Part shown: positions 1-64,000 of the stretch, piece by piece | How the letters are laid out: each line of letters opens with the position of its first letter | How positions within the stretch are numbered: position 1 is the first letter of the stretch | From: Escherichia coli | Lineage (GTDB): Bacteria > Pseudomonadota > Gammaproteobacteria > Enterobacterales > Enterobacteriaceae | Strand: one strand, 5' to 3' | Assembly (NCBI RefSeq): GCF_045037415.1 | Contig: NZ_CP173438.1 | Length of the DNA: 64,000 bases | Notes under the pieces: model-generated | Told to the model about the DNA's origin: nothing | The model's database searches: none | What the model saw: only the letters and a program-made list of their open reading frames with translations | Made by a program: the position numbers and the translations under genes

Positions 1-575
1 CGGACCCAATGCCCGTTAATAAAGCCCTGCAACTCATTGAGATGCTGAATGAACACCACATTCACGGTCTGATGTATGTGGATGATGCGATGGTCTATGA
101 GCACCCGACCGGACATGTCATTCGCACGTCTAACTGGGCGCAAACCCTGCCGCCGGAACAGCGTCCGACTTTCACACAAGTCGCTTCTCTGGCTGAAACG
201 GCGCAACAAGTTAACGCCGTATGGAAGTTCGCCCTGACGCACGATGACCTGCCGCAATTGCAGCATTTTGGTAAGCATGTCGAACATGAACTGGGACTGG
301 AGTGTGAATGGTCCTGGCACGATCAGGTTGATATTGCACGCGGCGGCAACAGCAAAGGTAAACGTTTGACGAAATGGGTTGAGGCGCAAGGCTGGTCGAT
401 GGAAAACGTCGTGGCGTTCGGCGATAACTTCAATGATATTAGTATGCTGGAAGCCGCTGGTACAGGCGTGGCGATGGGCAACGCCGATGACGCAGTAAAA
501 GCGCGCGCCAACATTGTGATTGGTGATAACACCACCGACAGCATTGCCCAGTTCATTTATAGCCACCTGATTTAA
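1..575 (+). CDS. ybhA: Cof-type HAD phosphatase, C-terminal part (gene starts upstream of window)
   Basis: ORF 9..575 runs in frame to the window edge; HAD/Cof-like motifs (GDNFNDISM); convergent with modC as in K-12. Confidence 0.75.
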   Translation, partial: DPMPVNKALQLIEMLNEHHIHGLMYVDDAMVYEHPTGHVIRTSNWAQTLPPEQRPTFTQVASLAETAQQVNAVWKFALTHDDLPQLQHFGKHVEHELGLECEWSWHDQVDIARGGNSKGKRLTKWVEAQGWSMENVVAFGDNFNDISMLEAAGTGVAMGNADDAVKARANIVIGDNTTDSIAQFIYSHLI

Positions 576-1634
576 TCAGGCGGTTATCGACACACTTTTA
601 ATTTGCGCATACAGCCACAGGCCAGGTTTGATCGCCAGTTCATCCCTGGCCCACGGGCTGATACGCGCCCACAGCGTTTTACAGCCGACTTCCAGCTCCA
701 CTTCCACCTGGCCGTTGTCGTCATAACTATTAACAACTTTTGCCCGCAATACGTTACGAATGCTGGTTTGCTGCGGCGGTTGTAAAACCAGTGAGACATC
801 GGAAGCCTGAATGCGGATGCGTAGCGCAGCTTGCAGCGGTTCGTCCAGCTTATTGACCCACAAATGCTGATCGCCCAGCGCCAGCGCGGTCATCGCGTAA
901 TGCGGATGATGCTCAAGTACTGTCACTTTCAGAATGCTACTTTGTTGCTCTTTCGGTAGCCACGGATTCATCACGCTACTACCCCAGACTTCTTCCAGCG
1001 CGCCAAAGGCTTTCACCTGACCGTTTTCCAGTACCATCACTCTGTCTGCCAGATGGAGGATCTCATCCAGCGAATGGCTGACATACAACATCGGAATGTT
1101 GATTTCCCGCGTCAGACGTTGCAGATAAGGCAACAGTTCGCGTTTACGCGGAATATCCAGTGATGCCAGCGGTTCATCCAGCAACAGCAATTCCGGTGCT
1201 GTCAGCAAAGCCCGACCAATCGCCACGCGCTGTTTTTCGCCTCCGGACAGGCTGCCTGGTAAACGATCAAGCAACGGTTCAATGCCTAAAAGCGCCACCA
1301 GCTTATCGAACTGATTGACCATGCTTTTCGCCATGCCGTAGCGCAAATTGCCACGCACTTTATAATGCGGAAACAGCCGCGCATCCTGAAACACATAGCC
1401 TACGCGACGCTTTTCTGGCGTCAGGCAGATACCTTTATCGGCGTCATTTAGTACCCGACCATTGAGGACAATCCGCCCTTTTTGCGGACGTGTCAGCCCA
1501 CTGATGGCGTTAATCAGCGAGGTTTTTCCGGCACCAGAGACACCAAAAATAGCGGTGATGCCATTGGCGGGCAGCGTTTCATTAATCGTCAGGCAATGGT
1601 TGCCCAACGTCTGGGAAAAATTCAGTTCCAGCAT
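576..1634 (-). CDS. modC: molybdate ABC transporter ATP-binding protein
   Basis: 352 aa; Walker [13 protein letters not shown] signature LSGGEKQR, C-terminal TOBE domain; precedes modB/modA. Confidence 0.95.
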
Positions 1635-1636
1635 GA

Positions 1637-2326
1637 TTAGCGCCCCGCCCGCTCACGGCTGATTCTGGCCAGCCATTCTGAAATCAACAGGGAGATCATC
1701 GCCAGCGCAATAGAAATAATACACAGTCTCGCCGCGCCACTTTCCCCGCCAGGGGTCTGGATCAGGGTATACATGGCAGAAGGAATGGTCCGCGTTTCAC
1801 CAGGAATGTTCGACACAAAGGTGATGGTTGCGCCAAATTCACCGAGCGAACGAGCGAATGCCAGTACCGTACCAACAATAATTCCCGGTAAGGTCAGCGG
1901 TAACGTGATAGTAAAGAAAACGCGCCAGCGCCCGGCCCCCAGTGTTCTTGCGGCCTGCTCCAGTTTGATATCAACACCTTCCAGCGCCAGACGAATCGCC
2001 CGCACCATCAGCGGAAAAGACATGACAGCGGCAGCGAGAACCGCACCACGCCAGCTAAACGCGAAAGAAAGACCAAACCAGTCATACAGACGTTCACCGA
2101 TAAATCCGCGCCGTCCCATCGAAACTAATAATAGGTAACCGACGACCACGGGCGGTAACACCAGCGGTAGATGCAGTACGCTGTCGAGCAGAGCTTTGCC
2201 CGGAAACGTGCAACGTACCAGTAACCAGGCAAAAAAGATCCCAAACGGCAGGCTAAACAGCACAGCCAGGGAAGAAACTTTCAGGCTTAATAAAACTGCC
2301 TGCCATTCTGGATCGGTCAGTATCAT
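1637..2326 (-). CDS. modB: molybdate ABC transporter permease
   Basis: 229 aa polytopic membrane protein; 1-nt overlap with modA stop, typical modABC organisation. Confidence 0.95.
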
Positions 2327-3099
2327 TACTTGGTTGTAAATCCGTAACGTTTAAAGATTTCCGCAGCCTGCGGCCCCTTCAGATAATCATAAAATGCTTT
2401 CACTGTCGCATTGTTATGCCCTTCCACAACAGCAACCGGATATTCCACTTTTTTATGTGAATCTTCCGGGAAGGTGGCAACCACTTTTACCCCTTTGCTG
2501 GCAACTGCGTCAGAACCGTAAACAATACCCAGCGGCGCTTCATTGCGTTCGACCAACGCCAGCGCGCCACGAACATCTTCCGCCGGAGCCAGTTTCGGGG
2601 AAAGCGTATCCCATGCGCCCAGTTTTTGCAGTGCTTCTTTCGCATAAATGCCAGCAGGGACATGTTCCGGATCACCAACCGCGAGGCGACCGCCATTCAG
2701 CAGCGAAGTCCAGTTGGTTTTGCTGTCGATGGTGAAATCTTTCTGCTCGCTGGCTTTCGGTGCTACAACGACCAGGCTATTGCCGAGCAGTGTCTGGCGC
2801 GAAGCCGTATCGATCGCTTTTTTATCAACCGCATAATCCATCCATTTCTGATCGGCAGAAATAAACAGATCCGCAGGCGCACCCGCTTCAATCTGACGGG
2901 CCAAAGTAGATGACGAAGCGAAAGAAGAAACCACATCCACGCCTTTCTCTTTTTTATACTGCGTAGCAATGTCCTGCATTGCGTTAGTCAGTGATGCGGC
3001 GGCGAACACCGTGATTTTCCCTTCATCTGCCAGTGCATTGCCAGCAACAGCGAAAGAGAGTGCCGCCCCGGTAAACAAGTTCAACCATTTACGAGCCAT
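2326..3099 (-). CDS. modA: molybdate periplasmic binding protein
   Basis: 257 aa with signal peptide; first gene of modABC. Confidence 0.95.
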   Translation of the reverse strand: MARKWLNLFTGAALSFAVAGNALADEGKITVFAAASLTNAMQDIATQYKKEKGVDVVSSFASSSTLARQIEAGAPADLFISADQKWMDYAVDKKAIDTASRQTLLGNSLVVVAPKASEQKDFTIDSKTNWTSLLNGGRLAVGDPEHVPAGIYAKEALQKLGAWDTLSPKLAPAEDVRGALALVERNEAPLGIVYGSDAVASKGVKVVATFPEDSHKKVEYPVAVVEGHNNATVKAFYDYLKGPQAAEIFKRYGFTTK

Positions 3100-3118
3100 T
3101 GGTAACCCCTTAATCTAA

Positions 3119-3142
3119 CGTTATGTAGGCGTCAATATAACG
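3119..3142 (-). promoter_or_regulatory. ModE operator of the modA promoter
   Basis: minus-strand sequence CGTTATATTGACGCCTACATAACG about 20 bp upstream of the modA start; matches recalled ModE site. Confidence 0.5.
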
Positions 3143-3265
3143 GCAAGTTCGGAATTTTCCCAGCAGTTATTGCTAACCTTTGTGAGGTAGATGAGAAAAA
3201 ATATCGGCAGAAAAAGCAGGAAGTTGAGAAAAAGAAAATGCCCGACTAAGCGGGCATTCAGGGAA

Positions 3266-3433
<168 letters not shown>

Positions 3434-3543
3434 TCATGAGACTATTCTAACCGCTAAGCACAGAAAAGCACTCCCCTTTTGTGCGGTCAGCTTTGCGTGG
3501 CGTTCGTTTTCCGTCACAATAAGACTTTTGCCAGGACATTGTT

Positions 3544-4332
3544 ATGCAGGCCGAAATCCTTCTCACCCTTAAGCTCCAACAAAAATTATTCGCCGACCCG
3601 CGCCGCATTTCGCTACTAAAACACATTGCGCTTTCCGGTTCCATTAGCCAGGGAGCGAAAGATGCCGGTATCAGCTATAAAAGCGCCTGGGATGCCATTA
3701 ACGAGATGAATCAGTTAAGTGAGCATATTCTGGTTGAGCGCGCAACAGGCGGTAAAGGTGGAGGCGGCGCAGTACTGACCCGCTATGGTCAGCGACTGAT
3801 TCAACTCTATGACTTACTGGCGCAAATCCAGCAAAAAGCCTTTGATGTGTTAAGTGACGATGACGCCCTGCCGCTGAACAGCCTGCTGGCCGCGATCTCA
3901 CGTTTTTCACTGCAAACCAGCGCCCGTAACCAGTGGTTCGGTACCATCACCGCTCGCGATCATGATGACGTTCAACAGCATGTTGATGTCTTACTGGCTG
4001 ATGGAAAAACACGCCTGAAAGTCGCAATTACCGCACAAAGCGGCGCGCGTCTGGGGCTGGATGAAGGCAAAGAAGTGTTGATATTGCTAAAAGCGCCGTG
4101 GGTAGGTATTACTCAGGACGAGGCGGTCGCGCAAAACGCTGACAACCAATTACCGGGTATTATTAGTCATATTGAGCGCGGCGCAGAGCAGTGCGAAGTA
4201 TTAATGGCGCTACCCGACGGGCAAACACTGTGCGCCACAGTGCCGGTAAATGAAGCGACTTCTCTTCAGCAAGGGCAGAATGTCACGGCCTACTTTAATG
4301 CCGACAGCGTGATTATCGCCACGCTGTGCTAA
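3544..4332 (+). CDS. modE: molybdate-responsive transcriptional regulator
   Basis: 262 aa; N-terminal HTH and C-terminal Mop/TOBE domains; divergent from modABC. Confidence 0.95.
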   Translation: MQAEILLTLKLQQKLFADPRRISLLKHIALSGSISQGAKDAGISYKSAWDAINEMNQLSEHILVERATGGKGGGGAVLTRYGQRLIQLYDLLAQIQQKAFDVLSDDDALPLNSLLAAISRFSLQTSARNQWFGTITARDHDDVQQHVDVLLADGKTRLKVAITAQSGARLGLDEGKEVLILLKAPWVGITQDEAVAQNADNQLPGIISHIERGAEQCEVLMALPDGQTLCATVPVNEATSLQQGQNVTAYFNADSVIIATLC

Positions 4333-4399
4333 GCGTGTTGACAATTTGTTATGAAACACGTATCCCTGTCAGTAATCGCTGCACAAAATGGGATATAAA

Positions 4400-5872
4400 A
4401 TGTCATCGTTGCAAATTTTGCAAGGCACGTTTCGTCTTGGCGACACAAAAACGCTGCAATTGCCTCGGCTAACGTTAAACGCGGGTGATAGTTGGGCGTT
4501 TGTCGGTTCGAATGGAAGCGGGAAATCGGCGCTGGCCCGCGCGCTGTCGGGGGAACTTCCGCTTTTGAAAGGTGAACGGCAAAGCCAGTTTTCCCACATC
4601 ACTCGTCTCTCCTTCGAGCAATTGCAAAAGCTCGTCAGCGACGAATGGCAGCGGAATAACACCGATATGCTTAGTCCTGGCGAAGATGACACCGGGCGTA
4701 CCACGGCTGAGATCATTCAGGATGAAGTAAAGGATACTTCGCGTTGCATGCAACTGGCGCAGCAGTTCGGTATTACCGCCCTCCTCGACCGACGCTTTAA
4801 ATACCTTTCCACTGGCGAGACGCGAAAAACCCTGCTGTGTCAGGCGCTGATGTCGGAGCCTGACTTGTTGATCCTTGATGAACCGTTTGATGGCCTGGAT
4901 GTTGCCTCACGTCAGCATCTGGCTGAGCTACTCGCCTCGTTACATCAGTCCGGTATTACTCTGGTACTGGTGCTCAATCGCTTCGATGAGATCCCGGAAT
5001 TTGTCCAGTTTGCTGGCGTGCTGGCGGATTGCACGTTAGCGGAAACTGGCGCTAAAGAAGAACTGCTCCAACAAGCACTCGTTGCGCAACTGGCGCATAG
5101 CGAACTGCTTGAAGGTGTGCAAATGCCGGAGCCGGATGAACCTTCAGCACGTCACGCCTTACCCGCCAACGAACCGCGCATTGTGCTGAACAATGGCGTG
5201 GTTTCTTATAACGAACGCCCCATCCTTAATAACCTTAGCTGGCAGGTGAATCCAGGCGAACACTGGCAAATTGTCGGGCCAAATGGCGCGGGAAAATCGA
5301 CGTTATTAAGCCTGATTACTGGCGATCATCCGCAAGGTTACAGCAACGATTTGACGCTTTTCGGACGACGTCGCGGCAGCGGCGAAACCATCTGGGATAT
5401 CAAAAAGCATATCGGTTACGTCAGCAGTAGTTTGCATCTGGATTACCGGGTCAGCACTACTGTGCGTAATGTGATTCTTTCTGGCTATTTTGATTCGATT
5501 GGCATTTATCAGGCCGTTTCGGATCGCCAGCAAAAACTGGTGCAGCAGTGGCTGGATATTCTCGGCATTGATAAACGCACGGCTGACGCTCCTTTCCATA
5601 GTCTTTCCTGGGGACAGCAGCGTCTGGCGCTGATTGTCCGCGCACTGGTGAAACATCCGACGTTGCTTATTCTCGATGAACCACTACAGGGGCTTGATCC
5701 GCTCAATCGCCAGCTTATCCGCCGTTTTGTTGATGTGCTGATTAGCGAAGGTGAAACGCAATTGTTGTTTGTTTCGCACCACGCTGAAGATGCGCCTGCC
5801 TGTATTACCCATCGTCTTGAGTTCGTGCCGGACGGTGGACTCTATCGCTATGTGCTGACAAAAATAAATTGA
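4400..5872 (+). CDS. modF: ABC-type ATPase with two nucleotide-binding domains
   Basis: two Walker A motifs (GSNGSGKS, GPNGAGKS); start set at MSSLQIL (GGGA RBS) rather than the ORF-track ATG at 4388. Confidence 0.9.
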   Translation: MSSLQILQGTFRLGDTKTLQLPRLTLNAGDSWAFVGSNGSGKSALARALSGELPLLKGERQSQFSHITRLSFEQLQKLVSDEWQRNNTDMLSPGEDDTGRTTAEIIQDEVKDTSRCMQLAQQFGITALLDRRFKYLSTGETRKTLLCQALMSEPDLLILDEPFDGLDVASRQHLAELLASLHQSGITLVLVLNRFDEIPEFVQFAGVLADCTLAETGAKEELLQQALVAQLAHSELLEGVQMPEPDEPSARHALPANEPRIVLNNGVVSYNERPILNNLSWQVNPGEHWQIVGPNGAGKSTLLSLITGDHPQGYSNDLTLFGRRRGSGETIWDIKKHIGYVSSSLHLDYRVSTTVRNVILSGYFDSIGIYQAVSDRQQKLVQQWLDILGIDKRTADAPFHSLSWGQQRLALIVRALVKHPTLLILDEPLQGLDPLNRQLIRRFVDVLISEGETQLLFVSHHAEDAPACITHRLEFVPDGGLYRYVLTKIN

Positions 5873-6040
5873 GTCGGTAATGCTGACCGTGCCGGAGGCG
5901 GCGTAAACGTGTTATCCGGCCAACGGTTTGACGCATCCAGGCATGAAACCGCGTCTTTTTTTTCAGATAAAAAGCGCAATCATTCATAAAGCCGCTGTTT
6001 TATAATCACTTAATCGCGCATAAAAAACGGCTAAATTCCT

Positions 6041-6056
6041 GTGTAAACGATTCCAC
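6041..6056 (+). promoter_or_regulatory. gal operator OE (GalR/GalS)
   Basis: GTGTAAACGATTCCAC upstream of the gal promoter region ttatgctatggttatttcataccat. Confidence 0.7.
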
Positions 6057-6134
6057 TAATTTATTCCATGTCACACTTTTCGCATCTTTGTTATGCTATG
6101 GTTATTTCATACCATAAGCCTAATGGAGCGAATT

Positions 6135-7151
6135 ATGAGAGTTCTGGTTACCGGTGGTAGCGGTTACATTGGAAGTCATACCTGTGTGCAATTACTGCAA
6201 AACGGTCATGATGTCATCATTCTTGATAACCTCTGTAACAGTAAGCGCAGCGTACTGCCTGTTATCGAGCGTTTAGGCGGCAAACATCCAACGTTTGTTG
6301 AAGGCGATATCCGTAACGAAGCGTTGATGACCGAGATCCTGCACGATCACGCTATCGACACCGTGATCCACTTCGCCGGGCTGAAAGCCGTTGGCGAATC
6401 GGTACAAAAACCGCTTGAATATTACGACAACAATGTCAACGGTACTCTGCGCCTGATTAGCGCCATGCGCGCCGCTAACGTCAAAAACTTTATCTTTAGC
6501 TCCTCCGCCACCGTTTATGGCGATCAGCCCAAAATTCCATATGTTGAAAGCTTCCCGACCGGCACACCGCAAAGTCCTTACGGCAAAAGCAAGCTGATGG
6601 TGGAACAGATCCTTACCGATCTGCAAAAAGCCCAACCGGACTGGAGCATTGCCCTGCTGCGCTACTTCAACCCGGTTGGCGCGCATCCGTCGGGTGATAT
6701 GGGCGAAGATCCGCAAGGCATTCCGAATAACCTGATGCCGTACATTGCCCAGGTTGCTGTAGGCCGTCGCGACTCACTGGCGATTTTTGGTAACGATTAT
6801 CCGACCGAAGACGGCACTGGCGTGCGCGATTACATCCACGTAATGGATCTGGCAGATGGTCACGTCGTGGCGATGGAAAAACTGGCGAACAAGCCAGGCG
6901 TACACATCTACAACCTCGGCGCAGGCGTAGGCAGCAGCGTGCTGGACGTAGTTAATGCCTTCAGTAAAGCCTGCGGCAAACCGGTTAACTATCATTTTGC
7001 ACCACGTCGCGCGGGCGACCTTCCGGCCTACTGGGCGGACGCCAGCAAAGCCGACCGTGAACTGAACTGGCGCGTAACGCGCACACTCGATGAAATGGCG
7101 CAGGACACCTGGCACTGGCAGTCACGCCATCCACAGGGATATCCCGATTAA
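6135..7151 (+). CDS. galE: UDP-glucose 4-epimerase
   Basis: 338 aa; Rossmann GGSGYIGSH and YGKSK active-site motif; start at MRVLVTGG. Confidence 0.97.
   Translation: MRVLVTGGSGYIGSHTCVQLLQNGHDVIILDNLCNSKRSVLPVIERLGGKHPTFVEGDIRNEALMTEILHDHAIDTVIHFAGLKAVGESVQKPLEYYDNNVNGTLRLISAMRAANVKNFIFSSSATVYGDQPKIPYVESFPTGTPQSPYGKSKLMVEQILTDLQKAQPDWSIALLRYFNPVGAHPSGDMGEDPQGIPNNLMPYIAQVAVGRRDSLAIFGNDYPTEDGTGVRDYIHVMDLADGHVVAMEKLANKPGVHIYNLGAGVGSSVLDVVNAFSKACGKPVNYHFAPRRAGDLPAYWADASKADRELNWRVTRTLDEMAQDTWHWQSRHPQGYPD
6154..6169 (+). promoter_or_regulatory. gal internal operator OI
   Basis: GTGGTAGCGGTTACAT inside the 5' end of galE. Confidence 0.6.
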
Positions 7152-7160
7152 GGAACGACC

Positions 7161-8207
7161 ATGACGCAATTTAATCCCGTTGATCATCCACATCGCCGCT
7201 ACAACCCGCTCACCGGGCAATGGATTCTGGTTTCACCGCACCGCGCTAAGCGCCCCTGGCAGGGGGCGCAGGAAACGCCAGCCAAACAGGTGTTACCTGC
7301 GCACGATCCAGATTGCTTCCTCTGCGCAGGTAATGTGCGGGTGACAGGCGATAAAAACCCCGATTACACCGGGACTTACGTTTTCACTAATGACTTTGCG
7401 GCCTTGATGTCTGACACGCCAGATGCGCCAGAAAGCAACGATCCTTTGATGCGTTGCCAGAGCGCGCGCGGTACCAGCCGGGTGATCTGCTTTTCACCGG
7501 ATCACAGTAAAACGCTGCCAGAACTGAGCGTTGCGGCATTGACGGAAATCGTCAAAACCTGGCAGGAGCAAACCGCAGAACTGGGGAAAACATACCCGTG
7601 GGTGCAGGTCTTTGAAAACAAAGGCGCGGCGATGGGCTGCTCTAACCCGCATCCGCACGGACAGATTTGGGCAAATAGCTTCCTGCCTAACGAAGCTGAG
7701 CGCGAAGACCGTCTGCAAAAAGAATATTTCGCCGGGCAGAAATCACCAATGCTGGTGGATTATGTTCAGCGCGAGCTGGCAGACGGTAGCCGTACCGTTG
7801 TCGAAACCGAACACTGGTTAGCCGTCGTGCCTTACTGGGCTGCCTGGCCGTTCGAAACGCTACTGCTGCCCAAAGCCCACGTTTTACGGATCACCGATTT
7901 GACCGACGCCCAGCGCAGCGATTTGGCTCTGGCGTTGAAAAAGCTGACCAGTCGTTATGACAACCTCTTCCAGTGCTCCTTCCCCTACTCTATGGGCTGG
8001 CACGGCGCGCCATTTAATGGCGAAGAGAATCAACACTGGCAGCTGCACGCGCACTTTTATCCGCCTCTGTTGCGCTCTGCCACCGTACGTAAATTTATGG
8101 TTGGTTATGAAATGCTGGCAGAAACCCAGCGAGACCTGACCGCAGAACAGGCCGCAGAGCGTTTGCGCGCAGTCAGCGATATCCATTTTCGCGAATCCGG
8201 AGTGTAA
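7161..8207 (+). CDS. galT: galactose-1-phosphate uridylyltransferase
   Basis: 348 aa; HPHGQ active-site motif. Confidence 0.97.
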
Positions 8208-8210
8208 GAA

Positions 8211-9359
8211 ATGAGTCTGAAAGAAAAAACACAATCTCTGTTTGCCAACGCATTTGGCTACCCTGCCACTCACACCATTCAGGCGCCTGGCCGCGTGAAT
8301 TTGATTGGTGAACACACCGACTACAACGACGGTTTCGTTCTGCCCTGCGCGATTGATTATCAAACCGTGATCAGCTGTGCGCCACGCGATGACCGTAAAG
8401 TTCGCGTAATGGCAGCCGATTATGAAAATCAGCTCGACGAGTTTTCCCTCGATGCGCCCATTGTCGCGCATGAAAACTATCAATGGGCGAACTACGTTCG
8501 TGGCGTGGTGAAACATCTGCAACTGCGTAACAACAGCTTCGGCGGTGTGGACATGGTGATCAGCGGCAATGTGCCGCAGGGTGCAGGGTTAAGTTCTTCC
8601 GCTTCACTGGAAGTCGCGGTCGGAACCGTATTGCAGCAGCTTTATCATCTGCCGCTGGACGGCGCACAAATCGCGCTTAACGGTCAGGAAGCAGAAAACC
8701 AGTTTGTAGGCTGTAACTGTGGAATCATGGATCAACTGATTTCCGCGCTCGGCAAGAAAGATCATGCCTTGCTGATCGATTGCCGCTCACTGGGGACCAA
8801 AGCTGTTTCCATGCCGAAAGGCGTGGCTGTCGTCATCATCAACAGTAACTTCAAACGTACCCTGGTTGGCAGCGAATACAACACCCGTCGTGAACAGTGC
8901 GAAACCGGTGCGCGTTTCTTCCAGCAGCCAGCTCTGCGCGATGTCACCATTGAAGAGTTCAACGCTGTTGCACATGAACTGGACCCGATCGTCGCGAAAC
9001 GCGTGCGTCACATCCTGACTGAAAACGCCCGCACCGTTGAAGCTGCCAGCGCGCTGGAGCAAGGCGACCTGAAACGTATGGGCGAGTTGATGGCGGAGTC
9101 TCATGCCTCTATGCGCGATGATTTCGAAATCACCGTACCGCAAATTGACACTCTGGTAGAAATCGTCAAAGCTGTGATTGGCGACAAAGGTGGCGTACGC
9201 ATGACCGGCGGCGGATTTGGTGGCTGTATCGTCGCGTTGATCCCGGAAGAACTGGTGCCTGCCGTACAGCAAGCTGTCGCTGAACAATATGAAGCAAAAA
9301 CAGGTATTAAAGAGACTTTTTACGTTTGTAAACCATCACAAGGAGCAGGACAGTGCTGA
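8211..9359 (+). CDS. galK: galactokinase
   Basis: 382 aa; GHMP kinase motifs ([11 protein letters not shown]). Confidence 0.97.
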
Positions 9360-10393
9360 ACGAAACTCCCGCACTGGCACCCGATGGTCAGCCGTACCGA
9401 CTGTTAACTTTGCGTAACAACGCAGGGATGGTAGTCACGCTGATGGACTGGGGTGCGACTTTACTTTCCGCCCGTATTCCGCTTTCCGATGGCAGCGTCC
9501 GCGAGGCGCTGCTTGGCTGCGCCAGCCCGGAATGCTATCAGGATCAGGCCGCATTTCTGGGGGCCTCTATTGGTCGTTATGCCAACCGCATCGCCAATAG
9601 CCGTTATACCTTTGACGGTGAAACCGTGACGCTTTCACCAAGTCAGGGCGTCAACCAATTGCATGGCGGCCCGGAAGGGTTCGACAAACGTCGCTGGCAG
9701 ATTGTGAACCAGAACGATCGTCAGGTGCTGTTTGCCCTGAGTTCAGATGATGGCGATCAGGGCTTCCCGGGTAATCTCGGCGCGACGGTGCAATATCGTC
9801 TGACCGACGATAACCGTATCTCCATTACTTATCGCGCCACAGTTGATAAACCTTGCCCGGTGAATATGACTAATCACGTCTATTTCAATCTTGACGGCGA
9901 GCAGTCTGACGTGCGCAATCATAAGTTGCAGATTCTGGCGGAAGAATATCTGCCGGTTGATGAAGGCGGCATTCCGCACGACGGCCTGAAATCTGTCGCC
10001 GGAACCTCTTTTGATTTCCGCAACGCCAAAATCATCGCCAGTGAGTTTCTTGCCGACGACGATCAGCGCAAAGTGAAAGGTTACGATCACGCGTTCTTGT
10101 TACAGGCCAAAGGCGATGGCAAGAAAGTGGCGGCGCATGTCTGGTCAGCAGATGAAAAATTGCAGCTGAAGGTCTACACCACCGCTCCGGCTCTGCAATT
10201 CTACTCCGGCAACTTCCTCGGCGGCACACCGTCGCGGGGAACCGAACCTTACGCTGACTGGCAAGGGCTGGCTCTGGAAAGCGAATTTCTGCCGGACAGC
10301 CCGAACCACCCTGAATGGCCGCAACCGGACTGCTTCCTGCGTCCTGGCGAAGAGTATTCCAGCCTGACGGAATATCAGTTTATTGCTCAGTAA
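9353..10393 (+). CDS. galM: aldose 1-epimerase (galactose mutarotase)
   Basis: 346 aa; last gene of galETKM, overlaps galK stop. Confidence 0.95.
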
Positions 10394-10546
10394 TGTTAAG
10401 CCCTCGTCATGAGGGCTTTATCCTCATATTGTTCAAATCACCAGCAAACACCGACATATTTGCAACTCAATATTCACAACAACCTTACACTGCGACACTA
10501 TTTTCGCTATGGTTATGCGTAAGCATTGCTGTTGCTTCGTCACGGC

Positions 10547-10570
10547 AATATAATGAGAATTATTATCATT
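10547..10570 (+). promoter_or_regulatory. candidate Fur box overlapping the gpmA -10 region
   Basis: AATATAATGAGAATTATTATCATT resembles the GATAATGATAATCATTATC consensus; gpmA is recalled as Fur-regulated. Confidence 0.35.
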
Positions 10571-10595
10571 AAAAGATGATTTGAGGAGTAAGTAT

Positions 10596-11348
10596 ATGGC
10601 TGTAACTAAGCTGGTTCTGGTTCGTCATGGCGAAAGTCAGTGGAACAAAGAAAACCGTTTCACCGGTTGGTACGACGTGGATCTGTCTGAGAAAGGCGTA
10701 AGCGAAGCAAAAGCAGCAGGTAAGCTGCTGAAAGAGGAAGGTTACAGCTTTGACTTTGCTTACACCTCTGTGCTGAAACGCGCTATTCATACCCTGTGGA
10801 ATGTGCTGGACGAACTGGATCAGGCATGGCTGCCCGTTGAGAAATCCTGGAAACTGAACGAACGTCACTACGGTGCATTGCAGGGTCTGAACAAAGCGGA
10901 AACCGCTGAAAAGTATGGCGACGAGCAGGTGAAACAGTGGCGTCGTGGTTTTGCGGTGACTCCGCCGGAACTGACTAAAGATGATGAGCGTTATCCGGGT
11001 CACGATCCGCGTTACGCGAAACTGAGCGAGAAAGAGCTGCCACTGACGGAAAGCCTGGCGCTGACCATTGACCGCGTGATCCCTTACTGGAATGAAACCA
11101 TTCTGCCGCGTATGAAGAGCGGTGAGCGCGTCATCATCGCCGCACACGGTAACTCGTTACGTGCGCTGGTGAAATATCTCGATAACATGAGCGAAGAAGA
11201 GATTCTTGAGCTGAATATCCCGACCGGCGTGCCGCTGGTTTATGAGTTTGACGAGAACTTCAAACCGCTGAAACGCTATTATCTGGGTAATGCTGACGAG
11301 ATCGCGGCGAAAGCAGCGGCGGTTGCTAACCAGGGTAAAGCGAAGTAA
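10596..11348 (+). CDS. gpmA: 2,3-bisphosphoglycerate-dependent phosphoglycerate mutase
   Basis: 250 aa; catalytic RHGESQWN motif; start at [12 protein letters not shown]. Confidence 0.97.
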
Positions 11349-11370
11349 ACGTCATTCGCTTAAAAATGAG

Positions 11371-11403
11371 AAAGCCGACTGCAAAATGAGTCGGCTTTTT
11401 TAT
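11371..11403 (+). terminator. rho-independent terminator of gpmA
   Basis: stem AGCCGACT / AGTCGGCT followed by a T-run. Confidence 0.7.
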
Positions 11404-11430
11404 TTTTCGTTGCTACCAATGGAGCGCATT

Positions 11431-11468
11431 GCCTGATGCGACGCTGCGCGTTTTATCAGGCCTACGGT
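11431..11468. repeat. REP element
   Basis: GCCTGATGCGACGCTGCGCGTTTTATCAGGCCTACGG between convergent gpmA and aroG. Confidence 0.7.
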
Positions 11469-11514
11469 GATTAATCGGATACGCCACTCTGACAGCGCAT
11501 CCGACAATTAAACT

Positions 11515-12567
11515 TTACCCGCGACGCGCTTTTACTGCATTCGCCAGTTGACGTAACAGAGCATCGGTATCATCCCAGCCAATGCAGGCATCGGTGATGC
11601 TCTTACCGTAGGCCAGCGGTTCCCCGCTCTCGAGGCTCTGATTGCCTTCCACCAGATGGCTTTCCACCATCACGCCAATAATGGCCTTTTCGCCACCGGC
11701 AATCTGCTGGCAAACGTCAGCACAAACATCCATCTGCTTTTTGAATTGTTTAGACGAGTTAGCATGGCTGAAATCGATCATCACCTGTGCTGGCAGGCCT
11801 GCTTTGTTCAGCCCTTCTTTCACTTCAGCAACGTGCTTCGCGCTGTAGTTAGGCTCTTTACCGCCGCGCAGAATGATATGGCAATCGCCGTTACCGCTGG
11901 TATTCACAATCGCCGAATGACCCCATTTGGTCACTGAAAGGAAGCAGTGCGGCGCACCGGCGGCATTAATGGCATCGATAGCCACTTTAATCGTACCATC
12001 AGTGCCATTTTTGAAGCCTACCGGGCAAGAAAGCCCTGAAGCCAGTTCGCGGTGCACCTGCGATTCCGTAGTACGTGCGCCAATTGCGCCCCAGCTCATC
12101 AGGTCAGCGAGATATTGTGGGGTGATCATATCGAGAAACTCACCCGCCGCTGGCAGACCGCTGTCGTTAATATCAAGCAACAATTTACGGGCAATACGCA
12201 GACCGTCGTTGATCTGGAAGCTGTTATCCATATGCGGATCGTTAATCAGCCCTTTCCAGCCCACCGTGGTACGCGGCTTTTCAAAATAGACGCGCATTAC
12301 GATTTCCAGCTCATCTTTCAGCTCTTCACGCAGCGCCAGCAAGCGAGTGGCATACTCTTTAGCCGCGACAGGATCATGAATTGAGCATGGGCCAATCACC
12401 ACCAACAGGCGATCATCATTACCTTTCAGGATCTTATGGATCGCTTTTCGGGCATGGGCGACCGTATTCGCGGCATTTTCAGTAGCGGGGAATTTTTCCA
12501 GCAATGCGACAGGAGGAAGTAACTCTTTGATTTCTTTGATGCGTAAATCGTCGTTCTGATAATTCAT
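11515..12567 (-). CDS. aroG: Phe-sensitive DAHP synthase
   Basis: 350 aa starting MNYQNDDLRIKEIKELLPP. Confidence 0.97.
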   Translation of the reverse strand: MNYQNDDLRIKEIKELLPPVALLEKFPATENAANTVAHARKAIHKILKGNDDRLLVVIGPCSIHDPVAAKEYATRLLALREELKDELEIVMRVYFEKPRTTVGWKGLINDPHMDNSFQINDGLRIARKLLLDINDSGLPAAGEFLDMITPQYLADLMSWGAIGARTTESQVHRELASGLSCPVGFKNGTDGTIKVAIDAINAAGAPHCFLSVTKWGHSAIVNTSGNGDCHIILRGGKEPNYSAKHVAEVKEGLNKAGLPAQVMIDFSHANSSKQFKKQMDVCADVCQQIAGGEKAIIGVMVESHLVEGNQSLESGEPLAYGKSITDACIGWDDTDALLRQLANAVKARRG

Positions 12568-12637
12568 GTCTGTTCCAGTGTTGCCATACTTATCTTAGTG
12601 AATGCAATACTTCCAATCTATATCTTCCGTCAGAATG

Positions 12638-12655
12638 TGTAAACGGGGTTTTACA
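12638..12655. promoter_or_regulatory. TyrR box in the aroG promoter
   Basis: TGTAAACGGGGTTTTACA (TGTAAA-N6-TTTACA) about 70 bp upstream of the aroG start. Confidence 0.6.
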
Positions 12656-12882
12656 CTATGAACGGATTAATCCTGGAATTAGCAAGAAAAACGCCAGATT
12701 GTCGCGAAAAACGAGATCTCTCCTACAATTTCTAACTGTAACTCCTTTGTTTGTTAATTATTTCAAGATTCTCTGCTGGGTATCTTTGCCTGGCTGAAAT
12801 CTTAAACCATTGCCTTATATTCACCTGCAAATGCACTGTTGGAAGAGGTTATCCGACATAACGACCATAACAGGAGCATCCT

Positions 12883-13263
12883 ATGAAAATGACAAAACTG
12901 GCCACACTATTTTTGACTGCCACTCTAAGCCTTGCCAGCGGTGCCGCACTGGCTGCCGATAGCGGAGCGCAAACTAATAACGGCCAGGCAAACGCCGCCG
13001 CTGATGCGGGCCAGGTAGCCCCTGATGCCCGTGAAAATGTCGCGCCAAATAACGTCGACAATAACGGGGTAAATACCGGTTCTGGCGGCACAATGCTGCA
13101 TCCGGATGGTTCTTCAATGAACAATGACGGCATGACCAAAGATGAAGAGCACAAGAACACCATGTGCAAAGATGGTCGCTGCCCGGATATCAATAAAAAA
13201 GTCCAAACCGGTGATGGCATCAACAATGATGTCGATACCAAAACCGACGGTACCACGCAGTAA
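12883..13263 (+). CDS. ybgS: small secreted Gly/Asn/Asp-rich protein
   Basis: 126 aa with signal peptide; position between aroG and zitB as in K-12. Confidence 0.85.
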
Positions 13264-13284
13264 CCCTGCGAAATAGCCAATAAT

Positions 13285-13316
13285 GGGAGAGCGTAGTCTC
13301 TCCCTTTTAATTTTTC
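13285..13316 (+). terminator. rho-independent terminator of ybgS
   Basis: GGGAGAG-cgtagt-CTCTCCC followed by TTTTAATTTTT. Confidence 0.7.
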
Positions 13317-13376
13317 CCTTCTAAAAGCAGTATGATGTCATAAAGTTAAGTGAGAATAATTAAGGGATGACTCGTC

Positions 13377-14318
13377 ATGGCGCACTCACACTCACACACT
13401 TCCTCACACCTGCCAGAAGATAATAATGCTCGTCGCTTGTTGTATGCTTTCGGCGTGACTGCCGGGTTTATGCTCGTAGAAGTCATTGGTGGTTTTCTTT
13501 CCGGTTCTCTGGCATTGCTGGCCGATGCGGGTCATATGTTGACCGATACTGCCGCCCTGCTTTTCGCCCTACTCGCAGTGCAATTTTCCCGTCGTCCTCC
13601 CACCATTCGCCACACTTTCGGTTGGCTAAGATTGACCACGCTCGCGGCGTTTGTGAATGCCATCGCCCTGGTGGTGATTACTATTTTGATTGTCTGGGAG
13701 GCGATAGAACGCTTCCGCACTCCGCGTCCGGTCGAGGGCGGCATGATGATGGCAATTGCCGTGGCTGGGCTGCTGGCAAATATACTTTCTTTCTGGTTAC
13801 TTCATCACGGCAGCGAAGAGAAAAACCTCAACGTGCGAGCAGCGGCACTGCATGTGCTCGGGGACCTGCTGGGTTCGGTTGGGGCTATTATTGCCGCGTT
13901 GATTATTATCTGGACCGGCTGGACACCTGCTGACCCCATTCTCTCAATACTGGTGTCGCTTCTGGTTCTGCGTAGCGCGTGGCGACTGTTGAAAGATAGT
14001 GTGAATGAATTACTTGAAGGTGCACCGGTATCGCTGGATATCGCTGAACTGAAGCGTCGCTTGTGCCGGGAAATCCCGGAAGTCCGCAATGTGCACCATG
14101 TGCATGTATGGATGGTAGGCGAGAAGCCGGTGATGACGCTGCATGTGCAGGTGATCCCGCCACACGATCACGATGCCTTGTTGGATCAGATCCAACACTA
14201 CCTGATGGATCACTATCAGATTGAGCACGCCACCATTCAGATGGAATATCAACCTTGTCATGGGCCAGACTGCCACCTGAATAGAGGGGTGTCTGGCCAT
14301 TCACATCATCATCATTAA
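13377..14318 (+). CDS. zitB: cation-diffusion-facilitator Zn(II) efflux transporter
   Basis: 313 aa; His-rich N and C termini; CDF transmembrane core. Confidence 0.95.
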
Positions 14319-15034
14319 TGGGACAGCGCACGTGAACCTCTTTCGCGTGCGCTTTTGATCCACATCCGGCTGCCGTTGAGGGCAATAAAGGTCAGGATGA
14401 TGTACTCCAGAGACATGGCGTAAACGCCCTGAAGTGCAAAAATAACGACGCTAATCACGTTAATAATCACCCACAACAGCCAGTTTTCCACATACTTACG
14501 TGTCATCAGAATCATTGCCACGATAGATAACACCATCATGCATGAATCCCAGAACGGGAAAGCGTCCGGCTGTAGTTCAGGCATCGCAACCTGTAATCCT
14601 AATGCTTGCATGATCATGACTGCCACGCGGGTCAAAAATGCAAACACAGGATTGATAAATACCGTCATTAGACCAATCGAAACAACGCAAACCGCCAGCC
14701 AGCTTAGCGCCTTCGGCAATGGCAACCAGCGAATTTTCAACTCCGCCTCGTTCTGACTGGTTTGTCGCGACCACGCATACCAGCCGTAAATATTCGCGGC
14801 AAAGAAAAACACCTGTAATAACAGGCTGGCATACAGCTGAATCTGAAAGAAAATAATGCCAAACAAGGTGACGTTGATCAGGCCAAAGAAGTAGTTACTG
14901 ATCTTCTCCAGACTGGCAAGGCCAATACACAGCAACCCGGCGATCGTGCCTACCGCTTCGATCCATGAGAGATCATAACCGCCTGCCCCTATTGGTATAT
15001 GTACCAGGATATTCTGCACACTAAAAAAATCCAT
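14315..15034 (-). CDS. pnuC: nicotinamide riboside transporter
   Basis: 239 aa polytopic membrane protein downstream of nadA. Confidence 0.95.
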
Positions 15035-15071
15035 CGTTCCCCCAAAGCGTAATGTGACGCCTTATTATCAA

Positions 15072-16115
15072 TTATCCACGTAGTGTAGCCGCAAAATCCA
15101 GCATACGATTGAGCGGCACCAGCGCCCTCTCTCGCAGCCTTTCATCAACATAAACCTCGTGATTGCTTCCTTCCAGTTCTAATGCCTCTGCGATGGCCTG
15201 AAGGCCATTCATGGCCATCCACGGACAATGCGCGCAGCTGCGACAGGTTGCGCCCTCACCCGCGGTTGGTGCTTCCAGTAACTCTTTATCTGGCACCGCC
15301 TGCTGCATTTTGTAGAAAATGCCCCGATCGGTTGCCACGATAAGCCGCTGATGTTGCAATGTTTTCGCAGCAGCGATCAGTTGACTGGTGGAACCGACCG
15401 CATCCGCCATCTCTACAATAGCTTGCGGTGATTCTGGATGCACCAGTATGGCAGCATCCGGGTATTCTTCTTGCAAGCGGGTTAACGCCTGAGTCTTAAA
15501 CTCATCATGCACAATGCAGGCACCCTGCCAGCATAAAATGTCTGCGCCCGTCTGTTTTTGCACGTAACGCCCCAGATGTTTGTCAGGTGCCCAGATGATT
15601 TTTTCACCCAAACTATCCAGATGATCAATAAGTTCGACGGCAATGCTTGAAGTTACCACCCAATCTGCGCGCGCTTTTACCGCAGCAGAAGTGTTGGCGT
15701 AGACGACGACAGTACGATCGGGATGGGCATCGCAAAATGCGTTAAATTCTTCAACAGGGCAGCCGAGATCCAGTGAACATTCAGCCTGAAGTGTCGGCAT
15801 CAGAATTGTTTTTTCCGGACTGAGAATTTTGGCGGTTTCTCCCATAAATCTCACCCCAGCGACTAGCAACGTAGAAGCGGGATGCTTTGCACCGAAGCGC
15901 GCCATTTCCAGAGAATCAGAAATACAGCCACCGGTTTCTTCTGCCAGTTGTTGAATTTCGGGATCGGTATAGTAGTGGGCAACCATCACCGCATTACGTT
16001 CTTTTAGTAGACGTTTTATCTTCTCGCGGTAATTCGCTTTTTCATCAATGCTTAACGGCGTCGGCTTCGGGGGGAAAGGATAAATCGCCGTGTCTGGATC
16101 AAACATCACGCTCAT
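15072..16115 (-). CDS. nadA: quinolinate synthase
   Basis: 347 aa starting [18 protein letters not shown]. Confidence 0.97.
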
Positions 16116-16187
16116 CTTACCATCTCGTTCTACAGGCTTAACGTTAAAACCGACTTAAGCGTGATATTCGCTATTATCGGCGTAATT

Positions 16188-16205
16188 TGTTTTATATACT
16201 AAACA
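16188..16205. promoter_or_regulatory. NadR box upstream of nadA
   Basis: TGTTTTATATACTAAACA, one mismatch to TGTTTA-N6-TAAACA, about 75 bp upstream of the nadA start. Confidence 0.55.
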
Positions 16206-16359
16206 AGATAGTCGAATGGTGGGGAAAAGTCACTCGAATTACGTATGAGATGCCGAATGCCACACTTTGCGTCTTATTCCTCCGACGTAGAGTTGTTTAC
16301 GCAGCAAACGCGGAGTATGTCATCAGGGTCAAGAATTGAAATTGAGAGATGCCTGAATA

Positions 16360-16392
16360 GCAAAAAAACGCCTTTAGGGCGCTTTTTTGCAT
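16360..16392 (-). terminator. terminator of the Lys/Val tRNA operon
   Basis: GC hairpin followed by a T-run on the minus strand immediately 3' of the last tRNA. Confidence 0.55.
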
Positions 16393-16468
16393 TGGTGGGT
16401 CGTGCAGGATTCGAACCTGCGACCAATTGATTAAAAGTCAACTGCTCTACCAACTGAGCTAACGACCC
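16393..16468 (-). tRNA. lysQ: tRNA-Lys(UUU)
   Basis: 76-nt exact match to recalled E. coli tRNA-Lys incl. CCA; symbol by position in operon. Confidence 0.93.
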
Positions 16469-16501
16469 CTTGCGGGATTATGCTGCTTTAATCATTCAGG
16501 A

Positions 16502-16577
16502 TGGTGGGTCGTGCAGGATTCGAACCTGCGACCAATTGATTAAAAGTCAACTGCTCTACCAACTGAGCTAACGACCC
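16502..16577 (-). tRNA. lysZ: tRNA-Lys(UUU)
   Basis: identical 76-nt tRNA-Lys copy. Confidence 0.93.
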
Positions 16578-16625
16578 ATACGGGTGTTACCTGAAAGATT
16601 TCTACTCGGAACCAATGTTTAAAAT

Positions 16626-16701
16626 TGGTGGGTCGTGCAGGATTCGAACCTGCGACCAATTGATTAAAAGTCAACTGCTCTACCAACTGAGCTAACGACC
16701 C
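16626..16701 (-). tRNA. lysY: tRNA-Lys(UUU)
   Basis: identical 76-nt tRNA-Lys copy. Confidence 0.93.
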
Positions 16702-16704
16702 GAG

Positions 16705-16780
16705 TGGTGGGTGATGACGGGATCGAACCGCCGACCCCCTCCTTGTAAGGGAGGTGCTCTCCCAGCTGAGCTAATCACCC
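16705..16780 (-). tRNA. valZ: tRNA-Val(UAC)
   Basis: 76-nt match to recalled E. coli tRNA-Val(UAC) incl. CCA; 3-nt spacer to next tRNA. Confidence 0.9.
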
Positions 16781-16831
16781 GATACTGCGCTGGATACTAC
16801 AAACTACTTCCACCGAACCCACCGTAATCAG

Positions 16832-16907
16832 TGGTGGGTCGTGCAGGATTCGAACCTGCGACCAATTGATTAAAAGTCAACTGCTCTACCAACTGAGCTA
16901 ACGACCC
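16832..16907 (-). tRNA. lysW: tRNA-Lys(UUU)
   Basis: identical 76-nt tRNA-Lys copy. Confidence 0.93.
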
Positions 16908-16909
16908 GG

Positions 16910-16985
16910 TGGTGGGTGATGACGGGATCGAACCGCCGACCCCCTCCTTGTAAGGGAGGTGCTCTCCCAGCTGAGCTAATCACCC
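16910..16985 (-). tRNA. valT: tRNA-Val(UAC)
   Basis: 76-nt tRNA-Val copy; 2-nt spacer to lysW. Confidence 0.9.
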
Positions 16986-17020
16986 GATACTACGCTGGAT
17001 ACTACAACTAACTATGTTAG

Positions 17021-17096
17021 TGGTGGGTCGTGCAGGATTCGAACCTGCGACCAATTGATTAAAAGTCAACTGCTCTACCAACTGAGCTAACGACCC
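17021..17096 (-). tRNA. lysT: tRNA-Lys(UUU)
   Basis: identical 76-nt tRNA-Lys copy; first gene of the operon. Confidence 0.93.
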
Positions 17097-17139
17097 ACTT
17101 TTTCGTTGCTTTCGGTTTGTTTGATATCCCGTGGCAACG

Positions 17140-17180
17140 GCGGCATATATTACTGATTTCAGACTTGAGCGCAACAAAAA
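17140..17180 (-). promoter_or_regulatory. putative sigma70 promoter of the tRNA operon
   Basis: minus strand: -35 TTGCGC, 16-bp spacer, -10 TAATAT, GC-rich discriminator, A/T-rich upstream tract. Confidence 0.45.
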
Positions 17181-17260
17181 TTTCGATGTAGATCACTCAA
17201 CTGCTTATGATTCGCACGACACGACCAGAAATAATGCGACTTCTGGTCGTGTGTTATGCA

Positions 17261-18052
17261 TTACATCGCGTTCAGACGTTTTTGCGCCTGTTTAGCGCCA
17301 TCAGTACCAGGGTATTTACTGATAACCTGCTGGTATACGGCTTTCGCTTTTGCGGTGTCACCTTTGTCCTGCATGATGACGCCGACTTTAAACATCGCAT
17401 CTGCAGCCTTCGGTGACTTCGGATAGTTTTTCACTACCGAAGCAAAATAATACGCCGCATCATCTTTTTTACCCTTGTTGTAGTTTAACTGACCCAGCCA
17501 ATAATTGGCGTTTGGCAGGTAAGTTGAATCAGGGTAATTTTTGATGAAATTCTGAAATGCCACCATTGCGTCATCCTGGCGGGATTTATCCTGCACCAGC
17601 GCAATAGCTGCATTGTAATCCGTGTTTGCATCACCGCTTTTCACCGGCGCGCCAGCATTCGAAGTACCAGCATCAGCTGTCGGCGTCGTTGATGCCACCA
17701 CACCGCTTTGATCGCCGCTGGTTGATTGCGCCGCTGCACCACCGCTGCTGAGGCTGTCGATCTGCAACAGGATCTGCTTTTGCCGCTCCACGACCTGATT
17801 CAGTTGATACTGATTTTCCTGAATCTGACCACGCAGGGAATCAATATCGGATTGATTATCAGAGAGTTGTTGCTGGAGTTGGGTTAAAAGCTGGCTGTGA
17901 GCATTAGAAATACGCTCAAGTTGAGTGACGCGGTCTTCGACCGAGCCTGAGCCGACACTACTGATTGGTGCCTGAGCAAAAGCGGCCCAGGGGGCCGCTA
18001 TACCAACCAGTAACGACAGACTCAATAGTTGATGTCTGAAGTTACTGCTCAT
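17261..18052 (-). CDS. cpoB: cell division coordinator CpoB (TPR periplasmic protein)
   Basis: 263 aa; signal peptide, coiled-coil, C-terminal TPR; last gene of tol-pal cluster. Confidence 0.95.
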   Translation of the reverse strand: MSSNFRHQLLSLSLLVGIAAPWAAFAQAPISSVGSGSVEDRVTQLERISNAHSQLLTQLQQQLSDNQSDIDSLRGQIQENQYQLNQVVERQKQILLQIDSLSSGGAAAQSTSGDQSGVVASTTPTADAGTSNAGAPVKSGDANTDYNAAIALVQDKSRQDDAMVAFQNFIKNYPDSTYLPNANYWLGQLNYNKGKKDDAAYYFASVVKNYPKSPKAADAMFKVGVIMQDKGDTAKAKAVYQQVISKYPGTDGAKQAQKRLNAM

Positions 18053-18061
18053 GCAATTCTC

Positions 18062-18607
<546 letters not shown>

Positions 18608-18617
18608 TTAATTATTA

Positions 18618-19910
18618 TCACAGATACGGCGACCAGGCAGGGAATTTGACCTGTCCATCAGTTGCCGGAAGACGCGCTTTGAAACGCCCATCTGTAGAAA
18701 CCAAATTCAGCACGGATCCCATCCCCTGAGAAGAGCTGTAGATTACCATAGTGCCGTTAGGTGCCAGACTTGGCGTTTCATCCAGGAACGTGGACGACAG
18801 AACTTGTACGCCTCCCGTTGCCAGATCTTGTTTGGCAATGTGCTGCTGCCCACCGTTGGAGCTGACCATTACCATAAATTTACCGTCGCTGCTGACATCC
18901 GCATCCTGGTTCTGCGAACCTTCCCAGGTAATACGTTGTGGCGCACCGCCGTTGATATTCACTTTATAAACCTGCGGACGACCGGCCTGGTCAGAAGTAA
19001 ATGCCAGGTTCTGGCTGTCCGGGAACCAGGTCGGTTCGGTATTGTTACTGCGACCATCAGTTACCTGGCGGATCTGACCAGAAGCCAAATCCATTACGTA
19101 CAGGTTCAGGCTACCGGTTTTCGACAAGGCGAATGCCAGTTTGCTGCCGTCTGGCGAGAATGCAGGTGCACCGTTGTGACGCGGGAATGAAGCCACCTGA
19201 CGTACAGCGCCATTTGCCAGCGTCTGAATAACCAGCGCGGAACGACCGCTTTCGAAGGTCACATAAGCCAGTTTAGAACCGTCTGGTGACCACGCCGGAG
19301 ACATCAGCGGTTGCGGTGAACGGTGAACGACAAACTGGTTGTAACCGTCATAGTCAGATACGCGCAGTTCATACGGGAACTGACCGCCGTTAGTCTGAAC
19401 AACGTAGGCAATACGGGTACGGAACGCACCTTTAATACCGGTCAGTTTTTCAAATACTTCGTCACTGGCGGTATGACCAGCATAACGCAGCCACTGCTTG
19501 TTCACTTTGTACGAGTTCTGAGCAAGTACAGTACCCGGTGCGCCGCCAGTGTCAACAAGTTGATAAGCAACATTGTAAGAACCATCCGGATTCGGAGTGA
19601 CCTGACCGACAACCACAGCGTCAATGCCCAGCGCGGACCATGCAGCTGGTTGTACTTCCTGCGCACTACCCGGCTGCTGTGGCAGACGAGCACGATCTAA
19701 CGGATTAAATTTACCGCTGTTACGCAAGTCAGCAGCAACGATGCCGCCAATATCTTCAGGTGCCGCACCAGGCCCCGCCCACTGGAAAGGAACAACACCA
19801 ATAGGACGACCGGAATCTACACCGCTGTCGATCACAATGCGGACTTCAGCATGCAGAACTGATGCCCACAGTATGAGAAAACCAAATGCTACTCGTAATG
19901 CCTGCTTCAT
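18618..19910 (-). CDS. tolB: Tol-Pal system periplasmic beta-propeller protein
   Basis: 430 aa; start at [12 protein letters not shown]. Confidence 0.97.
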
Positions 19911-20042
19911 CATATCTCCCTTATCTGGACCGATGGCCCACGATAATTTAGCAGAATGTTAACAAACTAAAATACACAAAACTACCAGAACCCCGTGGCA
20001 ACCGGTGCCTGATGTTGACCGTCGGAACAGTCAACATCGCGA

Positions 20043-21353
20043 TTACGGTTTGAAGTCCAATGGCGCGTTTTTGAACACTTCATATACTGCCTGGCTTGGT
20101 GGTTTCGGGATCTTCGCAAGTTTAGCTGCTGCCAACGCAGCTTGACAAAGTGCGGGATCGCCACCTTCAGGTTTGATATCCAGTAACATACCATCGGGTG
20201 CCAGTTTTATGCGCAGCGTACAGGTTTTGCCTGCATAGGACGATGCGTCATAGAACTTACTTTCGATAGCAGATTTAATCTGCCCGGCATAGTTATTGAT
20301 ATCGGCCCCTGATGCGCCATTGTTTTTAGTATTACCACTCCCGGCAGGCGAAGCATTGTTCCCTTTCGCCCCTCCCCCCGTTTTCGGTGCATTCTTACCA
20401 GAGCTTAGCTCACCGAAAATATCATCTGCCTCAGCGGCAGCTTTTGCTGCAGCGGCTTTTTCAGCTGCTGCTTTTGCCGCTGCCGCTTTTTTGTCTGCGG
20501 CGGCTTTTTCTGCCGCTGCTTTCTTATCAGCTGCTGCCTTTTCAGCAGCCGCTTTTTCTGCTGCTTTTTTGTCGGCTGCCGCTTTCTCTGCTGCCGCTTT
20601 CTTATCAGCTGCAGCCTTTTCAGCAGCCGCTTTTTCTGCTGCTTTTTTGTCGGCTGCCGCTTTCTCTGCTGCCGCTTTCTTCTCAGCTTCTGCCTTGGCT
20701 TTTTCAGCAGCTTCGGTTGCCGCTTTCTTTCTTGCTTCAGCTGCAGCTGCTTCTGCCGCTTCAGCTTTCTTCTTCAGCGCCGCAGCAGCAGCCTCGGCTT
20801 TTTTCTGCGCTTCGACTGCGGCTTTGGCGGCTTCTGCTTCTGCTTTTTTCTTCGCGTCTGCCGCCGCTTTCTTCGCTGCTTCTTCCGCAGCTTTAGCATC
20901 CGCTTCGGCCTTCGCTTTAGCATCTGCCGCCGCTTTCGCTGCCGCCTCTTCCGCTTGCTTCTGCTTTAACTCGGCCTGTTTTGCGGCTTCTTCAGCCTGC
21001 TTTTTCTGCTCCTGAGCCGCTAACCGCTCTTTCTCAAGTTGCTTCAGGCGTTCCTGTTCAGCCGCTTGTTTCTCACGCAGTTCTTCAGCAGCCTGCTGCT
21101 CTTTCATCTTGCGCTGCTCATCAGAACGCTTCGCGCTTGATTCCTGGCTTTGCATGCGTTTGTACTGCTCAACTACCGCACCTGAATCAACCATGACAGC
21201 GTCGATGGACGAACCACCGCCGCCTCCGGCTGAAGCTTCTATATTCTCATCGAACGAACTCCAGATCAGCGCCGCAAATAAGATGACATGCAGCACTGCT
21301 GAAATAATTATCGCCCGCTTGAGCTTGTCGTTTTGTTCGGTTGCCTTTGACAC
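20043..21353 (-). CDS. tolA: Tol-Pal system protein TolA
   Basis: 436 aa; N-terminal TM anchor, long Ala/Lys/Glu-rich domain II, C-terminal domain III. Confidence 0.95.
   Translation of the reverse strand: MSKATEQNDKLKRAIIISAVLHVILFAALIWSSFDENIEASAGGGGGSSIDAVMVDSGAVVEQYKRMQSQESSAKRSDEQRKMKEQQAAEELREKQAAEQERLKQLEKERLAAQEQKKQAEEAAKQAELKQKQAEEAAAKAAADAKAKAEADAKAAEEAAKKAAADAKKKAEAEAAKAAVEAQKKAEAAAAALKKKAEAAEAAAAEARKKAATEAAEKAKAEAEKKAAAEKAAADKKAAEKAAAEKAAADKKAAAEKAAADKKAAEKAAAEKAAADKKAAAEKAAADKKAAAAKAAAEKAAAAKAAAEADDIFGELSSGKNAPKTGGGAKGNNASPAGSGNTKNNGASGADINNYAGQIKSAIESKFYDASSYAGKTCTLRIKLAPDGMLLDIKPEGGDPALCQAALAAAKLAKIPKPPSQAVYEVFKNAPLDFKP
20521..20676. repeat. 78-bp tandem duplication (2 copies, 1 mismatch) inside tolA domain II
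   Basis: 20521-20598 and 20599-20676 are near-identical; in frame, each encodes a 26-aa Ala/Lys/Glu/Asp unit. Confidence 0.85.
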
Positions 21354-21417
21354 TCTCGGTTTCCAAAAACTGTTCGCCTGTTACCCGCTCTCTTTCAAGC
21401 AAGGGAAACGCAGATGT

Positions 21418-21846
21418 TTAGATAGGCTGCGTCATTAAACCAACCGATTTCACACCCGCACTATGTAACAAGTTCAGTGCTTTAATTATTTCATCGTAAG
21501 GCACATCTTTTGCGCCACCGATCAGAAAGACCGTTTTCGGGTTGGCCTTGAAACGGCTGGACACTTCCGCCACCACCTGCTCTGGTGGTAAACGCTCCAG
21601 GCGATCTTTCTCAACCACCACGGTGTACTGACCAATACCAGACACTTCAACAATCACTGGCGGATTATCGTTACTGCTCACCGCCTGTGATTCAGTAGCG
21701 TCTGGCAGATCGACCTCCACGCTCTGGGTGATGATGGGCGCTGTCGCCATAAAGATCAGCAACAGCACCAGCAGTACGTCCAGCAACGGTACAATGTTGA
21801 TTTCGGACTTGAGATCGCGACGACCTCGTCCACGCGCTCTGGCCAT
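21418..21846 (-). CDS. tolR: Tol-Pal system protein TolR
   Basis: 142 aa ExbD/TolR family. Confidence 0.97.
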   Translation of the reverse strand: MARARGRGRRDLKSEINIVPLLDVLLVLLLIFMATAPIITQSVEVDLPDATESQAVSSNDNPPVIVEVSGIGQYTVVVEKDRLERLPPEQVVAEVSSRFKANPKTVFLIGGAKDVPYDEIIKALNLLHSAGVKSVGLMTQPI

Positions 21847-21849
21847 GGC

Positions 21850-22943
<1,094 letters not shown>

Positions 22944-23041
22944 TTTACATCCCGGTAATGCAACAAAAGTTAGAGCTTTTAAACGCTGCTACTATACGCG
23001 CGCGATTGAGGTTTGGGAATGAGGGCAAGTTAAGGGAGCGT

Positions 23042-23077
23042 AAAAATTTATGGGCCTGACTCGGCCCATAAATTTTT
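23042..23077. terminator. bidirectional hairpin terminator between ybgE and ybgC
   Basis: ATTTATGGGCC-tgactc-GGCCCATAAAT flanked by A and T runs. Confidence 0.65.
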
Positions 23078-23092
23078 AAAGAGAATTCTGAT

Positions 23093-23386
23093 TTAAAAGA
23101 AGAAGAAAATCAGCCCGACAATGAGAACAATATCGGCAAGCAATGGGCAAAAAAACCCTTGCCAGAGAACCTTCTGCGGACGAAAGCCCACGCCGTGAAT
23201 CACACCAGCACAGACGGCCCACATAAGCAGTAAACCATGCCAGATTTCCAGTTCACTGGTCTTCGCGGCGAAACGTGATGGGTCCCAAAACATACATCCT
23301 GCTAACAGAAGTGCCATCACGAAGGAAAGCGCCCGCAGGGGGCGCTTGTCCATTACCGCATACAAGGTTGCGATAATCTTACTCAT
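23093..23386 (-). CDS. ybgE: cyd operon membrane protein
   Basis: 97 aa hydrophobic protein downstream of cydX. Confidence 0.9.
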   Translation of the reverse strand: MSKIIATLYAVMDKRPLRALSFVMALLLAGCMFWDPSRFAAKTSELEIWHGLLLMWAVCAGVIHGVGFRPQKVLWQGFFCPLLADIVLIVGLIFFFF

Positions 23387-23499
23387 CAGATGTCTTCTTG
23401 ACCGGCTTTGCCTGATTCGACGTGCTCAAGCGCCAGCGCGGTGATTACCCCAAACGAACAGGCAAGAAGCGTTCCCAGAATCCATGCGAAATACCACAT
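23386..23499 (-). CDS. cydX: cytochrome bd-I oxidase small subunit
   Basis: 37-aa ORF MWYFAWILGTLLACSFGVITALALEHVESGKAGQEDI translated by hand from the minus strand; stop overlaps ybgE start. Confidence 0.85.
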   Translation of the reverse strand: MWYFAWILGTLLACSFGVITALALEHVESGKAGQEDI

Positions 23500-23513
23500 T
23501 TTTAGCTCCTTAC

Positions 23514-24653
23514 TTAGTACAGAGAGTGGGTGTTACGTTCAATATCTTCTTTGGTGATACGACCGAACATTTTCCAGTAACACCAGGCGGTGTAGAGCAG
23601 AATGATCGGTACCAGAACCACCGCAACCCAGGTCATGACGTTAAGCGTCAGCTGGCTGGAAGTTGCATCCCACATTGTCAGACTTGCGTTCATCATGGTG
23701 CTGGACGGCATCACAAACGGGAACATTGCGATACCGGCAGTCAGGATGATGCAGGCCAGCGTCAGGGAGGAGAAAACAAACGCCCACGCGGCTTTATCCA
23801 TACGTGCAGTCAGGATGGTCAGCAGCGGCAGAACCACACCCAGTGCCGGAATAGCCCACAGAATTGGCGTGTTGTTGAAGTTAACCAGCCATGCGCCAGC
23901 TTCACGAACCACTTCTTTATTCAGCGGGTTAGAGGCTGCGTAATGGTCCATTGTCGATTTCACGACATAACCATCGATACCGTACATCACCCATACGCCA
24001 GCCAGTGCGAAGCAGACCAGCGTCACCAGTGCCGCCACCTGAGCCGTTGCACGGGTACGCAGGTGCAGTTCGCCCACGGTACGCATTTGCAGATAGGTTG
24101 CGCCCTGAGTAATGATCATCCCTACGCTCACCACACCTGCCAGCAGGCCGAACGGGTTAAGCAGCTGGAAGAAGTTACCGGTGTAGTACAGACGCAGATA
24201 TTCATCAACGTTGAATGGTACGCCCTGCAACAGGTTACCGAACGCTACACCAATCACCAGCGGCGGAACGAAGCTACCAATGAAGATGCCCCAGTCCCAC
24301 ATGTTACGCCAGCGGGTTTCTTCAATCTTGGAGCGGTAGTCAAAACCGACCGGACGGAAGAACAAAGACGCCAGTACGAGGATCATCGCCACATAGAAGC
24401 CGGAGAACGCAGCGGCATAGACCATCGGCCAGGCAGCAAACAGTGCACCGCCTGCGGTGATCAGCCAAACCTGGTTACCGTCCCAGTGTGGTGCGATGGA
24501 GTTAATCATAATTCGACGCTCGGTGTCGTTACGACCGAGGAAACGGGTGAGCATGCCCACCCCCATGTCGAAACCGTCAGTGACTGCAAAACCAATCAGC
24601 AGAACGCCAACCAGCAGCCACCAGATAAAACGCAATACTTCATAATCGATCAT
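23514..24653 (-). CDS. cydB: cytochrome bd-I oxidase subunit II
   Basis: 379 aa polytopic membrane protein. Confidence 0.97.
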   Translation of the reverse strand: MIDYEVLRFIWWLLVGVLLIGFAVTDGFDMGVGMLTRFLGRNDTERRIMINSIAPHWDGNQVWLITAGGALFAAWPMVYAAAFSGFYVAMILVLASLFFRPVGFDYRSKIEETRWRNMWDWGIFIGSFVPPLVIGVAFGNLLQGVPFNVDEYLRLYYTGNFFQLLNPFGLLAGVVSVGMIITQGATYLQMRTVGELHLRTRATAQVAALVTLVCFALAGVWVMYGIDGYVVKSTMDHYAASNPLNKEVVREAGAWLVNFNNTPILWAIPALGVVLPLLTILTARMDKAAWAFVFSSLTLACIILTAGIAMFPFVMPSSTMMNASLTMWDATSSQLTLNVMTWVAVVLVPIILLYTAWCYWKMFGRITKEDIERNTHSLY

Positions 24654-24668
24654 TTGACGACTCCTGTC

Positions 24669-26237
24669 TTAGCGTGCCGGCTGAGTAGTCGTGGAAGACT
24701 GCTCAAAGTGATAGCGACCGGTTTTCAGGCTGCTTGGGCCGAGGCGTGCAAACTTGAACATTAAGAACAATTCTGCCACCAGGAACAGGGTATACAGGCC
24801 GCAAATCAGCACCATTGAGAAGATGAGATCGCCTGCGGTCAGTGACGAGTTCGCCACAGCTGTCGGCAGCACTTCACCGATAGCCCACGGTTGGCGGCCA
24901 TATTCAGCCACGAACCAGCCCGCTTCTACAGCAATCCACGGCAGCGGAATACCGTACAGCGCGGCGCGCAGCAGCCATTTTTTCTCGCCAATGCGGTTGC
25001 GGATGACACTCCAGAAAGAGAGCGCAATGATTGCCAGCAGCAGGAAGCCACACGCCACCATGATACGGAACGCGAAGTACAGCGGCGCTACACGCGGAAT
25101 GGAGTCTTTGGTTGCCTGTTGAATCTGAGCTTCAGTCGCATCAGCCACGTTTGGCGTATAGCGTTTCAGCAGCAGACCGTAACCGAGATCTTTCTTCATG
25201 CTATTGAACTGGTCACGAACGGCCTGGTCAGTAGAACCAGAACGCAGTTGTTCGAGCAGAGAGTACGCCTTCATCCCGTTACGAATGCGTTCTTCATGCT
25301 GCACCATCAGTTCTTTCAGACCGATAACTGGAGTATCCACGGAACGCGTTGCAATGATGCCCAGCGCGTAAGGGATCTGGATCGCAAATTTGTTCGTCTC
25401 CTCTTCCTGATCAGGAATGCCGAACAGAGTAAAGGCAGCAGGTGCAGGTTGCGTTTCCCACTCGGCTTCAATAGCAGCCAGTTTGGTTTTCTGCACGTCG
25501 CCCATTTCGTAGCCGGATTCATCACCCAGAACAATAACAGACAGAACGGCAGCCATACCGAAGCTGGCAGCGATAGCAAAGGAGCGTTTAGCGAAGGCGA
25601 AGTCACGACCTTTCAGCATATACCATGCGCTGATACCGAGGATGAACATCGCGCCAGTCACATAACCAGAAGCTACGGTGTGAACGAATTTCACCTGAGC
25701 AACCGGGTTAAGCACCAGCTCGGAGAAGCTCACCATCTCCATACGCATAGTTTCAAAGTTGAAATCGGACGCGATTGGGTTTTGCATCCAGCCGTTTGCA
25801 ACCAGAATCCACAGTGCGGACAGGTTTGAACCGAGCGCCACCAGCCAGGTGACACACATATGCTGAACTTTACCCAGACGATCCCAACCGAAGAAGAACA
25901 GACCTACAAAGGTGGATTCGAGGAAGAAGGCCATCAGACCTTCGATTGCCAGCGGCGCACCGAAGATATCCCCTACATAGTGGGAATAGTAAGACCAGTT
26001 AGTCCCGAACTGGAACTCCATGGTCAGACCGGTAGCCACACCCAGAGCAAAGTTGATACCAAACAACTTGCCCCAGAACTTGGTCATATCTTTATAAATC
26101 TGTTTGCCGGAAAGGACGTAGACCGTTTCCATAATGGCCAGCAGGAACGCCATACCGAGCGTCAGTGGCACAAAAAGGAAGTGGTACATCGCGGTCAAGG
26201 CAAACTGTAAGCGCGACAGTTCGACTATATCTAACAT
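24669..26237 (-). CDS. cydA: cytochrome bd-I oxidase subunit I
   Basis: 522 aa starting [19 protein letters not shown]. Confidence 0.97.
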
Positions 26238-26522
26238 CATGACTCCTTGCTCATCGCATGAAGACTCCGAGAGTGAACCCCGTTAGAAAGGGTCACACGC
26301 ATGCCCCAATACAAAATTATTTGCTCGCCTCTATCGTTGCCATTTCATCAAAAGAAGAAAAGACAATGATAAAAAAGTTACAAATATGTTAATGAATAAA
26401 CCAAATTTATCCCGTAATTATATTACGCTGCAAAATCCTTACAATAAACAGGTTTTTATTGAGCAAATTTGCATTTTTCGACAGTGATCAATTTATAGCG
26501 AAATTGTCACGATCCCACCAAT

Positions 26523-26536
26523 TTGATCTACAACAA
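26523..26536. promoter_or_regulatory. FNR-like half-palindrome in cydA upstream region
   Basis: TTGATCTACAACAA, partial match to TTGAT-N4-ATCAA, about 290 bp upstream of the cydA start. Confidence 0.4.
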
Positions 26537-26574
26537 TTTATCGTGTTTTGCAGATTTTTTTCAAGAATTAAAAA

Positions 26575-26588
26575 TTGATTTATATCAA
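26575..26588. promoter_or_regulatory. FNR binding site in cydA upstream region
   Basis: TTGATTTATATCAA, perfect TTGAT-N4-ATCAA, about 340 bp upstream of the cydA start. Confidence 0.6.
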
Positions 26589-27744
26589 AATCAATCAGAT
26601 ATGTTAACCGCTCGTAAATCATGAATCATTGATGGGTTTGTTGTTAATAAATTGTAGCAAAATAACACAGTAAAACTACCCACATGGAAATATATAGATA
26701 AAAAACCAGTATTTTATTTAACAGAACCGCCTTATCGACTTTTTATAATACTAGTTAGTTAGAGTAGCTACTTTGTTGCCATTTTACATAACATATTTTT
26801 ATCAACGTTAATTGATTGTTGTCTTTATGAGCAACGTACTGTAAATCCGTCACTTATTGTTTCATTGGTAATAATCACAAGAAGAAATAGATACCTTAGG
26901 TATAGTCAGATGGAACAAGGATTTTCAAAATAAATTTATATGGTATTAATATTTCCCGATCTGTATTCAATGATTCGCTCAAAGATTGAAAATCAAGAGA
27001 AATTGTTATAGCAGTGATACGAGACAACAAAACGGAATGATTGCCAGCCGTTAGAAAACACCGGACACTCTCGTGTAAAAAGCTACCCTGTCTATGGATA
27101 TAGCGATATCGACTCATCAAGCGTGGACTGAATGATATTCAGCTCCATATGGGCGGCAACCTGGAGGATAAACATGATTTCGCCGTTGGAATCAAGGTTG
27201 TTCTGCAATATCTACCAGACTGCTTCAATTTATCTGTTTTGGAAGTGCAATAATCTTAATTTAACTATTTGAAGATGATGATATTGTCAGATGCCAGAAA
27301 TTTAGTAATCTGGAGAACCGTGTCTATGATCACTAAATATTAAAGTAATAGTCGTCAGTAACACATCGAGTGATATAACGTATTGACACCTAATCATATA
27401 AAAACAGATCGTAATTAAGCAGCATAAGAATATGTCTTATTATCATTAAAATACATTCTATTTCCATCATCCTTAAGATAATAAAACAGTGAGTGATGGA
27501 TAATTTCACCCCAAAAAAAAGCAAGCATATAAAATTAAAAAACATGACTCCACTTTCATTTTTATGAAATGGCATCGTGAAGAGGCGCCAGCCAATTATA
27601 AAGATCTTGCTCCTCAAAAAATGAAACAACTCAGCCTGAGATAATATTTTTGACCGAAGTTAACATTAAAAATGGTTAATAGTTTGCGCCTCTCACACAG
27701 GTCCAGGCAACTGCGTAACAGGCAAATCAAATTTTCGTAAACAG

Positions 27745-27770
27745 TGGGCATCATCAGATGCCCACAAAAT
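27745..27770 (-). terminator. hairpin downstream of the TPR-protein gene
   Basis: perfect 9-bp stem GTGGGCATC-tgat-GATGCCCAC just 3' of the stop; weak T tract. Confidence 0.45.
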
Positions 27771-27779
27771 ACAGCTGAT

Positions 27780-28973
27780 TTACATTTTCGTCTTTACACG
27801 TGCAATAGCTTCTTCATAAGAAGGCTTATTTTTTTCCGTATACGCCAGTTGATAATGCTGCAATGCTTCAGCATTCTGGCCCGAGGTTTCATAAATTTTG
27901 GCAATGTTATAATAGGAGTTGGCGCGCGTTGTCGCCGCATTTACCCCACTCGCTAACGAGATCGCTTTACGATTTGCCCAAATTGCTTCCGCTATGTTGC
28001 CATTTTTCTGATACGCCAGACCCAGGTTACTAAATGCCTGTCCGTAATTGCCGTCTAATTCTGTTGCCTGTTGGAAGAGTTGAATGGCTTGCTCAAGTTG
28101 ACCGGTTTTATAAACAGCTTCACCTTCGCGATTATATTTTCTTGCCAGTTGAGTATCTCCACTGTTTTGCATCGCAGGCGAAGCCGGAGCTGAAGAGTCC
28201 GTCGCAGGCATTATCACAGTGGCTAAATCCCTGACGTCTAATGTGGTGCCGTTAAAATTGGCGCTGGTAACAGAGTTGATATCTTCAAACTCGCCGTTTG
28301 GATTGAGTTTAAACACGGTCCAGATGTTCCCTCGTTTTCCTGCAGGGACACTATAACTACGTACCAGGGAGCTCCCTACATAAACAAACACTTTTGCCTT
28401 ACTGGCAGAGAGATAATTACTGTTGGGCAGCCCTTTATTGCTATAGTCCTGCACGGCATAGATGTAACTTTCACCAAAATGCTTTTTGCTGATAGTGACA
28501 GTTTCTGGTCCATAGCTATCCGTATCATCAACATCCAGATTGGCATCAGTTCCCTCTTTACTATCAAAATAGATATGTCCGCCAGGGAAGATCAAATGCG
28601 AATCAAGATCAAAAGGCTTTTCGCCCCAGCTCAAAACTACACGCATGCCATCCAGATTCGTCATCACCGGACTGATAGCATAAGTCATGCCAGCGCACGG
28701 ACATTTGACCACCAGATTGGAATACCCCTCTTTTTTGACGATTAATAGAGCATCTTTATTATCAGCAAATGAAGTCCCCAAACTAATGCTGCCCGAAGTA
28801 TTTGTGATACCAGAAACAGATTGTGCACCATTGCGTTGCAGCGTCACCGATGCCCCTTCAATGCGTTTATCTTTCACTGTCGCACTTAAAATATCAATGC
28901 TTACATCGGCGGCATAAGCACCTGCATTCATGCCCAACAGCGCGAGAGCAACTGGCAAAACAATTTTCTTCAT
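27780..28973 (-). CDS. secreted protein with C-terminal TPR repeats (accessory; not in K-12 as I recall)
   Basis: 397-aa ORF; Sec signal peptide MKKIVLPVALALLGMNAGAYA; C-terminal TPR-like repeats; AGGA RBS; visibly lower GC than flanking core genes. Confidence 0.75.
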   Translation of the reverse strand: MKKIVLPVALALLGMNAGAYAADVSIDILSATVKDKRIEGASVTLQRNGAQSVSGITNTSGSISLGTSFADNKDALLIVKKEGYSNLVVKCPCAGMTYAISPVMTNLDGMRVVLSWGEKPFDLDSHLIFPGGHIYFDSKEGTDANLDVDDTDSYGPETVTISKKHFGESYIYAVQDYSNKGLPNSNYLSASKAKVFVYVGSSLVRSYSVPAGKRGNIWTVFKLNPNGEFEDINSVTSANFNGTTLDVRDLATVIMPATDSSAPASPAMQNSGDTQLARKYNREGEAVYKTGQLEQAIQLFQQATELDGNYGQAFSNLGLAYQKNGNIAEAIWANRKAISLASGVNAATTRANSYYNIAKIYETSGQNAEALQHYQLAYTEKNKPSYEEAIARVKTKM

Positions 28974-29092
28974 GTATAAATCCTTTTTTTAATGAATGTA
29001 AGGTGGAAATTTCCCAGTTATTATTATCGTGTTAAAAGGTGAAAAAAAAGAAATAAGTACACTTTTCAGATTAACACCCACTCACCTTGAAA

Positions 29093-29116
29093 CAAAAAGG
29101 CCATCCGGAGATGACC
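29093..29116 (-). terminator. rho-independent terminator of the mngAB operon
   Basis: minus strand GGTCATC-tccg-GATGGCC followed by TTTTT, 55 nt after the mngB stop. Confidence 0.6.
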
Positions 29117-29170
29117 TGAACTTTCTGAGAAACGCTGTTTTTTCATGTGGTTTGCTTTATTACACACCAT

Positions 29171-31804
29171 TCAGACTATTCGGTAGCTAAATGTCCGCGA
29201 CTGTCCCGGTAAAAAGAGAGCTAATTCTTTTAAAACCTCATTTTTTTCTGTATTAAAGCGTTCATTCATCATGGTTTCTGTACACGTCATCACCTTCCTG
29301 CTAAACGCGACGGTCGCATCACAGCTTGTCAATTCAGCCGGATTAAACAGCCGCAATATTAATTCCTGTCTGTCTTCTGCTTTTTTTAGCGCGCTGATCA
29401 GACATCCCACTGGTGGCATTTTCAGCAAACTATAGCTTTCCGGCACATTGAATTTGGCTTTATTAAGCTTCATCGCATCCCACGGGATTTTGTTATAACA
29501 CTGAACTGGCGTCAGCCATGCGCGTGCCTGCTGGGCTACACCGGCAGTTACGGGAGTACCGATATAACTAAATAAACTCAGACGACAGGAAAATGATCCG
29601 CGTAATTGTGAATCGGACACAGGCATTTTAATTCCTGAAGGACGCCCTGGCCTTAAAAGTAAATCTTCTTTTCCCAGTAATCCCACACCACGCAACAACG
29701 TAATAGCAAAGGTTTTATTCTCTTCTCCAATGACTTCAAATTCACGTAATCCTTCGCTAAAAACGGCTATGCCGTTACGCCCTTCCTGTAAGACAGCATA
29801 GTTGAGCATATTCCATACCGGAACCGGCGCTTCTTTCCAGCCTTCTTGCTGCCAGACATTCATTGCGCAATCCTTCACTGGCCGCGTCAATGAACCAAAC
29901 TGCGTATCCGCAAGAACAACATCTGTGTTAAAAGGCGTGGGAATCAATACACGAATACGGTGATCATCGGCCTGGTTATCAAGATTAATATCCGCATCAA
30001 TGCGTCTGCTGTTATGGCTAAGAGTGATCACCGTCTCCACCCCTACCCTGCCAGAACATTGCTTTGCGCGACGCTCTGACAGATTACGCGGCACCGCTAT
30101 TTCATAGCGAATTATGGCCCTACTCTGCCAGGCTTCATGAATAATATCGTATTGCGGTTTCGCATTCGCTGAGGTAATGGCCCACTCTTCTTTTGCTGGC
30201 GAATAATCATATTCATCCCCATCATCGGAACCTTCTTCAATTTGAAACACCCGGTCATAGCGCACGCCACTATCTTTATCAACCAGACGAAGTGAACCAT
30301 CCTCATTGAGTGCAATTTGCCAGAAAGCATTTTCCAGTATTCCCTCTGTTTTACTTTTTGGCGTGACCACATTGCCAAGCTGATTCGCTTCTATATAGAG
30401 CGTGCGATACCCCATAGAAGGGACAATTTGGCTGATCTGAATATCAAACTCCATAAAGGGATCATAATTGCCGTAATGAACTATTTGCCGATCAATAAGG
30501 CCGGGATCGATCTCACGGGCATGTCGAATAAAATATGGCACAGGCTGACCGCGACCGTCTCGCAAATTAAACTGGCTACCGCGCAGTCGAACAGTTGTGT
30601 TGATAACTTCTTCACGCGGCCAGGGCATCAGGTTAAACAGGACGAGTTTGTCGGCGTCGCTCTGCGGCATGTTGTCTGCTATTTTGCGCATATAGAACCG
30701 AATTAGATTATCCGCCATGTCTTCTGCCAGTTCGAAGCGGGCGACAATCTCGCGATGAACTTTATCACTGCAGCAGCAGCCGATGCTGTCATGGGCGTGG
30801 TTTTTTAAAATTTCTTTCCACATCTTCTCCAGCAAGCCGTGGTGATAATCAAAACCTAAAGTCCAGGCCAGCGTTGCCAACGGTTCCAGCAGATTAACAA
30901 TCTTATTTTCAATGCGTGCGTGGGCAATTTTGATATCCATGCGCGTGGAACCGATGGTGCGATGCACGCGCATATATTTGCCATCGATGAATTCACCTTT
31001 CAGGATGGCCAGACTTTCACGCTGCGCTTCAATCTGCTCGAATACCTCTTCAAAGCGGCTCATCACAAACTTTCGTTGAGGATAAATTTCGCGCAGTTTC
31101 TCCATCACTTCGAAGATATTTTGCTGCAAGGGCATCTGGTCATGACCATTCGGCAATAAAATTTCTTTGGTTACTGACGCTTTTTCCAGCACGTCAAAAT
31201 AACTGTCGAGGCGTTTACGTAATCCATTTTCGTCCGCAGGTAAGTACTTACCGATGGCGTAGCCCAGCGGCAGCACCTGCGCCGTCACTTCGCTACCGTC
31301 ACTGCTTTGCCACAAAAACTCGGTTTTATCAGTACCGTGGCGCTCAGAACATCCGCGCCAGAACATGGTGCGGGTAATGCCAAATCCATTGTATATATGT
31401 GGCAGTTGCCCGGACATGCCAAAGGAATCCGGTAAATAACCTATTTTCATCGGCTCGCCAAACGCGAGGCAGTCACGCATTCCGTACATCAGATTACGGA
31501 CTATGGATTCAGCAGAAACAATCGTGGTATCGGTCTGGGTATACCAGGGACCGATAATTAATTTCCCGCCCTCGACCAACTTCTTCACACGATCTTTGTT
31601 CTCCGGTTTGACAGCGAAATAATCTTCGAGGATCGCCGTTTGCCCGTCGAGTACGTAATATTTGTATTCGTTGTCCTGTTCCAGTCTGCACAGGATCTCT
31701 TCCATATTATTGACCAGCAGAATGCGAGACTCTTCTGTGGTGAAATACCACTCCCGATCCCAGTGCATATGCGGGGTGATGTGAACGCGAGATACCGCTT
31801 TCAT
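29171..31804 (-). CDS. mngB: alpha-mannosidase (GH38)
   Basis: 877 aa; position downstream of mngA. Confidence 0.93.
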
Positions 31805-31821
31805 CGTCGTTTCCTTTTTGT

Positions 31822-33792
31822 TTATGGCATTACGCCATCAGTCAGATAGTTTCCATGCTTTACCGCATGATGCCGCCAGATCAGGAGAATTGCAGTCGAG
31901 ATTGCAGCCCCCACCAACGCCGCACCAAACCAACCAATTGCCGCCATAACACCACCCGCGCCATTATCATGAAGTAAAAAGAGCGAGAAAATGCCGGCAC
32001 CGGGTGTCGAAAGGCCGATATTCATCGCACCGACGATAGCGCCCGTTACCATAGATCCCAGCACAAACGAACCAATAACCCGCAGCGGATCTTCAATCGC
32101 CATCGGGATCGCCCCTTCGGTGATACCTGCCAATCCTAACAGCCAGGTGGATTTCCCGGTTTCAATTTCAAACTCTTTAAACAGGCGCGGTGCGAGCATC
32201 GTGGAAGCGGTTACGGTAAATGCCGAAACCATTTTGACGGAGGCGAAAATGGCATACGGGCCGTAAACGCCGTTCGCCATTGCCCCCAGACAGAATGCAT
32301 AAGCGGCTTTGTTCACTGGCCCACCAAGGTCAAAGGAACACATAAAACCGAGAATGGCGCCCAACAACAGTGCGTTATTTCCTGACAGACCGTTCAGCCA
32401 GGCGGTAAGCGAGTTATTGATCCATGCGACAGGTTCCCCTACTACAAACAGCATCAGACTACCCGCCCCCAACGTACCGAGCACCGGGTAGAGATAGAAA
32501 GTCAGGAATCCGTTGAATTTACTGCTAAGACGTAGATGATTTTTCACCCAGCGCATCAGATAACCGGCTATCAATCCGCCAACGACCGCGCCGAGAAACC
32601 CGGAACCAATCATGTTGGCGGCAAGCCCTGCCGCAAAGCCTGGCGCTAACGCCGGTTTATCAGCCAGTGAATAGGCGGTATAGGCTGCGAGCACCGGTAC
32701 CATCAAAATCCCGAGCATCCCGCCGCCCAGCTTGCGGTACATCCACAACCAGGAGTTTTCTTCATTAAACAAATCTTGTAGCCCGAAGATTTGCGACAGT
32801 AATACCGCGACCGCCAGCACCGTGCCACCCGCGACAATCAGCGGCACGGCGAAAGAGATCCCGCTCAACAGTGCCTGCTTCAGCTCCGTTTTGACACTTT
32901 TCACCGGTTGCGTATCTTGCTGTACGGTACGCGTCTCATCGCTACGCTTGAGGGTAAGCGCTTGTTGAATCAACGCTTCTGCATGGCGAATCGGCTCGGC
33001 AACAGGCACAGAAAGCGCGGGAATGCCGTTAAAACGCTCGCTCTCCTTGATAGCGACTTCCGCCGCAAAAATACAGGCGGTTGCACTATTGAGTTGCTCC
33101 GCCGTTAAACGCTCTTCAATGCCGTTAGCACCTTGCTTTTCAACGTAGATATTCACGCCGAGTTTGCGTCCGGCTTTTTCCAGATATTCCGCAGCCATGT
33201 AGGTGTGAGCAATACCCGCCGGGCAGGCCGTTACGCAGACGATAGTTGGCGCATAAGAAAAAGAGGCAGTATGTTGCGCGTCCCCCTTGTCATCCAGCGC
33301 CGAGAGCAATTCATCGGGCGTCGTTGCCGACTGAATACGCGCCCTGAGCTCATCATCCGCCAGGCGCGTGGTCAGCGCGGTAAGCAGTTTCATATGCGTA
33401 GTACCTGCTTCATTGGGAGGAATGGCCAGCAATACCACTAAATCAACCGCTTCCGGGCCATCCACGCCTTCCCACTGAAGCGGCTCGCTGAGTGTGGCGA
33501 CCGCAAACGCCGCTTCTTTTACCGCAGCAGTTTTGCCATGCGGCACGGCCAGCCCTTCACCTAAGGCGGTCGGGCCGAGGCTTTCACGGCAATACACTTC
33601 TTCCAGAAATTGCTCAGTACTGGAAATTTTCCCCAGAGCAGCAAGACGTTGAGTCAACGCGTGGATGGCCTCTTCACGGCTGGTAAAGCGCACATTCAGA
33701 CACAGCGCATCGCGGTGGGTCAGAGTCGTCAGGTTCATCATGGTTCTCACTTGATCATTTTTATAGTCGCGCAAGTGTGCCTGATAAAACAA
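31822..33792 (-). CDS. mngA: PTS 2-O-alpha-mannosyl-D-glycerate EIIABC component
   Basis: 656-aa ORF with PTS EIIA/EIIB/EIIC regions; exact start uncertain. Confidence 0.88.
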
Positions 33793-33815
33793 TACATTTA
33801 CGTGATCACTTTCAC

Positions 33816-33859
33816 TTACAAGATACTATTTGTATTAAATTTGTATTATTTACAAGATG
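33816..33859. promoter_or_regulatory. candidate operator repeats in the mngR-mngA divergent promoter
   Basis: TTACAAGAT at 33816 and 33850; TTTGTATTA at 33829 and 33840. Confidence 0.4.
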
Positions 33860-33906
33860 AATTTATCGAGCATAATGGCTAAATTCGTATTAATGAGATA
33901 CTAGAA

Positions 33907-34629
33907 ATGGGACACAAACCCTTATACCGGCAGATTGCCGATCGCATTCGTGAGCAGATTACGTGCGGCGAGCTAAAACCTGGCGATGCGTTACCCACTG
34001 AATCGGCATTACAAACAGAGTTTGGCGTCAGCCGGGTTACGGTGCGCCAGGCTTTGCGCCAGTTAGTCGAGCAGCAGATCCTCGAAAGCATCCAGGGCAG
34101 CGGGACTTACGTCAAAGAAGAGCGGGTCAATTACGATATTTTTCAGTTAACCAGTTTTGATGAAAAACTGTCGGACCGTCACGTCGAAACACATAGTGAA
34201 GTCCTGATATTTGAAGTAATTCCGGCTGACAATTTTCTTCAGCAGCAGCTGCAAATTAGCGAGCAGGATCGTGTGTGGCATGTGAAGCGCGTGCGCTATC
34301 GCAAGCAAAAGCCGGTGGCGCTGGAAGAAACCTGGATGCCGCTTGCATTATTCCCGGATCTCACCTGGCAGGTCATGGAAAATTCGAAATATCACTTTAT
34401 TGAAGAAGTGAAGAAGATGGTTATCGATCGTAGCGAACAGGAGATAATTCCCCTGATGCCCACGGAAGAGATGAGCCGTCTGCTTAATATCAGCCAGACT
34501 AAGCCGATTCTTGAAAAAGTATCGCGTGGATATTTAGTTGATGGCCAGGTGTTTGAATATAGCCGCAACGCTTTTAATACTGATGACTATAAATTTACCC
34601 TGATAGCGCAGCGAAAATCGCCGCGATAA
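33907..34629 (+). CDS. mngR: GntR/HutC-family transcriptional repressor
   Basis: 240 aa; N-terminal winged HTH, C-terminal UTRA domain. Confidence 0.93.
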   Translation: MGHKPLYRQIADRIREQITCGELKPGDALPTESALQTEFGVSRVTVRQALRQLVEQQILESIQGSGTYVKEERVNYDIFQLTSFDEKLSDRHVETHSEVLIFEVIPADNFLQQQLQISEQDRVWHVKRVRYRKQKPVALEETWMPLALFPDLTWQVMENSKYHFIEEVKKMVIDRSEQEIIPLMPTEEMSRLLNISQTKPILEKVSRGYLVDGQVFEYSRNAFNTDDYKFTLIAQRKSPR

Positions 34630-34631
34630 GC

Positions 34632-34732
34632 ATAAAAAAGGCCATCATAAGATGGCCAACCATGTCGAAACCGACAGCCCTTCGCCCTTCCTGTAGGGGG
34701 AAGCGGCGAGGGCTATTTCTTATTACAGATAT
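34632..34732 (-). ncRNA. sdhX: 3'-UTR-derived sRNA region (SdhX/RybD) with intrinsic terminator
   Basis: about 100 nt after the sucD stop ending in GGCCATC-ttat-GATGGCC plus U-run on the minus strand; matches recalled SdhX locus. Confidence 0.55.
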
Positions 34733-35602
34733 TTATTTCAGAACAGTTTTCAGTGCTTCACCGATATCAGCCAGGCTGCGAACGGTTTTCACGCCTGCGG
34801 CTTCCAGAGCAGCGAATTTCTCATCCGCAGTACCTTTACCACCGGCAATGATGGCACCCGCGTGGCCCATACGTTTGCCTTTCGGCGCAGTCACACCAGC
34901 GATGTAACCCACAACTGGCTTGGTGACGTGCTCTTTGATGTACGCAGCCGCTTCTTCTTCAGCGCTACCGCCGATCTCACCGATCATCACGATCGCTTCA
35001 GTCTGCGGATCTTTTTCGAACATTTCGAGAATATCGATAAAGTTAGAGCCAGGGATCGGGTCGCCGCCGATACCAACACAGGTCGACTGACCGAAACCGT
35101 AATCCGTGGTCTGTTTAACCGCTTCATAGGTCAGCGTACCGGAACGGGAAACGATACCCACTTTACCTGGTTTGTGAATGTGACCCGGCTGGATACCGAT
35201 TTTGCATTCCCCCGGGGTGATAACGCCTGGGCAGTTCGGGCCGATCATACGAACGCCTGCTTCATCCAGTTTCACTTTCACCGTCAGCATATCCAGCGTC
35301 GGGATGCCTTCAGTGATGGTGATAATCAGTTTGATGCCTGCATCGATAGCTTCCAGAATGGAGTCTTTGCAGAACGGTGCTGGTACGTAGATAACAGAGG
35401 CGGTAGCGCCAGTGGCAGCAACAGCTTCACGCACGGTGTTAAACACCGGCAGGCCGAGGTGGGTAGTACCGCCTTTACCTGGGGTTACGCCGCCAACCAT
35501 TTTAGTGCCGTATGCAATGGCCTGTTCAGAGTGGAAAGTCCCCTGGCTACCAGTAAAGCCCTGGCAGATAACCTTGGTGTTTTTATCAATTAAAATGGAC
35601 AT
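34733..35602 (-). CDS. sucD: succinyl-CoA synthetase alpha subunit
   Basis: 289 aa starting [24 protein letters not shown]. Confidence 0.98.
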
Positions 35603-36768
35603 TATTTCCCCTCCACTGCGGCAACAACCTGCTGAGCTGCATCCGTCAGACCTTTTGCTGCAATAATATTCAGGCCGCTGTCAGCCAGTTTCTTCGCACC
35701 GAGTTCGGCGTTGTTACCTTCCAGACGTACCACGACCGGTACGTTAACACCCACTTCTGCTACCGCGCCGATGATACCGTCAGCGATCAGGTCGCAACGA
35801 ACGATACCGCCGAAGATGTTAACCAGAACGGCTTTCACTTTGTCGTCAGAGAGGATGATTTTGAACGCTTCGGTTACACGTTCTTTGGTTGCGCCACCGC
35901 CAACGTCCAGGAAGTTAGCCGGTTCGCCGCCGTGCAGTTTAACGATGTCCATCGTACCCATCGCCAGACCTGCGCCGTTAACCATACAACCGATGTTACC
36001 GTCCAGCGCAACGTAGTTCAGTTCCCACTGTGCAGCCTGTGCTTCACGCGGATCTTCCTGCGACTGGTCACGCATTTCACGCAGATCAGGCTGGCGGAAC
36101 AGTGCGTTGCCATCAGCGCCCAGTTTGCCGTCGAGGCAAATCAGATCGCCCTGTTTGGTAATAACCAGCGGGTTGATTTCGATAAGCGCAAGGTCGCGCT
36201 CCAGGAAAATGGTCGCCAGGCCCATGAAGATTTTGGTGAACTGCTGAACCAGTTTACCTTCCAGACCCAGTTTAAACGCCAGCTCGCGTCCCTGATACGG
36301 CATCGGGCCAGTCAGCGGATCAAGCGCAACTTTGTGGATCAGGTGCGGAGTTTCTTCCGCCACTTTTTCGATTTCCACGCCGCCTTCGGTGGAGGCCATA
36401 AAGACCACGCGACGGGAACTACGGTCAACAACGGCACCGAGATACAGCTCTTTAGCGATATCGGTCGCTGCTTCAACCAGAATCTGGTTAACCGGTTGGC
36501 CATTGGCATCTGTTTGATACGTTACCAGACGCTTGCCCAGCCAGTTTTCTGCAAAAGCACGGATGTCTTCTTTGCTGTTTACAACTTTCACACCGCCCGC
36601 TTTACCGCGGCCACCAGCGTGAACCTGACATTTCACTACCCACGGACCGGCACCGATTTTTGAAGCGGCTTCTTCTGCTTCGCGTGGAGTAGTACAGGCA
36701 TAACCCACCGGTGCTGGTAAGCCATAGCGGGCAAAAAGTTGTTTTGCCTGATATTCATGTAAGTTCAT
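35602..36768 (-). CDS. sucC: succinyl-CoA synthetase beta subunit
   Basis: 388 aa starting [16 protein letters not shown]. Confidence 0.98.
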
Positions 36769-36808
36769 GTGTTCTGTCCATCCTTCAGTAATCGTTATCT
36801 TTTAAACC

Positions 36809-36839
36809 GTAGACCGACCCCCTATCCACGTCGGTCTAC
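36809..36839 (-). other. intercistronic stem-loop between sucB and sucC
   Basis: perfect 10-bp inverted repeat GTAGACCGAC-N11-GTCGGTCTAC. Confidence 0.6.
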
Positions 36840-36861
36840 AGTGCAGGTGAAGCTTAAACTA

Positions 36862-38079
36862 CTACACGTCCAGCAGCAGACGCGTCGGATCTTCCAGCAA
36901 CTCTTTGATCGTTACCAGGAAGCCCACGGATTCGCGACCATCGATCAAACGGTGATCGTAGGACAGCGCCAGGTACATCATCGGCAGGATCTCAACCTGG
37001 CCATTCACCGCCATCGGACGATCTTTGATAGCGTGCATACCCAGAATTGCGCTCTGCGGCGGGTTGATGATAGGCGTAGACATCAGGGAACCGAACACAC
37101 CACCGTTGGTGATGGTAAAGTTACCACCAGTCAGATCTTCAACCGTCAGCTTGCCGTCACGGCCTTTAACTGCCAGCTCTTTAATTTTCTTCTCGATGTC
37201 TGCCATGCCGAGGGTATCGACATCACGCAGAACCGGCGTCACCAGGCCGCGCGGCGTAGAAACCGCCATACTGACGTCGAAATAGTTGTGGTAGACCACA
37301 TCATCGCCGTCGATAGACGCATTCACTTCCGGGTAACGTTTCAGGGCTTCAACCACCGCTTTCACGTAGAAGGACATAAAGCCCAGACGGATGCCGTGGC
37401 GTTTTTCAAACGCTTCACCGTACTGCTTACGCAGATCCATAATCGGCTTCATGTTGACTTCGTTGAACGTGGTCAGCATGGCGGTGGAGTTTTTCGCTTC
37501 CAGCAGACGCTCTGCCACACGCTTACGCAGGCGAGTCATCGGCACACGTTTTTCGCTACGTGCAGCCAGGGCCGGTTGCGCCGCCGGAGCAGCCGCTGCC
37601 GGAGCAGACTCTTTCGCCGGGGCTTTCGCCAGATGTTTTTCCACATCTTCACGGGTCAGACGACCACCCACACCCGTGCCTTTAATGGCGCTGGCGTCGA
37701 GGTTATGTTCAGCCAGCAGGCGACGGATCGCCGGGCTTAACGCATCGTTGTTTTGCTCTTCCAGAGACGCCTGCTGGCGTTGCGCCGGAGTGGACGCTTT
37801 CTCTTCAGATTTGGCGCTGGTTTCTTTACCGGCGCTGTTGCCTTCACGCAGGCGACCAAGGATCTGACGAGACGTTACGGTTGTACCTTCATCTTCCAGA
37901 ACCGCATCCAGAATGCCGTCTGCTGATGCCGGTACTTCCAGTACCACTTTGTCAGTTTCGATTTCTACCAGCACTTCATCACGTACGACTACGTCGCCGG
38001 GTTTTTTATGCCAGGTTGCGACGGTGGCATCGGCTACGGATTCAGGCAGGTCAGGGACCAGAATATCTACGCTACTCAT
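36862..38079 (-). CDS. sucB: 2-oxoglutarate dehydrogenase E2 (dihydrolipoyl succinyltransferase)
   Basis: 405 aa; lipoyl domain, Ala/Pro linker, catalytic domain. Confidence 0.98.
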
Positions 38080-38093
38080 TGTGTATCCTTTAT

Positions 38094-40895
38094 TTATTCG
38101 ACGTTCAGCGCGTCATTAACCAGATCTTGTTGCTGTTTCTGGTGAACGGACATATACCCTACCGCCGGAGAGGCGGAGGCCGGGCGGCCTGCATAACGCA
38201 GAGAAGCCCCAAACGGAATCACTTCACGGAAATGATGCTGGCTGCAGTACCATGCGCCCTGGTTGAGCGGCTCTTCCTGGCACCAGACAAAATCCTTGAC
38301 GTGAGCAAACTGCTGCAACACTTCCTGCATCGCTTTATGCGGGAACGGGTAGAGTTGCTCGATACGCACAATGGCGACATCGTGTTGATTGTTCTTACGA
38401 CGTTGTTCCAGCAGATCGTAATAAACCTTACCAGAACACATCACTACGCGCTTCACGCCCTTCGGATCAAGCTCGTCGATTTCACTGATGGCTGGCAGGA
38501 AGGTGCCGTTCGCCAGTTCTTCGAGGCTGGAAACCGCCAGCGGATGACGCAGCAGGGATTTCGGCGACATCACGACCAGTGGACGACGCATCCCGCGCAA
38601 CGCCTGACGACGCAGCATGTGGTAAACCTGTGCCGGGGTAGAAGGTACGCAAACCTGCATGTTTTGCTCAGCGCAAAGTTGCAGATAACGTTCCAGACGC
38701 GCGGAGGAGTGCTCCGGCCCCTGCCCTTCGTAACCGTGCGGCAGCAACATCACCAGGCCACACATCCGGCCCCATTTCTGTTCGCCAGAGGAGATGAACT
38801 GGTCGATAACCACCTGTGCACCGTTGGCGAAGTCACCGAACTGTGCTTCCCAGATGGTCAGGGTGCGTGGTTCTGCGGTGGCATAACCGTATTCAAACGC
38901 CAGTACGGCTTCTTCAGACAGTACAGAGTCCCAGACGCGGAACGCGCCCTGGCCGTTATGGATATGTTGCAGCGGCGTGTAAGTGGAACCGTTAGACTGG
39001 TTGTGGATCACCGCGTGGCGGTGGAAGAAGGTACCGCGACCGGAGTCTTCACCCGACAGGCGAACCGGAATGCCTTCGTCAACCAACGTGGCGTAAGCGA
39101 GGTTTTCCGCGCCGCCCCAGTCGAACAGTTTCTCACCGGCTGCCATCGCCTGGCGATCGCCATAAATTTTGGCAACGCGAGACTGCATTTCAACCGCTTC
39201 CGGCACCGTGCTGATGCGTTTAGCCAGTTCCTGCAGGCGCTTCATCTCAACTTTGTTCGGGTACTCTTCGTCCCATTCGTGGTTGAGGTACGGCGACCAG
39301 GTGAAAGAGTGCATGTTCATCGGACGCCACTCTGCTACAACGCAATCGCCAGCATCCAGCGCATCGCGGTACAGGTTAACCATCTCGGTGGCATCTTCCA
39401 GCGTCGCGACTTTTTCCTGCTCCAGCTTGTCAGCGTAGATTTTGCGCGGCGTCGGATGTTTTTTGATTTTCTGATACATCAGCGGCTGGGTTGCGCTCGG
39501 CTCGTCGGCTTCGTTGTGGCCGTGACGGCGGTAGCATACCAGGTCGATGAAGACATCACGTTTAAAGGTGTTACGGAAATCGAGCGCCAGACGGGTCACA
39601 AAGGCAACGGCTTCCGGATCATCCGCATTAACGTGGAAAATCGGTGCCTGAACCATCTTACCGATATCAGTACAGTACGGCGTCGAACGGGCATCCAGCG
39701 GGTTAGAGGTGGTGAAGCCAACCTGGTTGTTGATAACGATACGTACCGTACCGCCAACTTCATAACCACGCGCTTTCGACATGTTCAGGGTTTCCTGAAC
39801 TACGCCCTGCCCGGTCACTGCGGCGTCACCATGAATGGTGATTGGCAGCACTTTGTTGCTGCTCGGCTCATCAAGTCTGTCCAGACGGGCACGAACAGAA
39901 CCGATAACGACCGGGCTTACAATCTCAAGGTGAGACGGGTTAAACGCCAGCGCCAGGTGCACCAGGCCGCCATCGGTCTGGAAGTCAGACGAGAAGCCCA
40001 TGTGGTATTTCACGTCGCCCGTGCCGAGGTGTTCTTTATGTTTACCGGCAAACTCGTCGAACAAGTCTTGCGGTTTTTTACCCAGCACGTTCACCAGCAC
40101 GTTCAGACGACCACGGTGCGCCATCCCGAGAACCACTTCGCGGGTGCCGCTGTTGCCAGCGTGGCGGATCATCTCTTTAAGCATCGGGATTAACGCGTCA
40201 CCGCCTTCCAGCGAGAAGCGTTTTGCGCCAGGGAATTTTGCGCCAAGGTAACGTTCAAGGCCTTCAGCGGCGGTCAGTTCGCTTAAGAAGCGTTTTTTCT
40301 CTTCGCTATTGAAAGTCGCGCGACCAGACTCGATACGCTGTTGGATCCAGCGTTTTTCTTCGGTGCTGGTAATGTGCATATACTCGGCACCAATCGGGCC
40401 ACAGTAGGTTTGCTTGAGGGCTTCCAGCAGCTCGCCGAGTTTCATGGTTTCTTTGCCGCTGGCAAATGAACCGACGTTGAAGGTCTCCTGGAAGTCTGCT
40501 TCGGTCAGATCGTGGAAAGACGGATCCAGATCGGCCACTTTATCTTGCTGCCACAGTCCCAGCGGATCGAGATTCGCATGCTGGTGACCACGGAAGCGGT
40601 ATGCGTTAATGAGCTGCAGGACTTTAACCTGCTTCACATTGGTGTCAGGGTCGGAGATCGTTGAAGAGTAACGTGAAGCGTCTTTCGCCAGGCGGCGGAA
40701 ATATTCACGCGTTTGAGAGTGGAATTGATCCGGTTTGACTCCCGTACCAGGTAACTGCTGGAACGTCGAACGCCAGTTAGCGTCAACCGAGTCAGGATCG
40801 GTTAAGAAGTCTTCATAGAGCTGTTCTATCCAGCTCTGGTTTGCGCCAGAGAGGTAAGAAGAGTCCAACCAGGCTTTCAAAGCGCTGTTCTGCAT
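38094..40895 (-). CDS. sucA: 2-oxoglutarate dehydrogenase E1
   Basis: 933 aa starting [15 protein letters not shown]. Confidence 0.98.
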
Positions 40896-41068
40896 CGTGA
40901 TCCCTTAAGCATCTTTTTTATGCTTACTTCGCCGTGGATACTACCACGCACATTTCATATCTGATGTGCGTGCCGGGGTTCACTTGTTGCGGACTTGTCG
41001 TGTTTTCTGCGTCCGCTAAGGAACCTTTAAAAACTGTCTTAGTGTCAGGGGCAGTTTTTAAAGATTTC

Positions 41069-41255
41069 CTGCATTTCTTTTGTAGGCCGGATAAGGCATT
41101 CACGCCGCATCCGGCGCTGTTTGCCTGATGCGACGCTTGCGCGTCTTATCAGGCCTACGGTTTCTGCATTTCTTTTGTAGGCCGGATAAGGCGTTCACGC
41201 CGCATCCGGCACTGGTTGCCTGATGCGACGCTTGTGCGTCTTATCAGGCCTACGG
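41069..41255. repeat. BIME: two tandem ~95-bp copies, each a REP pair
   Basis: 41069-41163 and 41164-41258 near-identical; each holds GCCGGATAAGGCGTTCACGCCGCATCCGGC and GCCTGATGCGACGCTTGCGCGTCTTATCAGGCCTACGG. Confidence 0.85.
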
Positions 41256-41256
41256 T

Positions 41257-41973
41257 TTACGCATTACGTTGCAACAACATCGACTTGATATGGCCGATGG
41301 CGCGCGTCGGGTTCAGCCCCTTCGGACATACACTGACGCAGTTCATGATGCTGTGACAGCGGAATACACTGAATGCATCGCTCAAACCGTCGAGGCGGCT
41401 GTCAGTCTCGGTATCACGGCTATCGATCAGGAAACGATATGCCGCTAACAAGCCTGCCGGACCGATAAACTTATCGGGATTCCACCAGAAAGACGGACAA
41501 GAGGTTGAACAACATGCGCAGAGAATACATTCATACAACCCGTCGAGTTTTTCGCGCTGCTCTGGCATCTGTAAATGCTCGCGAGCTGGCGGATTTTGTC
41601 CATTATTCAACAGGTAAGGCTTAATTTTCTCATATTGCGCATAGAATTGTCCCATGTCTACCACCAAATCGCGGATCACCGGTAAACCTGGCAGCGGACG
41701 AATCACAATCTTCTTGCCCGGCTGGTTGAGTGCCGAAATCGGGGTAATACAGGCCAGACCATTCTTACCGTTCATGTTCAGACCGTCGGAACCGCACACA
41801 CCTTCACGGCAGGAGCGGCGGAACGACAGGCTGGGATCTTTCTCTTTCAGCTGAATAAGCGCATCCAGCAGCATCATGTCGCGACCTTCTTCCGCTTCCA
41901 GGGTGTAATCCTGCATACGCGGAGCATCATCAACATCCGGGTTATAGCGATAAATTGAAAACTCGAGTCTCAT
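41257..41973 (-). CDS. sdhB: succinate dehydrogenase iron-sulfur subunit
   Basis: 238 aa with Cys clusters for 2Fe-2S, 4Fe-4S and 3Fe-4S centres. Confidence 0.98.
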   Translation of the reverse strand: MRLEFSIYRYNPDVDDAPRMQDYTLEAEEGRDMMLLDALIQLKEKDPSLSFRRSCREGVCGSDGLNMNGKNGLACITPISALNQPGKKIVIRPLPGLPVIRDLVVDMGQFYAQYEKIKPYLLNNGQNPPAREHLQMPEQREKLDGLYECILCACCSTSCPSFWWNPDKFIGPAGLLAAYRFLIDSRDTETDSRLDGLSDAFSVFRCHSIMNCVSVCPKGLNPTRAIGHIKSMLLQRNA

Positions 41974-41988
41974 TTTCCTGTCTCCGCA

Positions 41989-43755
41989 TTAGTAAGTACG
42001 AATCTTCGGCGGGAATGCCGGGCGCAGTTTCGGTTCCATGTTGACGCTTCGGCGCGTCATGGATTCCGACTCTGGCAGATACAGGGAGTGGCACAGCCAG
42101 TTTTCATCATCACGATCCGGGAAGTCGAAGCGGCTATGCGCGCCACGGCTTTCGGTACGGAAGTTGGCAGAAACAGCCGTTGCATACGCCGTTTCCATCA
42201 GGTTATCCAGTTCCAGGCACTCAACGCGCTGGGTGTTGAACTCGCTGGAAGTGTCATCCAGACGGGCATTTTTCAGACGCTCGCGGATAACTTTCAACTG
42301 CTCAAGCCCTTTCGCCATCGCATCACCTTCACGGAAGACCGAGAAGTTATGCTGCATACATTCTTGCAGTGCTTTACGGATCGCCACCGGATCTTCACCG
42401 TTACGGTTATTGTTCCAGCGGTTCAGGCGATCCAGAGACGCTTCTACATCAGACTCGCTGGCATCGCGCAGTGCGCCCTGCTCGGCGATAGACTCTTGCA
42501 GATGCAGACCTGCCGCACGACCAAATACCACCAGGTCCAGCAGCGAGTTGCCGCCCAGACGGTTAGCGCCGTGTACCGATACACAAGCGATTTCACCAAC
42601 GGCAAACAGCCCCGGAACAACCACATCTTCGCCTTTCTCATTCACCGTCAGCGCCTGACCGGTCACTTTGGTCGGAATACCGCCCATCATGTAGTGACAG
42701 GTTGGGATAACCGGAATCGGCTCTTTCACCGGATCGACGTGAGCGAAGGTACGGGAGAGTTCCAGAATACCCGGCAGACGGGATTCGAGAACTTCTTTCC
42801 CCAGATGGTCAAGTTTCAGTTTTGCGTGTGGCCCCCACGGACCATCACAGCCGCGACCTTCACGGATTTCGATCATGATGGAACGCGCCACCACGTCACG
42901 GCCCGCCAGGTCTTTGGCGTTCGGCGCATAACGCTCCATAAAGCGTTCGCCATGTTTGTTCAGCAGATAACCGCCTTCACCACGGCACCCTTCGGTGACC
43001 AGTACGCCCGCACCGGCAATACCGGTCGGGTGGAACTGCCACATTTCCATATCCTGCACCGGTACGCCTGCACGGATAGCCATGCCGACACCGTCGCCAG
43101 TGTTAATGTGGGCGTTGGTGGTGGACTGATAAATACGCCCTGCCCCGCCAGTCGCCAGCACTGTCGCGCGAGCTTTAAAGTAAACCACTTCACCAGTTTC
43201 GATGCACAGTGCGGTACAACCGACCACTGCGCCATCCTGGTTTTTCACCAGATCCAGCGCATACCACTCGGAGAAAATGGTGGTGTGGTTTTTCAGGTTC
43301 TGCTGATAAAGCGTGTGCAACAGTGCGTGACCGGTACGGTCAGCTGCCGCCGCAGTACGTGCCGCCTGCTCGCCGCCGAAGTTTTTCGACTGACCGCCAA
43401 ACGGACGTTGATAGATACGACCATCATCAAGACGCGAGAACGGCAGGCCCATATGTTCCAGTTCCAGAATCGCTTCCGGCCCGGTTTTACACATATATTC
43501 AATCGCGTCCTGGTCACCGATATAGTCCGACCCTTTTACGGTGTCGTACATATGCCATTCCCAGTTATCTTCATGGGTATTACCCAGCGCAACGGTAATA
43601 CCACCTTGCGCAGAAACGGTATGGGAACGGGTCGGGAAGACCTTAGAGAGCAGCGCACAGGTCTGGCCACTCTGGGAAATTTGCAGCGCCGCGCGCATAC
43701 CTGCGCCGCCAGCACCAATCACAACTGCATCAAATTCTCTGACTGGCAATTTCAT
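41989..43755 (-). CDS. sdhA: succinate dehydrogenase flavoprotein subunit
   Basis: 588 aa; FAD-binding GAGGAG; start at [14 protein letters not shown]. Confidence 0.98.
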
Positions 43756-44102
43756 CACACACCCCACACCACAACGAATCCATAAATCACGTAAACCACC
43801 AGTGCAACGACAATCACCAGTTGCAGCATCAGGCGCAAGGCCAGCGGTTTAACGTAGTCGGTCAACACCTGCCACATGCCGATCCAGGCATGGATCAAGA
43901 TAGAAAACAGCGCCAGCAGGGTGAACACTTTGGTGAACGCAGAGGCGAAGAAACCAATCCAGACTTCATATGTCAGCTCGCCACTGGTAGCGAAAAAACC
44001 GACCATATAAATGATGTAGAGCGTCAGGACGATAGCGGTAGCACGAACGAGGATGAAATCATGTACGCCATTGCGTCCTAATGCGGAGGCGTTGCTTACC
44101 AT
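43755..44102 (-). CDS. sdhD: succinate dehydrogenase membrane anchor subunit
   Basis: 115 aa hydrophobic protein. Confidence 0.97.
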
Positions 44103-44485
44103 ACGAGGACTCCTGCGAGAAGTGAAAGCACGACAGTAATAACAAAGGAGATTTTGGCGGAGCGTTTACCCGCTTCGAATGTTTCTTCCAGATAGCCAAA
44201 ATCCATCATCATGTGGCGAATACCTACGACGACGTGATATGCCAGAGCGGTAAGGATGCCCCACATGATAAATTTGACGAAGAAGCTGCCCATAATCGCG
44301 GAAGCTTGCTCGAAACCTTCAGGGGAAGAGAGGCTGGTACCCAGAAGCCACAGCAGGATGCCCACTGCAACAAAGGTGATCACACCGGAAACGCGATGGA
44401 GAATGGACGCTATCGCCGTGACGGGGAACCGGATGGTCTGTAGGTCCAGATTAACAGGTCTTTGTTTTTTCACATTTCTTATCAT
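44096..44485 (-). CDS. sdhC: succinate dehydrogenase cytochrome b556 subunit
   Basis: 129 aa; start at [15 protein letters not shown]. Confidence 0.97.
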
Positions 44486-45193
44486 GAATAACGCCCACAT
44501 GCTGTTCTTATTATTCCCTGGGGACTACGGGCACAGAGGTTAACTTTCTGTTACCAGGAGACGTCGGGATTTCCTTCCTCCGGTCTGCTTGCGGGTCAGA
44601 CAGCGTCCTTTCTATAACTGCGCGTCATGCAAAACACTGCTTCCAGATGCGAAAACGACACGTTACAACGCTGGGTGGCTCGGGATTGCAGGGTGTTCCG
44701 GAGACCTGGCGGCAGTATAGGCTGTTCACAAAATCATTACAATTAACCTACATATAGTTTGTCGGGTTTTATCCCGAACAGTGATCTGCGTCACGATAAC
44801 AACATTTATTTAATTTTTAATCATCTAATTTGACAATCATTCAACAAAGTTGTTACAAACATTACTAGGAAAAGCATATAATGCGTAAAAGTTATGAAGT
44901 CGGTATTTCACCTAAGATTAACTTATGTAACAGTGTGGAAGTATTGACCAATTCATTCGGGACAGTTATTAGTGGTAGACAAGTTTAATAATTCGGATTG
45001 CTAAGTACTTGATTCGCCATTTATTCGTCATCAATAGATCCTTTACCTGCAAGCGCCCAGAGCTCTGTACCCAGGTTTTCCCCTCTTTCACAGAGCGGCG
45101 AGCCAAATAACAAACGGGTAAAGCCAGGTTGATGTGCGAAGGCAAATTTAAGTTCCGGCAGTCTTACGCAATAAGGCGCTAAGGAGACCTTAA

Positions 45194-46477
45194 ATGGCTG
45201 ATACAAAAGCAAAACTCACCCTCAACGGGGACACAGCTGTTGAACTGGATGTGCTGAAAGGCACGCTGGGTCAAGATGTTATTGATATCCGTACTCTCGG
45301 TTCAAAAGGTGTGTTCACCTTTGACCCAGGCTTCACTTCAACCGCATCCTGCGAATCTAAAATTACTTTTATTGATGGTGATGAAGGTATTTTGCTGCAC
45401 CGCGGTTTCCCGATCGATCAGCTGGCGACCGATTCTAACTACCTGGAAGTTTGTTACATCCTGCTGAATGGTGAAAAACCGACTCAGGAACAGTATGACG
45501 AATTTAAAACTACGGTGACCCGTCATACCATGATCCACGAGCAGATTACCCGTCTGTTCCATGCTTTCCGTCGCGACTCGCATCCAATGGCAGTCATGTG
45601 TGGTATTACCGGCGCGCTGGCAGCGTTCTATCACGACTCGCTGGATGTTAACAATCCTCGTCATCGTGAAATTGCCGCGTTCCGCCTGCTGTCAAAAATG
45701 CCGACCATGGCCGCGATGTGTTACAAGTATTCCATTGGTCAGCCATTTGTTTACCCGCGCAACGATCTCTCCTACGCCGGTAACTTCCTGAATATGATGT
45801 TCTCCACACCGTGCGAACCGTATGAAGTTAATCCGATTCTGGAACGTGCTATGGACCGTATTCTGATCCTGCACGCTGACCATGAACAGAACGCCTCCAC
45901 CTCCACCGTGCGTACCGCTGGCTCTTCGGGTGCGAACCCGTTTGCCTGTATCGCAGCAGGTATTGCTTCACTGTGGGGACCTGCGCACGGTGGTGCTAAC
46001 GAAGCGGCGCTGAAAATGCTGGAAGAAATCAGCTCCGTTAAACACATTCCGGAATTTGTTCGTCGTGCGAAAGACAAAAATGATTCTTTCCGCCTGATGG
46101 GCTTCGGTCATCGCGTGTACAAAAACTACGACCCGCGCGCCACCGTAATGCGTGAAACCTGCCATGAAGTGCTGAAAGAGCTGGGCACCAAAGATGACCT
46201 GCTGGAAGTGGCTATGGAGCTGGAAAACATCGCGCTGAACGACCCGTACTTTATCGAGAAAAAACTGTACCCGAACGTCGATTTCTACTCTGGTATCATC
46301 CTGAAAGCGATGGGTATTCCGTCTTCTATGTTCACCGTGATCTTCGCTATGGCACGTACGGTTGGCTGGATCGCCCACTGGAGCGAAATGCACAGTGACG
46401 GTATGAAGATTGCCCGTCCGCGTCAGCTGTATACCGGCTACGCGCAGCGTGATTTTAAGTCGGATATTAAGAAGTAA
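45194..46477 (+). CDS. gltA: citrate synthase
   Basis: 427 aa starting [23 protein letters not shown]; divergent from sdhC across a 708-bp regulatory region. Confidence 0.98.
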
Positions 46478-46494
46478 AAATGACACCGACAAAA

Positions 46495-46519
46495 CCCTGC
46501 GTGGACACGCAGGGTTTTT
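46495..46519. terminator. shared hairpin terminator between convergent gltA and TRAP permease gene
   Basis: CCCTGCGT-ggac-ACGCAGGG followed by TTTTT on the plus strand and a shorter T-run on the minus strand. Confidence 0.7.
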
Positions 46520-46523
46520 AATT

Positions 46524-47834
46524 CTACACCAGCAGCAAAGATATTGCCGGAATATAGGTAATGACCAACAGAAGTAAAATAAGACTGATCAGTAATGGCA
46601 CCGCTTCACGCATAAATTGCCCGACAGAAACCTGTACGGTATTACATACCAGCAGCATCACCGTTCCGACAGGTGGTGATAACGTTCCTAACGATAAGTT
46701 GAGGATCATAATGATGCCAAAATGCACCGGATCAATGCCAAAATGAGCCACCACGGGTTTAAGTAATGGGACTAATATCAGCAGAATGGCACTACCTTCA
46801 AGGAACATGCCAAGCACCAGCAGCAATAGATTGATAATCAATAAAAAGACGTATTTATTATCGGTCAGAGAAGTTACAAACTCCGCAACCGTGATACCTG
46901 CCCGCTCAAGGGAAAATATCCAGCCCAGCGCGGCACTCGCCATAATGATTAACATGACCGATGCCGTGGAACGCGCCGTCTCAGAGAGTGCTGTAAATAC
47001 ATGGCTGATTTTCAGTTCGCGATAAATTACAAAACCAATAAACATTACCAATAATACTGCTACCGCTCCGGCTTCCGTTGGCGTAAAGATATTTGCCCGA
47101 ATACCACCGATAACCGCAACAATTAAGAACAGTGCTGGCCAGGCCTGCACCAGCGCCACTGACACTTCTTTCGGTTTTGGCCAGTGTTCGCTGGAAGGTT
47201 TTAAACCGCGACGAATAGCCACCAACCATACGGTAACGATCAACATGGCGGAGCACAGCAGACCTGGCAGGATCCCGGCCATAAACATGGAGCCGATGGA
47301 GACATCCGCCACCAGTCCGTAAAGGATCAGTGCAATACCCGGTGGAATAATTGGTGTAATCAGCGAACCACTTGCCGTTATCGCCGCCGCAAAGCCACGG
47401 GAATAACCTTTCTGTTCCATTTCCGGCACCATCATGCGCGATAACATTGCGGCATCCGCCAGATTTGAGGCACTGACACCGCCCATCATGGTACTGACCA
47501 GAATATTAGCCCCACCCAGGCCACCGCGCATTCTGCCAATCAACACGTTGGCAATTTGCAAAATACGCGCGGCAATACCGGTATAGCTCATTAACGTGCC
47601 TAATAAGATAAAAAACGGAATAGCTAACAGCGAAGGGGTTTGCGTCGTGGCAATCAAACGCTGAATTGCCACCATTAACGGCACATTTGAATAGCAAAGG
47701 AAGTAGGTCAGAATGCCGCAAAACATCGCCAGCCATACCGGCATATTGATAAATAAACAGACGAACATAAGCGGAATGATCATCAGCCAGTTATCCAGCC
47801 AGCTTCCCGCCAGTAATTCACTCAATGCTGTCAT
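46524..47834 (-). CDS. TRAP transporter large permease subunit (DctM family)
   Basis: 436-aa polytopic membrane protein; 1-nt overlap with upstream DctQ-like gene. Confidence 0.85.
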   Translation of the reverse strand: MTALSELLAGSWLDNWLMIIPLMFVCLFINMPVWLAMFCGILTYFLCYSNVPLMVAIQRLIATTQTPSLLAIPFFILLGTLMSYTGIAARILQIANVLIGRMRGGLGGANILVSTMMGGVSASNLADAAMLSRMMVPEMEQKGYSRGFAAAITASGSLITPIIPPGIALILYGLVADVSIGSMFMAGILPGLLCSAMLIVTVWLVAIRRGLKPSSEHWPKPKEVSVALVQAWPALFLIVAVIGGIRANIFTPTEAGAVAVLLVMFIGFVIYRELKISHVFTALSETARSTASVMLIIMASAALGWIFSLERAGITVAEFVTSLTDNKYVFLLIINLLLLVLGMFLEGSAILLILVPLLKPVVAHFGIDPVHFGIIMILNLSLGTLSPPVGTVMLLVCNTVQVSVGQFMREAVPLLISLILLLLVITYIPAISLLLV

Positions 47835-48295
47835 TATTCACCTTCTTTGCGTGGCGTTTTCTTGATCAGTTGTAAGGCAGTAAAACAGGCGACACCGATA
47901 GCGCCAACCGTGACGGCAATATCGATCCAAAACCAGGATATTTTTAATATTTGCGTGGTTTTAAAGGCTGTCCCGGCAGCTAATTTCCATGCTGACCAGG
48001 CCATGACCACCAGCAAAATAATAGACATCAGAGAGACTAAAAACGCTAATATACGTTGCCCGCGTGAAGTAAGTGCATCGGCTAAAAATGGAATCGATAA
48101 ATGGGTATTATCTCGTTCAGCAACAACCGCACCAAACATGACTACCCAAATCATTAATAAACCGGAAACCTCTTCTGTCCACTGTAATGGCATATGAAAA
48201 CAGTAACGCATTATTACCGCAGCAATGGTCATGATTACCAATATAAAGAGCGTTAATACCGCAGCAACTTCAATCATTTTCCCTAAAAGACGCAT
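47834..48295 (-). CDS. TRAP transporter small permease subunit (DctQ family)
   Basis: about 153 aa with 4 predicted TM helices; start set at MRLLGKM (GAGG RBS) rather than ORF-track start at 48331. Confidence 0.75.
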   Translation of the reverse strand: MRLLGKMIEVAAVLTLFILVIMTIAAVIMRYCFHMPLQWTEEVSGLLMIWVVMFGAVVAERDNTHLSIPFLADALTSRGQRILAFLVSLMSIILLVVMAWSAWKLAAGTAFKTTQILKISWFWIDIAVTVGAIGVACFTALQLIKKTPRKEGE

Positions 48296-48354
48296 AAACA
48301 CCTCTGCTCTTAACGGTCGGTGCCGAAACACCGACCAGTCCTTATGCCATGAAG

Positions 48355-49323
48355 TTATTTCAGCTGTTGCTGAATAGTGTCATACAAACCAGGGGTCCAT
48401 TCCGGGAATTGTTGATAGACTTTTAAGGCTTTTTCTTTGAAAGGGGCGACGTCAGGATAGATGATTTCCACGCCCTGCTCCTGCATGGTTTTCAACATTG
48501 TCGCATCCTGCTCAGTGGTAATTTTCTGGCTATATAAACCAGCTTCATACGCTGTCTGGTGAATAATATCTAACTGCGCAGGTGTCAGGGTACTGAAAAA
48601 CGCTTCGCCACCCAACCATAATGATGTATTGGTCAGATAGTTCACCATTGACAGATATTTCGCCTGCTCATGCAGCTTTTGCCCATAGAGAACAGAAACC
48701 GGGTTTTCCACACCATCGATCATCCCCTGAGTCAGCGCCGGATAAACATCTCCCAGCGGCATTGGTGTTGGGGTTGCGCCCATCGCTTCGATAGCTTTAA
48801 TCTGCATGACGTTATTCGGCACGCGGATCTTCATCCCTTTCAAGTCTTCAGGTGTACGAATCGGTTTTTTAGCAATGATCTGCCTGGTACCGTACAGATA
48901 GTTGCTCATGACAATATGCACACCTTTTTCCCGTAGTTTCTGTTCTTTTTGTTTAAACCAGTCACTGGCATAAATCGCAAACAGTTTCTGCGGATCTTCG
49001 GTTAAATAAGGCCCAAACAATATTCCCAAGTCTGCATCGTAGTCAGTTAAAAATCCTACATCACTGATGGTGATAATATTCATCCCCATCAACGCTTGTT
49101 CAGTAATATCTTGTTTAGAACCTAACTGTGAACTTGGGTAAAGTTCGAAAACAATATCTCCATTGCTTTTTTTCTTCACAAGTTCTGCCCAGTGCTTCAC
49201 TACTGTATCCGCTGGCTCGCCGGGGTTACTTTCATAGGCGATTTTGATAGTTACCGGTGCGGCATTCAGCATCGGACTAAATAAAGCTAAAAGAAATAAA
49301 AGTGGTGTCAGTAATTTTTTCAT
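48355..49323 (-). CDS. TRAP transporter periplasmic solute-binding protein (DctP family)
   Basis: 322 aa; signal peptide MKKLLTPLLFLLALFSPMLNA; DctP-like length and organisation. Confidence 0.85.
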   Translation of the reverse strand: MKKLLTPLLFLLALFSPMLNAAPVTIKIAYESNPGEPADTVVKHWAELVKKKSNGDIVFELYPSSQLGSKQDITEQALMGMNIITISDVGFLTDYDADLGILFGPYLTEDPQKLFAIYASDWFKQKEQKLREKGVHIVMSNYLYGTRQIIAKKPIRTPEDLKGMKIRVPNNVMQIKAIEAMGATPTPMPLGDVYPALTQGMIDGVENPVSVLYGQKLHEQAKYLSMVNYLTNTSLWLGGEAFFSTLTPAQLDIIHQTAYEAGLYSQKITTEQDATMLKTMQEQGVEIIYPDVAPFKEKALKVYQQFPEWTPGLYDTIQQQLK

Positions 49324-49350
49324 TATTATTACCTGTAAGAGCTTTATCGA

Positions 49351-50547
49351 TTAACGGGGATCTGCCCGACAGACTGCACTTTTGCTGTAATCAAATGCTT
49401 TATACGTTAAAACAAACTCCTGATGTTCCAGTCGTTCTGCGGCACAATATTGACCGTTGGCGACATGTTCAATCACCTGCATAATATCGTCTGCAATATC
49501 GTCGAGCGTTGCGCCTTCGCTAATTACACGACCGGCATTAACGTCCATATCGTCAGATAAATGCTCCCACGTCTGCGGGTTATTACACACTTTAATAATA
49601 GGAGCGATCACTGAACCAATAACTGAACCGCGACCTGTGGTAAATAACACCATATGACAGCCAGAGGCGATAAGTTCCAGTGCTTCTGAGGAATCGTTAA
49701 TATTCGGATACCCAAAACGAGGTTCACCATCAGGCACCACGTCCATCAACCAAAGCCCAGGAAAGGGCGTTTGTTGCGTCGGCAAAATAACGCCAGCAAT
49801 CAGCGCATCGCCCGACTTGGTATAAGCCCCAAGGGATTTTTCTTCCTGAGTGGTTAAGCCGCCTTCAGCATTACCGTTAGAAAAACTCCCCAGCCCCATC
49901 AAACTGTAATAACGTTCGGCTTTTGTCATTGCCACTTCGATGGCATCACGTGCCTGCGAACTAGCCGCGCGCGACATCATATGCTGCTCACAACCAAGCA
50001 ACTCACCGCTTTCTTCAAAAATACAGGTAGCCCCTTTCTCCAGCAGTTGGTCAAAGGCACGTCCTACTGCCGGGTTACCCGTGATACCACTGGTGCCATC
50101 GGAGCCACCGCAGATAGTACCAACCACCAGGTCGCTCCAGTTCAGGATACAACGCGGTGTATCCGCAAGCTGTTCCAGCATTTCAGCGACCAACTGCTTA
50201 CCCAGAGTAATGGTGTTGGTCGTGCCTTTATTTTCCTGAATGACCAGCGTATGGCACGGTCGCCCACTTTCTCGTACTTCTTGCTCCAGCCGACGGCGAT
50301 CGAAATTCTCGCACCCCAGCGAAATAATCAGTACACCACCTACGTTGCTATGAGTCGCCAGATTTTTCACCAGCCGATAGCCATAATCGCTGGGATAACA
50401 ACCTGAAAAACCAAAATACTGCACGTCGTGACAAGGAAATCCTTCGGCAATCTTTTTAGCGACATGGCTGGCACACTCCACCATAAAGATTACCTGCACA
50501 GTATTACGAATACCTGGTCGACCATTTTGCCGTACATAACCTTCCAT
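49351..50547 (-). CDS. UxaA/GarD-family sugar-acid dehydratase, large catalytic subunit
   Basis: 398 aa resembling the C-terminal catalytic domain of altronate/galactarate dehydratases; start overlaps stop of upstream SAF gene. Confidence 0.75.
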   Translation of the reverse strand: MEGYVRQNGRPGIRNTVQVIFMVECASHVAKKIAEGFPCHDVQYFGFSGCYPSDYGYRLVKNLATHSNVGGVLIISLGCENFDRRRLEQEVRESGRPCHTLVIQENKGTTNTITLGKQLVAEMLEQLADTPRCILNWSDLVVGTICGGSDGTSGITGNPAVGRAFDQLLEKGATCIFEESGELLGCEQHMMSRAASSQARDAIEVAMTKAERYYSLMGLGSFSNGNAEGGLTTQEEKSLGAYTKSGDALIAGVILPTQQTPFPGLWLMDVVPDGEPRFGYPNINDSSEALELIASGCHMVLFTTGRGSVIGSVIAPIIKVCNNPQTWEHLSDDMDVNAGRVISEGATLDDIADDIMQVIEHVANGQYCAAERLEHQEFVLTYKAFDYSKSAVCRADPR

Positions 50548-50858
50548 TATGCTTTTTCCTCTGACTGATAGCCGGCATCATCATGATGAAAAATGGCGAT
50601 GGCATTGCTGGCAAGATTATGGGAATGCACATGTTCACCCATGGCAATATCGCGAGTGGCGTGTCCGATAATGGCGCCGTATTTCAGAATCGAATCACCA
50701 TTGTTCAGCGCTTCGCAGGCCAGTTTGTGCCCCAGGGTAACGGAACTACAGGCCACCATTTCCCCCTCATCCCACCAGACAATATCGCCACTGGCGATGT
50801 CATTCAGCGCGACTACACAGTTATCTTTGGCATGTAGCTTTAACGCACGTTTGCGCAT
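50547..50858 (-). CDS. UxaA-family dehydratase small subunit (SAF domain)
   Basis: about 103 aa from MRKRALKLHAKDNCVVAL with perfect GGAGG RBS; ORF-track start at 50963 judged an over-extension. Confidence 0.7.
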   Translation of the reverse strand: MRKRALKLHAKDNCVVALNDIASGDIVWWDEGEMVACSSVTLGHKLACEALNNGDSILKYGAIIGHATRDIAMGEHVHSHNLASNAIAIFHHDDAGYQSEEKA

Positions 50859-50872
50859 AATTCCTCCGTACA

Positions 50873-51628
50873 TCAGAAGCCGATCAATGCGCCGCCATCC
50901 ACCACCAGCACCTGACCACTGACAAACGCCGCTGCGTCTGAAGCCAGATAAACCGCAGCCCAACCGATATCCTCCGGCTTGCCGAATTTTTTCATCGGGG
51001 TACGACCCAGGATTTTGTTACGGCGTTCGTCATCACCTTCAATGGCCTTACGCAACATTGGTGTATCGATCCAGCCTGGCGCAATACCATTGACGCGAAT
51101 CCCATGAACGGCAAGCTCCGTGGTCATACCGCGAATCATGCCGAGATAGGCTGACTTCGCTGCGCTGTAGCCAGTAACCAGAGGCTGCCCAAGAAATGAG
51201 GTCATCGATGCAGTAAAAAGCACACAGCCTTTACCGCGTTGTTTCATATGCGGCACCAGCGCTTTGGTTAACGCAAATGCGCCGACTACGTGAACGTCGA
51301 GTACTGACTCAAAATCACTGACGCTCATCTCTTCAATCGGTTTTTTGCAGTGATTGCCTGCGTTATTGACCAGGATATCGATAGCCCCGTGTTCGCTAAT
51401 AAGCACATCAACTTTTTCCTGCGCGGCTGCGGTATCCCCGACATCCATTTGTATCCAACTGGCCTGCGACCCCAATGTTCCGGCGGTCGCTTGCGCCAGC
51501 TCGCCGTTCAGGTCAGCAATAATGACCTTCGCCCCGCTGACTATCATGCATTTCGCCATTGCCAGCCCCAGCCCACTGGCTGCACCGGTGATCAACGCGG
51601 TTTTGTTATGTAAAGAAAAAGCATTCAT
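50873..51628 (-). CDS. short-chain dehydrogenase/reductase, KduD/IdnO-like
   Basis: 251 aa; TGAASGLG cofactor motif and YSAAK catalytic motif. Confidence 0.85.
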   Translation of the reverse strand: MNAFSLHNKTALITGAASGLGLAMAKCMIVSGAKVIIADLNGELAQATAGTLGSQASWIQMDVGDTAAAQEKVDVLISEHGAIDILVNNAGNHCKKPIEEMSVSDFESVLDVHVVGAFALTKALVPHMKQRGKGCVLFTASMTSFLGQPLVTGYSAAKSAYLGMIRGMTTELAVHGIRVNGIAPGWIDTPMLRKAIEGDDERRNKILGRTPMKKFGKPEDIGWAAVYLASDAAAFVSGQVLVVDGGALIGF

Positions 51629-51639
51629 GGTGTCGCTCC

Positions 51640-52653
51640 TTAAAGGTCAATGAGGATTTTGGTATACGCGCCGGGATCACTTGCCCAGTCGCTAAAAGCG
51701 TGATCAGCCTGTTCCAGCGGGTAGTGAGCACTCACCAGATTGCTGACCGGATAACGCCCGGACTCCATCAATGCCAGCACGGCACGAAAATCCGCCACGG
51801 TGGCATTGCGCGAACCACGGATATCCAGTTCTTTCATCAGGAACTGCGCACTCTGATAACTCACTGGCTGTTTGGCGTAACCGACATAAACCACACGACC
51901 GCTAAACGCCACCAACCCTGTAGCCTGTTCAATGGTTTGTTGATTACCCACCGCTTCAATCACCACTTCCGGGCCGCGACCGTCATTTAACAGCACCAGT
52001 TCTGCCGCCACGTCACATTGCTGCGAATTAAGAAAACGTTGCGCACCGCATTCCAGGGCAATGTTCCGCTTGCGATCATCAATATCGATAGCAATTACGC
52101 GCGCCCCCATGGCGGATGCCGCGGCGATAGCGCCAAGGCCAATTACCCCACAACCGATAACTGCGACCCATTCACCCACATTAATTTGCGCACGTCTGGC
52201 CGCATGTAGTCCCACGGCCAGCGGTTCTACCAGCGCTAACTCATCAACACTTAAGGCATTACAGACAATGACTTTATGTGCAGGCATCGTCAGTTGTTGC
52301 GCCATCCCCCCCTGACGTTGCACACCAAGAGTTTGGTTGTTTTTACAGGCGTTAGGACGACCGCTCAGACAGGAGCTGCACACGCCACACTCAGTGCAAG
52401 GCAGAACGACCACCCGGTCACCTGGCTTGATCGCCCCTGCCATATCGCCAGTTGCCAGCACCGTGCCGCCAATTTCATGCCCCGGAATACAGGGATAATT
52501 AACCAGCGGATTTAGTCCCCGCCAGGTATTGAGGTCAGAACCACACAGTCCGACACGCTCAACATTGATTAGCACTTCTCCTTTACCGCAGACAGGTTCG
52601 GGGATATCAACAAATCGCGCCTGACTTCCCTGCTCAATGGTTAATGCCTTCAT
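51640..52653 (-). CDS. Zn-dependent medium-chain polyol/sugar-acid dehydrogenase
   Basis: 337 aa; GHE catalytic-Zn motif, structural-Zn Cys cluster, GxGxxG Rossmann motif. Confidence 0.85.
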   Translation of the reverse strand: MKALTIEQGSQARFVDIPEPVCGKGEVLINVERVGLCGSDLNTWRGLNPLVNYPCIPGHEIGGTVLATGDMAGAIKPGDRVVVLPCTECGVCSSCLSGRPNACKNNQTLGVQRQGGMAQQLTMPAHKVIVCNALSVDELALVEPLAVGLHAARRAQINVGEWVAVIGCGVIGLGAIAAASAMGARVIAIDIDDRKRNIALECGAQRFLNSQQCDVAAELVLLNDGRGPEVVIEAVGNQQTIEQATGLVAFSGRVVYVGYAKQPVSYQSAQFLMKELDIRGSRNATVADFRAVLALMESGRYPVSNLVSAHYPLEQADHAFSDWASDPGAYTKILIDL

Positions 52654-52665
52654 TCATTGCTCTCC

Positions 52666-53352
52666 TTACATTACGCCGAAGGTTTCAAAGGCCTGTACCG
52701 TGCTCATGCCATCACTGATGGCTTTGCGCACTTCACTTTCAGTTGCCACTTTTTCCAGGGCCTGGGTAATAACTTCTTTCTCAACAACCTGGGGAATAAT
52801 CAGTAATCCGTCACGATCACCAAACACGATATCGCCCGGATTCACTCGCACGCCGTGAAATTCAATAGGTACGCCGAAGTCGATGACCTTGCCGCGCGGA
52901 CCTTGATCCTGTGCGTAAGTGCCATGACAAAAAGTGGGAAATTTCAATTCAAGAATTTCAGCAGAGTCACGGGCGTAACCATCGAGTACCGCACCTGCTG
53001 CTTTCAGATGCATGGCACGGGTAGACATCAACCCGCCCCACAAGGCATAGCGCAGAGAGCTGCCCGTAGTGATGTAAACATCGTTCTCTTTGAGGGCATC
53101 CAGCGCTTCAAACATGATGCCAAACGGTTTTTCGCCAATCGCCGTCTTACCCGACGTCGATTTGGTTTCGTAAACGTCCGACTCCAGCACCGGCATTGCC
53201 CGGCCTGCCACCACCGTATTCACATCCAGCGGCTTGATTGCCGGAGAAACAAACTGGTGCATATAGCCCAGCGTGTCGAGAATATCGCCAACCACGGCGG
53301 TAAATAGCCGGGTTTTCATCAAAGCAAAAAGTTCGTTATCACTCTTCCACAT
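52666..53352 (-). CDS. RraA-family protein, putative class II 4-hydroxy-2-oxoacid aldolase
   Basis: about 228 aa from MWKSDNEL (ATG with AGGA RBS); RraA-like fold inferred by recall; first gene of the operon. Confidence 0.6.
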   Translation of the reverse strand: MWKSDNELFALMKTRLFTAVVGDILDTLGYMHQFVSPAIKPLDVNTVVAGRAMPVLESDVYETKSTSGKTAIGEKPFGIMFEALDALKENDVYITTGSSLRYALWGGLMSTRAMHLKAAGAVLDGYARDSAEILELKFPTFCHGTYAQDQGPRGKVIDFGVPIEFHGVRVNPGDIVFGDRDGLLIIPQVVEKEVITQALEKVATESEVRKAISDGMSTVQAFETFGVM

Positions 53353-53361
53353 TATTTTCGT

Positions 53362-53390
53362 CCTGTAAGCCTGTTTAACAGGTTTACAGG
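53362..53390. promoter_or_regulatory. nested inverted-repeat candidate operator
   Basis: CCTGTAAGCCTGTTTAACAGGTTTACAGG: two CCTGT arms then two ACAGG arms; inner tGTttaACa fits GntR-type GT-Nx-AC; 10-38 bp upstream of the first operon gene. Confidence 0.5.
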
Positions 53391-53615
53391 GTAAGGAGAA
53401 AAAGCGCACAATACTGCGAAGGGCGTCACGAAAAAGTTGTGTATTTACTATTTCTTCGCCACTCTTTCACACAATATGTCTTTGATTCGCACTGCATGGC
53501 GGGCGCACAGGCGCAGTAGTCTATTGATAATCAAGGGTTCTGGAGGAAAATATGAAGGATACAGTCCCGGTATTCTGGATTTCACCGACCAGGAAAAAGT
53601 ACAACAGGAGTAAAA

Positions 53616-54329
53616 ATGAGTGAGAGTGCGTTATTGACCAGCGTAACGTTATCGTCACAGGTCAAAAATCATATTCTTAATCTGATCGCCGAACAAAAAT
53701 TGACACCGGGGATGCCAGTTCCCAGTGAAGTTCAGCTGATTCAGAAATTGGGTGTCAGTCGGGGTATTGTGCGTGAGGCCTATCGTTCACTTGCCGCCCT
53801 GGGGATTCTGGAAACGCACAGCGGTAAAGTGCCACGAATCAAAAAATTTGATGATGAAGTGCTGCGCGTGGTGTTTGGATTTGCCCTGGCGACCGAACAA
53901 GTGACAACAGAGCAAATTCTTCAAGTACGCCGCTGGCTGGAGTTGGGCGTTGTGGAAGCTGCTGCCCGTAATGGCGAAGAGGAAGATTTTGCTAACCTAC
54001 GGGCTGAAATGGCAAAAATCCGCGAACAGTTCAATGATGTTGAAAGCTTTATCACCCATGATATCCGCTTCCATCAGTTACTTGCCGTTGCCTCAAAAAA
54101 TCCGCTTTTTATGATGTTATTGCAGGCATTACATCAGCAGTTGCGGCAATCCATCCAGGAGGGTTTAAACGCCCAAAGCGATCAGAAAGAGTATGGCAAT
54201 CACATCATCACACTACACCAGAAAATCTGCGATGCTGTGTGTGCCAGGGATGTCGAAACGGCGACTCAAGCCATGAAATCACACTTCGACAGCCCGGTCA
54301 GTGCACTGATCAATAATTCCTCGTCATAA
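53616..54329 (+). CDS. GntR-family (FadR/FCD subfamily) transcriptional regulator
   Basis: 237 aa; N-terminal HTH (KLGVSRGIVREAYRSL), C-terminal all-helical FCD-like domain; divergent from the catabolic operon. Confidence 0.85.
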   Translation: MSESALLTSVTLSSQVKNHILNLIAEQKLTPGMPVPSEVQLIQKLGVSRGIVREAYRSLAALGILETHSGKVPRIKKFDDEVLRVVFGFALATEQVTTEQILQVRRWLELGVVEAAARNGEEEDFANLRAEMAKIREQFNDVESFITHDIRFHQLLAVASKNPLFMMLLQALHQQLRQSIQEGLNAQSDQKEYGNHIITLHQKICDAVCARDVETATQAMKSHFDSPVSALINNSSS

Positions 54330-54508
54330 GACTTATCTCAGTTCAATCGTTTACTCTTCCCTCTTTTACAAACGAGAGGGAGACAACGGTACTTAATACG
54401 CCCTTTAGCCAAAATCTGTCTTTTTCTTGATTACCGCTATTTTTTCGTTGAGGCGCATTCTTTATGCTGTATCGATACACCAAAGGTAAGTTAAACAGGG
54501 AGTGACGG

Positions 54509-55555
54509 ATGCCAGTGCTACAGTGGGGAATGTTATGTGTTCTGTCACTTCTCCTTTCTATTGGCTTCCTCGCTTTACATCTCCCGGCGGCACTCCTGCT
54601 TGGCCCGATGATCGCGGGGATCATCTTCAGTATGCACGGAGTCACTCTGCAACTTCCCCGCTCCGCTTTTCTCGCTGCCCAAGCCATTCTTGGCTGCATG
54701 ATTGCACAAAACCTCACTGGTTCGATTCTCACCACGCTGGCCGTCAACTGGCCGATCGTGCTTGCGATTTTACTGGTGACGCTGCTTTCCAGCGCCATCG
54801 TGGGTTGGTTATTGGTGCGCTATAGCTCACTGCCTGGGAATACCGGGGCCTGGGGTTCTTCTCCTGGCGGCGCGGCGGCAATGGTCGCAATGGCGCAAGA
54901 TTACGGCGCAGATATTCGCCTGGTGGCGTTTATGCAATATCTGCGAGTGCTGTTCGTCGCAGGAGCCGCTGTTCTGGTCACCCGCATGATGCTGGGCGAT
55001 AACGCTGAAGCGGTTAACCAGCAGATCGTCTGGTTCCCGCCAGTGAGCATTAATCTCCTGCTTACGATTTTGCTCGCGGTCGTTGCCGGTACGGCGGGAT
55101 GCTTGCTACGTCTTCCTTCCGGCACGATGCTCATCCCGATGCTGGCGGGCGCAGTGCTCCAGTCTGGTCAGCTCATCACGATTGAACTCCCGGAATGGCT
55201 GCTGGCGATGGCATATATGGCAATTGGCTGGCGGATTGGTCTTGGTTTCGATAAGCAAATATTACTGCGGGCATTGCGCCCGCTACCGCAAATCCTGCTG
55301 TCGATTTTTGCTCTGCTGGCTATTTGTGCGGGCATGGCGTGGGGGCTGACCCGGTTTATGCATATTGATTTTATGACCGCCTACCTCGCCACCAGCCCCG
55401 GCGGGCTTGATACCGTGGCGGTCATCGCCGCAGGGAGCAATGCCGATATGGCGCTCATCATTGCGATGCAAACCCTGCGCCTGTTCAGTATTTTGCTGAC
55501 GGGGCCTGCCATCGCACGGTTTATTTCAACCTATGCGCCGAAGCGTTCGGCCTAG
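54509..55555 (+). CDS. abrB: AbrB-family membrane protein
   Basis: 348-aa polytopic membrane protein; position next to nei as in K-12. Confidence 0.9.
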
Positions 55556-56343
55556 TGCTGGCAGCCTGGGCACCAGTAAAACGGGCGCGATGACAGCGTG
55601 GTTTTCTCAATGATGCCGCCACAGCGTTCGCAAGGTTCGCCATCACGATGAAAAACCTTAAAGCGAAACAGCGCCCCATGATATTTGTTTTCATCCACCT
55701 GCCCCCGCGTAGCGTAAGAAAGTCGCGGAATATCCAGTAACGCGTGTGCGAGTGCATCCAGTTGCGGCGCATTGAGATCTTTCGCTTTATGATTTCCGGT
55801 CAACCCAACCTGCCAGAGGATCTCCACCCGCAAATAATTGCCAAGTCCTGCCAGAAACGCCTGATCGAGCAGTAATCCAGCAAACTGACGGTTACGAAAG
55901 CGCGGCGACAATAATCGTTCCTTTACCACCTCCGGCGTCAGATTCGGATCCAGCACATCGGGACCAACGCGTTGTAAAAACGGATGCGTGGTCAGTTGTT
56001 CCGGAGTCAACATCTCAATATCCGAGGCGCTATAAAGCAGAATGGTTTTGTCAGCCGTTTGCAGTTTTACCCGCAATACTCGCGTGGTCTGCGGCTCTTC
56101 GCCGGTATCAACCACGCGCCAGACGCCGTAAAGCTGATTATGGCTGTAGAGCGTTAAGTCGTTGGAAAAATGAGTTAACAACGCCTTACCACGCGTTTCC
56201 ACATGGGTAACGTGTTGACCGATAAGTCGTGATTGATAAGATTTTAACTGCGGGAAGGCAAACCAGACATCAGTTAGTGGTTTGCCTTTGATCGCCGCCT
56301 CCAGGTTATCCGCTGCACGGCGGATCTCCGGGCCTTCAGGCAT
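55552..56343 (-). CDS. nei: endonuclease VIII
   Basis: 263 aa starting [14 protein letters not shown]; C-terminal zinc finger CPGCQ. Confidence 0.97.
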
Positions 56344-56378
56344 GGTGATATCCTTTTTTCATTCTTTATTAAGCGGGG

Positions 56379-57113
56379 TTATGCTGCGACAACAATCCCC
56401 TTTTCAGCAAATGTAGCTCGTAATCGGCGGGCGAACGCCAGTGCGTGCTCGCCATCGCCATGTAGGCAGACCGTTTGCGCCGTGACCATTGCCCATTCGC
56501 CGGTGATACTTTTGACTCTGCCGTGTTGCACCATCTCCAACGTTTGCGCCAGCGCCTGTTCTTCGTTTTCAATCAACGCGCCTGGCTGGCTTCGCGGCAC
56601 CAGCGAACCGTCTGCCTGATAACCACGATCGGCAAACACTTCCTCGCGCGTTACCAGGCCATATCGTTCGCCTGCACGAATCAGCTCGCTTCCTGCCAGC
56701 CCGACGAGAATCAATGCCGGATCGCAAGCGTATACCGCTCTGGCGATAGCGTCTGCCAGTTGTGCCTCTTTCGCCGCCTGGTTGTATAACATGCCGTGCG
56801 GTTTGACATGACACATTACGCCGCCTTGCGCACGGGTAATCGCTGCCAGCGCGCCAATTTGATACAGCGTCTGGGCGAAAATGGTTTCTGGCGGCAGCTG
56901 CATGGCGCTGCGACCAAAATTTTCCCTGTCGGGAAAACTCGGGTGAGCGCCAATCGCGACACCATTTTTTATTGCTTCACGCACGCAAGCCTGCATGGTT
57001 TGCGCATCTCCTGCATGAAATCCACAGGCAATATTGGCAGAGGAAACCAGCGTTAATAGCTCTGCGTCGCTGGCGCAGCCTTCGCCCAGATCGGCGTTCA
57101 GGTCAATTTTCAT
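56379..57113 (-). CDS. pxpA: 5-oxoprolinase subunit A (LamB/YcsF family)
   Basis: 244 aa; third gene of pxpBCA. Confidence 0.93.
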
Positions 57114-58035
57114 TGTGCAGCCGCCACGCTAATTGTTCGAAATAACGTTGCTGATCTTGCCGCGCTTTCAGTGCCTCTTCCAGTGAACACTGGACAAAAT
57201 GAATCGGCTGACCGAGCGGAATTTGCGCCAGATGGTACATATCAGCCTCAATGATACAGGCAATACGCGGGTAACCACCGGTGGTCTGTGCGTCGTTCAT
57301 CAATACAATCGGCTGGCCGTTATGCGGCACCTGCACCACGCCCGGCAACAAACCGTGAGATAACAGTTCGCGATCGGTGGTGCGTTTTAAAATTTGCCCC
57401 TGTAAGCGATAGCCCATGCGGTTACTTTGCGGGCTAAGCTGCCAGGGCGAACGCCAGAATGCATCCTGCGAGGCGCGATCGAACTCATGATATTCCGGCC
57501 CCGGCAAGGCGCGAATGCGGTTGCCCCAGAGCAGCTGTTTAACGCCCTGCGCTTCCATAAAATCACGCTTCGCTTTGCCAATCGGGAGTCGGTCACCATC
57601 CCTCAGTAAACGGCCTTCCAGCCCGCCAATCCCCACTTTGAGATCGGTGCTGCATGATCCCATTACCGGCGGAACATCAATACCACCCGCGACCGCCAGA
57701 TAACTGCGCATCCCGTGCTGCGGGCGTTTAAGCGTTAAACGCTGGCCTGCTTTCATCGGCAATCGCCAGCCGGTCCAGACGGCATTATCATCCAGCCGCG
57801 CTTCGCAACCGGCACCCGTCAGAGCAAACCACCCATCAGTTTCGAACTCAACCGTTAACTGACCGAGCGTGATCTCCAGCGCGGGGGCATTGGCGTCATT
57901 ACCCACCAGCAGGTTAGCAATGCGTAACGCAGGCATATCCAGTGCGCCACAGTGGCTGATACCAGACTGACGAAAGCCGTGACGGCCGCCATCCTGCACG
58001 GTGGTGTACATGCCCGCACGAATAATCTTCAGCAT
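57103..58035 (-). CDS. pxpC: 5-oxoprolinase subunit C
   Basis: 310 aa; overlaps pxpA and pxpB. Confidence 0.93.
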
Positions 58036-58685
58036 ACTCCCTCCTTCTGCGGTACAAAGCGCACGCTGTCTCCCGGACGTAATAAGATGGGTTCGTCACA
58101 CGCCGGATCAAACAGGCTGAGTGAGGTATGACCAATCAACTGCCAGCCACCCGGCGTTGCCAGCGGATAAACACCGGTCTGCGGCCCGCCGATCCCGACA
58201 GAACCTGCCGGAACGTGCAAGCGCGGTTCAGCGCGCCGTGGCGTGTGTAGTTGTTCCGGCAAACTCCCGAGATACGGGAAGCCCGGTTGAAAACCTAAAA
58301 ACCAGACCACGTATTCCACGGAGGAGTGCAATTCAACAACCTGTTTTTCGCTCAATCCACAATGCGCCGCGACCACCGCCAAATCCGGTCCGGCTGCGCC
58401 ACCGTAAACTACCGGAATTTCAATAAAGCGAGACTCCGGCTCCAGCGCCTCACTCTCCTCCCACCAGCGTTGCAAACGCTCTATGGCATCCAGCGCCAGC
58501 GACTCAGGATTACGCAAAATCACTGTGATATTGTTCATGCCAGGAATGGCTTCAACCACATTCGGCATATCCACCAGACGCTGTGCCAGTCGCCAGATCC
58601 GTTTCTGGCTAGCCAGCGTCACCGGCGGTTCCAGTTCCAGTACTACCGCCGTTTCACCTATCAGATAACAACGCGCTCGTTGCAC
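58029..58685 (-). CDS. pxpB: 5-oxoprolinase subunit B
   Basis: 218 aa. Confidence 0.93.
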
Positions 58686-58707
58686 TTTCGATCCCTCTGA
58701 TTATTCG

Positions 58708-59451
58708 TTATGCAGGATTAGGAATATCAATAAAGGTCACATCAAGATCGGTATTTTCATTCAGCCACTCGCTCAATGCGCGAATACCACCGCGTTCAGT
58801 GGCATGGTGACCCGCAGCATAAAAATGCAATCCCTGCTCGCGGGCTGAATGAATGGTCTGTTCAGAAACTTCGCCAGTAATAAAAGCATCCACGCCAAAA
58901 CGCGCGGCGCTATCGATAAAACTTTGCCCACCCCCCGTGCACCAGGCGACGCGCTGGACCACCTCAGGTCCGGTATCGCCACACCATAACGGCTTACGTC
59001 CCAGACGCGCTTCAATCCAGGAGGCCAGTTCCAGTCCCGGCACAGGCATGGTCAGTTCGCCCCACGGCACCAACGGCTCAATTTCGCCCATGACCGTGAT
59101 CCCCAGTAACGCCGCCAGCTGTGCGTTATTACCCAGCTCCGGATGCGCGTCCAGGGGCAGATGCCAGCCATACAGGTTGATATCATTCGCCAGCAACGTT
59201 TTTAAACGGTTACGCTTCATTCCGCGAATGACCGGAGATTCACCTTTCCAGAAGTAGCCATGATGCACAATGACCGCATCCGCGCCCAGACGCACTGCCT
59301 CATCGAGCAAAGCCTGGCTGGCAGTTACACCGGTAACAATTTTTTGCACCATCTCTTTGCCTTCCACCTGCAAACCATTCGGCGCGTAATCACTAATCGC
59401 CGCGCTGTTCAGTTTTTCGTTAATCAGTTGTTCCAGTTCGGTGTTTTTCAT
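58708..59451 (-). CDS. ybgI: Nif3-family metal-binding protein
   Basis: 247 aa NIF3/YbgI family. Confidence 0.93.
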   Translation of the reverse strand: MKNTELEQLINEKLNSAAISDYAPNGLQVEGKEMVQKIVTGVTASQALLDEAVRLGADAVIVHHGYFWKGESPVIRGMKRNRLKTLLANDINLYGWHLPLDAHPELGNNAQLAALLGITVMGEIEPLVPWGELTMPVPGLELASWIEARLGRKPLWCGDTGPEVVQRVAWCTGGGQSFIDSAARFGVDAFITGEVSEQTIHSAREQGLHFYAAGHHATERGGIRALSEWLNENTDLDVTFIDIPNPA

Positions 59452-59538
59452 CTTCGCGCCTTCCGTATTCTGATAGCTACACCGTTAACATAGCGTTACC
59501 TCGCCTGTTCGTCGATAGCCAATCTTTTGACATATTAA

Positions 59539-61203
<1,665 letters not shown>

Positions 61204-61217
61204 TAAGCCAGCACCAT

Positions 61218-61250
61218 GCCTGATAAAACGCTCGCTGCGTTTTATCAGGC
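61218..61250. repeat. REP-like perfect palindrome between convergent dtpD and phr
   Basis: 14-bp arms GCCTGATAAAACGC / GCGTTTTATCAGGC with 5-nt loop; overlaps the last codons of phr. Confidence 0.7.
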
Positions 61251-62663
61251 TCCTTTCCTCGCTTCTTCGTACGCTGCCAGCGTTCGCAGCCTTGCCTCTT
61301 TGTGATCGACTATCGGTTGCGGATAATCCAACGTCACACCTGTTTTCTCTGCCCACTTCCACGGCTCATGCACCGCTTTCCCCGGTACATCGCGCAGCTC
61401 CGGTAGCCACTGGCGGATAAATTCGCCTTCGCGGTCAAATTTCTCGCCCTGAGTTGTCGGGTTGAAAATACGAAAATACGGCGCTGCATCAGTACCCGTA
61501 GAAGCGGCCCACTGCCAGCCACCGTTATTAGCTGCCAAATCACCATCAATCAGCTGCGACATGAAATATCGCTCGCCTTCGCGCCAGTCGATCAACAAAT
61601 CTTTCACCAGAAAACTGGCTGTAATCATCCGTAGCCGGTTATGCATCCAGCCAGTGCTGTTAAGCTGACGCATGGCAGCATCGACAATCGGGTATCCCGT
61701 TTTGCCTTCCTGCCAGGCCTTTAAATGGGCGGGATTACTTTGCCACTGTACACGATCCGTCCAGGCAATAAACGGACGATGTTTACACAGCGAAGGATAA
61801 TACGTCATCAAATGGCGGTAGAACTCGCGCCAGATCAGCTCACTAAGCCAGACACTACCGGCTCCACCGTCCAGCGCCTGCGGCTGTTCCGCCAACAAGC
61901 GATGCAAACACTGGCGAGGCGATAACCCGCCCGTTGCCAGGCTGGCGGACAAACGACTGGTGCCTTCTACTGCCGGAAAATCTCGTTGTTGCTCATACTC
62001 TCCGGCACCGTTCTGGCAAAACTGGCGTAATTGCGCAATCGCCGCTTTTTCTTCCACCGGGAAATGCGCAGTATCGAAAGACTGACGAGGATAATTCAGC
62101 GTAATGGATGGCGCGGGATCTATCGCTCCACTACTACGTACTTTTGGCGCAGCGACGCACTCCGGCATCCCTTCCCGCAGCCGTTTCAGCCAGGCATTCT
62201 TAAAAGGCGTAAAGACTTTGTACATCTCATGATTGCCAGTCATCACCGCCCCCGGCGGCAGGATCACGCTGTCATCAAATCCTTCACACACCACGTTACG
62301 CAGCGCTCTTTCAACTTCCACATCCCGCGCCCGCTCATTTACCTCATACTGATAGTTATAAAAAAGATGAGTAACGCGGTTTTCCGCGCACACCTGTTTA
62401 ACTATTTCGACGCTGGCGGCAAAGTCATCCACTTCACGGAACAATAAAGGAATACCTTTTTCCGCCAGCGCGTTTTGCAGCGCATTAAGTTGTGTATTGA
62501 TAAGTTCAGCCTGACGCGGCGACACATTATGCGCCGCCCACTGGCGTGGGGTAGCGATATACAACGCCAGCACGCGTGCAGACGAATTGCGGCAGGCGGC
62601 AGCCAGTGCGAGATTATCGTGCAGACGTAAATCCTGGCGAAACCAGACCAGATGGGTAGTCAT
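61245..62663 (-). CDS. phr: deoxyribodipyrimidine photolyase
   Basis: 472 aa starting MTTHLVWFRQDLRLHDNLALAAAC. Confidence 0.97.
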   Translation of the reverse strand: MTTHLVWFRQDLRLHDNLALAAACRNSSARVLALYIATPRQWAAHNVSPRQAELINTQLNALQNALAEKGIPLLFREVDDFAASVEIVKQVCAENRVTHLFYNYQYEVNERARDVEVERALRNVVCEGFDDSVILPPGAVMTGNHEMYKVFTPFKNAWLKRLREGMPECVAAPKVRSSGAIDPAPSITLNYPRQSFDTAHFPVEEKAAIAQLRQFCQNGAGEYEQQRDFPAVEGTSRLSASLATGGLSPRQCLHRLLAEQPQALDGGAGSVWLSELIWREFYRHLMTYYPSLCKHRPFIAWTDRVQWQSNPAHLKAWQEGKTGYPIVDAAMRQLNSTGWMHNRLRMITASFLVKDLLIDWREGERYFMSQLIDGDLAANNGGWQWAASTGTDAAPYFRIFNPTTQGEKFDREGEFIRQWLPELRDVPGKAVHEPWKWAEKTGVTLDYPQPIVDHKEARLRTLAAYEEARKGA

Positions 62664-63169
62664 AAAACTCCTGCATGGCGCAAGTTAATCACACGCGGCC
62701 AAAGTTCGAAATAACGCTGCCCTGAAAGCCAGGCGTCAGGATAAAGCGCCATATAGTGTTTGATACGCATCAGCGGCGCAAGAAGCGATTGCTCGCCACG
62801 GCGATAACTGTCGATAAGCGCCGCCAGCTGCTGGCGTTCTGTGGAATCAATATGTGGGCGAAAATATCCCTGAACGTGCATCAAAACGTTAGTATGATCA
62901 CGCCGGTTGGCAGGGTGAGAAAGCAAAACAATCACGCGTTGGCGGTACTGGTTGTAATAGTCATCCAGACTTTGCCACCGGTGAATATCAGCCACAAACG
63001 GGCCAAGTTTGCGGTACTCCGGCTGAGAATGCGCCAGAAAGACGAGTTTATAGCGGCTGTGATAATCGAGAAGCGCCCCGCGCGTTAGTCCTCGATCTTT
63101 GAGATTGTGTAACTCATGCAAAGCAAAAATGCGGATAAGGGTGCTGTCATCAAAAAGTTGTTGATTCAT
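62660..63169 (-). CDS. ybgA: DUF1722-family protein
   Basis: 169 aa; stop-start overlap with phr. Confidence 0.93.
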   Translation of the reverse strand: MNQQLFDDSTLIRIFALHELHNLKDRGLTRGALLDYHSRYKLVFLAHSQPEYRKLGPFVADIHRWQSLDDYYNQYRQRVIVLLSHPANRRDHTNVLMHVQGYFRPHIDSTERQQLAALIDSYRRGEQSLLAPLMRIKHYMALYPDAWLSGQRYFELWPRVINLRHAGVL

Positions 63170-63210
63170 TACTGCTCCTGAACGGTTTACAGGAGTAAGT
63201 GTAGACGCCG

Positions 63211-63246
63211 AAAAAAGAAAACCGCCAGCGTTTCCACCGGCGGTTT
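63211..63246 (-). terminator. rho-independent terminator of ybfA
   Basis: AAACCGCC-N12-GGCGGTTT followed by a T-run on the minus strand, between ybfA and ybgA. Confidence 0.65.
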
Positions 63247-63269
63247 TCTTTAAACGTCATGTTTGGCAA

Positions 63270-63476
63270 TCAGTAAAAATCACCGGTTGCCTTTTCGGCC
63301 TGATCCATCCACACCGGTTTATCGCTGGTTTTCGACCAGACGCGGTGCAGGTAGCTATAAAAGCGGGCGCGGTCTTTCCAGAAAAGCATGAAAGGCAGCG
63401 CCAGAACGCCCGCTGCAACCGCACAAGTACGGCGTAAAAAGATAAGCCATGCAGGATATTCTTTGTAGAGTTCCAT
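63270..63476 (-). CDS. ybfA: DUF2517-family small membrane protein
   Basis: 68 aa [16 protein letters not shown]...; adjacent to kdp promoter as in K-12. Confidence 0.9.
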
Positions 63477-63689
63477 ACTTTTCTCCCCCTTTTGTATCTA
63501 CCCGGTGAATAGCACCGGAAAAATGAATTCGTTTATCTGATGAAAATAGTACCGCTGTTTGTGTAATTTTACTACTCATCCGACCACTTATTTTTGCTTA
63601 TTGATGGTTTATTTATATTCACCGTGTAATTAAGTTACATAAAAGTTAAATTAATACTAAACATTAGTTAAATCATTGCTTTTGCCATT

Positions 63690-63706
63690 TTTATACTTTT
63701 TTTACA
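63690..63706 (+). promoter_or_regulatory. KdpE binding site in the kdpFABC promoter
   Basis: TTTATACTTTTTTTACA (TTTATA-N5-TTTACA direct repeat) about 85 bp upstream of kdpF. Confidence 0.65.
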
Positions 63707-63788
63707 CCACGCCCGCAGATTTTTGCGAAATCTTTGCAGCCAGAACTCTACCCTTCCGGTATCACTTTTAGGCCACTGGAGGTGCACT

Positions 63789-63878
63789 GTGAGTGCAGGC
63801 GTGATAACCGGCGTGTTGCTGGTGTTTTTATTACTGGGTTATCTGGTTTATGCCCTGATCAATGCGGAGGCATTCTGA
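63789..63878 (+). CDS. kdpF: K+-transporting ATPase subunit F
   Basis: 29-aa ORF from [32 protein letters not shown], translated by hand; stop overlaps kdpA start. Confidence 0.85.
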
Positions 63879-64000
63879 TGGCTGCGCAAGGGTTCTTACT
63901 GATTGCCACGTTTTTACTGGTATTAATGGTGCTGGCGCGTCCCTTAGGTAGCGGGCTGGCGCGGCTGATTAATGATATTCCTCTTCCTGGTACGACGGGC
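63878..64000 (+). CDS. kdpA: K+-transporting ATPase subunit A, N-terminal part (continues past window)
   Basis: ATG at 63878; [41 protein letters not shown]. Confidence 0.9.

Follow-up and report, generated by a model that had tools for sequence, protein, structure and literature searches.

The spacer between the divergent genes mngR and mngA contains four repeat copies, two of one word bracketing two of another, and the question that this locus raises is which of them form the operator of the regulator MngR. The window, by which we mean the whole 64-kb stretch of DNA that was analysed, derives from E. coli: a 451-bp query at the repeats is 100% identical to strain SK1144, where it lies between the annotated mngA and mngR genes. 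The regulatory gene mngR (farR) is located on the + strand at 33907-34629 and was identified by the equivalog model NF007292 (515 bits), by the Pfam models GntR and UTRA and by the RefSeq annotation. The mngA gene, encoding the mannosylglycerate PTS IIABC transporter and constituting the repressed target, is located on the - strand at 31822-33738 (NF007293 equivalog, 1269 bits; RefSeq start at 33738), and the next gene after it encodes the mannosylglycerate hydrolase according to its NCBIfam equivalog model. Hence, the NCBIfam equivalogs name the genes, RefSeq agrees, and the repeats do lie between the mngR regulator and its mngA target, as the initial annotation of this DNA had it. In the passages of PMC12842492 and PMC12494820 that quote Sampaio et al. 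2004, FarR is stated to have been renamed MngR and to repress mngA and mngB. The MngR protein contains a winged-helix GntR domain and a UTRA domain (Pfam), which places it in the HutC subfamily, and its best solved relative is NagR/YvoA (E = 1e-33). On the other side of mngR, the small RNA SdhX, which is the 3' end of the sucD transcript, is annotated in K-12 between sucD and mngR; in the window, the corresponding stretch (~34630-34732) did not match Rfam at the gathering threshold.

The mngA-mngR spacer (33739-33906) is 168 bp long, has an A+T content of 70% and holds all four repeats; its 33800-33860 region reads ACGTGATCACTTTCACTTACAAGATACTATTTGTATTAAATTTGTATTATTTACAAGATG. The positions that had been given for the four copies proved right in every case. 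The outer word, TTACAAGAT, is present at 33816-33824 and 33850-33858 and occurs nowhere else in the 64-kb window, and the inner word, TTTGTATTA, is present at 33829-33837 and 33840-33848. The latter lengthens to the 10-mer ATTTGTATTA, whose two copies start at 33828 and 33839 and are therefore 11 bp apart from start to start. An additional 8-mer pair, AGATACTA, was detected by a repeat finder at 33821 and 33896. The repeat copies are direct, not inverted, and they are not palindromic. Besides, the repeat region has no significant potential for a single-strand fold (z = -0.85), and no Rfam family was matched in 33400-35000.

How often such repeats arise by chance was estimated from dinucleotide shuffles of the 168-bp, 70% A+T spacer. 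An exact 9-mer repeat appeared somewhere in the spacer in 10% of these shuffles, and an exact 10-mer repeat in 3.3%. When the operator was held fixed, a second exact 9-mer repeat appeared in 8.4%, and when the whole window was shuffled, at least two copies of TTACAAGAT were present in 8 of 100 shuffles. These last two values mean that the outer pair is not beyond chance. The statistics of the inner pair, taken from one spacer alone, are suggestive only; what makes this pair real is that the tandem recurs, slightly degenerate at some loci, in K-12 and in all 40 other species described below.

FarR is described as recognising "direct repeats TGTATTAWTT" in the passage of PMC4494728 that cites Quail, Dempsey and Guest 1994. 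A search with this motif gave two tandem matches 11 bp apart: TGTATTAAAT at 33831-33840, which deviates at position 9, and TGTATTATTT at 33842-33851, which is exact. Half-site 1, ATTTGTATTA, is therefore located at 33828-33837 on the + strand, has its TGTATT core at 33831-33836 and corresponds to one copy of the exact 10-mer repeat and to the FarR motif with one deviation. Half-site 2, ATTTGTATTATTT, follows 11 bp later at 33839-33851 on the same strand, and its TGTATTATTT portion agrees fully with TGTATTAWTT. For K-12, Quail 1994 and Sampaio 2004 have reported physical binding of MngR, as relayed in the relevant passages of PMC4494728, PMC12842492 and PMC12494820. It is thus very probable that the inner TTTGTATTA copies correspond to the two half-sites, arranged head to tail, of the known MngR/FarR operator and that the outer pair is not a second operator.

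The MngR protein was used to scan species-representative genomes, which yielded 40 loci in Citrobacter, Enterobacter, Kluyvera, Buttiauxella, Atlantibacter, Serratia, Edwardsiella and other genera. At all 40 loci mngA is positioned divergently upstream of mngR. The arrangement TGTATT-N5-TGTATT is exact in 32 of the 40, where it is found only in the spacer and on the mngR strand, once per locus of ~6.7 kb; at the remaining loci one core of the tandem is mismatched. Every species locus with an mngR orthologue (40/40) thus has both a divergent mngA and the tandem repeat, either exact or with a mismatch in one core, and neither the spacing nor the strand nor the position of the pair changes in K-12 or in any of the 40 other enterobacterial species with a divergent mngR-mngA arrangement. 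In K-12 the inner repeats read ATTTGTATTGTATTTGTATTAT, so both TGTATT cores are conserved there. The footprint of Sampaio et al. is said to lie on two TGTATT repeats 5 bp apart, which agrees with the sequence of the window. The suggestion that the inner repeats are the MngR operator was therefore borne out both by the published FarR motif and by the fact that the tandem accompanies mngR in 40 species, with its 11-bp spacing unchanged.

The sequences, their conservation and their fixed geometry were observed directly. An alignment of 42 orthologous spacers, from which conservation per column was calculated, contains four conserved blocks: CAATACATTTAYGTGATCAYTTTCACT at 33790-33816, ATTTGTATTnnATTTGTATTRTTTACA at 33828-33854, GGCATAAT at 33869-33876 and [CG]GTATTA at 33884-33892. 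Conservation is ~0.9 or higher over the ATTTGTATT core, and it is at that level throughout 33828-33854 except for the positions between the half-sites. The distances between the elements are also maintained: 28-30 bp separate the core of a CRP-like site from half-site 1 across species, and half-site 2 is 29 bp away from the -10-like hexamer of mngR in nearly all species having the tandem pair.

The tandem pair is located within the mngR promoter region, between mngR and mngA. A consensus scan of the + strand returned a single promoter, TTTACA-16-CATAAT, with 10 of 12 matches. Its predicted -35 hexamer TTTACA (33849-33854) overlaps the 3' end of half-site 2, its predicted -10 hexamer CATAAT is at 33871-33876, and transcription is predicted to start near 33883. 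The 16-bp spacing falls within the 16-18 bp expected of a sigma-70 promoter, both hexamers and their distance to the operator are conserved, and RTTTAC[AT] is present at the -35 position in nearly all species. A different mngR promoter, TTGAAA-18-TATTAT, was predicted by Ishihama (PMC3946193); its -35 hexamer is present only in the K-12 version of a variable patch and is not conserved, and we prefer TTTACA-16-CATAAT. The genomic SELEX-predicted promoters in that study (PMC3946193) rely on non-conserved hexamers. The ROSE supplement, consulted for experimental start sites of mngR and mngA, does not contain these genes.

Relative to the predicted mngR promoter, the operator would extend from about -52 to -32 and overlap the -35 hexamer. 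Because the operator runs into TTTACA, its occupancy should block RNA polymerase at the mngR -35, which would result in autorepression. [quoted passage not shown] Further downstream, the repeat finder detected a third copy, ATTCGTATTA, at 33883-33892 (90%), which is absent from the initial annotation. In its extended form, ATTCGTATTAAT (33883-33894, + strand), it is a weaker direct copy located 44 bp downstream of half-site 2, which corresponds to about +1 to +12 of the predicted mngR transcript. With a matrix built from half-sites 1 and 2 only, it scores 9.8 bits versus 7.7 for the null 95th percentile, and [CG]GTATTA is present at +44/45 in most species. The third copy is a possible auxiliary MngR site.

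The outer pair behaves differently from the inner one. The left TTACAAGAT copy (33816-33824, + strand) lies between the CRP-like site and the operator, and its first T doubles as the final base of the CRP-like core. The remainder falls in a non-conserved patch: columns 33817-33826, together with the AGAT at the end of the right copy (33855-33858), are the least conserved of the 42-spacer alignment, with values of 0.3-0.6. K-12 reads TTGATTGAA at the left position and TTACAGGAT at the right one. The longest word common to both flanks is 9 bases in the window and at most 6 in K-12 and 39 other species, and no equivalent of the left copy was found among the 39 other species compared. As to the right TTACAAGAT copy (33850-33858, + strand), its first five bases (TTACA) belong to the mngR -35 hexamer and its final AGAT shows no conservation. 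Among 5426 complete E. coli genomes, 531 (~10%) have the exact 61-bp arrangement. Hence, neither conservation nor resemblance to TGTATT connects the outer pair with the MngR operator. The right copy is the mngR -35 hexamer plus four unconstrained bases, and the left copy is lineage-specific sequence in an unconstrained part of the spacer.

Several alternative explanations for the outer copies have to be weighed, and the one that fares best concerns their origin and not a function. The patch at 33816-33828, TTACAAGATACTA, consists of 13 bases that are tiled by TTACAAGAT and AGATACTA; since the allele-specific AGATACTA overlaps the left TTACAAGAT, the patch is a mosaic of two words that are found again downstream. 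It might have been generated by a templated multi-base mutation that copied TTACAAGAT from 33850 and AGATACTA from 33896. Each of the two words recurs once downstream, about half of the 13 bases differ from K-12 in a single cluster, and such a mosaic was seen in 1.9% of shuffles. However, the shuffle test was designed after the pattern had been seen, and the patch is unconstrained in all species, so that clustered substitutions are to be expected anyway. We therefore consider a templated origin improbable, and in either case there is no indication that the mosaic has a function. A SlyA site in the left patch was also considered and rejected: by eye the patch is a poor match to the SlyA consensus, and K-12, in which the SlyA effect was seen, does not have the patch. 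SlyA had been taken into account because mngAB expression rises upon SlyA overexpression (3.4-fold; PMC5797941).

According to another explanation, the outer copies are promoter elements, each providing a -35-like hexamer, which reads TTACA on the + strand and TTGTAA on the - strand, and thereby an extra or altered promoter in the allele of the window. The initial annotation had raised this idea for the repeats, and it holds for the right outer copy only, whose TTACA lies within the conserved -35 hexamer TTTACA of mngR. The left copy does read TTGTAA on the - strand, followed by TAAATG 17 nt further on, but its partner hexamers are poor, as TAAATG lacks the final T. In addition, the consensus promoter scan revealed no second promoter, the conserved -10 of mngA is located elsewhere, and the left hexamer is allele-specific. 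For the pair as a whole, this explanation is even less probable than the templated origin.

More doubtful still is the composite operator, in which all four repeats would act as one unit and the outer copies would serve as auxiliary sites for MngR or a partner protein. The bracketing is exact in the window, and 531 E. coli genomes retain it at 99% or more, but K-12, in which the regulation by MngR was worked out, does not have the left copy. This copy also sits within the least conserved columns of the spacer, no other species has more than 6 bases common to both flanks, the repeat is within chance expectation (8%), and TTACAAGAT is unlike the TGTATT core. The idea of two outer copies bracketing two inner ones as a composite element was thus not upheld: the left copy occupies the most variable patch of the spacer, where K-12 has TTGATTGAA, and the flanks of other species share at most 6 bases.

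The remaining alternative is that the inner repeats are themselves a product of chance in A+T-rich DNA or a generic nucleation site for H-NS or another nucleoid protein, and we give it next to no credence: the spacer is 70% A+T, the genomic SELEX table of Ishihama marks H-NS binding in the mngR/mngA spacer (PMC3946193) and a 10-mer repeat is found in 3% of shuffles, but the core is conserved base for base at a fixed 11-bp spacing across genera while adjacent A+T-rich bases drift freely, the tandem strictly co-occurs with mngR, and it matches the FarR motif as quoted in PMC4494728.

On the mngA side of the spacer, the CRP-like site CGTGA-TCACTT-TCACT (33801-33816) falls in a conserved block. 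The conserved element is TGTGATCAnTTTCAC, of which the window carries the CGTGA allele and K-12 and most species carry TGTGA; the match to the CRP consensus TGTGA-N6-TCACA extends to 8 of 10 positions in the window and to 9 of 10 in K-12 and most species. A pattern search of the window placed this match within chance expectation by pattern alone, so the CRP call draws on conservation only. A GATC sequence, the target of Dam methylation, is present at 33804-33807 within the CRP-like core, where it is part of the 8-bp palindrome GTGATCAC, and all orthologous spacers have this GATC.

All 41 sequences (41/41) have, at a distance of exactly 21 nt from the CRP-like core, a hexamer in which position 2 is A and position 6 is T. 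Its variants include CACAAT, CAGGAT, TATGAT and others; in E. coli it is CACACT, located at 33774-33779 on the - strand, and is the predicted -10 hexamer of the mngA promoter, with a predicted start near 33767. In 33 of the 41 sequences this hexamer is preceded by TGn; in the E. coli alleles the TG has been lost and the hexamer is the weaker CACACT. The 21-nt distance puts the CRP-like site at -41.5 of the predicted mngA start, which suggests that mngA has a class II CRP-dependent promoter of the extended -10 type. In the literature searched, we found no paper on CRP control of mngA, and the main text of the CRP SELEX paper does not report it either.

The RefSeq start of mngA in MG1655 (765984) is 60 bases, or 20 codons, upstream of the conserved MNLTT start, in the region that corresponds to 33739-33798 of the window. 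The upstream ATG of MG1655 falls within the predicted promoter, beside the CRP-like site, and the window allele reads AAT there. All 40 species align from the shorter start only, and a GAGGA ribosome-binding site precedes that start. The long MG1655 form of mngA is probably a misannotation.

A further TGTATT, in the inverted orientation (33791-33796, - strand), lies between the predicted mngA -10 and the CRP-like site. It was found by the motif search as the inverted sequence TGTATTGTTT at 33787-33796 and is missing from the initial annotation. In nearly all species it is positioned exactly 10 bp from the CRP-like core, and its conservation is ~0.9. It scores 5.4 bits with the matrix from half-sites 1 and 2, which is below the null 95th percentile; it may possibly be a weak auxiliary MngR half-site. 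The conserved order of the elements is thus the inverted TGTATT, the CRP-like site, the tandem operator, the mngR -35 and -10 hexamers and the third GTATTA, the last of which is ~95 bp from the inverted copy. With respect to the predicted mngA start (~33767), the tandem operator is located at -64 to -80 and the inverted TGTATT at -29 to -24.

The operator would therefore be positioned just upstream of the CRP-like site and the mngA promoter, from where MngR may keep mngAB, which serves mannosylglycerate uptake and hydrolysis, off until it is released by the inducer. We infer the promoter positions, the involvement of CRP and the way in which an operator occupied at about -64 to -80 would repress mngA. 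As a location at -64 to -80 is unusual for simple steric repression, the mechanism at mngA is the weakest step of this model. Candidate mechanisms are that MngR interferes with CRP or with upstream contacts of the polymerase, or that the operator cooperates with the flanking half-sites, which are weak. Given the conserved layout, MngR might do more at mngA than obstruct the polymerase: as an anti-activator, or as a bridging repressor, it would sandwich CRP at a class II promoter of the extended -10 type; we regard this as a rather unlikely proposal, and no description of such a role for MngR was found in the literature searched.

The allele of the window is one of two that occur in E. coli. 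The mng region (32100-35550) exists as two sharply separated E. coli alleles with almost no intermediates: 543 genomes are at least 99% identical to the window, 3318 are 90-95% identical, and 1559 of 5426 have no match. Identity to K-12 is 88% in the spacer versus ~97% in sucD. A natural deletion across the mngR-mngA control region is present in E. coli E89 (NZ_CP121157.1, 1640-1677; window ~33790-33927). Most of this region is lost, with the operator, the mngR promoter and a portion of the predicted mngA promoter, as are the first mngR codons, and 37 bp are left between the annotated genes. An enterobacterial mngR-mngA locus was also encountered on contig CACSKA010000002.1, labelled Chryseobacterium sp. 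18061. Its spacer closely resembles the one in Citrobacter sp. 18056 from the same project, and the assembly is probably mislabelled or contaminated.

The MngR operator at mngR-mngA has already been described, and the finding, although real, is an ordinary one. A scan of raw sequence recovered a textbook operator, which has little significance beyond annotation, and only half of the pattern perceived as composite corresponds to biology. What the comparison contributes is a conservation footprint over 40 enterobacterial species that defines the MngR half-site ATTTGTATT, the invariant 11-bp spacing and the fixed distance to the mngR promoter. It also provides a testable prediction, namely that mngA would be transcribed from an extended -10 promoter dependent on CRP (class II), the operator being situated upstream of the CRP site.

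The closest known system is the FarR/MngR operator of K-12 itself, which shares the locus, the regulator, the motif and the 11-bp spacing and for which the equivalent position in MG1655 is 765935-765951. The window, however, represents a minority E. coli allele that is ~92% identical to K-12 here. The bases between the cores are AAATT in the window versus GTATT in K-12, and the stretch between the half-sites reads TGTATTAAATT in the former and TGTATTGTATT in the latter. The CRP-like half-site is CGTGA versus TGTGA in K-12, and a 13-base upstream patch differs in the window, which gives rise to the outer repeat. Divergent control regions of sugar operons in which a CRP site lies between or beside repressor operators include nagE-nagB with NagC and the CytR/CRP promoters. 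The mngR-mngA spacer likewise has a conserved CRP-like site between possible repressor sites; unlike in those regions, its flanking single half-sites are weak, and the likeness lies in the sequence layout.

Among the relatives of MngR, NagR and DasR have the same regulator fold, and the core of their dre sites (GT-N-TA-N-AC; NagR-DNA structure 4WWC) holds GTAT. However, a symmetric dimer binds the dre sites, which are inverted repeats; the MngR site is built from direct repeats and lacks the inverted GT...AC symmetry of the canonical palindromic GntR/HutC operator. Indeed, FarR is listed as an exception that is not alignable with the other HutC motifs (PMC4494728). Tandem direct repeats with a GTAT-containing core, like those of MngR, are known within the GntR family for NanR (TGGTATAW) and NagQ (TGGTATT) (PMC4494728). 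These are other regulators with other regulons and repeat sequences, and their likeness to the mngR-mngA operator rests on the core and the direct orientation.

Follow-up and report, generated by a model that had tools for sequence, protein, structure and literature searches.

The sRNA SdhX (also called RybD) depends on Hfq and is released from the ~10-kb sdh-suc mRNA through RNase E cleavage (Miyakoshi et al., PMC6393394), and a review draws the same picture, with Hfq-bound forms of ~101 nt and ~38 nt. Its seed, UUCGACAUGGU, lies directly 5' of the terminator and pairs with the AUG-UCG of ackA, for which the 38-nt form (SdhX2) suffices (PMC6393394). In E. coli, the variable 5' region also forms a 14-bp near-perfect duplex with the Shine-Dalgarno (SD) region of katG, an interaction tested with a C34G mutation and a compensatory change, and the base G62 additionally targets fdoG (PMC6393394). 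Salmonella SdhX (SdhX1, 87 nt; SdhX2, 38 nt) shares with its counterpart described here the RNase E-mediated release from the sucD 3' end, the core seed CGACAU, the ackA target, and the terminator with its U-tail; however, it lacks the katG-pairing region and carries a U instead of G62, and therefore it does not regulate katG or fdoG but regulates fumB and yfbV instead (PMC6393394). Our statements on Hfq dependence, RNase E processing, the mapped 3' end, and the targets repressed (ackA, katG, and fdoG) rely on published work in K-12 and Salmonella.

The sRNAs CpxQ, NarS, SroC, and MalH are built on the same plan, i.e., they are released from an mRNA 3' end by RNase E, use the intrinsic terminator of that mRNA as an Hfq module, and have their seed just 5' of that terminator. 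They differ from SdhX in their parent operons and targets, and SdhX is unusually variable outside its short seed.

The locus analyzed here lies within a 64,000-nt stretch of an E. coli chromosome (NZ_CP173438.1; hereafter, the window). There, the minus strand encodes sucD (34733..35602, a 289-aa ORF with its TAA stop codon at 34735-34733), the last gene of sdhCDAB-sucABCD, and the plus strand encodes the convergent gene mngR (33907..34629, a 240-aa ORF with its TAA stop codon at 34627-34629); both genes carry these names in annotated E. coli genomes that are 100% identical to the window at this locus. Between them lies the full-length ~101-nt form of sdhX (34632..34732, minus strand), whose positions are numbered such that SdhX position p equals window position 34733-p. 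The 241 nt around sdhX are 100% identical to many complete E. coli genomes, again between genes annotated as mngR and sucD. In K-12 MG1655, the ncRNA gene sdhX (b4764; 765050-765150) directly follows sucD and leaves a 2-nt gap to the mngR stop, and its coordinates map base for base onto window positions 34732..34632.

Our own analysis covered the position and identity of this RNA, its seed, the structure and covariation of its terminator, the conservation of its target sites, and allele frequencies. Alignment gave 97/101 identical positions between the window SdhX and K-12, with differences at positions 36, 46, 83, and 100 only, and positions 47-82, including the seed and G62, were identical. 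Position, length (101 nt), distance to the mngR stop (2 nt), seed, G62, terminator stem, and U6 are common to the two RNAs, which differ by the substitutions U36C (in a loop, within the katG-pairing stretch), U46G, G83U (in the terminator loop), and G100A (after the U-tract). Read in the sucD direction, the 103 nt between the sucD and mngR stops comprise a long bulged hairpin, a weak 4-bp hairpin, and a 7-bp terminator stem-loop, and the RNA folds at -45.3 kcal/mol (z = -5.0 relative to shuffled controls). A search of the sdhX region against Rfam returned no family at the gathering score, and at a relaxed E-value it returned chance-level matches only (RyhB, E = 2.1; sroE, E = 1.6). Membership in SdhX is therefore based on synteny, sequence, and published features. 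The sequence-only reading had named this interval SdhX (RybD), which is borne out by its position, the 97/101 identity to b4764 with seed and terminator stem unchanged, the intact published seed, the intact terminator, and an invariant ackA site. Collectively, we regard it as almost certain that 34632-34732 is the already described SdhX, that its core ackA circuit is predicted to be unchanged and its repression of katG weak or absent, and that the terminator serves sdh-suc and is probably not shared with mngR.

Several other elements were observed in the window. An 81-aa ORF on the plus strand (34662..34907) runs antisense to sdhX and sucD and is probably a mechanical ORF. Two Rfam matches to naRNA4, a REP-type, nucleoid-associated RNA, are located upstream in the sdh-suc region (41085-41155 and 41180-41250, plus strand; 79.6 and 86.8 bits). 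On the minus strand, a cluster of seven tRNA genes occupies 16396-17096, and the CpoB/ybgF RNA thermometer is matched over its full length at 18023-18161 (153.7 bits).

The intrinsic terminator and Hfq-binding module occupies 34634..34657 on the minus strand, where a stem-loop (34657..34640) is followed by U6 (34639..34634). It reads GGCCAUC-UUAU-GAUGGCC, i.e., a 7-bp G+C-rich stem with a 4-nt loop, then U6, with the minus-strand tail UUUUUUAU. A strong minus-strand intrinsic terminator had been proposed ~100 nt after the sucD stop, and, in agreement, a consensus scan of 34400-34900 found this U6-bearing structure as the sole terminator-like site; the same scan found no promoter-like (sigma-70-like) site in that interval. 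Term-seq in K-12 recorded a very strong 3' end on the SdhX strand at 765148 (Adams et al., PMC7815308, supplementary file 1), which corresponds to the last U of U6 at window position 34634. The operon transcript would thus end at this stem-loop, with U6 reaching to 34634, and Hfq would bind the terminator and the U-tail. The 101 nt contain just one RN↓WUU motif, GG↓UUU, between G62 and U63 (34670..34671, minus strand), and a cut there would leave a 37-nt product ending at U99. We consider this motif the probable RNase E processing site in this strain. In the proposed pathway, RNase E would cut the long mRNA into a ~101-nt species that starts from the sucD stop and a ~38-nt species, the latter probably through cleavage after position 62.

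The sequence-only reading had raised the concern that variation in the seed would alter the regulation of acetate metabolism. This concern is moot, since the seed (SdhX 64-74, core CGACAU; 34659..34669, minus strand) is as published and identical to that of K-12, and the variation sits in the E. coli-specific katG-pairing stretch instead. The seed is complementary to the ackA start codon and its UCG second codon, and its duplex with ackA CCAUGUCGAG is calculated at -17.1 kcal/mol, equally for the window and K-12 alleles. The ackA segment from -30 to +30 is exact in 5421/5424 complete E. coli genomes, among them carriers of the window allele (SK1144, SA186, 4/1-1, 4/4, 2/0, 4/0, AR_0089, and AR_0086). 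Since the ackA site is invariant and both alleles form the same duplex with it, the acetate-kinase circuit in this strain is predicted to be unchanged: the single-stranded seed would pair with the ackA start codon region and block AckA translation, which would tie acetate metabolism to the expression of the TCA-cycle operon. G62, the base that pairs with C-13 of fdoG, is also present (34671). As a separate observation, the seed of one genome, E. coli FDAARGOS_944, is interrupted by IS1 (3225-3233 and 4003-4011 of that locus), with a 9-bp target duplication, CCATGTCGA, that is the complement of UCGACAUGG. There, the terminator is parted from sucD and the 5' part of SdhX, a copy of the duplicated seed sequence is left on each side, and sdhX is naturally uncoupled from its operon.

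The only new element at this locus is a common natural allele in the E. coli-specific module that targets katG. The katG-pairing stretch, GCUUCCCCCUACAG (SdhX 29-42; 34691..34704, minus strand), carries the derived C36 at 34697, and the linked derived G46 is at 34687. When SdhX 29-42, GCUUCCC[U>C]CUACAG, is aligned with katG CUGUAGAGGGGAGC, U36C introduces a central A·C mismatch, so that the published 14-bp duplex is reduced in the window to 13/14 pairs, split into 7 and 6. The calculated hybridization energy is -20.3 kcal/mol for the window allele versus -25.1 kcal/mol for K-12. U46G acts on the accessibility of the same stretch, since it replaces a G29·U46 wobble with a C30-G46 pair, and the cost of opening SdhX 29-42 is 7.9 kcal/mol in the window versus 6.3 kcal/mol in K-12. 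The net predicted SdhX-katG pairing is -18.8 kcal/mol for K-12, -15.6 kcal/mol for the laboratory C34G mutant, and -12.4 kcal/mol for the window allele (C36, G46); the predicted loss of pairing is thus larger than that of the published mutant. The loop and 5' arm of the 5' hairpin would normally serve as a second, E. coli-specific module that pairs with the katG SD region. Because U36C falls in this module and U46G strengthens the hairpin, nearest-neighbor thermodynamics predict that the SdhX of this strain represses katG weakly or not at all. An interrupted duplex of 7 bp and 6 bp may, with the assistance of Hfq, still be able to repress katG.

A change on the target side could in principle restore the pairing. 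This candidate was rejected: the 45-nt SD segment of katG is exact in 5425/5425 complete E. coli genomes, and the katG leader is identical in K-12, 4/1-1 (which carries the sdhX allele of the window), 536, and AF22. In the two C36/G46 carriers for which both loci were read (4/1-1 and SF-468), the katG leader was unchanged or the same allele. Given that the leader and its SD site are invariant, the U36C mismatch is uncompensated. The possibility that U36C and U46G compensate for each other was likewise rejected, as position 36 lies in the loop and the change at 46 turns a G·U wobble into a shifted G-C pair. Of the 5,426 complete E. coli genomes, 704 (13.0%) carry C36, in every case accompanied by G46, and no more than two genomes differ from the 35-nt window allele by a single mismatch. 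The two substitutions are linked by descent and not by pairing.

The 5' hairpin that contains both positions (SdhX 19-57; 34676..34714, minus strand) is the Escherichia-type variable module, and it folds at -24.6 kcal/mol in the window and -22.0 kcal/mol in K-12. E. albertii has U36 and U46, and hence the C36/G46 state of the window is derived; in contrast, at positions 83 and 100 the window carries the E. albertii state (U83/A100). In the E. albertii locus (3870-3971), which has no mngR downstream, the C28-G47 pair is replaced by U28-A47; because this change is compensatory, it points to selection acting on the 5' hairpin. The SdhX tail of that genome contains the end of another convergent ORF (3968..4312, minus strand). 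E. coli 536 (44148-44248 of the locus compared) has a third hairpin allele, U36, G45, G46, which keeps full complementarity to katG and has a stronger hairpin, with a predicted opening cost of 8.0 kcal/mol versus 6.3 kcal/mol in K-12.

The module formed by seed and terminator is retained in 24 sequences that span about 15 genera. All positions of the terminator stem remain paired (100%) in these genera, and 4/7 pairs have changed on both sides; none of 500 shuffles (0/500) reached the observed covariation score, and slid controls scored far lower. The sequence 5' of the seed is highly variable across genera, as described in the literature, and Pantoea, Erwinia, Photorhabdus, and several others have a plain terminator only, without the seed. 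We also considered whether the 5' hairpin is conserved because it terminates mngR. This was rejected, given that the hairpin is kept without mngR in E. albertii and in E. coli 536 and SF-468, that a 5' hairpin of some kind occurs in most Enterobacteriaceae whether or not mngR is present, and that one Enterobacter locus (L020) has mngR and no hairpin. Terminating mngR is at most a possible secondary role of the 5' hairpin in E. coli.

The sequence-only reading had also placed the start of the terminator hairpin 3 nt after the mngR stop and had the two transcription units converge on one shared structure. The convergent geometry stands, but the distance does not. The stem starts at 34640, 10 nt after the last mngR stop base (34629), the A6/U6 run starts at 34634, the fifth nt after the stop, and it is only the annotated RNA end at 34632 that is 3 nt off. 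To work in both directions, an intrinsic terminator requires its stem to be followed by a U-tract on each strand. Ju et al. reportedly described such terminators at convergent gene pairs in 2019, and the hairpin studied here resembles them in being a single G+C-rich hairpin that is placed between convergent genes and flanked by an A-tract and, on the opposite side, a U-tract. It also lies closest to mngR, whose stop and the SdhX 3' end are 4 nt apart, and a polymerase leaving that gene would encounter this structure first. Read on the mngR strand, the hairpin follows A6 and has nearly the same stability (-11.5 kcal/mol). MngR homologues lie directly against the SdhX terminator in Kluyvera and two Enterobacter genomes, and in one of these genomes (L020) no further hairpin precedes sucD. 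Against sharing, the tail on the mngR strand, AACCAUGUCG, has 2 U among 10 bases and is complementary to the conserved seed. Being fixed by the seed, this tail cannot be U-rich and no U-tract can evolve there; the SdhX hairpin is therefore not a canonical bidirectional terminator. Moreover, the 3' end mapped in K-12 is on the SdhX strand only. K-12 Term-seq (Adams et al., PMC7815308) contains no mngR-strand 3' end here, although mngR may have been too weakly expressed in the tested media, and neither the Adams 2021 tables nor the TERMITe supplements list a mapped 3' end for mngR. The terminator is also fully conserved in E. coli and E. albertii genomes that lack mngR, and about 28% of complete E. 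coli genomes lack it at this junction. The claim of a shared terminator is thus not supported as stated: it probably is not shared, and we consider it very unlikely that it acts as a bidirectional intrinsic terminator that also ends the mngR transcript.

The mngR transcript could instead read through this first hairpin, with intrinsic termination at the SdhX 5' hairpin in its antisense form (34676-34714), which would give it a 3' UTR of about 90 nt that is fully complementary to SdhX. As judged by folding, the antisense 5' hairpin with the U-rich tract AUUUCUUAUU directly after it (34715..34724, plus strand) is a better-looking candidate for intrinsic termination of mngR: the plus-strand 34676-34714 folds at -27.1 kcal/mol, its tail AUUUCUUAUUAC has 7 U in 10, and a weak, chance-level Rfam alignment (E = 1.6) places a terminator-like 3' end there. 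However, K-12 Term-seq maps no 3' end there either, a perfect-stem terminator scan made no call, the hairpin persists, with its compensatory change, in genomes without mngR, and in other genera where mngR is convergent, the hairpin is either missing or lacks a U-rich tail on the mngR strand. Hence, we regard termination at this second hairpin as rather unlikely. Our preference, although it falls somewhat short of an even chance, is that mngR has no dedicated terminator and that weak antisense transcription into sdhX and sucD is ended by Rho or by collision with the strong transcription of sdh-suc. Antisense sucD RNA would be untranslated and thus a Rho substrate, and Rho acts on read-through in the opposite direction. 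Indeed, Term-seq combined with bicyclomycin identified a Rho region on the SdhX strand at K-12 765604 (Adams et al., PMC7815308, supplementary file 2), which corresponds to about window position 34178, antisense within mngR and downstream of the SdhX terminator. Its location implies measurable read-through of the SdhX terminator, which is Rho-terminated inside antisense mngR, and shows that Rho polices the convergent junction. The same study (PMC7815308) reports no Rho region on the mngR strand, which counts against this preferred reading, but mngR expression may have been too low to be scored. Our order of preference for mngR termination is accordingly Rho or collision, then the second hairpin, then the shared hairpin.

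The junction itself is variable. Homology to the window breaks off precisely at the SdhX 3' end or the mngR stop (34627-34634) in 1,544 of the 5,426 complete E. coli genomes, and mngR was replaced in all three such genomes that were read, i.e., by a convergent RtcB-family gene in strain 201609 and by a co-oriented TPR-protein gene in SF-468 and 536. As judged from these genomes, a variable segment borders on the SdhX terminator. In Kluyvera genomosp. 1 and the two Enterobacter genomes, the genes for the MngR homologues (70-74% identity) run toward sucD and stop right at the tail of the SdhX terminator, and hence the tight abutment of mngR and sdhX is not restricted to Escherichia.

The occurrence of SdhX at this locus is already known; it is the textbook 3'-UTR-derived sRNA linking the TCA cycle to acetate metabolism, to which the finding adds nothing new. 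For annotation, labeling the terminator as shared or bidirectional is unwarranted without mngR 3'-end data, because the conserved seed rules out a U-tract on the mngR strand. In contrast to the seed, the ackA site, and the katG site, which are essentially invariant, the katG-targeting module is polymorphic in E. coli. With nearly even chances, as estimated from the predicted pairing energies, the C36/G46 allele uncouples the catalase-peroxidase KatG from the TCA-cycle operon. If true, this would represent a natural, within-species rewiring of the secondary target of an sRNA while its founding target, ackA, stays fixed. The polymorphism offers a cheap natural test of whether sRNA 3' UTRs gain new targets through regions other than the fixed seed.

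Follow-up and report, generated by a model that had tools for sequence, protein, structure and literature searches.

A short sucB-sucC hairpin in Escherichia coli as the probable BIME-less allele of a polymorphic REP/BIME site

REPs are extragenic, G+C-rich stem-loops of the 30-40-nt class, present in Escherichia coli in hundreds of dispersed copies per genome. The canonical single units (y, z1, z2) are imperfect palindromes with a characteristic mismatch, and the GTAG of K-12 REPs is unpaired and lies 5' of the foot of the stem. Single REPs have reportedly been described as intercistronic mRNA stabilizers, for example between malE and malF, by Newbury et al. in 1987 and by Khemici and Carpousis in 2004, and BIME polymorphism is said to have been documented by Bachellier et al. 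in 1997. BIME-2 elements are built of alternating y and z2 REPs that face opposite ways and are joined by S and s/l/r linkers, and they often form tandem arrays. A doublet of a REP and an inverted REP, framed by GTAG and CTAC, is the unit of the REPIN / RAYT (TnpA_REP) system (PMC3333891, PMC3116915, PMC3733652), and BIME copy number per locus varies among strains (PMC3333891). Stabilization of mRNA by REPs of the malE-malF type is also found in PMC9023263, where BIMEs within operons lie at 3' ends mapped by Term-seq and stabilize the genes upstream of them.

The sucB-sucC spacer of K-12 holds one such element. Its BIME-2 is among the strongest chromosomal gyrase sites (PMC6379681), and its REP is used as a reporter for degradosome activity (PMC4372235), giving rise to a stabilized mRNA decay intermediate, which builds up in delta-rhlB pcnB- cells (PMC4372235, S9 Fig). 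Removal of such REP-stabilizer intermediates depends on PNPase, RhlB and poly(A) polymerase, as is known for the K-12 REP (PMC4372235).

Here we compare with this site the hairpin that occupies its place in the window, the whole 64,000-nucleotide stretch of E. coli DNA that was analyzed. Alignment with other strains makes it very probable that the hairpin is the BIME-less allele of the REP/BIME slot. We also lean, if only a little, towards the complete statement that it represents an old sucB-sucC slot in its minimal form, devoid of a BIME, and would act as an exonuclease barrier. The literature searched contains no description of a minimal sucB-sucC allele or of a genus-spanning GTAG...CTAC frame at this position. 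The short allele refines current concepts and does not change them.

Position and structure of the hairpin

In the open reading frame list, sucA (40895-38094), sucB (odhB; 38079-36862), sucC (36768-35602) and sucD (35602-34733) lie on the minus strand of the window, with a sucB-sucC gap of 93 nt (36769-36861). E. coli records with 100% identity to the window over 36600-37050 carry the names odhB(sucB) and sucC in their RefSeq annotation, which confirms this assignment. The sucB stop codon, TAG (36864-36862), is followed by a second in-frame TAG (36861-36859; together 36859..36864, minus strand), and the transcribed strand of the spacer reads UAG UAG UUUAAGCUUCACCUGCACU-GUAGACCGAC-GUGGAUAGGGG-GUCGGUCUAC-GGUUUAAAAGAUAACGAUUACUGAAGGAUGGACAGAACAC-AUG.

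The sequence-only reading had placed at 36809-36839 a hairpin with a perfect 10-bp stem and a loop of 11 nt, inside the 93-bp gap, on the transcribed strand and with no adjacent T-run. The sequence, the repeat search and the ORF coordinates agree with it on each of these points, the transcribed strand being the minus strand of the window. The core hairpin (36809..36839, minus strand; 31 nt, -17.0 kcal/mol) is made up of the 5' arm GTAGACCGAC (36839->36830), the loop GTGGATAGGGG (36829->36819; GUGGAUAGGGG in RNA) and the 3' arm GTCGGTCTAC (36818->36809; GUCGGUCUAC in RNA), and the palindrome gives the plus strand the same reading, GTAGACCGAC-N11-GTCGGTCTAC. An inverted-repeat search extends the stem to 13 bp (36806..36842, minus strand; arms 36806-36818 and 36830-36842) by the mRNA pairs A36842-U36806, C36841-G36807 and U36840.G36808. 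In this 37-nt form the hairpin folds at -22.2 kcal/mol as sense RNA against -16.5 as antisense, the sense strand being the more stable by 5.7. There are 19 nt between the sucB stop codon and the foot of the extended stem, and 37 nt between the stem and the sucC start codon. The 3' flank on the mRNA is GGUUUAAAAGAU, which has no U-tract, and a pattern scan of 36500-37200 found no terminator-like or promoter-like (sigma-70-like) sites; the hairpin is not an intrinsic terminator.

Chance does not account for the hairpin, since the window contains 12 perfect stems of at least 10 bp with loops of 3-20 nt where 100 dinucleotide shuffles contain 1.04 +/- 0.96, a 12-fold enrichment, and the chance expectation for a given 93-nt stretch is about 0.0015. 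The whole spacer RNA folds at -28.4 kcal/mol (z = -3.2).

Alleles of the slot within Escherichia

The locus is polymorphic: alignments to the window are colinear for some strains, and K-12-like, B-like and other strains match it in two pieces with 170-270 extra bases. All Escherichia alleles have the outer frame CACCTGCACT-GTAGACCG...TCGGTCTAC-GGTTTAAAAG in common, and only the interior varies; in the allele alignment the shared left end is ...UUCACCUGCACU-GUAGACCG and the shared right end UCGGUCUAC-GGUUUAAAAGAUAACG..., with ...CACCTGCACTGTAGACCG and TCGGTCTACGGTTTAAAAG... present in every Escherichia allele aligned. The interior amounts to 15 nt in the window (ACGUGGAUAGGGGGU without the shared ends; 36819..36833, minus strand), where K-12, B, JA0257 and E. 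albertii have REP/BIME units of about 140-290 nt in total, and spacers of at least five lengths (93, 221, 261, 274 and 365 nt) occur in the genus. In the 274-nt spacer of K-12, a pair made up of a y REP and an inverted z2 REP occurs twice in succession, followed by a degenerate inverted unit (AUGCCCGGAAGCGAUACGAAAUAUUCGGUCUAC) that ends in TTCGGTCTAC, and the 365-nt spacer of a B strain has one y/z2 pair more. JA0257 and E. albertii carry a 261-nt BIME version, that of E. albertii being common to some genomes whose SucB sources name E. coli, and in the 221-nt allele (L220) the degenerate unit stands directly in the inverted-REP position, after the y REP. The 12-nt loop GUGGAUAGGGGG was absent from the BIME alleles examined, and position 36819 is G in the window and U in the commonest E. 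coli allele.

By these alignments, unrelated flanks for the hairpin and BIME alleles are excluded. Because all alleles share their ends and the interior alone varies, the comparison identifies the arms as the outermost feet of the first, forward REP (GTAGACCG...) and of the last inverted REP (...CGGTCTAC) of the BIME-bearing alleles; in the short allele, the two feet pair directly with each other, GTAG with CTAC. The slot and its flanks are identical to those of the K-12 BIME-2 (y/z2 array), including 8-9 nt at either outer end (GTAGACCG / TCGGTCTAC), and both elements are transcribed within the same operon. The window differs in having neither y nor z2 units nor linkers, with only its 15-nt core between the shared ends, and the BIME-2 hallmark of alternating inverse units, present in K-12, B, JA0257 and E. 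albertii, is missing from its slot. A y/z2 BIME array (41086-41249) is kept in the window between sdhB and sucA, so the absence of a BIME is specific to the sucB-sucC slot. The sdhB-sucA array (41085-41250) is canonical, with two y-type and two z2-type REPs, and Rfam matches naRNA4 (RF02564) twice within it, on the plus strand and hence antisense to the suc genes.

The hairpin resembles canonical single REPs in being an extragenic, intercistronic, G+C-rich stem-loop of the same size class (31-37 nt) and stability range (-17 to -22 kcal/mol, against -15 to -21 for single K-12 REPs), with a GTAG end and without a U-tract. Unlike them it is single-copy, its stem is perfect and gains only a U.G on extension, where K-12 REP units fold with internal mismatches, and its GTAG lies at the 5' end within the stem, paired with the mirrored CTAC. 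Gapped alignments with the K-12 y and z2 units contain 17-21 identities, mostly at the ends, and a search for REP core motifs had no match at the hairpin, with matches at the sdhB-sucA BIME and other sites of the window. Membership of the y/z1/z2 REP family was consequently rejected on the weak alignment, the single copy, the perfect stem and the GTAG in the stem, and membership of BIME-2 on the missing y/z2 units. A dispersed repeat family was likewise rejected, the 10-mer showing no excess in the window and the 37-mer occurring once per genome. Rfam 15 gave no match at the gathering threshold; its best permissive match (E = 0.49) was to an unrelated miRNA model, and naRNA4 was not found at the hairpin. 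The loop GGAUAGGGGG loosely resembles the y-REP motif GGAUAAGGCG.

As in a REPIN doublet, GTAG and CTAC frame the locus, which also expands and contracts in doublet number among strains; what sets it apart is the missing interior and its confinement to one fixed locus with no sign of mobility. Judged by the substrate rules of TnpA_REP (PMC3333891), the perfect palindrome of the window should be neither bound nor cleaved, and its sequence makes it unlikely to be a strong gyrase site, as the K-12 BIME-2 is (PMC6379681).

Allele comparison and census were based on 5426 complete E. coli genomes. The 37-mer of the hairpin occurs in 3401 of them (about 63%), once per genome (median 1, maximum 2; E <= 10), the K-12-type BIME junction in at least 1724 and the JA0257-type allele in up to 357, and these three cover essentially all genomes. 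Strain names place the short allele in ST131, Nissle 1917, ATCC 11775, O157:H7, O55:H7, O111:H8, O145 and HUSEC2011, and BIME alleles in K-12, MC4100, NCTC86 and one B-derived strain. Any selected feature cannot depend on the interior, because each of the two alleles has a high frequency in E. coli (63% vs about 37%); their coexistence could also mean weak or no selection. The sampled hairpin variants within E. coli are loop changes, with one strain excepted. In APEC20/16 (NZ_CP127297.1 3677309-3677345), G36836->A and C36812->T occur together at paired positions and turn a G-C into an A-U pair. This strain is a singleton, the only genome with a changed stem, and single-change intermediates were found in none of the 5426 genomes; the double change is compatible with either selection or a one-step template-switch event. 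Bases just after the sucB stop also vary between alleles: the B-type allele ends sucB with GUG-UAA-CGACC-UAAG and the window with GUG-UAG-UAG-UU-UAAG (36855-36866), and a Citrobacter-like contig has a similar UAACGA.

About 63% of sequenced E. coli, ST131, O157:H7 and Nissle 1917 included, together with Shigella flexneri, have only the 31-nt hairpin at this position, and conclusions drawn in K-12 on gyrase binding or REP-dependent decay at the slot should be checked before they are transferred to most strains. The two alleles could also serve to separate an RNA-level role of the hairpin, which is likely kept, from DNA-level roles of the BIME, which are likely lost.

The slot in other genera and the maintenance of the stem

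Relatives were surveyed through one genome per species, look-ups of SucC and SucD protein clusters and a pattern scan of metagenomes. The flanks of the slot, ATCACCTG on one side and GATAACGATTAC(C)TGAAGGATGGA on the other, are conserved across genera, the left flank box at the 5' border of the slot reading TTCACCTG in the window (36844..36851, minus strand). Shigella flexneri has the same hairpin as E. coli. Enterobacter roggenkampii has GTAGACCGGC-ACACGCTGC-GCCGGTCTAC, in which a 9-nt loop unrelated to that of E. coli closes a stem that keeps nine of the ten E. coli pairs and has G-C for A-U at the ninth, both sides being swapped. The five Citrobacter sequences read (CCC)GTAGGTCTG-9-CAGRCCTAC(GGG), and Klebsiella pneumoniae has a single 41-nt palindrome, GTAGGCCGGATAAC...GTTATCAGGCCTAC, within the GTAG...CTAC frame. 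The frame holds exactly one BIME (a y REP and a z2-like inverted REP) in Salmonella enterica, and in Pluralibacter the slot contains a hairpin without GTAG, CCCGCGGGCC...GGCCCGCGGG.

The GTAG...CTAC hairpins of E. roggenkampii, Citrobacter, K. pneumoniae and S. flexneri agree with that of the window in their position between ATCACCTG and GATAACGATTAC, in frame and in helix register. Their differences lie in the loops of the other genera, which are unrelated to the window's in sequence and length, and in the stems of Citrobacter and Klebsiella, which are derived from different REP types (z2-like ...TTATCAGGCCTAC). Short hairpins are thus seen in Shigella, Enterobacter and Citrobacter, a 261-nt BIME in E. 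albertii and intermediate states in Salmonella and Klebsiella, and the change could have run either way, through collapse of a BIME or through insertion of a BIME into an old hairpin. The frame, fixed in Escherichia, Salmonella, Klebsiella, Citrobacter and Enterobacter, shows that a REP site can hold its position over tens of millions of years as its content turns over, which bears on whether such elements are mobile parasites or domesticated.

Conservation across Enterobacteriaceae had been named in the sequence-only reading as a check on its proposal, and a hairpin does occupy the same slot in the relatives. Across the order, a hairpin of -12 kcal/mol or below was found in 38 of 39 Enterobacterales spacers (39 species), followed by a T-run in one of the 39 (Rosenbergiella); the fold z-scores of these spacers have a median of -3.3 and lie below -2 in 33 of the 39. 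The metagenome scan with ATCACCTG-N(25-55)-GATTACCTGAA was unspecific, only 4 of 120 loci being true sucB-sucC spacers, of Citrobacter-like variants. Slots outside E. coli are bounded by a near-direct repeat, ATCACCTG ... ATTACCTG(AAGG), the second copy of which is short of one C in E. coli (GATTAC-TGAAGG; window 36788-36851); it could be the trace of an ancient duplication at insertion, or a coincidence.

Covariation was tested in an alignment of ten short-slot sequences with the 13-pair structure. Paired cells make up 98.5% of this structure, against 28-41% if one slides the partner by 1-3 columns, and 7 of the 13 pairs have changed on both sides. The covariation score, which rests on about 3-4 lineages, is 0.52, compared with 0.26 +/- 0.04 in shuffles (reached in 0 of 500) and with at most 0.13 in the slid controls. 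In a consensus fold of eight short-slot spacers, RNAalifold, which was not told the structure, finds the same 13-pair helix. Cells outside Watson-Crick pairing comprise 11 G.U on the sense strand (in three pairs) and one C.A, an excess that points, modestly, to the sense RNA as the molecule that matters. The aligned sequences indicate that the hairpin is evolutionarily maintained, and the covariation supports the stem. In a palindrome formed from a REP and its inverted copy, covariation can nevertheless arise by construction, without selection on the RNA, and template-switch repair in hairpins can produce compensatory pairs without selection. Hairpins found everywhere may perhaps reflect a bias of insertion rather than function; REPs colonize permissive intergenic spacers.

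Possible roles in the suc mRNA

The structure found here, a stable sense-strand stem-loop between two cistrons without a U-tract, is of the kind expected of a REP-type stabilizer, and the most likely function, by analogy with K-12 and from the conservation, is that of a barrier, the experimental evidence being that for the K-12 BIME allele. We regard it as an evenly balanced matter whether the hairpin, in the sense RNA, blocks exonucleases and so keeps the decay of sucCD from reaching sucAB. On the polycistronic sdh-suc mRNA it would work like a single REP stabilizer: endonucleolytic cleavage in the AU-rich, sRNA-targeted sucC leader, or the formation of any 3' end there, would come before the barrier step, the 13-bp G+C-rich stem would stall 3'->5' exonucleases, and the sucAB message would outlive that of sucCD, so that the two enzyme complexes could be expressed in different amounts.

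The sucC leader, UUAAAAGAUAACGAUUACUGAAGGAUGGACAGAACAC (36769..36805, minus strand), spans the 37 nt from the hairpin to the sucC AUG and holds an AU-rich stretch directly 3' of the hairpin, the Shine-Dalgarno sequence and the target region of GcvB R3 and Spot 42; the E. coli alleles examined do not differ in it, and it is nearly invariant across genera. Directly 3' of the stem, GG|UUUAA (GG|UUUAAAAGAU) fits the loose preference of RNase E for RN|WUU. The leader is a direct target of GcvB (R1, R3; C-8 corresponds to 36776 in the window) (PMC9299463) and a target of Spot 42, and SucD falls relative to SucB on glucose (PMC6393394). Within the loop, positions 36820-36828 hold UGGAUAG, the core of the sucC initiation region (AUGGAUAGAAC) in many other Enterobacterales; the match to UGGACAG of E. 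coli sucC is 6 of 7 and is a post hoc resemblance, and a part for the loop as a decoy or second sRNA site is conceivable. A clamp, in which AAGCUUCA after the sucB stop pairs with the sucC Shine-Dalgarno sequence in the single-sequence minimum-energy fold, was rejected because the consensus fold of the eight short-slot spacers does not keep that helix; it retains only a 4-bp UAUC/GAUA helix, which shows no covariation and is broken in E. coli.

The hairpin might instead be a neutral footprint of REP/BIME turnover, either an array collapsed by central deletion or TnpA_REP-type excision or the seed of an array, with no selected role. We think this possible though rather doubtful. A frame identical to the borders of BIMEs, at least five spacer lengths in Escherichia, the strain-variable BIME copy number per locus (PMC3333891) and the commonness of both slot states in E. 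coli are all what it would lead one to expect, and the compensated stem variant, a singleton without intermediates, looks as if it came from a one-step template switch. It sits less easily with a stem that stays intact while sampled variation is confined to the loop among 3401 genomes, and that is kept in E. coli, Enterobacter and Citrobacter despite unrelated loops, or with hairpins that lack both U-tract and GTAG in Pluralibacter, Pantoea, Serratia and Edwardsiella (a hairpin being present in 38 of 39 spacers overall). The bias of wobble pairs to the sense strand also counts against it, and by indicating RNA rather than DNA the same bias speaks against a DNA-level binding site for gyrase, IHF, Pol I or TnpA_REP like that of a canonical REP/BIME, which we consider improbable. 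The K-12 BIME-2 of the slot does contain multiple in vivo gyrase cleavage sites, but gyrase favors the loops and non-complementary regions of y-type REPs (PMC6379681), and the hairpin has none. GTAG, the tetranucleotide recognized by TnpA_REP, is present, yet the enzyme needs it 5' of the foot of a mismatched stem and failed to bind or cleave a perfect-palindrome mutant (PMC3333891); in the window GTAG sits within a perfect stem, and the hairpin has no L-linker or IHF motif. The sequence-only reading had preferred mRNA stability or processing, or protein binding, to termination. That order is upheld by the missing U-tract, by the compensatory changes across genera and by the decay intermediate and gyrase-binding BIME-2 known from the K-12 slot; protein binding becomes the less likely half for the short allele, which has neither the loops and mismatches of y-type REPs nor an unpaired GTAG with a stem mismatch, and the reading had overlooked what the element very probably is, the BIME-less form of a REP/BIME site that is polymorphic and has GTAG...CTAC as its frame.

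We see a slim prospect of the hairpin reducing read-through from sucB into sucC, as a transcriptional pause site or as a weak, factor-dependent attenuator. The nascent RNA would form a stable intercistronic hairpin, SucD and SucB levels are discoordinate (PMC6393394) and one relative, Rosenbergiella, does have a T-run after its hairpin, but the window has no U-tract, the terminator scan was negative and the T-run is absent in the other 38 of 39 relatives. Translation up to 19 nt before the stem and a sucC start 37 nt after it would leave little room for Rho loading, and published operon maps place an internal terminator between sdhB and sucA (PMC4161252). Least of all do we expect an RNase III processing site separating sucAB from sucCD. 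The 13-bp stem is short beside typical substrates, which span roughly two helical turns, and the length and sequence of the stem vary widely among relatives. A passage in PMC9731577 cites Cunningham and Guest 1998 for RNase III processing of the sdhB-sucA mRNA region, but SucB was unaffected in an rnc mutant (PMC9731577).

Beyond the barrier proposed for the short allele, a broader reading can be offered tentatively. The sucB-sucC slot may be an ancient, genus-spanning cassette in which selection keeps the GTAG...CTAC frame and the ability to self-fold while the interior expands to a BIME or collapses, and which would act as an RNA insulator uncoupling sucAB from sRNA-triggered decay of sucCD. 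If this were true, Spot 42 and GcvB would be the sRNA trigger, and natural E. coli strains would form an allelic series, about a third of them having DNA-level BIME roles, such as a strong gyrase site, in addition.

Elsewhere in the window, further perfect palindromes of 11-16 bp lie at 61218-61250, 23041-23078, 41025-41063 and 63214-63251. The first of these (GCCTGATAAAACGC...GCGTTTTATCAGGC) looks like a z2-REP-related perfect hairpin and is possibly another collapsed REP, and those at 23041-23078 and 63214-63251 are flanked by A/T and resemble bidirectional terminators. Rfam also places the CpoB/ybgF thermometer (RF02782, 153.7 bits) at 18023-18161 and a cluster of seven tRNA genes at 16396-17096, both on the minus strand, as would be expected in the tol-pal / lysT-valT region of E. 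coli.

Follow-up and report, generated by a model that had tools for sequence, protein, structure and literature searches.

REP and BIME sequences are among the longest-known repeats of bacteria, and for the BIME-2 class a copy number that varies between strains has been documented. According to the Gilson/Bachellier classification as summarised in PMC3333891, a BIME-2 consists of z2 and y REPs in alternating orientation with a short linker, and occurs as tandem copies in a strain-variable number. A BIME-1 (RIB or RIP), on the other hand, is a single-copy element in which Y and Z1 REPs surround an L linker with an IHF site. Gyrase cleavage has been found to be enriched in BIME-2 (PMC6379681).

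Several described systems are close to the repeat analysed here. REP325 (naRNA1-6) is a BIME-2 of six Y/Z2 units between yjdM and yjdN of Escherichia coli K-12 (PMC4550694; bioRxiv 10.64898/2026.03.23.713779). The sdhB-sucA site of K-12 MG1655 carries a REP cluster of its own (NC_000913.3 758406-758705), and this region has already been studied for processing and internal termination; from RNA-seq, an internal terminator and a secondary promoter are reported to balance the sdh and suc halves of the K-12 operon (PMC4161252). A further BIME-2, which is a strong gyrase cleavage locus (PMC6379681), lies between sucB and sucC of K-12. Finally, REPs of the malE-malF type, as described by Liang, Rudd and Deutscher 2015 in the citation given by PMC12306157, are intercistronic and at most 15 nt away from the stop codon of the preceding gene.

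We have analysed a repeat between sdhB and sucA in a 64,000-nucleotide stretch of E. coli DNA, hereafter the window. It shares with the K-12 cluster the site, the initial Z2 and Y REPs with their start 3 nt past the sdhB stop, and the architecture of the downstream leader. The difference is that K-12 continues from Z2-Y to a short Z1 REP in a region of 300 nt, whereas in the window another complete Z2-Y unit follows, in a region of 361 nt, together with an alternative allele of two leader hairpins. The likeness to REP325 lies in the tandem Y/Z2 units between co-oriented genes of one operon, with the window units scoring 80-87 bits on a model derived from REP325. In contrast to REP325, however, the window has two units instead of six, a tail-to-tail linker that is 6 nt shorter, an inter-unit spacer that is locus-specific, and the opposite orientation to transcription, such that its mRNA is the complement of the naRNA4 sequence. 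The sucB-sucC element of K-12 belongs to the same operon and the same class but occupies a different junction, and the REPs of the malE-malF type comprise one or two REPs rather than an array of four. A literature search combining sdhB-sucA with REP returned nothing useful.

Overall, we identify the segment as a BIME-2, with four REPs arranged in two tandem Y/Z2 units. The best explanation that we can offer combines this identity with a local duplication and a role as mRNA hairpins that would follow by analogy, and we assign it a probability of roughly 0.8. The repeat class is known, the site is known to carry REPs in K-12, variation of the copy number is typical, and the allele of the window is common, so the finding matters little beyond correct annotation.

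Architecture and class of the repeat

A direct-repeat search of the window has revealed two head-to-tail 95-nt copies at a spacing of 95 with 95% identity, which we call units A and B (Table 1). Tandem Repeats Finder reports the array at 41069-41265 with a period of 95, 2.1 copies, 94% matches, no indels and a score of 352. The initial annotation had described a tandemly duplicated BIME between sdhB and sucA and had named an alignment that leaves a single copy as evidence against it; the two programs agree on two units, and our own count over the alignment gives two copies identical at 90 of 95 positions, with mismatches at 41068, 41098, 41116, 41120 and 41140. The position given in that annotation, 41069-41255, is correct as well. 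For a 95-nt pair at 95% identity within 64 kb, a chance origin is impossible.

Table 1 Coordinates of the repeat, its parts and the neighbouring features in the window
Feature	Position	Strand	Remarks
sdhA	41989-43767	-	
sdhB	41257-41973	-	TAA stop at 41257-41259; NCBIfam succinate dehydrogenase iron-sulfur subunit, 373.9 bits
sdhB-sucA intergenic region	40896-41256		361 nt
BIME-2 unit A	41161-41255		sdhB-proximal, 95 bp; direct repeat and TRF period 95
Z2 REP, unit A	41218-41253	+	36 nt, GCCTGATGCGACGCTTGTGCGTCTTATCAGGCCTAC; matches Z2 hairpin of Rfam naRNA4 consensus
Tail-to-tail linker, unit A	41211-41217		7 nt, ACTGGTT
Y REP, unit A	41177-41210	-	34 nt, mRNA sense GCCGGATGCGGCGTGAACGCCTTATCCGGCCTAC
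Head-to-head linker between units	41159-41176		18 nt, mRNA AAAAGAAATGCAGAAACC
BIME-2 unit B	41066-41160		sucA-proximal, 95 bp; direct repeat, reference copy
Z2 REP, unit B	41123-41158	+	36 nt
Y REP, unit B	41082-41115	-	34 nt
Helix P1 of sucA leader	41020-41069	-	directly downstream of the BIME; inverted repeat; folds
Rest of structured sucA leader, to start codon	40896-41019	-	cross-genus conservation
sucA	38094-40895	-	NCBIfam 2-oxoglutarate dehydrogenase E1, 1670.6 bits
sucB	36862-38079	-	

In each unit a Y REP and a Z2 REP face in opposite directions, in agreement with the earlier description of each ~95-bp unit as an inverted REP pair. Both Y REPs follow the pattern GCCGGATG...CCGGCCTAC and align to the Y hairpin of the REP325-derived Rfam consensus, and both Z2 REPs follow the pattern GCCTGATG...CAGGCCTAC and align to its Z2 hairpin. 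On the plus strand the order is Y(-) Z2(+) Y(-) Z2(+), where each tail-to-tail gap measures 7 nt and the head-to-head gap 18 nt. That is, the mRNA reads stop codon TAA, ACC, Z2', Y, linker, Z2', Y, linker and leader. The first REP is thus very near to the coding region: its GTAG begins 3 nt past the sdhB TAA, and the local REP stem begins ~8 nt past it. The Y and Z2 types of the REPs, the short head-to-head linker, the tandem copies and the strain-variable number (see below) are all the properties of a BIME-2.

Of the 361 intergenic nt, the 190 next to sdhB are taken up by the repeat, and the remaining 171 are the sucA leader, which is conserved across Enterobacterales. The earlier statement that the BIME fills the whole region is therefore not correct. 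The region belongs to the minus-strand sdhCDAB-sucABCD operon, in which sdhB and sucA are co-oriented, so the BIME is placed between genes of the same strand. The 64-kb window is not enriched in REPs, and a regular expression finds only three other REP-like sequences in it (5891, 11431 and 61214).

The sucB-sucC intergenic region of the window (36769-36861, minus strand) is 93 nt long, compared with 274 nt in K-12, and contains a small hairpin GTAGACCGAC...GTCGGTCTAC and no BIME. As K-12 has a BIME-2 there, the strain of the window has more BIME sequence at sdhB-sucA and none at sucB-sucC. Routine features of the region, also on the minus strand, are seven tRNA genes and a match to the CpoB/ybgF thermometer with 153.7 bits (16396-17096 and 18023-18161).

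Copy number among strains and origin of the array

The sdhB-sucA interval has been extracted from representative genomes, and its alleles can be ordered by length. An interval of 200 nt has no REP and carries the small unrelated hairpin GCCGGGGAAATCCCCCGGC instead; 265 nt corresponds to one unit, 300 nt to the K-12 form with Z2-Y followed by a short Z1 REP, 349 nt to two units joined to a K-12-type leader, 361 nt to the two units of the window, 455 nt to three units and 550 nt to four. The proposal that the BIME copy number at this site varies between strains is thereby borne out, since forms with 0, 1, 2, 3 and 4 units as well as the Z2-Y-Z1 form of K-12 have all been found.

The cross-strain comparison that had been suggested as a check was made on 5,426 complete E. 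coli genomes with allele-specific queries. We have found the BIME-free allele in 1,761 of them and the K-12 form, recognised by its Y-Z1 junction, in 2,253, while the remainder, ~1,400 genomes, have Y/Z2 arrays of 1-4 units. The number of genomes with at least two units is bounded between ~947 and ~1,400, as the junction query is contaminated by other BIME-2 loci and by partial matches. In two samples taken systematically down the BLAST ranking, with 88 chromosomes in total, we counted 36 of K-12 type, 28 without BIME, 13 with the two-unit allele of the window, 4 with two units and a K-12-type leader, 6 with at least three units and 1 with one unit. The two-unit allele of the window represents ~15% of E. 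coli genomes. One of the genomes with a 100% match to the unit-unit junction is of the type O25b:H4-ST131. In the type strain of E. albertii, the same site has four units (3.9 copies of the 95-nt unit) with a unit identity of 95%. The sdhB-sucA site offers a natural allelic series of 0-4 units on which REP arrays, recently proposed to be tunable 3'-UTR regulators, could be studied in an operon of central metabolism.

The small hairpin GCCGGGGAAATCCCCCGGC of the BIME-free allele, located from position 597 downwards in the extracted E. coli locus, resembles GCCGGGGAAGCGATTCCCCGGC in a Citrobacter sp. genome. This resemblance suggests that the BIME-free state is the ancestral one.

The junctions of the array are informative about how the second unit may have appeared. 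The end of sdhB meets unit 1 at ...CGTAATGCGTAAACCGTAGG, unit 1 meets unit 2 at ...AGAAATGCAGAAACCGTAGG, and unit 2 meets the leader at ...AGAAATGCAGGAAATCTTTA. Seen in this way, the inter-unit linker is composed of the downstream flank (..AAATGCAG/GAAATC) and the upstream flank (TAA/ACCGTAGG), joined at a short A-run. Other genera in which no BIME is present also conserve the motif TGCAGGAAAYCT found after the array, and it is therefore ancestral flank. Since the linker consists of downstream flank joined to upstream flank, we infer that one unit was locally duplicated in tandem together with its flank, rather than joined by a second, inserted element.

In this model a single Y/Z2 unit would have duplicated locally, and the array would then grow and shrink as its 95-bp repeats recombine unequally or slip, or possibly through the REP-associated transposase. 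Amplification of BIMEs by TnpA(REP) has been shown in vitro (PMC3333891), and by analogy it is possible for the sdhB-sucA array. We have also observed that the last sdhB codons (..AATGCGTAAACC, 41256-41275) resemble the inter-unit linker (..AATGCAGAAACC), which is the reason why Tandem Repeats Finder extends the array to 41265. This resemblance would fit a duplication through short imperfect homology between the flanks.

Predicted folding, possible role and alternative readings

For the complete intergenic region, the sense transcript has a predicted folding energy of -155 kcal/mol, compared with -97.6 +/- 5.5 kcal/mol for shuffled sequences (z = -10.5). In the predictions, the single REP hairpins reach -21.1 (Z2') and -15.1 kcal/mol (Y). 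Unit A as mRNA forms one imperfect hairpin of 77 nt in which Z2' pairs with Y (-46.3 kcal/mol), and unit B forms an imperfect hairpin with the same pairing (-46.0 kcal/mol). Nested within each other, both units can also form a single quasi-duplex of ~180 nt at a predicted -95.8 kcal/mol. The antisense strand is predicted to fold slightly tighter, with -49 to -50 kcal/mol per unit. A consensus scan of 40700-41500, which is insensitive and misses the weak suc promoter, found no intrinsic terminator and no sigma-70 promoter.

A hairpin behind sdhB is not peculiar to E. coli. Among the matches listed, 18 of 24 other Enterobacterales genomes, a sample that is patchy in species and without Salmonella or E. 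fergusonii, have a hairpin of -15 kcal/mol or lower that begins no more than 20 nt from the sdhB stop, and these hairpins are built from unrelated sequences. The recurrence of hairpins after the sdhB stop from unrelated sequences supports a structural role.

Superficieibacter electus has 660 intergenic nt after sdhB with 5.4 tandem copies of a 68-nt unit, which contains a different REP (GTAGGCCCGGTAAGCGCAGCGCCACCGGGC) and extends over 3286-3655 of the extracted locus. This array, one example of the hairpins built from unrelated sequences, is independent of the E. coli one but occupies the same site.

How might the array act? The BIME would be transcribed within the polycistronic mRNA, where each unit would fold into a very stable hairpin. 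By analogy with the described systems, the role of these hairpins is most likely to protect sdh RNA, to attenuate suc partially and to serve as an RNase III substrate. That is, by stopping 3'-to-5' exonucleases they would shield the sdh RNA upstream, they would partly attenuate transcription into sucABCD, and their long double-stranded stretches would be available to RNase III when it processes the transcript into an sdh and a suc half. Deletion of REP325 has been reported to lower the upstream RNA and to raise the downstream RNA, with termination partly dependent on Rho (bioRxiv 10.64898/2026.03.23.713779). The same preprint found no detectable Rho dependence for REP325 fragments of 2 to 4 hairpins, hence an array of four hairpins may attenuate only weakly. 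At the DNA level, the array would provide preferred gyrase sites, as this property has been published for its class.

As for RNase III, a REP-derived stem is cut by this enzyme in vitro (bioRxiv 10.1101/2022.04.01.486790), and in K-12 an RNase III-dependent site has been placed at coordinate 758515 from read-coverage ratios (PMC5371410). Since K-12 sdhB ends at 758405, this site is intergenic position 110, inside the third REP. RNase III is also said to cut the leader at three sites, with lower SucA in an rnc mutant (PMC9731577). The K-12 position is ~25 nt from the conserved non-REP helix P1 of the leader, which is a plausible substrate too, so the cleavage may fall outside the REPs.

The hairpins may have another effect on the upstream side. 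REPs at no more than 15 nt from a stop codon lower the translation of the upstream gene, according to Liang 2015 as cited in PMC12306157, and by the distance given in this citation the first REP, 3 nt past the sdhB stop, falls well within the range. As the hairpins lie within 15 nt of the stop codon, they could disturb the translation termination of SdhB; by analogy, a lower SdhB yield, ribosome stalling or tmRNA tagging may possibly result from the first REP.

It had also been proposed that the copy number may tune the ratio of sdh to suc expression, and by analogy with REP325 this is plausible. We can go one step further and imagine a heritable dial, specific to each lineage, by which the count of Y/Z2 units (or the K-12 form) sets the ratio of sdh expression to that of 2-oxoglutarate dehydrogenase and succinyl-CoA synthetase, with arrays that replaced the ancestral hairpin adaptively, but we hold this step to be quite doubtful. 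If it were true, multi-unit arrays such as those of the window, ST131 and E. albertii would measurably stabilise the sdh RNA and reduce read-through in comparison with the BIME-free allele, and the replacement of the ancestral small hairpin by BIME arrays would be adaptive and not neutral. Since a third of E. coli genomes are BIME-free, the element is dispensable, and the effect of its copy number may be small.

The same distribution also speaks for the alternative that survives best, namely that the BIME-2 is a neutral or selfish passenger without locus-specific function. According to this alternative any hairpin suffices, the copy number drifts by recombination, and no phenotype follows. The 1,761 of 5,426 genomes that have the small unrelated hairpin in place of the BIME, the similar small hairpin in a Citrobacter genome, the coexistence of alleles with 0 to 4 units, and the lack in the window of the K-12 BIME-2 at sucB-sucC are all in line with it. 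However, deletion of a comparable Y/Z2 array alters the RNA of both neighbours (bioRxiv 10.64898/2026.03.23.713779), E. albertii keeps four units at 95% unit identity, and the hairpins stand 3 nt past the stop codon in a highly expressed operon, a position for which an effect is predicted from the statement of Liang 2015 cited in PMC12306157. We regard a purely neutral passenger as possible, though on the unlikely side.

A different reading arises from Rfam, whose family RF02564 (naRNA4) matches the plus strand at 41180-41250 with 86.8 bits and at 41085-41155 with 79.6 bits, both above the gathering threshold of 59.5. Taken literally, the two units would be copies of a naRNA4-like sRNA gene, transcribed from the plus strand, whose product binds HU and condenses DNA. 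We consider this very improbable. A single 77-nt Y/Z2 unit of REP325 is the basis of the family (PMC4550694), which matches such units generically. At sdhB-sucA it recognises every unit of K-12 (88.4 bits for the first), of E. albertii and of an E. coli with four units, on the antisense strand of the operon in each case, and it also matches the sucB-sucC BIME-2 of K-12, marginally, with 59.8 bits. The strand matched in the window is likewise antisense to the operon, while on the minus strand, that is, in the mRNA sense, the two scores of 53.7 and 46.7 bits are below the threshold. The consensus scan around the repeat (40700-41500) found no promoter-like site on either strand, again with the reservation that it is insensitive and misses the weak suc promoter. 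Besides, the 2026 preprint reports no nucleoid compaction by REP325 or naRNA4 (bioRxiv 10.64898/2026.03.23.713779). Independent naRNA4-like sRNA genes have thus been rejected as the main reading, because the matches are generic to Y/Z2 units and antisense, with the sense strand below threshold. The matches classify the repeat by recognising its Y/Z2 unit and are no evidence of an sRNA gene; in practice, naRNA4 matches at sdhB-sucA should not be annotated as sRNA genes.

The initial annotation had also stated that such elements can bind IHF or gyrase. The gyrase part holds as a published property of the BIME-2 class (PMC6379681), but the IHF part does not, as the element is a BIME-2 and its intergenic region has no match to WATCARNNNNTTR at up to one mismatch. 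If it were instead an IHF-binding BIME-1 (RIB/RIP), it would bend the DNA upstream of the suc promoter, and IHF is said to repress that promoter, reportedly in a 1998 abstract by Cunningham and Guest. We find this scarcely credible: the REPs are Y and Z2 rather than Y and Z1, the head-to-head linker has 18 nt and is not the long L motif, the element is tandem, and the IHF consensus WATCARNNNNTTR with at most one mismatch was not found on either strand of the whole sdhB-sucA intergenic region. The classification itself places the IHF site in the long L linker of BIME-1 alone (PMC3333891). The BIME-1 candidate is therefore rejected on REP types, linker type and the absent consensus (at most one mismatch), and the IHF attribute is not applicable to the BIME-2 class.

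Lastly, the chance that the duplication is an artefact with one real copy is practically negligible, because two independent repeat finders concur, five substitutions separate the copies, all full-length matches of at least 99.5% in the systematic samples share the two-unit span, and many independent complete assemblies share the allele: an 801-bp stretch around the repeat is 100% identical in several independent complete genomes, and at 99% identity or more a 641-bp query across the site finds 924 complete E. coli records, a number that includes some partial matches from longer arrays.

The sucA leader beside the repeat

The BIME-2 borders on the helix P1 of the sucA leader, whose first 4 nt are shared with the end of unit B, though P1 stands outside the repeat family. 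In the mRNA, P1 is an AU-rich helix of ~19 bp, GGAAAUCUUUAAAAACUG...CAGUUUUUAAAGGUUCC. It is present in 16 of 16 aligned Enterobacterales leaders among the matches listed, with compensatory changes at several pairs. The alignment spans Escherichia to Yersinia, Photorhabdus, Providencia and Pantoea and leaves out the longer leaders; the P1 loop measures 4 to ~57 nt in the 16 aligned leaders and more than 100 nt in the longer, excluded ones. No Rfam match to P1 was found at E<=1. It may be P1 that RNase III actually cuts in the sucA leader.

The rest of the leader is conserved across genera in GUGAACC, in ACCACGGCGAA and in a hairpin that ends with AAGCUUAAGGGAUCA before the start codon. It resembles a 5' UTR with multiple hairpins and has no Rfam match, and RNAalifold on the leader alignment gives support limited to P1 and one short 3' helix. 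At ~40944-41016 on the minus strand, two leader hairpins exist as two E. coli alleles with changes on both sides of the stems: GCGGAC/GUCCGC in the window and E. albertii, and GCGAGC/GCUCGC in K-12 and the BIME-free allele. The 349-nt allele, which combines two units with the K-12-type leader, suggests that recombination has taken place inside the intergenic region. In several genera, a leader hairpin loop carries an insertion of ~100 nt with the motif ..CATCCCCAGGAGC..GTGACTGGGGT.., which resembles an ERIC/IRU element and may be one.

Follow-up and report, generated by a model that had tools for sequence, protein, structure and literature searches.

The operon that lies between gltA and abrB in a 64,000-nucleotide stretch of Escherichia coli DNA (the window; contig NZ_CP173438.1) on balance probably serves to take up L-galactonate-type sugar acids and to break them down to pyruvate by a kinase-free route. 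The cassette formed by this operon and its divergent regulator is ancestral in the genus Escherichia and has a vertical history, while most E. coli strains, including K-12, have lost it and retain only the neighboring ybg fimbrial genes.

Organization of the gltA-abrB locus

Eight co-directional, tightly packed genes make up the operon (positions 46524 to 53352 of the window, minus strand). From the promoter-proximal end, they encode an RraA-like protein (52666 to 53352; 228 aa), a Zn-dependent medium-chain dehydrogenase (51640 to 52653; 337 aa), an SDR oxidoreductase (50873 to 51628; 251 aa), the small SAF subunit (50547 to 50858; 103 aa) and the large subunit (49351 to 50547; 398 aa) of a UxaA-type dehydratase, and the TRAP transporter components DctP (periplasmic solute-binding protein; 48355 to 49323; 322 aa), DctQ (small permease; 47834 to 48295; 153 aa), and DctM (large permease; 46524 to 47834; 436 aa). 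The intergenic gaps in this order are 12, 11, 14, −1, 27, 59, and −1 nt, the negative values being 1-nt overlaps of the SAF-subunit gene with the large-subunit gene and of the DctM start with the DctQ stop. Coordinates were taken from the ORF listing and the RefSeq annotation of an identical genome, which give the same start for DctQ; the starts of the RraA-like protein and the SAF subunit, chosen on the basis of homologue N termini, are shorter than the longest listed ORFs. Families were assigned by NCBIfam and Pfam profile searches, and all gene calls of an earlier note on this DNA (eight co-directional genes and a divergent GntR/FadR regulator between gltA and abrB) proved correct.

The FadR/GntR-family (FCD) regulator (53616 to 54329, plus strand; 237 aa) is presumably a local repressor. 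Its NanR-, LldR-, and GlcC-like NCBIfam matches are all below cut-off, and a divergent GntR-plus-FCD gene also stands beside the orthologous operons in Serratia, Sodalis, Citrobacter, and Succinivibrionaceae. The divergent promoter/operator region of 263 bp between regulator and operon (53353 to 53615) is 94.9 to 98.9% conserved in E. coli and E. whittamii; it contains weak sigma-70-like matches only, and no operator was found in it.

A predicted route from L-galactonate to pyruvate

The three transporter genes are clear members of their families: DctM matches TIGR00786 (390 bits; cut-off, 268), DctQ matches PF04290 (DctQ; E = 4.7e-29), and DctP matches NF037995 (175 bits; cut-off, 50). Among PDB structures, DctP matches 4OVT (E = 1.3e-142) and 4O8M (E = 7.8e-81), which we take to have been solved with L-fuconate and L-galactonate, respectively. 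In 863 E. coli genomes, a variant locus (tsr-DctMQP-lgoR-lgoD-opgB) has a TRAP system in place of lgoT, and DctP is 73% identical to the binding protein of that system; the arrangement is shared by Citrobacter farmeri. DctP is also 65 to 72% identical to binding proteins of LgoD-UxaB-UxaA loci and has orthologues of 65 to 68% identity within GntR-ZnDH-DctPQM-UxaB-UxaA loci. The Serratia/Sodalis version of the operon has, instead of the TRAP system, an MFS carrier closest to LgoT (31%, 203 bits). The predicted ligand of DctP is L-galactonate and/or L-fuconate.

The Zn-dehydrogenase, which falls in a polyol-dehydrogenase group of PDB structures, is a predicted L-galactonate 5-dehydrogenase, being 35% identical to K-12 LgoD (184 bits) versus 25% to IdnD, although an identity of 35% does not allow specificity to be transferred. 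The orthologous operon of Citrobacter amalonaticus encodes the RraA-like protein (75%), the SDR (77%), and the split UxaA; the Zn-dehydrogenase is absent and UxaC is present. LgoD and UxaC both yield D-tagaturonate; the exchange of one type for the other between orthologous operons indicates that the node they have in common is tagaturonate rather than fuconate.

We predict the SDR to be a D-tagaturonate (5-keto-aldonate) reductase. It is 38% identical to K-12 IdnO (5-keto-D-gluconate reductase), again too low for transfer of specificity, and its best PDB neighbors include gluconate 5-dehydrogenases and KduD. Identities of 41 to 46% connect it with SDRs of UxaC/UxaA/UxuA loci in Bacteroidota, where the SDR gene sometimes comes immediately after UxaC, and none of the 80 related loci contains a UxaB-type reductase.

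The putative D-altronate dehydratase is of the UxaA/GarD type. Its large subunit (Pfam GD_AH_second and GD_AH_C) is 28% identical to K-12 UxaA, matches the GarD structure 6U7L (E = 2.7e-31), and has four cysteines (C25, C50, C79, and C146) that are invariant in 14 orthologues, while the small subunit (SAF, PF08666; E = 5.8e-11) is 44% identical to the N terminus of K-12 UxaA. The split reported earlier is real, but it is that of a conserved two-subunit enzyme rather than of a broken gene, as it recurs in Serratia, Sodalis, Citrobacter, and Bacteroidota.

The RraA-like protein (PF03737) is predicted to be a Mg-dependent class II aldolase that splits 2-keto-3-deoxy-D-gluconate (KDG). RraA homologues with catalytic motifs have been considered likely class II pyruvate aldolases (PMC5065237), and the motif G107-X20-R128-D129-X2-E132 is conserved here. 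The class II aldolase of aromatic catabolism shares the PF03737 fold family, and the Arg and Asp that are essential in it are conserved here, as is the acidic residue three places further on; however, the two sequences match only weakly (33 bits), the context here is sugar-acid catabolism, and KDG, the substrate predicted here, carries neither a carboxylate nor a methyl group at C4. Members of the RraA subfamily, 61 to 82% identical across Proteobacteria and Bacteroidota, adjoin KDG-forming enzymes in 43 of 80 loci, through five different routes (split UxaA; UxaC-SDR-UxuA-like; lactonase-UxuA-like; UxuA; and KduI/KduD). In Ensifer, a bona fide UxuA gene overlaps the RraA gene by 4 nt. About 37 of the 80 loci have no KDG-forming enzyme within 6 kb, and many contain CoA-transferase and enoyl-CoA hydratase genes, which the proposed model does not explain. 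Nor do the RraA loci contain an aldehyde dehydrogenase or glycerate kinase that would deal with the glyceraldehyde.

From these family assignments and gene neighborhoods we infer the substrate, the step order, and the aldolase reaction as follows. DctPQM would import L-galactonate, possibly also its 6-deoxy form, L-fuconate. The LgoD-like Zn-dehydrogenase would oxidize C5 to give D-tagaturonate, and the SDR would reduce this to D-altronate, so that the pair would invert C5 in a manner resembling IdnD/IdnO. The two-subunit dehydratase would then form KDG, and the RraA-like aldolase may cleave it to pyruvate and D-glyceraldehyde without KdgK or Eda. The operon contains, as previously noted, neither a kinase nor an Eda-type aldolase, and KdgK and Eda occur in only 3 and 1 of the 80 related loci, respectively, which fits a nonphosphorylative end step. 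Since phosphorylation at C6 is not required, L-fuconate could in principle be processed by this set of enzymes as well.

The earlier note had not recognized this as a described E. coli route, and our literature search likewise found no publication describing the pathway; its chemistry is nevertheless recognizable as a variant of the L-galactonate/hexuronate lower pathway. With the K-12 L-galactonate pathway (LgoT, LgoD, UxaB, UxaA, KdgK, and Eda) it would share the substrate and the intermediates tagaturonate, altronate, and KDG, and both have an LgoD-related Zn-dehydrogenase and a UxaA-family dehydratase. Here, in contrast, one operon holds all steps, uptake is by a TRAP instead of an MFS transporter, an SDR stands in for UxaB of the mannitol-dehydrogenase family, the dehydratase has two subunits, and the RraA-like protein takes the place of KdgK and Eda. 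In the L-idonate pathway, a Zn-dehydrogenase and then an SDR likewise act at aldonate C5 via a 5-keto intermediate, but the product there is phosphorylated by gluconate kinase, while here it would be dehydrated. The Lgo/Lfo loci of Halomonas and Chromohalobacter also place an L-galactonate/L-fuconate TRAP system (that of Halomonas being termed non-orthologous to the characterized one) beside LgoD and UxaA, with a predicted non-orthologous altronate oxidoreductase, “UxaF” (PMC5507952); they differ in having KdgK/Eda or an FAH hydrolase and no RraA-like gene.

Alternative substrates and reactions

A route from L-fuconate of the Xanthomonas or “route III” type is a possible but unlikely alternative. 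The two-subunit UxaA enzyme would then dehydrate L-fuconate directly to 2-keto-3-deoxy-L-fuconate, the SDR would oxidize C4, and the RraA-like protein, replacing an FAH-family hydrolase, would convert the 2,4-diketo acid to pyruvate and L-lactate, with the Zn-dehydrogenase confined to a side branch for L-galactonate. In favor of this route, 4OVT, the closest binding protein of solved structure, presumably has L-fuconate bound, and the adjacency of RraA and SDR genes in many loci favors consecutive steps over the order that we propose. In addition, the Lgo/Lfo TRAP system of Halomonas is accompanied by LgoD, UxaA, an SDR, and a hydrolase, a Snuella RraA paralogue has an MFS carrier, an α-L-fucosidase, and a split UxaA alongside it, and NCBIfam includes a family of fused FAH-RraA proteins. 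The common tagaturonate node indicated by the UxaC exchange argues against this route, however, and each architecture would be one step short, as a keto-uronate reductase is missing from the UxaC loci and a sugar 1-dehydrogenase from the lactonase loci. Furthermore, we know of no RraA-fold enzyme that hydrolyzes diketo acids. A heteromeric L-fuconate dehydratase of the UxaA/GarD type has been predicted in Paraburkholderia (PMC6336799), which speaks for this route. The nonphosphorylative L-fucose and pentose routes (the Xanthomonas FucD pathway and “route III” of PMC6336799) also combine a dehydratase (some of UxaA/GarD type), an SDR, and C−C cleavage to pyruvate without a kinase; they use an FAH-family hydrolase and no RraA-like protein, whereas the present operon adds an LgoD-like enzyme and a TRAP system.

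It is improbable that the RraA-like protein is instead a dehydratase/decarboxylase of the FlDet type and that the operon encodes an oxidative, not pyruvate-forming, route via an aldarate to α-ketoglutarate semialdehyde. To our knowledge, FlDet is the only RraA-fold enzyme that acts on a 2-keto-3-deoxy sugar acid, and it is not an aldolase, which counts against our aldolase model; the galactarate dehydratase GarD, moreover, belongs to the dehydratase family found here. FlDet of Flavobacterium sp. UMI-01, from polysaccharide catabolism, has the RraA fold and turns a 2-keto-3-deoxy hexose acid, 2-keto-3-deoxy-D-glucarate, into α-ketoglutaric semialdehyde (PMC8563752). Yet the RraA-like protein shares only 29% identity with FlDet and lies in another NCBIfam subfamily with another predicted reaction, scoring 84 bits versus 341 for FlDet against PRK08245, the FlDet family (cut-off, 208). 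The operon also lacks an α-ketoglutarate semialdehyde dehydrogenase, and KDG, the product of the neighboring UxuA, UxaC, and KduI enzymes, offers no second carboxylate for removal.

Distribution and history of the cassette

The locus sequence is identical to that of ST131 genomes. In K-12 MG1655, the gltA-abrB interval contains ybgD-ybgQ-ybgP-ybgO in place of the cassette, in accordance with the earlier comparison. A survey of 5426 complete E. coli genomes found the cassette in 663 (12%) and ybg DNA in 4763; as these numbers add up exactly, the two look mutually exclusive in E. coli. The description of the locus as carrying alternative cargo thus holds within E. coli proper but not beyond it, because both modules stand side by side in E. 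albertii, E. whittamii, and one cryptic-clade genome.

This coexistence at the same locus argues against the recent acquisition of a genomic island in place of the ybg operon by ST131 and a small number of further lineages, an already disfavored explanation that we regard as quite improbable. The patchy, exclusive occurrence in E. coli would agree with it, as would the TRAP genes, whose G+C content of 43 to 48% is below that of their surroundings, and the existence of related modules elsewhere, at aceB-metA in rare E. coli strains and at different sites in Serratia. However, cassette divergence tracks that of the flanking core genes: nucleotide identity to E. albertii is 82 to 89% for the cassette, 85 to 86% for nei, pxpA, and pxpC, and 90.7% for gltA, and identity to E. 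whittamii is 92 to 96% versus 90 to 92% for the flanks. This indicates ancestral DNA that was differentially lost. Two allele classes, 1.5 to 1.7% apart, exist in E. coli, and mobility signatures are missing, as had been observed: no tRNA is found at 44000 to 57000, no integrase or transposase among the ORF listing and RefSeq annotation, and no flanking repeats apart from chance matches of 14 to 25 nt.

The 46-bp gltA/DctM junction (46478 to 46523), where DctM meets the convergent gltA (45194 to 46477, plus strand), is homologous, at 85 to 86%, to those of E. albertii and the cryptic-clade genome. The entire spacer between the regulator and abrB (54330 to 54508; abrB, 54509 to 55555, plus strand) is 97.6% identical to the GntR-abrB junction of E. 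whittamii, and the abrB-proximal ~120 bp (about 54420 to 54539) are homologous to the K-12 ybgO-abrB spacer (82%).

That the RraA-like protein is an RNase E regulator like E. coli RraA, the RNase E inhibitor after which the family is named, or that the operon is an inactive remnant, is highly improbable given nine intact ORFs conserved at 98 to 100% in 660 genomes, the conserved catalytic motif, the leading position of the gene in catabolic operons of many phyla, and a score to RraA proper of 42 bits (cut-off, 136). Most E. coli strains already carry lgo genes, so the cassette would provide a second route, a point against the L-galactonate model.

Gene content of the gltA-abrB locus

Between gltA (45194-46477, plus strand) and abrB (54509-55555, plus strand) lie eight co-directional minus-strand genes and a divergent FadR/GntR regulator gene (53616-54329, plus strand), an arrangement that an earlier note had read from the sequence and on which the ORF list agrees with the RefSeq annotation of strain 1437, an identical genome. 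Read from gltA, the eight genes encode DctM (46524-47834), DctQ (47834-48295), DctP (48355-49323), a UxaA-type large subunit (49351-50547), a SAF small subunit (50547-50858), an SDR (50873-51628), a Zn-dehydrogenase (51640-52653), and an RraA-like protein (52666-53352), with spacers of 11 to 59 nt and a 1-nt stop/start overlap at two junctions. Protein families were assigned with NCBIfam and Pfam, and these searches bore out the family calls of the earlier note; the K-12 locus likewise confirmed that ybgD-Q-P-O, not the cassette, occupies this position in K-12. The cassette proteins are members of the TRAP, UxaA/GarD, SDR, MDR, and RraA-like families, and none was recognized by NCBIfam as the equivalog of a characterized enzyme. 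Across nine orthologous loci, the intergenic regions showed neither palindromes nor GntR-type motifs that could serve as an operator, and promoter and terminator scans gave matches no better than those in shuffled sequence.

As a system, the cassette falls into an existing category. The predicted route, from L-galactonate via D-tagaturonate, D-altronate, and 2-keto-3-deoxygluconate (KDG) to pyruvate and D-glyceraldehyde, follows the plan of the Ashwell pathway's L-galactonate branch, except that non-orthologous proteins stand in at three points and the end step differs. The earlier claim that no described E. coli pathway is recognizable thus holds in that we found no publication describing the cassette, and gives way in that its scheme resembles a known branch.

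Predicted uptake, oxidation, and dehydration of the substrate

The transporter genes are readily classified: DctP scores 175 bits against a cutoff of 50 for NF037995 and has 85 DctP-family PDB matches at E <= 1e-10, DctQ matches PF04290 (E = 4.7e-29), and DctM matches TIGR00786 (390 bits; cutoff, 268). The DctQ and DctM genes share 1 nt, and both are encoded together with DctP. DctP matches PDB entries 4OVT (E = 1.3e-142) and 4O8M (E = 7.8e-81), which were reportedly solved with L-fuconate and L-galactonate. Judged by homologues and gene context, the ligand of the cassette TRAP system would be L-galactonate and/or L-fuconate. A dual-specificity L-fuconate/L-galactonate TRAP system was characterized in the study behind these structures, as PMC5507952 reports; the TRAP cluster of the BEN2908 paper is different from that of the cassette.

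The genomic contexts of related transporters give independent evidence on the substrate. In Citrobacter farmeri a DctP homologue of 72% identity is found in the order opgB-lgoD-lgoR-DctPQM. In UTI89, STEC strains, and other complete E. coli genomes, 863 in all, the lgo locus reads tsr-DctMQP-antiporter-lgoR-lgoD-opgB, with the TRAP and Na+/H+ antiporter genes in the place of lgoT (NZ_CP074863.1, 786981-803028) and a binding protein 73% identical to the cassette DctP; this variant is arranged as in C. farmeri. Castellaniella and Salipiger carry DctP orthologues (65-68%) in GntR-ZnDH-DctPQM-UxaB-UxaA loci. The enzyme module of the cassette recurs with an MFS carrier, nearest to LgoT, in place of the TRAP system in Serratia and Sodalis and, between aceB and metA, in a few E. 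coli genomes. These few genomes labelled E. coli (GCA_031701865.1 and a Logan contig) have a Serratia-like module, GntR / RraA-MFS-ZnDH-SDR-SAF-UxaA, between aceBAK and metA, with an RraA 77% identical to that of the window.

Among the characterized enzymes compared, the Zn-dehydrogenase is closest to LgoD (35%, 184 bits; IdnD, 25%), and it is regarded as an LgoD paralogue because nearly all E. coli have lgoD proper elsewhere, at a locus of its own. Identity of the SDR to IdnO is 38%; the PDB entries nearest to it all score 130 to 170 bits and range over FabG, gluconate 5-dehydrogenase, KduD, and steroid dehydrogenases, too wide a span to assign a function. A telling natural swap occurs in an orthologous operon of Citrobacter amalonaticus, which has RraA (75%), SDR (77%), and the split UxaA, and in which UxaC is present and the Zn-dehydrogenase absent. 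D-Tagaturonate is the product both of UxaC acting on D-galacturonate and of LgoD acting on L-galactonate, so the swap of one enzyme for the other implies that the shared downstream module should begin at tagaturonate. The SDR would then be the tagaturonate reductase and the dehydratase the altronate dehydratase. A UxaB-type reductase was found in 0 of 80 loci neighboring members of the same RraA subfamily; gene order in Wocania, Labilibacter, and Maribellus is RraA-UxaC-SDR-transporter-UxuA-like.

The dehydratase has all of the SAF, GD_AH_second, and GD_AH_C Pfam domains, spread over two polypeptides whose genes overlap by 1 nt, and the split is kept from Serratia to Bacteroidota. A frameshifted uxaA pseudogene is ruled out by this conserved, translationally coupled split. 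In the UxaA/GarD superfamily four cysteines are conserved, with a suggested role in iron binding, and a heteromeric member has been predicted (PMC6336799). In the large subunit C25, C50, C79, and C146 are invariant in 14 orthologues, which appears to be in line with the four of the superfamily. The altronate/galactarate dehydratase equivalog does not extend to the protein (TIGR03248, 162 bits; cutoff, 731), and its identity to K-12 UxaA is 28%; it represents a distinct subfamily, so that its substrate is a predicted one. In two rumen Bacteroidales/Prevotellaceae metagenome-assembled genomes (L075, L079), an enolase-superfamily dehydratase gene is located between the SAF and large-subunit genes of the split dehydratase.

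The RraA-like protein as a candidate KDG aldolase

The predicted end-step enzyme of the cassette has the RraA-like fold (PF03737 in the precomputed Pfam assignments; PDB matches include 3NOJ, 1J3L, and 2C5Q). Its subfamily (228 aa) comprises 7751 database relatives at E <= 1e-10, with 61-82% identity across phyla, from Escherichia to Flavobacteria. The motif G107-X20-R128-D129-X2-E132, which Mazurkewich in 2014 reportedly worded as G-X20-R-D-X2-E/D, is kept, with no variation at R128 and D129 and hardly any at E132. In the Pseudomonas putida aldolase, R123 stabilizes the enolate and D124 binds the metal, and homologues in which the catalytic motifs are kept are probably pyruvate aldolases of class II (PMC5065237). 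The protein falls outside the HMG/CHA aldolase (LigK/PcmE) equivalogs (TIGR02798, 53.5 versus 304.5; NF006731, 60.7 versus 179). It also falls outside PRK08245, the family of FlDet from Flavobacterium sp. UMI-01, with 84 bits versus a cutoff of 208 and 341 for FlDet itself, to which it is 29% identical. FlDet, a dehydratase/decarboxylase (PMC8563752), is to our knowledge the sole RraA-fold enzyme with demonstrated activity on a 2-keto-3-deoxy sugar acid. FlDet excepted, we found no description of the RraA link in the literature.

The gene neighborhoods of the RraA subfamily were clustered at 80 loci, and KDG-forming enzymes were sought within 6 kb. Five kinds of these enzymes adjoin the subfamily, including split UxaA, often with GH28 pectinases, UxaC, and an ExuT-like carrier (14 loci); UxuA-like dehydratases with UxaC-SDR or SDR-lactonase and a sugar porter (15 loci); bona fide UxuA with a 4-nt overlap with RraA in Ensifer/Rhizobium (9 loci); and KduI with a KduD-like SDR (5 loci). 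KdgK was present in 3 of the 80 loci and Eda in 1, and 37 had no recognizable KDG-forming enzyme within 6 kb. As KDG is the common denominator and its cleavage the missing function, the RraA-like protein is predicted to be a KDG aldolase. We tentatively suggest, with somewhat less than even confidence, that the subfamily is an unrecognized class II 2-keto-3-deoxygluconate aldolase acting in place of KdgK and Eda. The RraA-SDR adjacency would also fit an L-fuconate route, in which dehydration is followed by SDR oxidation at C4 and by RraA-like cleavage of a 2,4-diketo acid. No step for the processing of glyceraldehyde is encoded locally.

If the KDG aldolase assignment is true, hexuronate, mannose, and L-galactonate pathways would have a widespread kinase-free end. 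The comparative-genomic pattern offers a concrete and cheaply testable function for a very large subfamily annotated merely as "RraA family protein." 6-Deoxy sugar acids such as L-fuconate are beyond the standard phosphorylative route. It is a speculation from the binding-protein homologue and the kinase-free design that the cassette serves L-fuconate use; given a KDG aldolase, growth of ST131 and phylogroup-F-like E. coli could extend to such 6-deoxy sugar acids.

A trio consisting of a family-III CoA-transferase, an enoyl-CoA hydratase, and a 380-aa SBP_bac_1-like protein accompanies the RraA subfamily in 12-19 of the 80 loci (e.g., L051, L056, L063, L019, and L021). Its SBP-like protein is without ABC partners, the trio is at times inside sugar-oxidation operons, and no known pathway fits. 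The 380-aa neighbor c3 has precomputed Pfam matches to SBP_bac_1/SBP_bac_8 and none in NCBIfam, and the recurrent 139-aa neighbor c4 matches neither NCBIfam nor Pfam.

History and distribution of the locus

One genome per species was scanned, and three further Escherichia genomes proved to have the cassette: E. whittamii, E. albertii, and L015, which is labelled E. coli but, with 8-13% divergence in its flanking genes, is in our view a cryptic clade. Each of the three carries ybg genes alongside the cassette. The order is gltA-cassette-GntR-ybg genes-abrB in L015, which has ybgDQPO, and in E. albertii, where ybgD was under the 60% identity filter and hence unlisted; in E. whittamii it is abrB-GntR-cassette-ybgOPQ. 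From one Escherichia species to another, the order of cassette and ybg operon within the gltA-abrB interval thus differs, and the genes keep their orientation. The gltA junction of the window matches the L015/E. albertii arrangement (85-86%), and its abrB junction that of E. whittamii (97.6%).

Cassette and core flanks diverge in parallel in all three genomes. Nucleotide identity to E. albertii is 82-89% for the cassette genes versus 85-86% for nei/pxpA/pxpC and 90.7% for gltA; to E. whittamii it is 92-96% versus 90-92% for flanking genes. Since cassette identity tracks that of the flanks, the cassette is old, vertically inherited, and deleted by most E. coli. An island gained by horizontal transfer is rejected: no integrase, tRNA, or meaningful flanking direct repeat is present, as the earlier note had observed, nor is there a transposase gene, and divergence is concordant with that of the flanking core genes. 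The K-12 and ST131 states are one deletion each from a two-module ancestor, and the apparent island swap between K-12 and pathogens is differential loss from that ancestral locus.

Megablast with the cassette core (47000-53300) against 5426 complete E. coli genomes detected it in 663, always chromosomal and in a single copy, and full-length in 660. Of these carriers, about 546 make up a class of at least 99% identity. This class includes a genome labelled O25b:H4-ST131, which makes the window ST131-like; the window cassette does not differ from the one in genomes with this label. A second class of 114 genomes at 98.3-98.5%, from bird, dog, cat, sheep, and human hosts, has the arrangement unchanged in strains IMT16316 and HB42. 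Strain FXCREC145 (NZ_CM135823.1) is the single genome with ISApl1 (IS30-like) inserted in the cassette.

K-12 ybg DNA is present in 4763 of the 5426 genomes, as a complete operon in 4161; about 600, such as strain A25, keep a ybgO remnant alone. The survey of cassette versus ybgDQPO carriers that the earlier note had proposed therefore adds up exactly (663 + 4763 = 5426), and within E. coli proper every genome seems to have one of the two modules and none both. There the description of the cassette as alternative cargo stands; it fails for the other Escherichia genomes, which hold both modules. As a metabolic trait the operon is fixed and defines its lineage, and its absence from K-12 and most other E. 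coli makes it a candidate niche or colonization factor and a clean testable hypothesis for an ST131-associated trait.

The ybgDQPO genes are unusually divergent within the species, with 77-100% nucleotide identity to K-12; those of O157:H7 and O78 strains are ~78% identical, and the gltA flank is far less divergent. This pattern suggests diversifying selection or inter-lineage replacement of fimbrial genes. A second lineage-variable islet of the window is the cydA-mngB region (26240-29170), where about 2.1 kb of extra DNA, including a gene for a 397-aa TPR-repeat protein (27780-28973, minus strand), lies in a spacer that is only 846 bp in K-12. The region is full-length in 1104 of the 5426 complete E. 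coli genomes, with 563 at >=99% and 545 at 90-95% identity.

What the first reader, a model, noticed from the sequence alone, without database searches (positions are those of the whole stretch)
46524..49323. DctPQM-type TRAP transporter acquired alongside the catabolic genes
Substrate-binding protein, small permease and large permease are encoded as separate genes at the 3' end of the operon. The known E. coli TRAP system is YiaMNO for 2,3-diketo-L-gulonate, so a second TRAP system at the gltA locus with a probable organic-acid substrate is notable. The ligand specificity of the DctP protein would identify the pathway substrate.
Basis: partly seen in the sequence, partly recalled or inferred. 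Interest (0 to 1): 0.55.

Follow-up and report, generated by a model that had tools for sequence, protein, structure and literature searches.

The report
Sugar-acid TRAP transporter beside gltA
This is an intact three-gene TRAP uptake system at the end of a conserved sugar-acid breakdown operon found in about 12% of E. coli genomes (mainly ST131); it most likely imports L-galactonate and/or L-fuconate, is not a C4-dicarboxylate carrier, and is an ordinary though experimentally uncharacterised member of a known transporter group.

Summary
Window 46524-49323 (minus strand) encodes DctM, DctQ and DctP as three separate genes. They close an eight-gene operon: RraA-like protein, Zn-dehydrogenase, SDR, split UxaA dehydratase, then DctPQM. 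A FadR/GntR regulator is transcribed divergently.

The binding protein is about 70% identical to the solved Ochrobactrum protein Oant_3902 (PDB 4OVT) and keeps the carboxylate-binding Arg/Arg/Asn triad. In 55 other species its orthologues nearly always sit beside an LgoD-like dehydrogenase, and usually beside UxaA and a UxaB-like reductase. That is the L-galactonate pathway. So the likely substrate is L-galactonate and/or its 6-deoxy analogue L-fuconate, not C4-dicarboxylates or the YiaMNO substrate.

The island is in 660 of 5,426 complete E. coli genomes. It is also at this locus in E. albertii and E. whittamii, with flank-like divergence and strong purifying selection. This points to an old Escherichia trait lost in K-12 and CFT073, not a recent acquisition.

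The less ordinary part lies upstream of the transporter. A split UxaA and a widespread RraA-like probable aldolase replace the UxaB/UxaA/KdgK/Eda steps. The pathway order is inferred, not shown.

The parts
46524..47834 (-). dctM, TRAP large permease (436 aa)
   Evidence: TIGR00786 scores 390 bits against a cut-off of 268. The YiaN equivalog scores only 254 of the 800 needed. Multiple hydrophobic segments. dN/dS 0.025 against E. albertii.
47834..48295 (-). dctQ, TRAP small permease (153 aa; a GTG at 48331 is an alternative start)
   Evidence: Pfam PF04290, E 4.7e-29. Four hydrophobic segments, and its stop overlaps the dctM start as TAATG. RefSeq uses the same start.
48355..49323 (-). dctP, periplasmic solute-binding protein (322 aa, signal peptide about residues 1-20)
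   Evidence: NF037995 is above its cut-off. PDB 4OVT (Oant_3902): E 1.3e-142, 68% identity, TM 0.96 to the AF2 model of pLDDT 89.8. R147, R167 and N207 are invariant in 32 orthologues and align with the GTRQ / LRVPN / DGQENP motifs of a SiaP orthologue.
49351..50547 (-). UxaA/GarD-family dehydratase, large subunit (398 aa)
   Evidence: Galactarate dehydratase model and PDB 6U7L match the C-terminal part only. 28% identical to K-12 UxaA. 71% to Propionivibrio, 58% to Sphingomonas and 55% to Snuella homologues in sugar-acid or fucose clusters.
50547..50858 (-). UxaA/GarD-family dehydratase, small (SAF-like) subunit (103 aa)
   Evidence: Matches model positions 2-79 of the galactarate dehydratase model. 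Its stop overlaps the large-subunit start. Homologous small ORFs carry Pfam SAF.
50873..51628 (-). SDR oxidoreductase (251 aa), proposed 5-keto-hexonate (tagaturonate-type) reductase
   Evidence: Best named matches are gluconate 5-dehydrogenase, KduD and FabG types. 72% identical to the Propionivibrio SDR that sits with UxaC. Only 35% to the SDR of a classic L-fucose cluster.
51640..52653 (-). Zn-dependent medium-chain dehydrogenase (337 aa), proposed L-galactonate/L-fuconate 5-dehydrogenase
   Evidence: 35% identical to K-12 LgoD. 46-52% identical to the dehydrogenases next to orthologous DctPQM in 39 of 55 other species. Matches the PRK10083 family below its cut-off.
52666..53352 (-). RraA-like protein (228 aa), proposed class II pyruvate aldolase for the 2-keto-3-deoxy acid
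   Evidence: Pfam RraA-like. The DG..RD motif is kept at the position of the catalytic Arg-123 and metal-binding Asp-124 of HMG/CHA aldolase (PMC5065237). Homologues of 61-67% identity sit next to dehydratases of three superfamilies.
53362..53390 (.). 29-bp palindrome CCTGTAAGCCTGTTTAACAGGTTTACAGG, probable operator of the FadR/GntR regulator
   Evidence: Read directly from the sequence. Related palindromes lie at the same place in other Escherichia species, Entomohabitans, Serratia and Propionivibrio. Binding was not tested.
53616..54329 (+). FadR/GntR-family transcriptional regulator (237 aa), divergent from the operon
   Evidence: Partial matches to the NanR, LldR and GlcC models. RefSeq annotation. 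Conserved with the enzyme module: 68% in Entomohabitans, 58% in Serratia, 43% in Propionivibrio.
46491..46519 (.). Hairpin with flanking A/T runs between the convergent gltA and dctM, probable bidirectional terminator
   Evidence: Sequence AAAACCCTGCGTGGACACGCAGGGTTTTT. It lies inside the island-specific DNA, because K-12 homology ends at 46471.
46472..54419 (.). Whole 7.95-kb island, relative to K-12
   Evidence: BLASTN breakpoints against K-12: homology ends at 46471 and resumes at 54420. K-12 carries ybgOPQD in this interval instead.

Best explanation
The three genes encode a working TRAP importer: a periplasmic binding protein plus a Q/M membrane unit driven by an ion gradient. Its substrate is an L-hexonate, namely L-galactonate and probably also its 6-deoxy analogue L-fuconate.

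Proposed steps:
1. DctP captures the acid through its carboxylate (R147/R167/N207) and hands it to DctQM.
2. The Zn-dehydrogenase oxidises C5, giving D-tagaturonate or its 6-deoxy form.
3. The SDR reduces the 5-keto group to the opposite configuration, giving D-altronate or its 6-deoxy form.
4. The two-subunit UxaA-type dehydratase makes the 2-keto-3-deoxy acid (KDG or 6-deoxy-KDG).
5. The RraA-like class II aldolase cleaves this, without phosphorylation, into pyruvate plus D-glyceraldehyde or lactaldehyde.
6. The divergent FadR/GntR regulator controls the operon through the conserved palindrome.

Shown here: gene identity and intactness, family membership, close orthology to Oant_3902, conserved gene neighbourhoods, and purifying selection.

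Inferred: the ligand, the order of the enzymatic steps, the aldolase activity, the operator, and the coupling ion (Na+ by analogy with SiaPQM).
For: Transporter:
- Family models and Pfam support all three components.
- The AF2 model of DctP has pLDDT 89.8 and matches 4OVT with TM 0.96.
- 4OVT is Oant_3902, and 4O8M is the second-best match. From my memory of the PDB titles, which are truncated in the output, these hold L-fuconate and L-galactonate.
- Leyn et al. cite Vetting 2015 for a TRAP system with dual L-fuconate/L-galactonate specificity (PMC5507952).
- The carboxylate triad is invariant.

Context of the transporter orthologues, in 55 non-Escherichia species with DctP of at least 60% identity:
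- 54 keep DctM.
- 39 have a Zn-dehydrogenase at least 40% identical to the island's.
- 37 have a full-length UxaA.
- A UxaB-like tagaturonate reductase is found in 23 loci.
This is the LgoD-UxaB-UxaA logic of E. coli L-galactonate catabolism. The island Zn-dehydrogenase is 35% identical to LgoD.

Enzyme module:
- In Propionivibrio, the same RraA (61%), SDR (72%) and split UxaA (71%) genes sit with UxaC, which makes tagaturonate or fructuronate. This argues that the SDR reduces a 5-keto-hexonate and that the dehydratase takes altronate-type substrates.
- The SDR's nearest solved relatives include gluconate 5-dehydrogenases and KduD.
- The RraA-like subfamily is paired with UxuA in Ensifer and with an enolase-superfamily dehydratase in Snuella, as well as with split UxaA.
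- It keeps the catalytic Arg-Asp motif of HMG/CHA aldolase.

Function retained: dN/dS is 0.02-0.24 with no stop codons in three other Escherichia species.
Against: - No ligand-binding or enzyme data exist for any protein of this island. The ligand names for 4OVT and 4O8M come from my memory, and Vetting 2015 could not be read.
- The large dehydratase subunit is only 28% identical to the real E. coli altronate dehydratase.
- It is 55-58% identical to split enzymes in clear L-fucose contexts: Sphingomonas (aldo-keto reductase + dehydratase + SDR + FAH hydrolase + mutarotase) and Snuella (next to a GH29 fucosidase). Watanabe et al. infer that a heteromeric member is an L-fuconate dehydratase (PMC6336799). 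Direct dehydration of L-fuconate is therefore a live alternative.
- If an aldolase cleaves the unphosphorylated keto-deoxy acid, C5 inversion is not obviously needed.
- E. coli already has LgoT/LgoD, UxaB/UxaA and KdgK/Eda for L-galactonate, so the island would be redundant for that substrate.
- Serratia keeps RraA, Zn-dehydrogenase and SDR at 74-80% identity but has a much more divergent split dehydratase (43%).
- Another RraA-family enzyme, FlDet, is a dehydratase/decarboxylase and not an aldolase (PMC8563752).
Confidence: 0.5

Rival explanations
1. A dedicated L-fuconate route. The TRAP system imports L-fuconate, and the two-subunit UxaA-type enzyme dehydrates it directly to 2-keto-3-deoxy-L-fuconate. 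That product is then either cleaved by the RraA-like aldolase to pyruvate plus L-lactaldehyde, or oxidised at C4 by the SDR and split by the RraA-like protein acting in place of the usual FAH hydrolase. The Zn-dehydrogenase handles lactaldehyde or propanediol, or a side substrate.
For: - The large subunit is 58% identical to the dehydratase of a textbook non-phosphorylative L-fucose cluster in Sphingomonas and 55% to one next to an alpha-L-fucosidase in Snuella.
- Watanabe et al. infer L-fuconate dehydratase activity for heteromeric family members (PMC6336799).
- 4OVT is the closest structure, and from memory it holds L-fuconate.
- A 6-deoxy substrate would explain why a non-phosphorylative cleavage enzyme is encoded in bacteria that already have KdgK/Eda.
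- The core trio of dehydratase, SDR and RraA parallels dehydratase, SDR and FAH.
Against: - The SDR is only 35% identical to the fucose-cluster SDR and resembles 5-keto-hexonate reductases.
- The Zn-dehydrogenase, conserved with this transporter in 39 of 55 species, would have no clear role.
- No fucose dehydrogenase, lactonase or mutarotase is present.
- The closest homologous module (Propionivibrio, 71%) carries UxaC, which points to tagaturonate and altronate.
- No RraA-family diketo-acid hydrolase is known.
Confidence: 0.25
2. The transporter and operon serve a different sugar acid, for example another hexonate or a hexuronate such as D-galacturonate, L-gulonate or 6-deoxy-L-talonate. The similarity to L-galactonate/L-fuconate binders would then mislead on the exact ligand.
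For: - TRAP binding proteins can change ligand at moderate divergence.
- 4PFB, the third-best hit, was deposited under a different molecule name.
- The enzyme module is combined with different entry enzymes and carriers in other taxa: UxaC plus another TRAP in Propionivibrio, and MFS in Serratia.
Against: - About 70% identity to Oant_3902, with invariant residues clustered in the conserved sequence blocks across 32 orthologues.
- The orthologue group is almost always next to LgoD-like, UxaA and UxaB-like genes.
Confidence: 0.15
3. It is a C4-dicarboxylate (succinate/malate/fumarate) DctPQM, as the RefSeq product name and its position next to TCA-cycle genes might suggest.
For: - RefSeq names the binding protein 'C4-dicarboxylate TRAP transporter substrate-binding protein'.
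- The genes lie next to gltA and sdhCDAB.
Against: - The name is a generic family label.
- The operon encodes sugar-acid enzymes.
- The closest structures are Oant_3902 and the A. succinogenes protein. 4OVS, which from memory is a succinate complex, is only a distant hit (E 1e-22).
- Adjacency to gltA follows from where the island sits; in K-12 the same site holds fimbrial genes.
Confidence: 0.03
4. The locus is a cryptic remnant that is no longer expressed or useful in E. coli.
For: - It is absent from 88% of complete genomes.
- The locus is prone to loss.
- In Entomohabitans the dehydratase is truncated and dctP is cut with dctQM missing.
- One E. coli genome carries an ISApl1 insertion.
Against: - All nine genes are intact in essentially all carriers.
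- dN/dS is 0.02-0.24 across Escherichia species with saturating dS.
- The regulator and its palindrome are conserved.
Confidence: 0.05

Closest known systems
Oant_3902 TRAP binding protein of Ochrobactrum anthropi (PDB 4OVT) and the Actinobacillus succinogenes protein (PDB 4O8M), EFI targets
   Same: Same fold (TM 0.96 and 0.93), with 68% and 43% identity. Same carboxylate-binding Arg/Arg/Asn triad. The orthologous DctQM genes are adjacent, and the group is associated with an LgoD-like dehydrogenase.
   Different: In Brucella/Ochrobactrum the partner enzymes are a full-length UxaA and a UxaB-like reductase. In E. coli they are a split UxaA, an SDR and an RraA-like protein. Ligand binding by the E. 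coli protein is untested.
E. coli K-12 L-galactonate pathway (LgoT, LgoD, UxaB, UxaA, then KdgK/Eda)
   Same: The same chemical logic is proposed: oxidation at C5 by a Zn-dependent dehydrogenase, reduction to the D-series acid, then UxaA-family dehydration to a 2-keto-3-deoxy acid (PMC5507952).
   Different: Uptake is by TRAP, not the MFS carrier LgoT. The dehydrogenase is only 35% identical to LgoD. An SDR replaces UxaB. The dehydratase is two-subunit and 28% identical to UxaA. An RraA-like protein is encoded where K-12 relies on the unlinked KdgK/Eda.
YiaMNO, the K-12 TRAP system for 2,3-diketo-L-gulonate
   Same: Same transporter class and three-gene layout.
   Different: Not orthologous. 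YiaN and YiaM equivalog scores are 254 of 800 and 50 of 260. The locus and partner enzymes differ.
Non-phosphorylative L-fucose pathway with a heteromeric UxaA/GarD-type L-fuconate dehydratase (Watanabe et al.)
   Same: Two-subunit UxaA-family dehydratase, 55-58% identical to ones in clear fucose clusters. An SDR follows the dehydratase.
   Different: No fucose dehydrogenase, lactonase, mutarotase or FAH hydrolase. The SDR is not of the fucose-cluster type (35%). A Zn-dehydrogenase and an RraA-like protein are added.
HMG/CHA aldolase (PDB 3NOJ) and other RraA-family enzymes, such as FlDet of Flavobacterium sp. UMI-01
   Same: RraA fold family. The Arg-Asp catalytic and metal-binding motif is conserved. 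The substrates in question are 2-keto-4-hydroxy acids.
   Different: Very distant from HMG/CHA aldolase (E 3.8e-7) and 29% identical to FlDet. It forms its own widely conserved subfamily (61-67% identity across phyla) that has no characterised member among the papers and structures I could search.
SiaPQM sialic-acid TRAP transporter
   Same: Serves as the mechanistic template: a binding protein with R127/R147/N187 equivalents, plus Q and M membrane subunits.
   Different: 25-28% identity, a different ligand, and Q and M are separate proteins here.

Membership tests
TRAP transporter (DctPQM type) | Three components: a DctP-family binding protein, a small DctQ membrane protein and a large DctM membrane protein | tested here: met
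   NF037995 and TIGR00786 are above their cut-offs. Pfam DctQ, E 4.7e-29. The genes are adjacent and overlapping.
TRAP transporter (DctPQM type) | Secreted binding protein with the conserved arginine that binds the ligand's carboxylate | tested here: met
   An N-terminal hydrophobic leader is present. R167 (with R147 and N207) is invariant in 32 orthologues and aligns with the LRVPN, GTRQ and DGQENP motifs of a SiaP orthologue. The role of these residues is taken from published SiaP work, from memory.
TRAP transporter (DctPQM type) | Ion-gradient-driven, binding-protein-dependent uptake | not testable with these tools
   Needs transport assays.
L-galactonate/L-fuconate-binding TRAP group (Oant_3902 type) | Close sequence and fold similarity to the solved member | tested here: met
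   E 1.3e-142, 68% identity, TM 0.96.
L-galactonate/L-fuconate-binding TRAP group (Oant_3902 type) | Genomic association with L-galactonate catabolic genes | tested here: met
   39 of 55 orthologous loci have the related Zn-dehydrogenase, 37 of 55 have UxaA, and 23 have a UxaB-like gene. The island carries the dehydrogenase itself.
L-galactonate/L-fuconate-binding TRAP group (Oant_3902 type) | Measured binding of L-galactonate or L-fuconate | not testable with these tools
   The ligand names of 4OVT and 4O8M were truncated in the tool output and come from memory. The source paper is not held.
C4-dicarboxylate DctPQM | Orthology to succinate/malate/fumarate-binding DctP, and a dicarboxylate-related context | tested here: not met
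   The best structures are Oant_3902 and the A. succinogenes protein; 4OVS, which from memory is a succinate complex, scores only E 1e-22. The operon encodes sugar-acid enzymes.
YiaMNO (2,3-diketo-L-gulonate TRAP) | Scores above the NCBIfam equivalog cut-offs for YiaN and YiaM | tested here: not met
   253.6 against 800, and 49.6 against 260.
L-hexonate catabolism by C5 inversion (LgoD/UxaB/UxaA type) | Zn-dependent 5-dehydrogenase related to LgoD | tested here: inconclusive
   35% identity to LgoD, and below the PRK10083 cut-off (171 against 376). It is 46-52% identical to the enzymes in L-galactonate-type clusters. Activity is untested.
L-hexonate catabolism by C5 inversion (LgoD/UxaB/UxaA type) | UxaB tagaturonate reductase and UxaA altronate dehydratase | tested here: not met
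   There is no UxaB homologue; an SDR is present instead. The dehydratase is split and 28% identical to UxaA. A functional equivalent is inferred from the Propionivibrio UxaC context.
Non-phosphorylative L-fucose pathway | L-fucose dehydrogenase, lactonase, L-fuconate dehydratase, then either L-KDF dehydrogenase plus FAH hydrolase or an L-KDF aldolase | tested here: inconclusive
   A dehydratase homologue is present at 55-58% identity to fucose-cluster enzymes. Fucose dehydrogenase, lactonase and FAH are absent, and the SDR is 35% identical to the fucose-cluster SDR.
RraA-like class II pyruvate aldolases (HMG/CHA aldolase type) | Catalytic Arg followed by a metal-binding Asp (Arg-123 and Asp-124 in the P. 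putida enzyme) | tested here: met
   The motif DGYARD in the island protein aligns with DG..RD in solved family members. Residue roles are from PMC5065237. Aldolase activity is untested.
SuyAB (R)-sulfolactate sulfo-lyase (the other known two-subunit UxaA-family enzyme) | Context of sulfonate metabolism and sulfite export | tested here: not met
   No such genes appear in the island or in any homologous locus examined. All contexts are sugar-acid or glycoside related.

The most novel reading that the evidence does not exclude
The operon encodes an undescribed, self-contained, non-phosphorylative route for L-galactonate and, specifically, L-fuconate (oxidised fucose). In this route a widespread but uncharacterised RraA-like subfamily is the missing 2-keto-3-deoxy-hexonate aldolase. 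High-affinity TRAP uptake would then give ST131 and some other lineages access to a host- or mucus-derived sugar acid that K-12-like strains cannot use.
Probability: 0.3. Interest if true: 0.6.

Novelty: new member of a known kind. Interest (0 to 1): 0.35.

Why it matters
The transporter itself is an ordinary member of a structurally characterised TRAP group, so its likely ligand can be named without new discovery. It matters modestly for three reasons.

- It is a stable accessory metabolic trait of the pandemic ST131 lineage that K-12 and CFT073 lack.
- Its substrate class could be relevant in the gut or urinary tract. L-galactonate comes from plant and pectin breakdown, and L-fuconate is oxidised fucose.
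- The linked RraA-like protein belongs to a subfamily that is highly conserved across phyla and repeatedly paired with sugar-acid dehydratases, yet no member has an assigned activity. Assigning it would annotate thousands of genes.

Tried and rejected
- A single-sequence AlphaFold run of DctP gave an unusable model (pLDDT 44). I repeated it with a 32-sequence alignment.
- Vetting et al. 2015 and Watanabe 2020 (JBC) could not be read. The PDB titles in the Foldseek output were cut before the ligand name, so ligand identities rest on memory.
- Searches for the RefSeq protein accessions and for ST131 plus TRAP found no study of this island. The only mention was a passing note of a 'unique altronate hydrolase' in ST131 strain SCB34.
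- I considered that the RraA-like protein is a FlDet-type keto-deoxy-glucarate dehydratase/decarboxylase, which would imply an oxidative route through galactarate. I rejected this as the leading idea. FlDet is only 29% identical, no alpha-ketoglutarate-semialdehyde dehydrogenase is linked, and a 6-deoxy ligand could not enter such a route.
- I considered SuyAB sulfolactate lyase. No sulfonate context was found anywhere.
- I considered YiaMNO and C4-dicarboxylate DctPQM. The family scores and the contexts do not fit.
- I considered recent horizontal acquisition. The composition is unremarkable (GC 0.42-0.54), and divergence tracks the flanking core genes.
- One context look-up found nothing (P0175).

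Full report
**What is there.** The window is the E. coli gltA-sdh-suc region. It is identical to many ST131 chromosomes. Between gltA (45194-46477, +) and abrB (54509-55555, +) lies a 7.95-kb segment (46472-54419) with no counterpart in K-12, which has the fimbrial genes ybgOPQD in that position.

The segment carries a minus-strand operon of eight tightly packed genes:
- an RraA-like protein (52666-53352)
- a Zn-dependent dehydrogenase (51640-52653)
- an SDR (50873-51628)
- the small (50547-50858) and large (49351-50547) subunits of a UxaA/GarD-family dehydratase
- dctP (48355-49323), dctQ (47834-48295) and dctM (46524-47834)

A FadR/GntR regulator (53616-54329) is transcribed divergently.

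**The transporter is real and complete.**
- DctM and DctP pass curated NCBIfam cut-offs.
- DctQ matches Pfam PF04290 with E 4.7e-29 and has four hydrophobic segments.
- DctP has a hydrophobic leader.
- The dctQ and dctM coding regions overlap as TAATG, which suggests coupled translation.
- A hairpin flanked by A/T runs (46491-46519) separates dctM from the convergent gltA.
- The YiaN and YiaM equivalog models score far below their cut-offs, so this is not the K-12 YiaMNO system.

**What the binding protein says.** By sequence, the best solved relative is 4OVT (E 1.3e-142), followed by 4O8M. An AlphaFold model built on 32 orthologues (pLDDT 89.8) superposes on 4OVT with TM 0.96 at 68% identity, and on 4O8M with TM 0.93 at 43%. 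The output identifies 4OVT as Ochrobactrum anthropi Oant_3902 and 4O8M as an Actinobacillus succinogenes EFI target, but the titles are cut before the ligand. From memory they read 'with bound L-fuconate' and 'with bound L-galactonate'. I could not verify this, because Vetting et al. 2015 is not held. Independent text support for TRAP systems with dual L-fuconate/L-galactonate specificity is the citation of that work in PMC5507952.

R147, R167 and N207 are invariant in the 32 orthologues. They align with the GTRQ, LRVPN and DGQENP motifs of a SiaP orthologue. From published SiaP work, these motifs hold the carboxylate-binding residues. The invariant residues fall in a few conserved sequence blocks shared across the whole orthologue group, so one specificity for the group is likely.

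**Gene neighbourhoods of the transporter.** A scan of one genome per species returned 60 loci. In 55 non-Escherichia loci with DctP of at least 60% identity:
- 54 keep DctM.
- 39 have a Zn-dehydrogenase at least 40% identical to the island's.
- 37 have a full-length UxaA.
- 23 loci have a protein that NCBIfam relates to tagaturonate reductase.

This set of dehydrogenase, UxaB-like reductase and UxaA is the E. coli L-galactonate logic: LgoD makes D-tagaturonate, UxaB makes D-altronate, and UxaA makes KDG. The island dehydrogenase and the Brucella one are both about 35% identical to K-12 LgoD and about 50% identical to each other. This is the main reason to name L-galactonate (with L-fuconate as its 6-deoxy analogue) as the substrate. 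It also rules out the RefSeq label 'C4-dicarboxylate'.

**The enzymes upstream are not the standard set.**
- The island dehydratase is split and only 28% identical to K-12 UxaA.
- Its large subunit is 71% identical to one in Propionivibrio dicarboxylicus. That cluster reads GntR, an unrelated DctPQM (27% DctP), RraA-like (61%), SDR (72%), split dehydratase, and UxaC. UxaC makes tagaturonate or fructuronate. This context therefore implies that the SDR reduces a 5-keto-hexonate and that the dehydratase acts on an altronate-type acid.
- The SDR's closest named relatives are gluconate 5-dehydrogenases and KduD, which fits.
- Serratia has the same regulator, RraA-like protein, dehydrogenase and SDR (58-80% identity) with an MFS carrier in place of TRAP, and with a more divergent split dehydratase (43%).

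So the enzyme module and the transporter are separable units.

**The competing signal.** The same large subunit is 58% identical to the dehydratase of a textbook non-phosphorylative L-fucose cluster in Sphingomonas phyllosphaerae: aldo-keto reductase, dehydratase, SDR, FAH hydrolase and RhaM-type mutarotase. It is 55% identical to one next to a GH29 alpha-L-fucosidase in Snuella. Watanabe et al. infer from gene context that a heteromeric family member is an L-fuconate dehydratase. They also show that D-arabinonate, D-altronate, L-fuconate and L-galactonate share their C2-C4 configuration, and that a related enzyme takes all four (PMC6336799). Direct dehydration of L-fuconate is therefore a serious rival. 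I cannot separate the two models by sequence. They differ mainly in whether C5 inversion precedes dehydration and in what the Zn-dehydrogenase is for.

**The RraA-like protein.**
- Its subfamily is remarkably conserved, at 61-67% identity in Proteobacteria, Flavobacteriia and Bacteroidales.
- It is found next to dehydratases of three different superfamilies: split UxaA (Escherichia, Serratia, Propionivibrio, a Bacteroidales MAG), UxuA (Ensifer) and an enolase-superfamily enzyme (Snuella).
- It keeps the Arg-Asp pair that in HMG/CHA aldolase stabilises the pyruvate enolate and binds the metal.
- The simplest reading is a class II aldolase for 2-keto-3-deoxy-hexonates. Such an enzyme would be needed for a 6-deoxy substrate that KdgK cannot phosphorylate.
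- The only sugar-acid-active RraA-family enzyme I found in the literature is FlDet, a keto-deoxy-glucarate dehydratase/decarboxylase (PMC8563752). It is 29% identical to the island protein, so it shows the family's versatility more than this protein's function.

**History and distribution.** The island is chromosomal and single-copy in 660 of 5,426 complete E. coli genomes. In 546 of them it is at least 99% identical, and many of these are labelled ST131. In 114 it is 95-99% identical. One genome has an ISApl1 insertion. K-12 has ybgOPQD in its place. CFT073 has only a fimbrial pseudogene remnant.

The island is also present in the same abrB-gltA interval in E. albertii, E. whittamii and a divergent E. 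coli lineage, with these features:
- Nucleotide identities (82-96%) are similar to those of the flanking genes.
- dS is comparable to that of gltA.
- dN/dS is 0.02-0.24.
- There are no stop codons.

Its position relative to ybgOPQD differs. In E. albertii and locus L002 it lies on the gltA side. In E. whittamii it lies on the abrB side. The pattern fits an old Escherichia trait at a rearrangement-prone site with repeated loss, and does not fit a recent acquisition by ST131.

**Regulation.** A 29-bp palindrome (53362-53390) lies just upstream of the first gene. Related palindromes with the core AACCTGT-N3-ACAGGTT occur at the same place in other Escherichia species, Entomohabitans, Serratia and Propionivibrio. 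It has the shape of a FadR/GntR operator. That it is kept in a cluster whose entry enzyme is UxaC suggests that the effector is a shared intermediate and not the imported acid. This is inference only.

**Verdict.** It overstates the novelty and the 'acquired' history. The transporter is a new member of a known, structurally characterised group. The linked enzyme set is a variant of the L-hexonate C5-inversion scheme whose last step, and possibly its order, remain to be shown. Published mentions are limited to a 'unique altronate hydrolase' noted in an ST131 isolate (PMC5728477). A different TRAP island has been described in another B2 strain (PMC12928451).

Noticed in passing
window 53362-53390: A 29-bp near-perfect palindrome lies directly upstream of the operon's first gene. 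Its core is conserved in Escherichia species, Entomohabitans, Serratia and Propionivibrio, and it is probably the FadR/GntR operator.
   Followed up: partly
window 46472-54419 versus L063 (K-12), L073 (CFT073), L002, L003, L004: The abrB-gltA interval exists in at least five states: ybgOPQD only (K-12); a fimbrial pseudogene remnant only (CFT073); island only (this window); ybgOPQD then island (E. albertii, L002); and island then ybgOPQD (E. whittamii). This marks it as a hotspot of loss and rearrangement.
   Followed up: partly
L059 8766-10519 (Entomohabitans teleogrylli): The homologous locus looks decayed. The dehydratase large subunit is called as 327 aa with a premature end, dctP covers only residues 1-158, and dctQM are missing.
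   Followed up: no
L067 9001-14486 (Serratia): The regulator and enzyme set are the same but with an MFS transporter in place of TRAP. The split dehydratase is only 43% identical, although the other enzymes are 74-80% identical, which suggests a swapped dehydratase.
   Followed up: partly
L066 3350-8872 and 10001-12641 (Snuella sedimenti): There are two different RraA-like genes. One sits beside a split UxaA, an MFS carrier and a GH29 alpha-L-fucosidase. The other, 65% identical to the E. coli protein, sits beside an SDR and an enolase-superfamily dehydratase.
   Followed up: partly
H1/H16, NZ_CM135823.1 (strain FXCREC145): An ISApl1 (IS30-like) element is inserted within the island in one ST131-like genome. 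It is the only disrupted copy seen among the listed hits.
   Followed up: no
window 46524-49323 versus 49351-53352: The TRAP genes are more AT-rich (GC 0.42-0.48) than the enzyme genes (0.49-0.54). This fits the idea that transporter and enzyme module were joined from different sources.
   Followed up: no
L005/L007/L055 (Citrobacter), L057 (Edaphovirga), L008 (Affinibrenneria): These enterobacterial orthologues of DctPQM (75-78% identity) lack the island's enzyme set. In Citrobacter the only neighbours are a distant Zn-dehydrogenase (35%) and a regulator.
   Followed up: no
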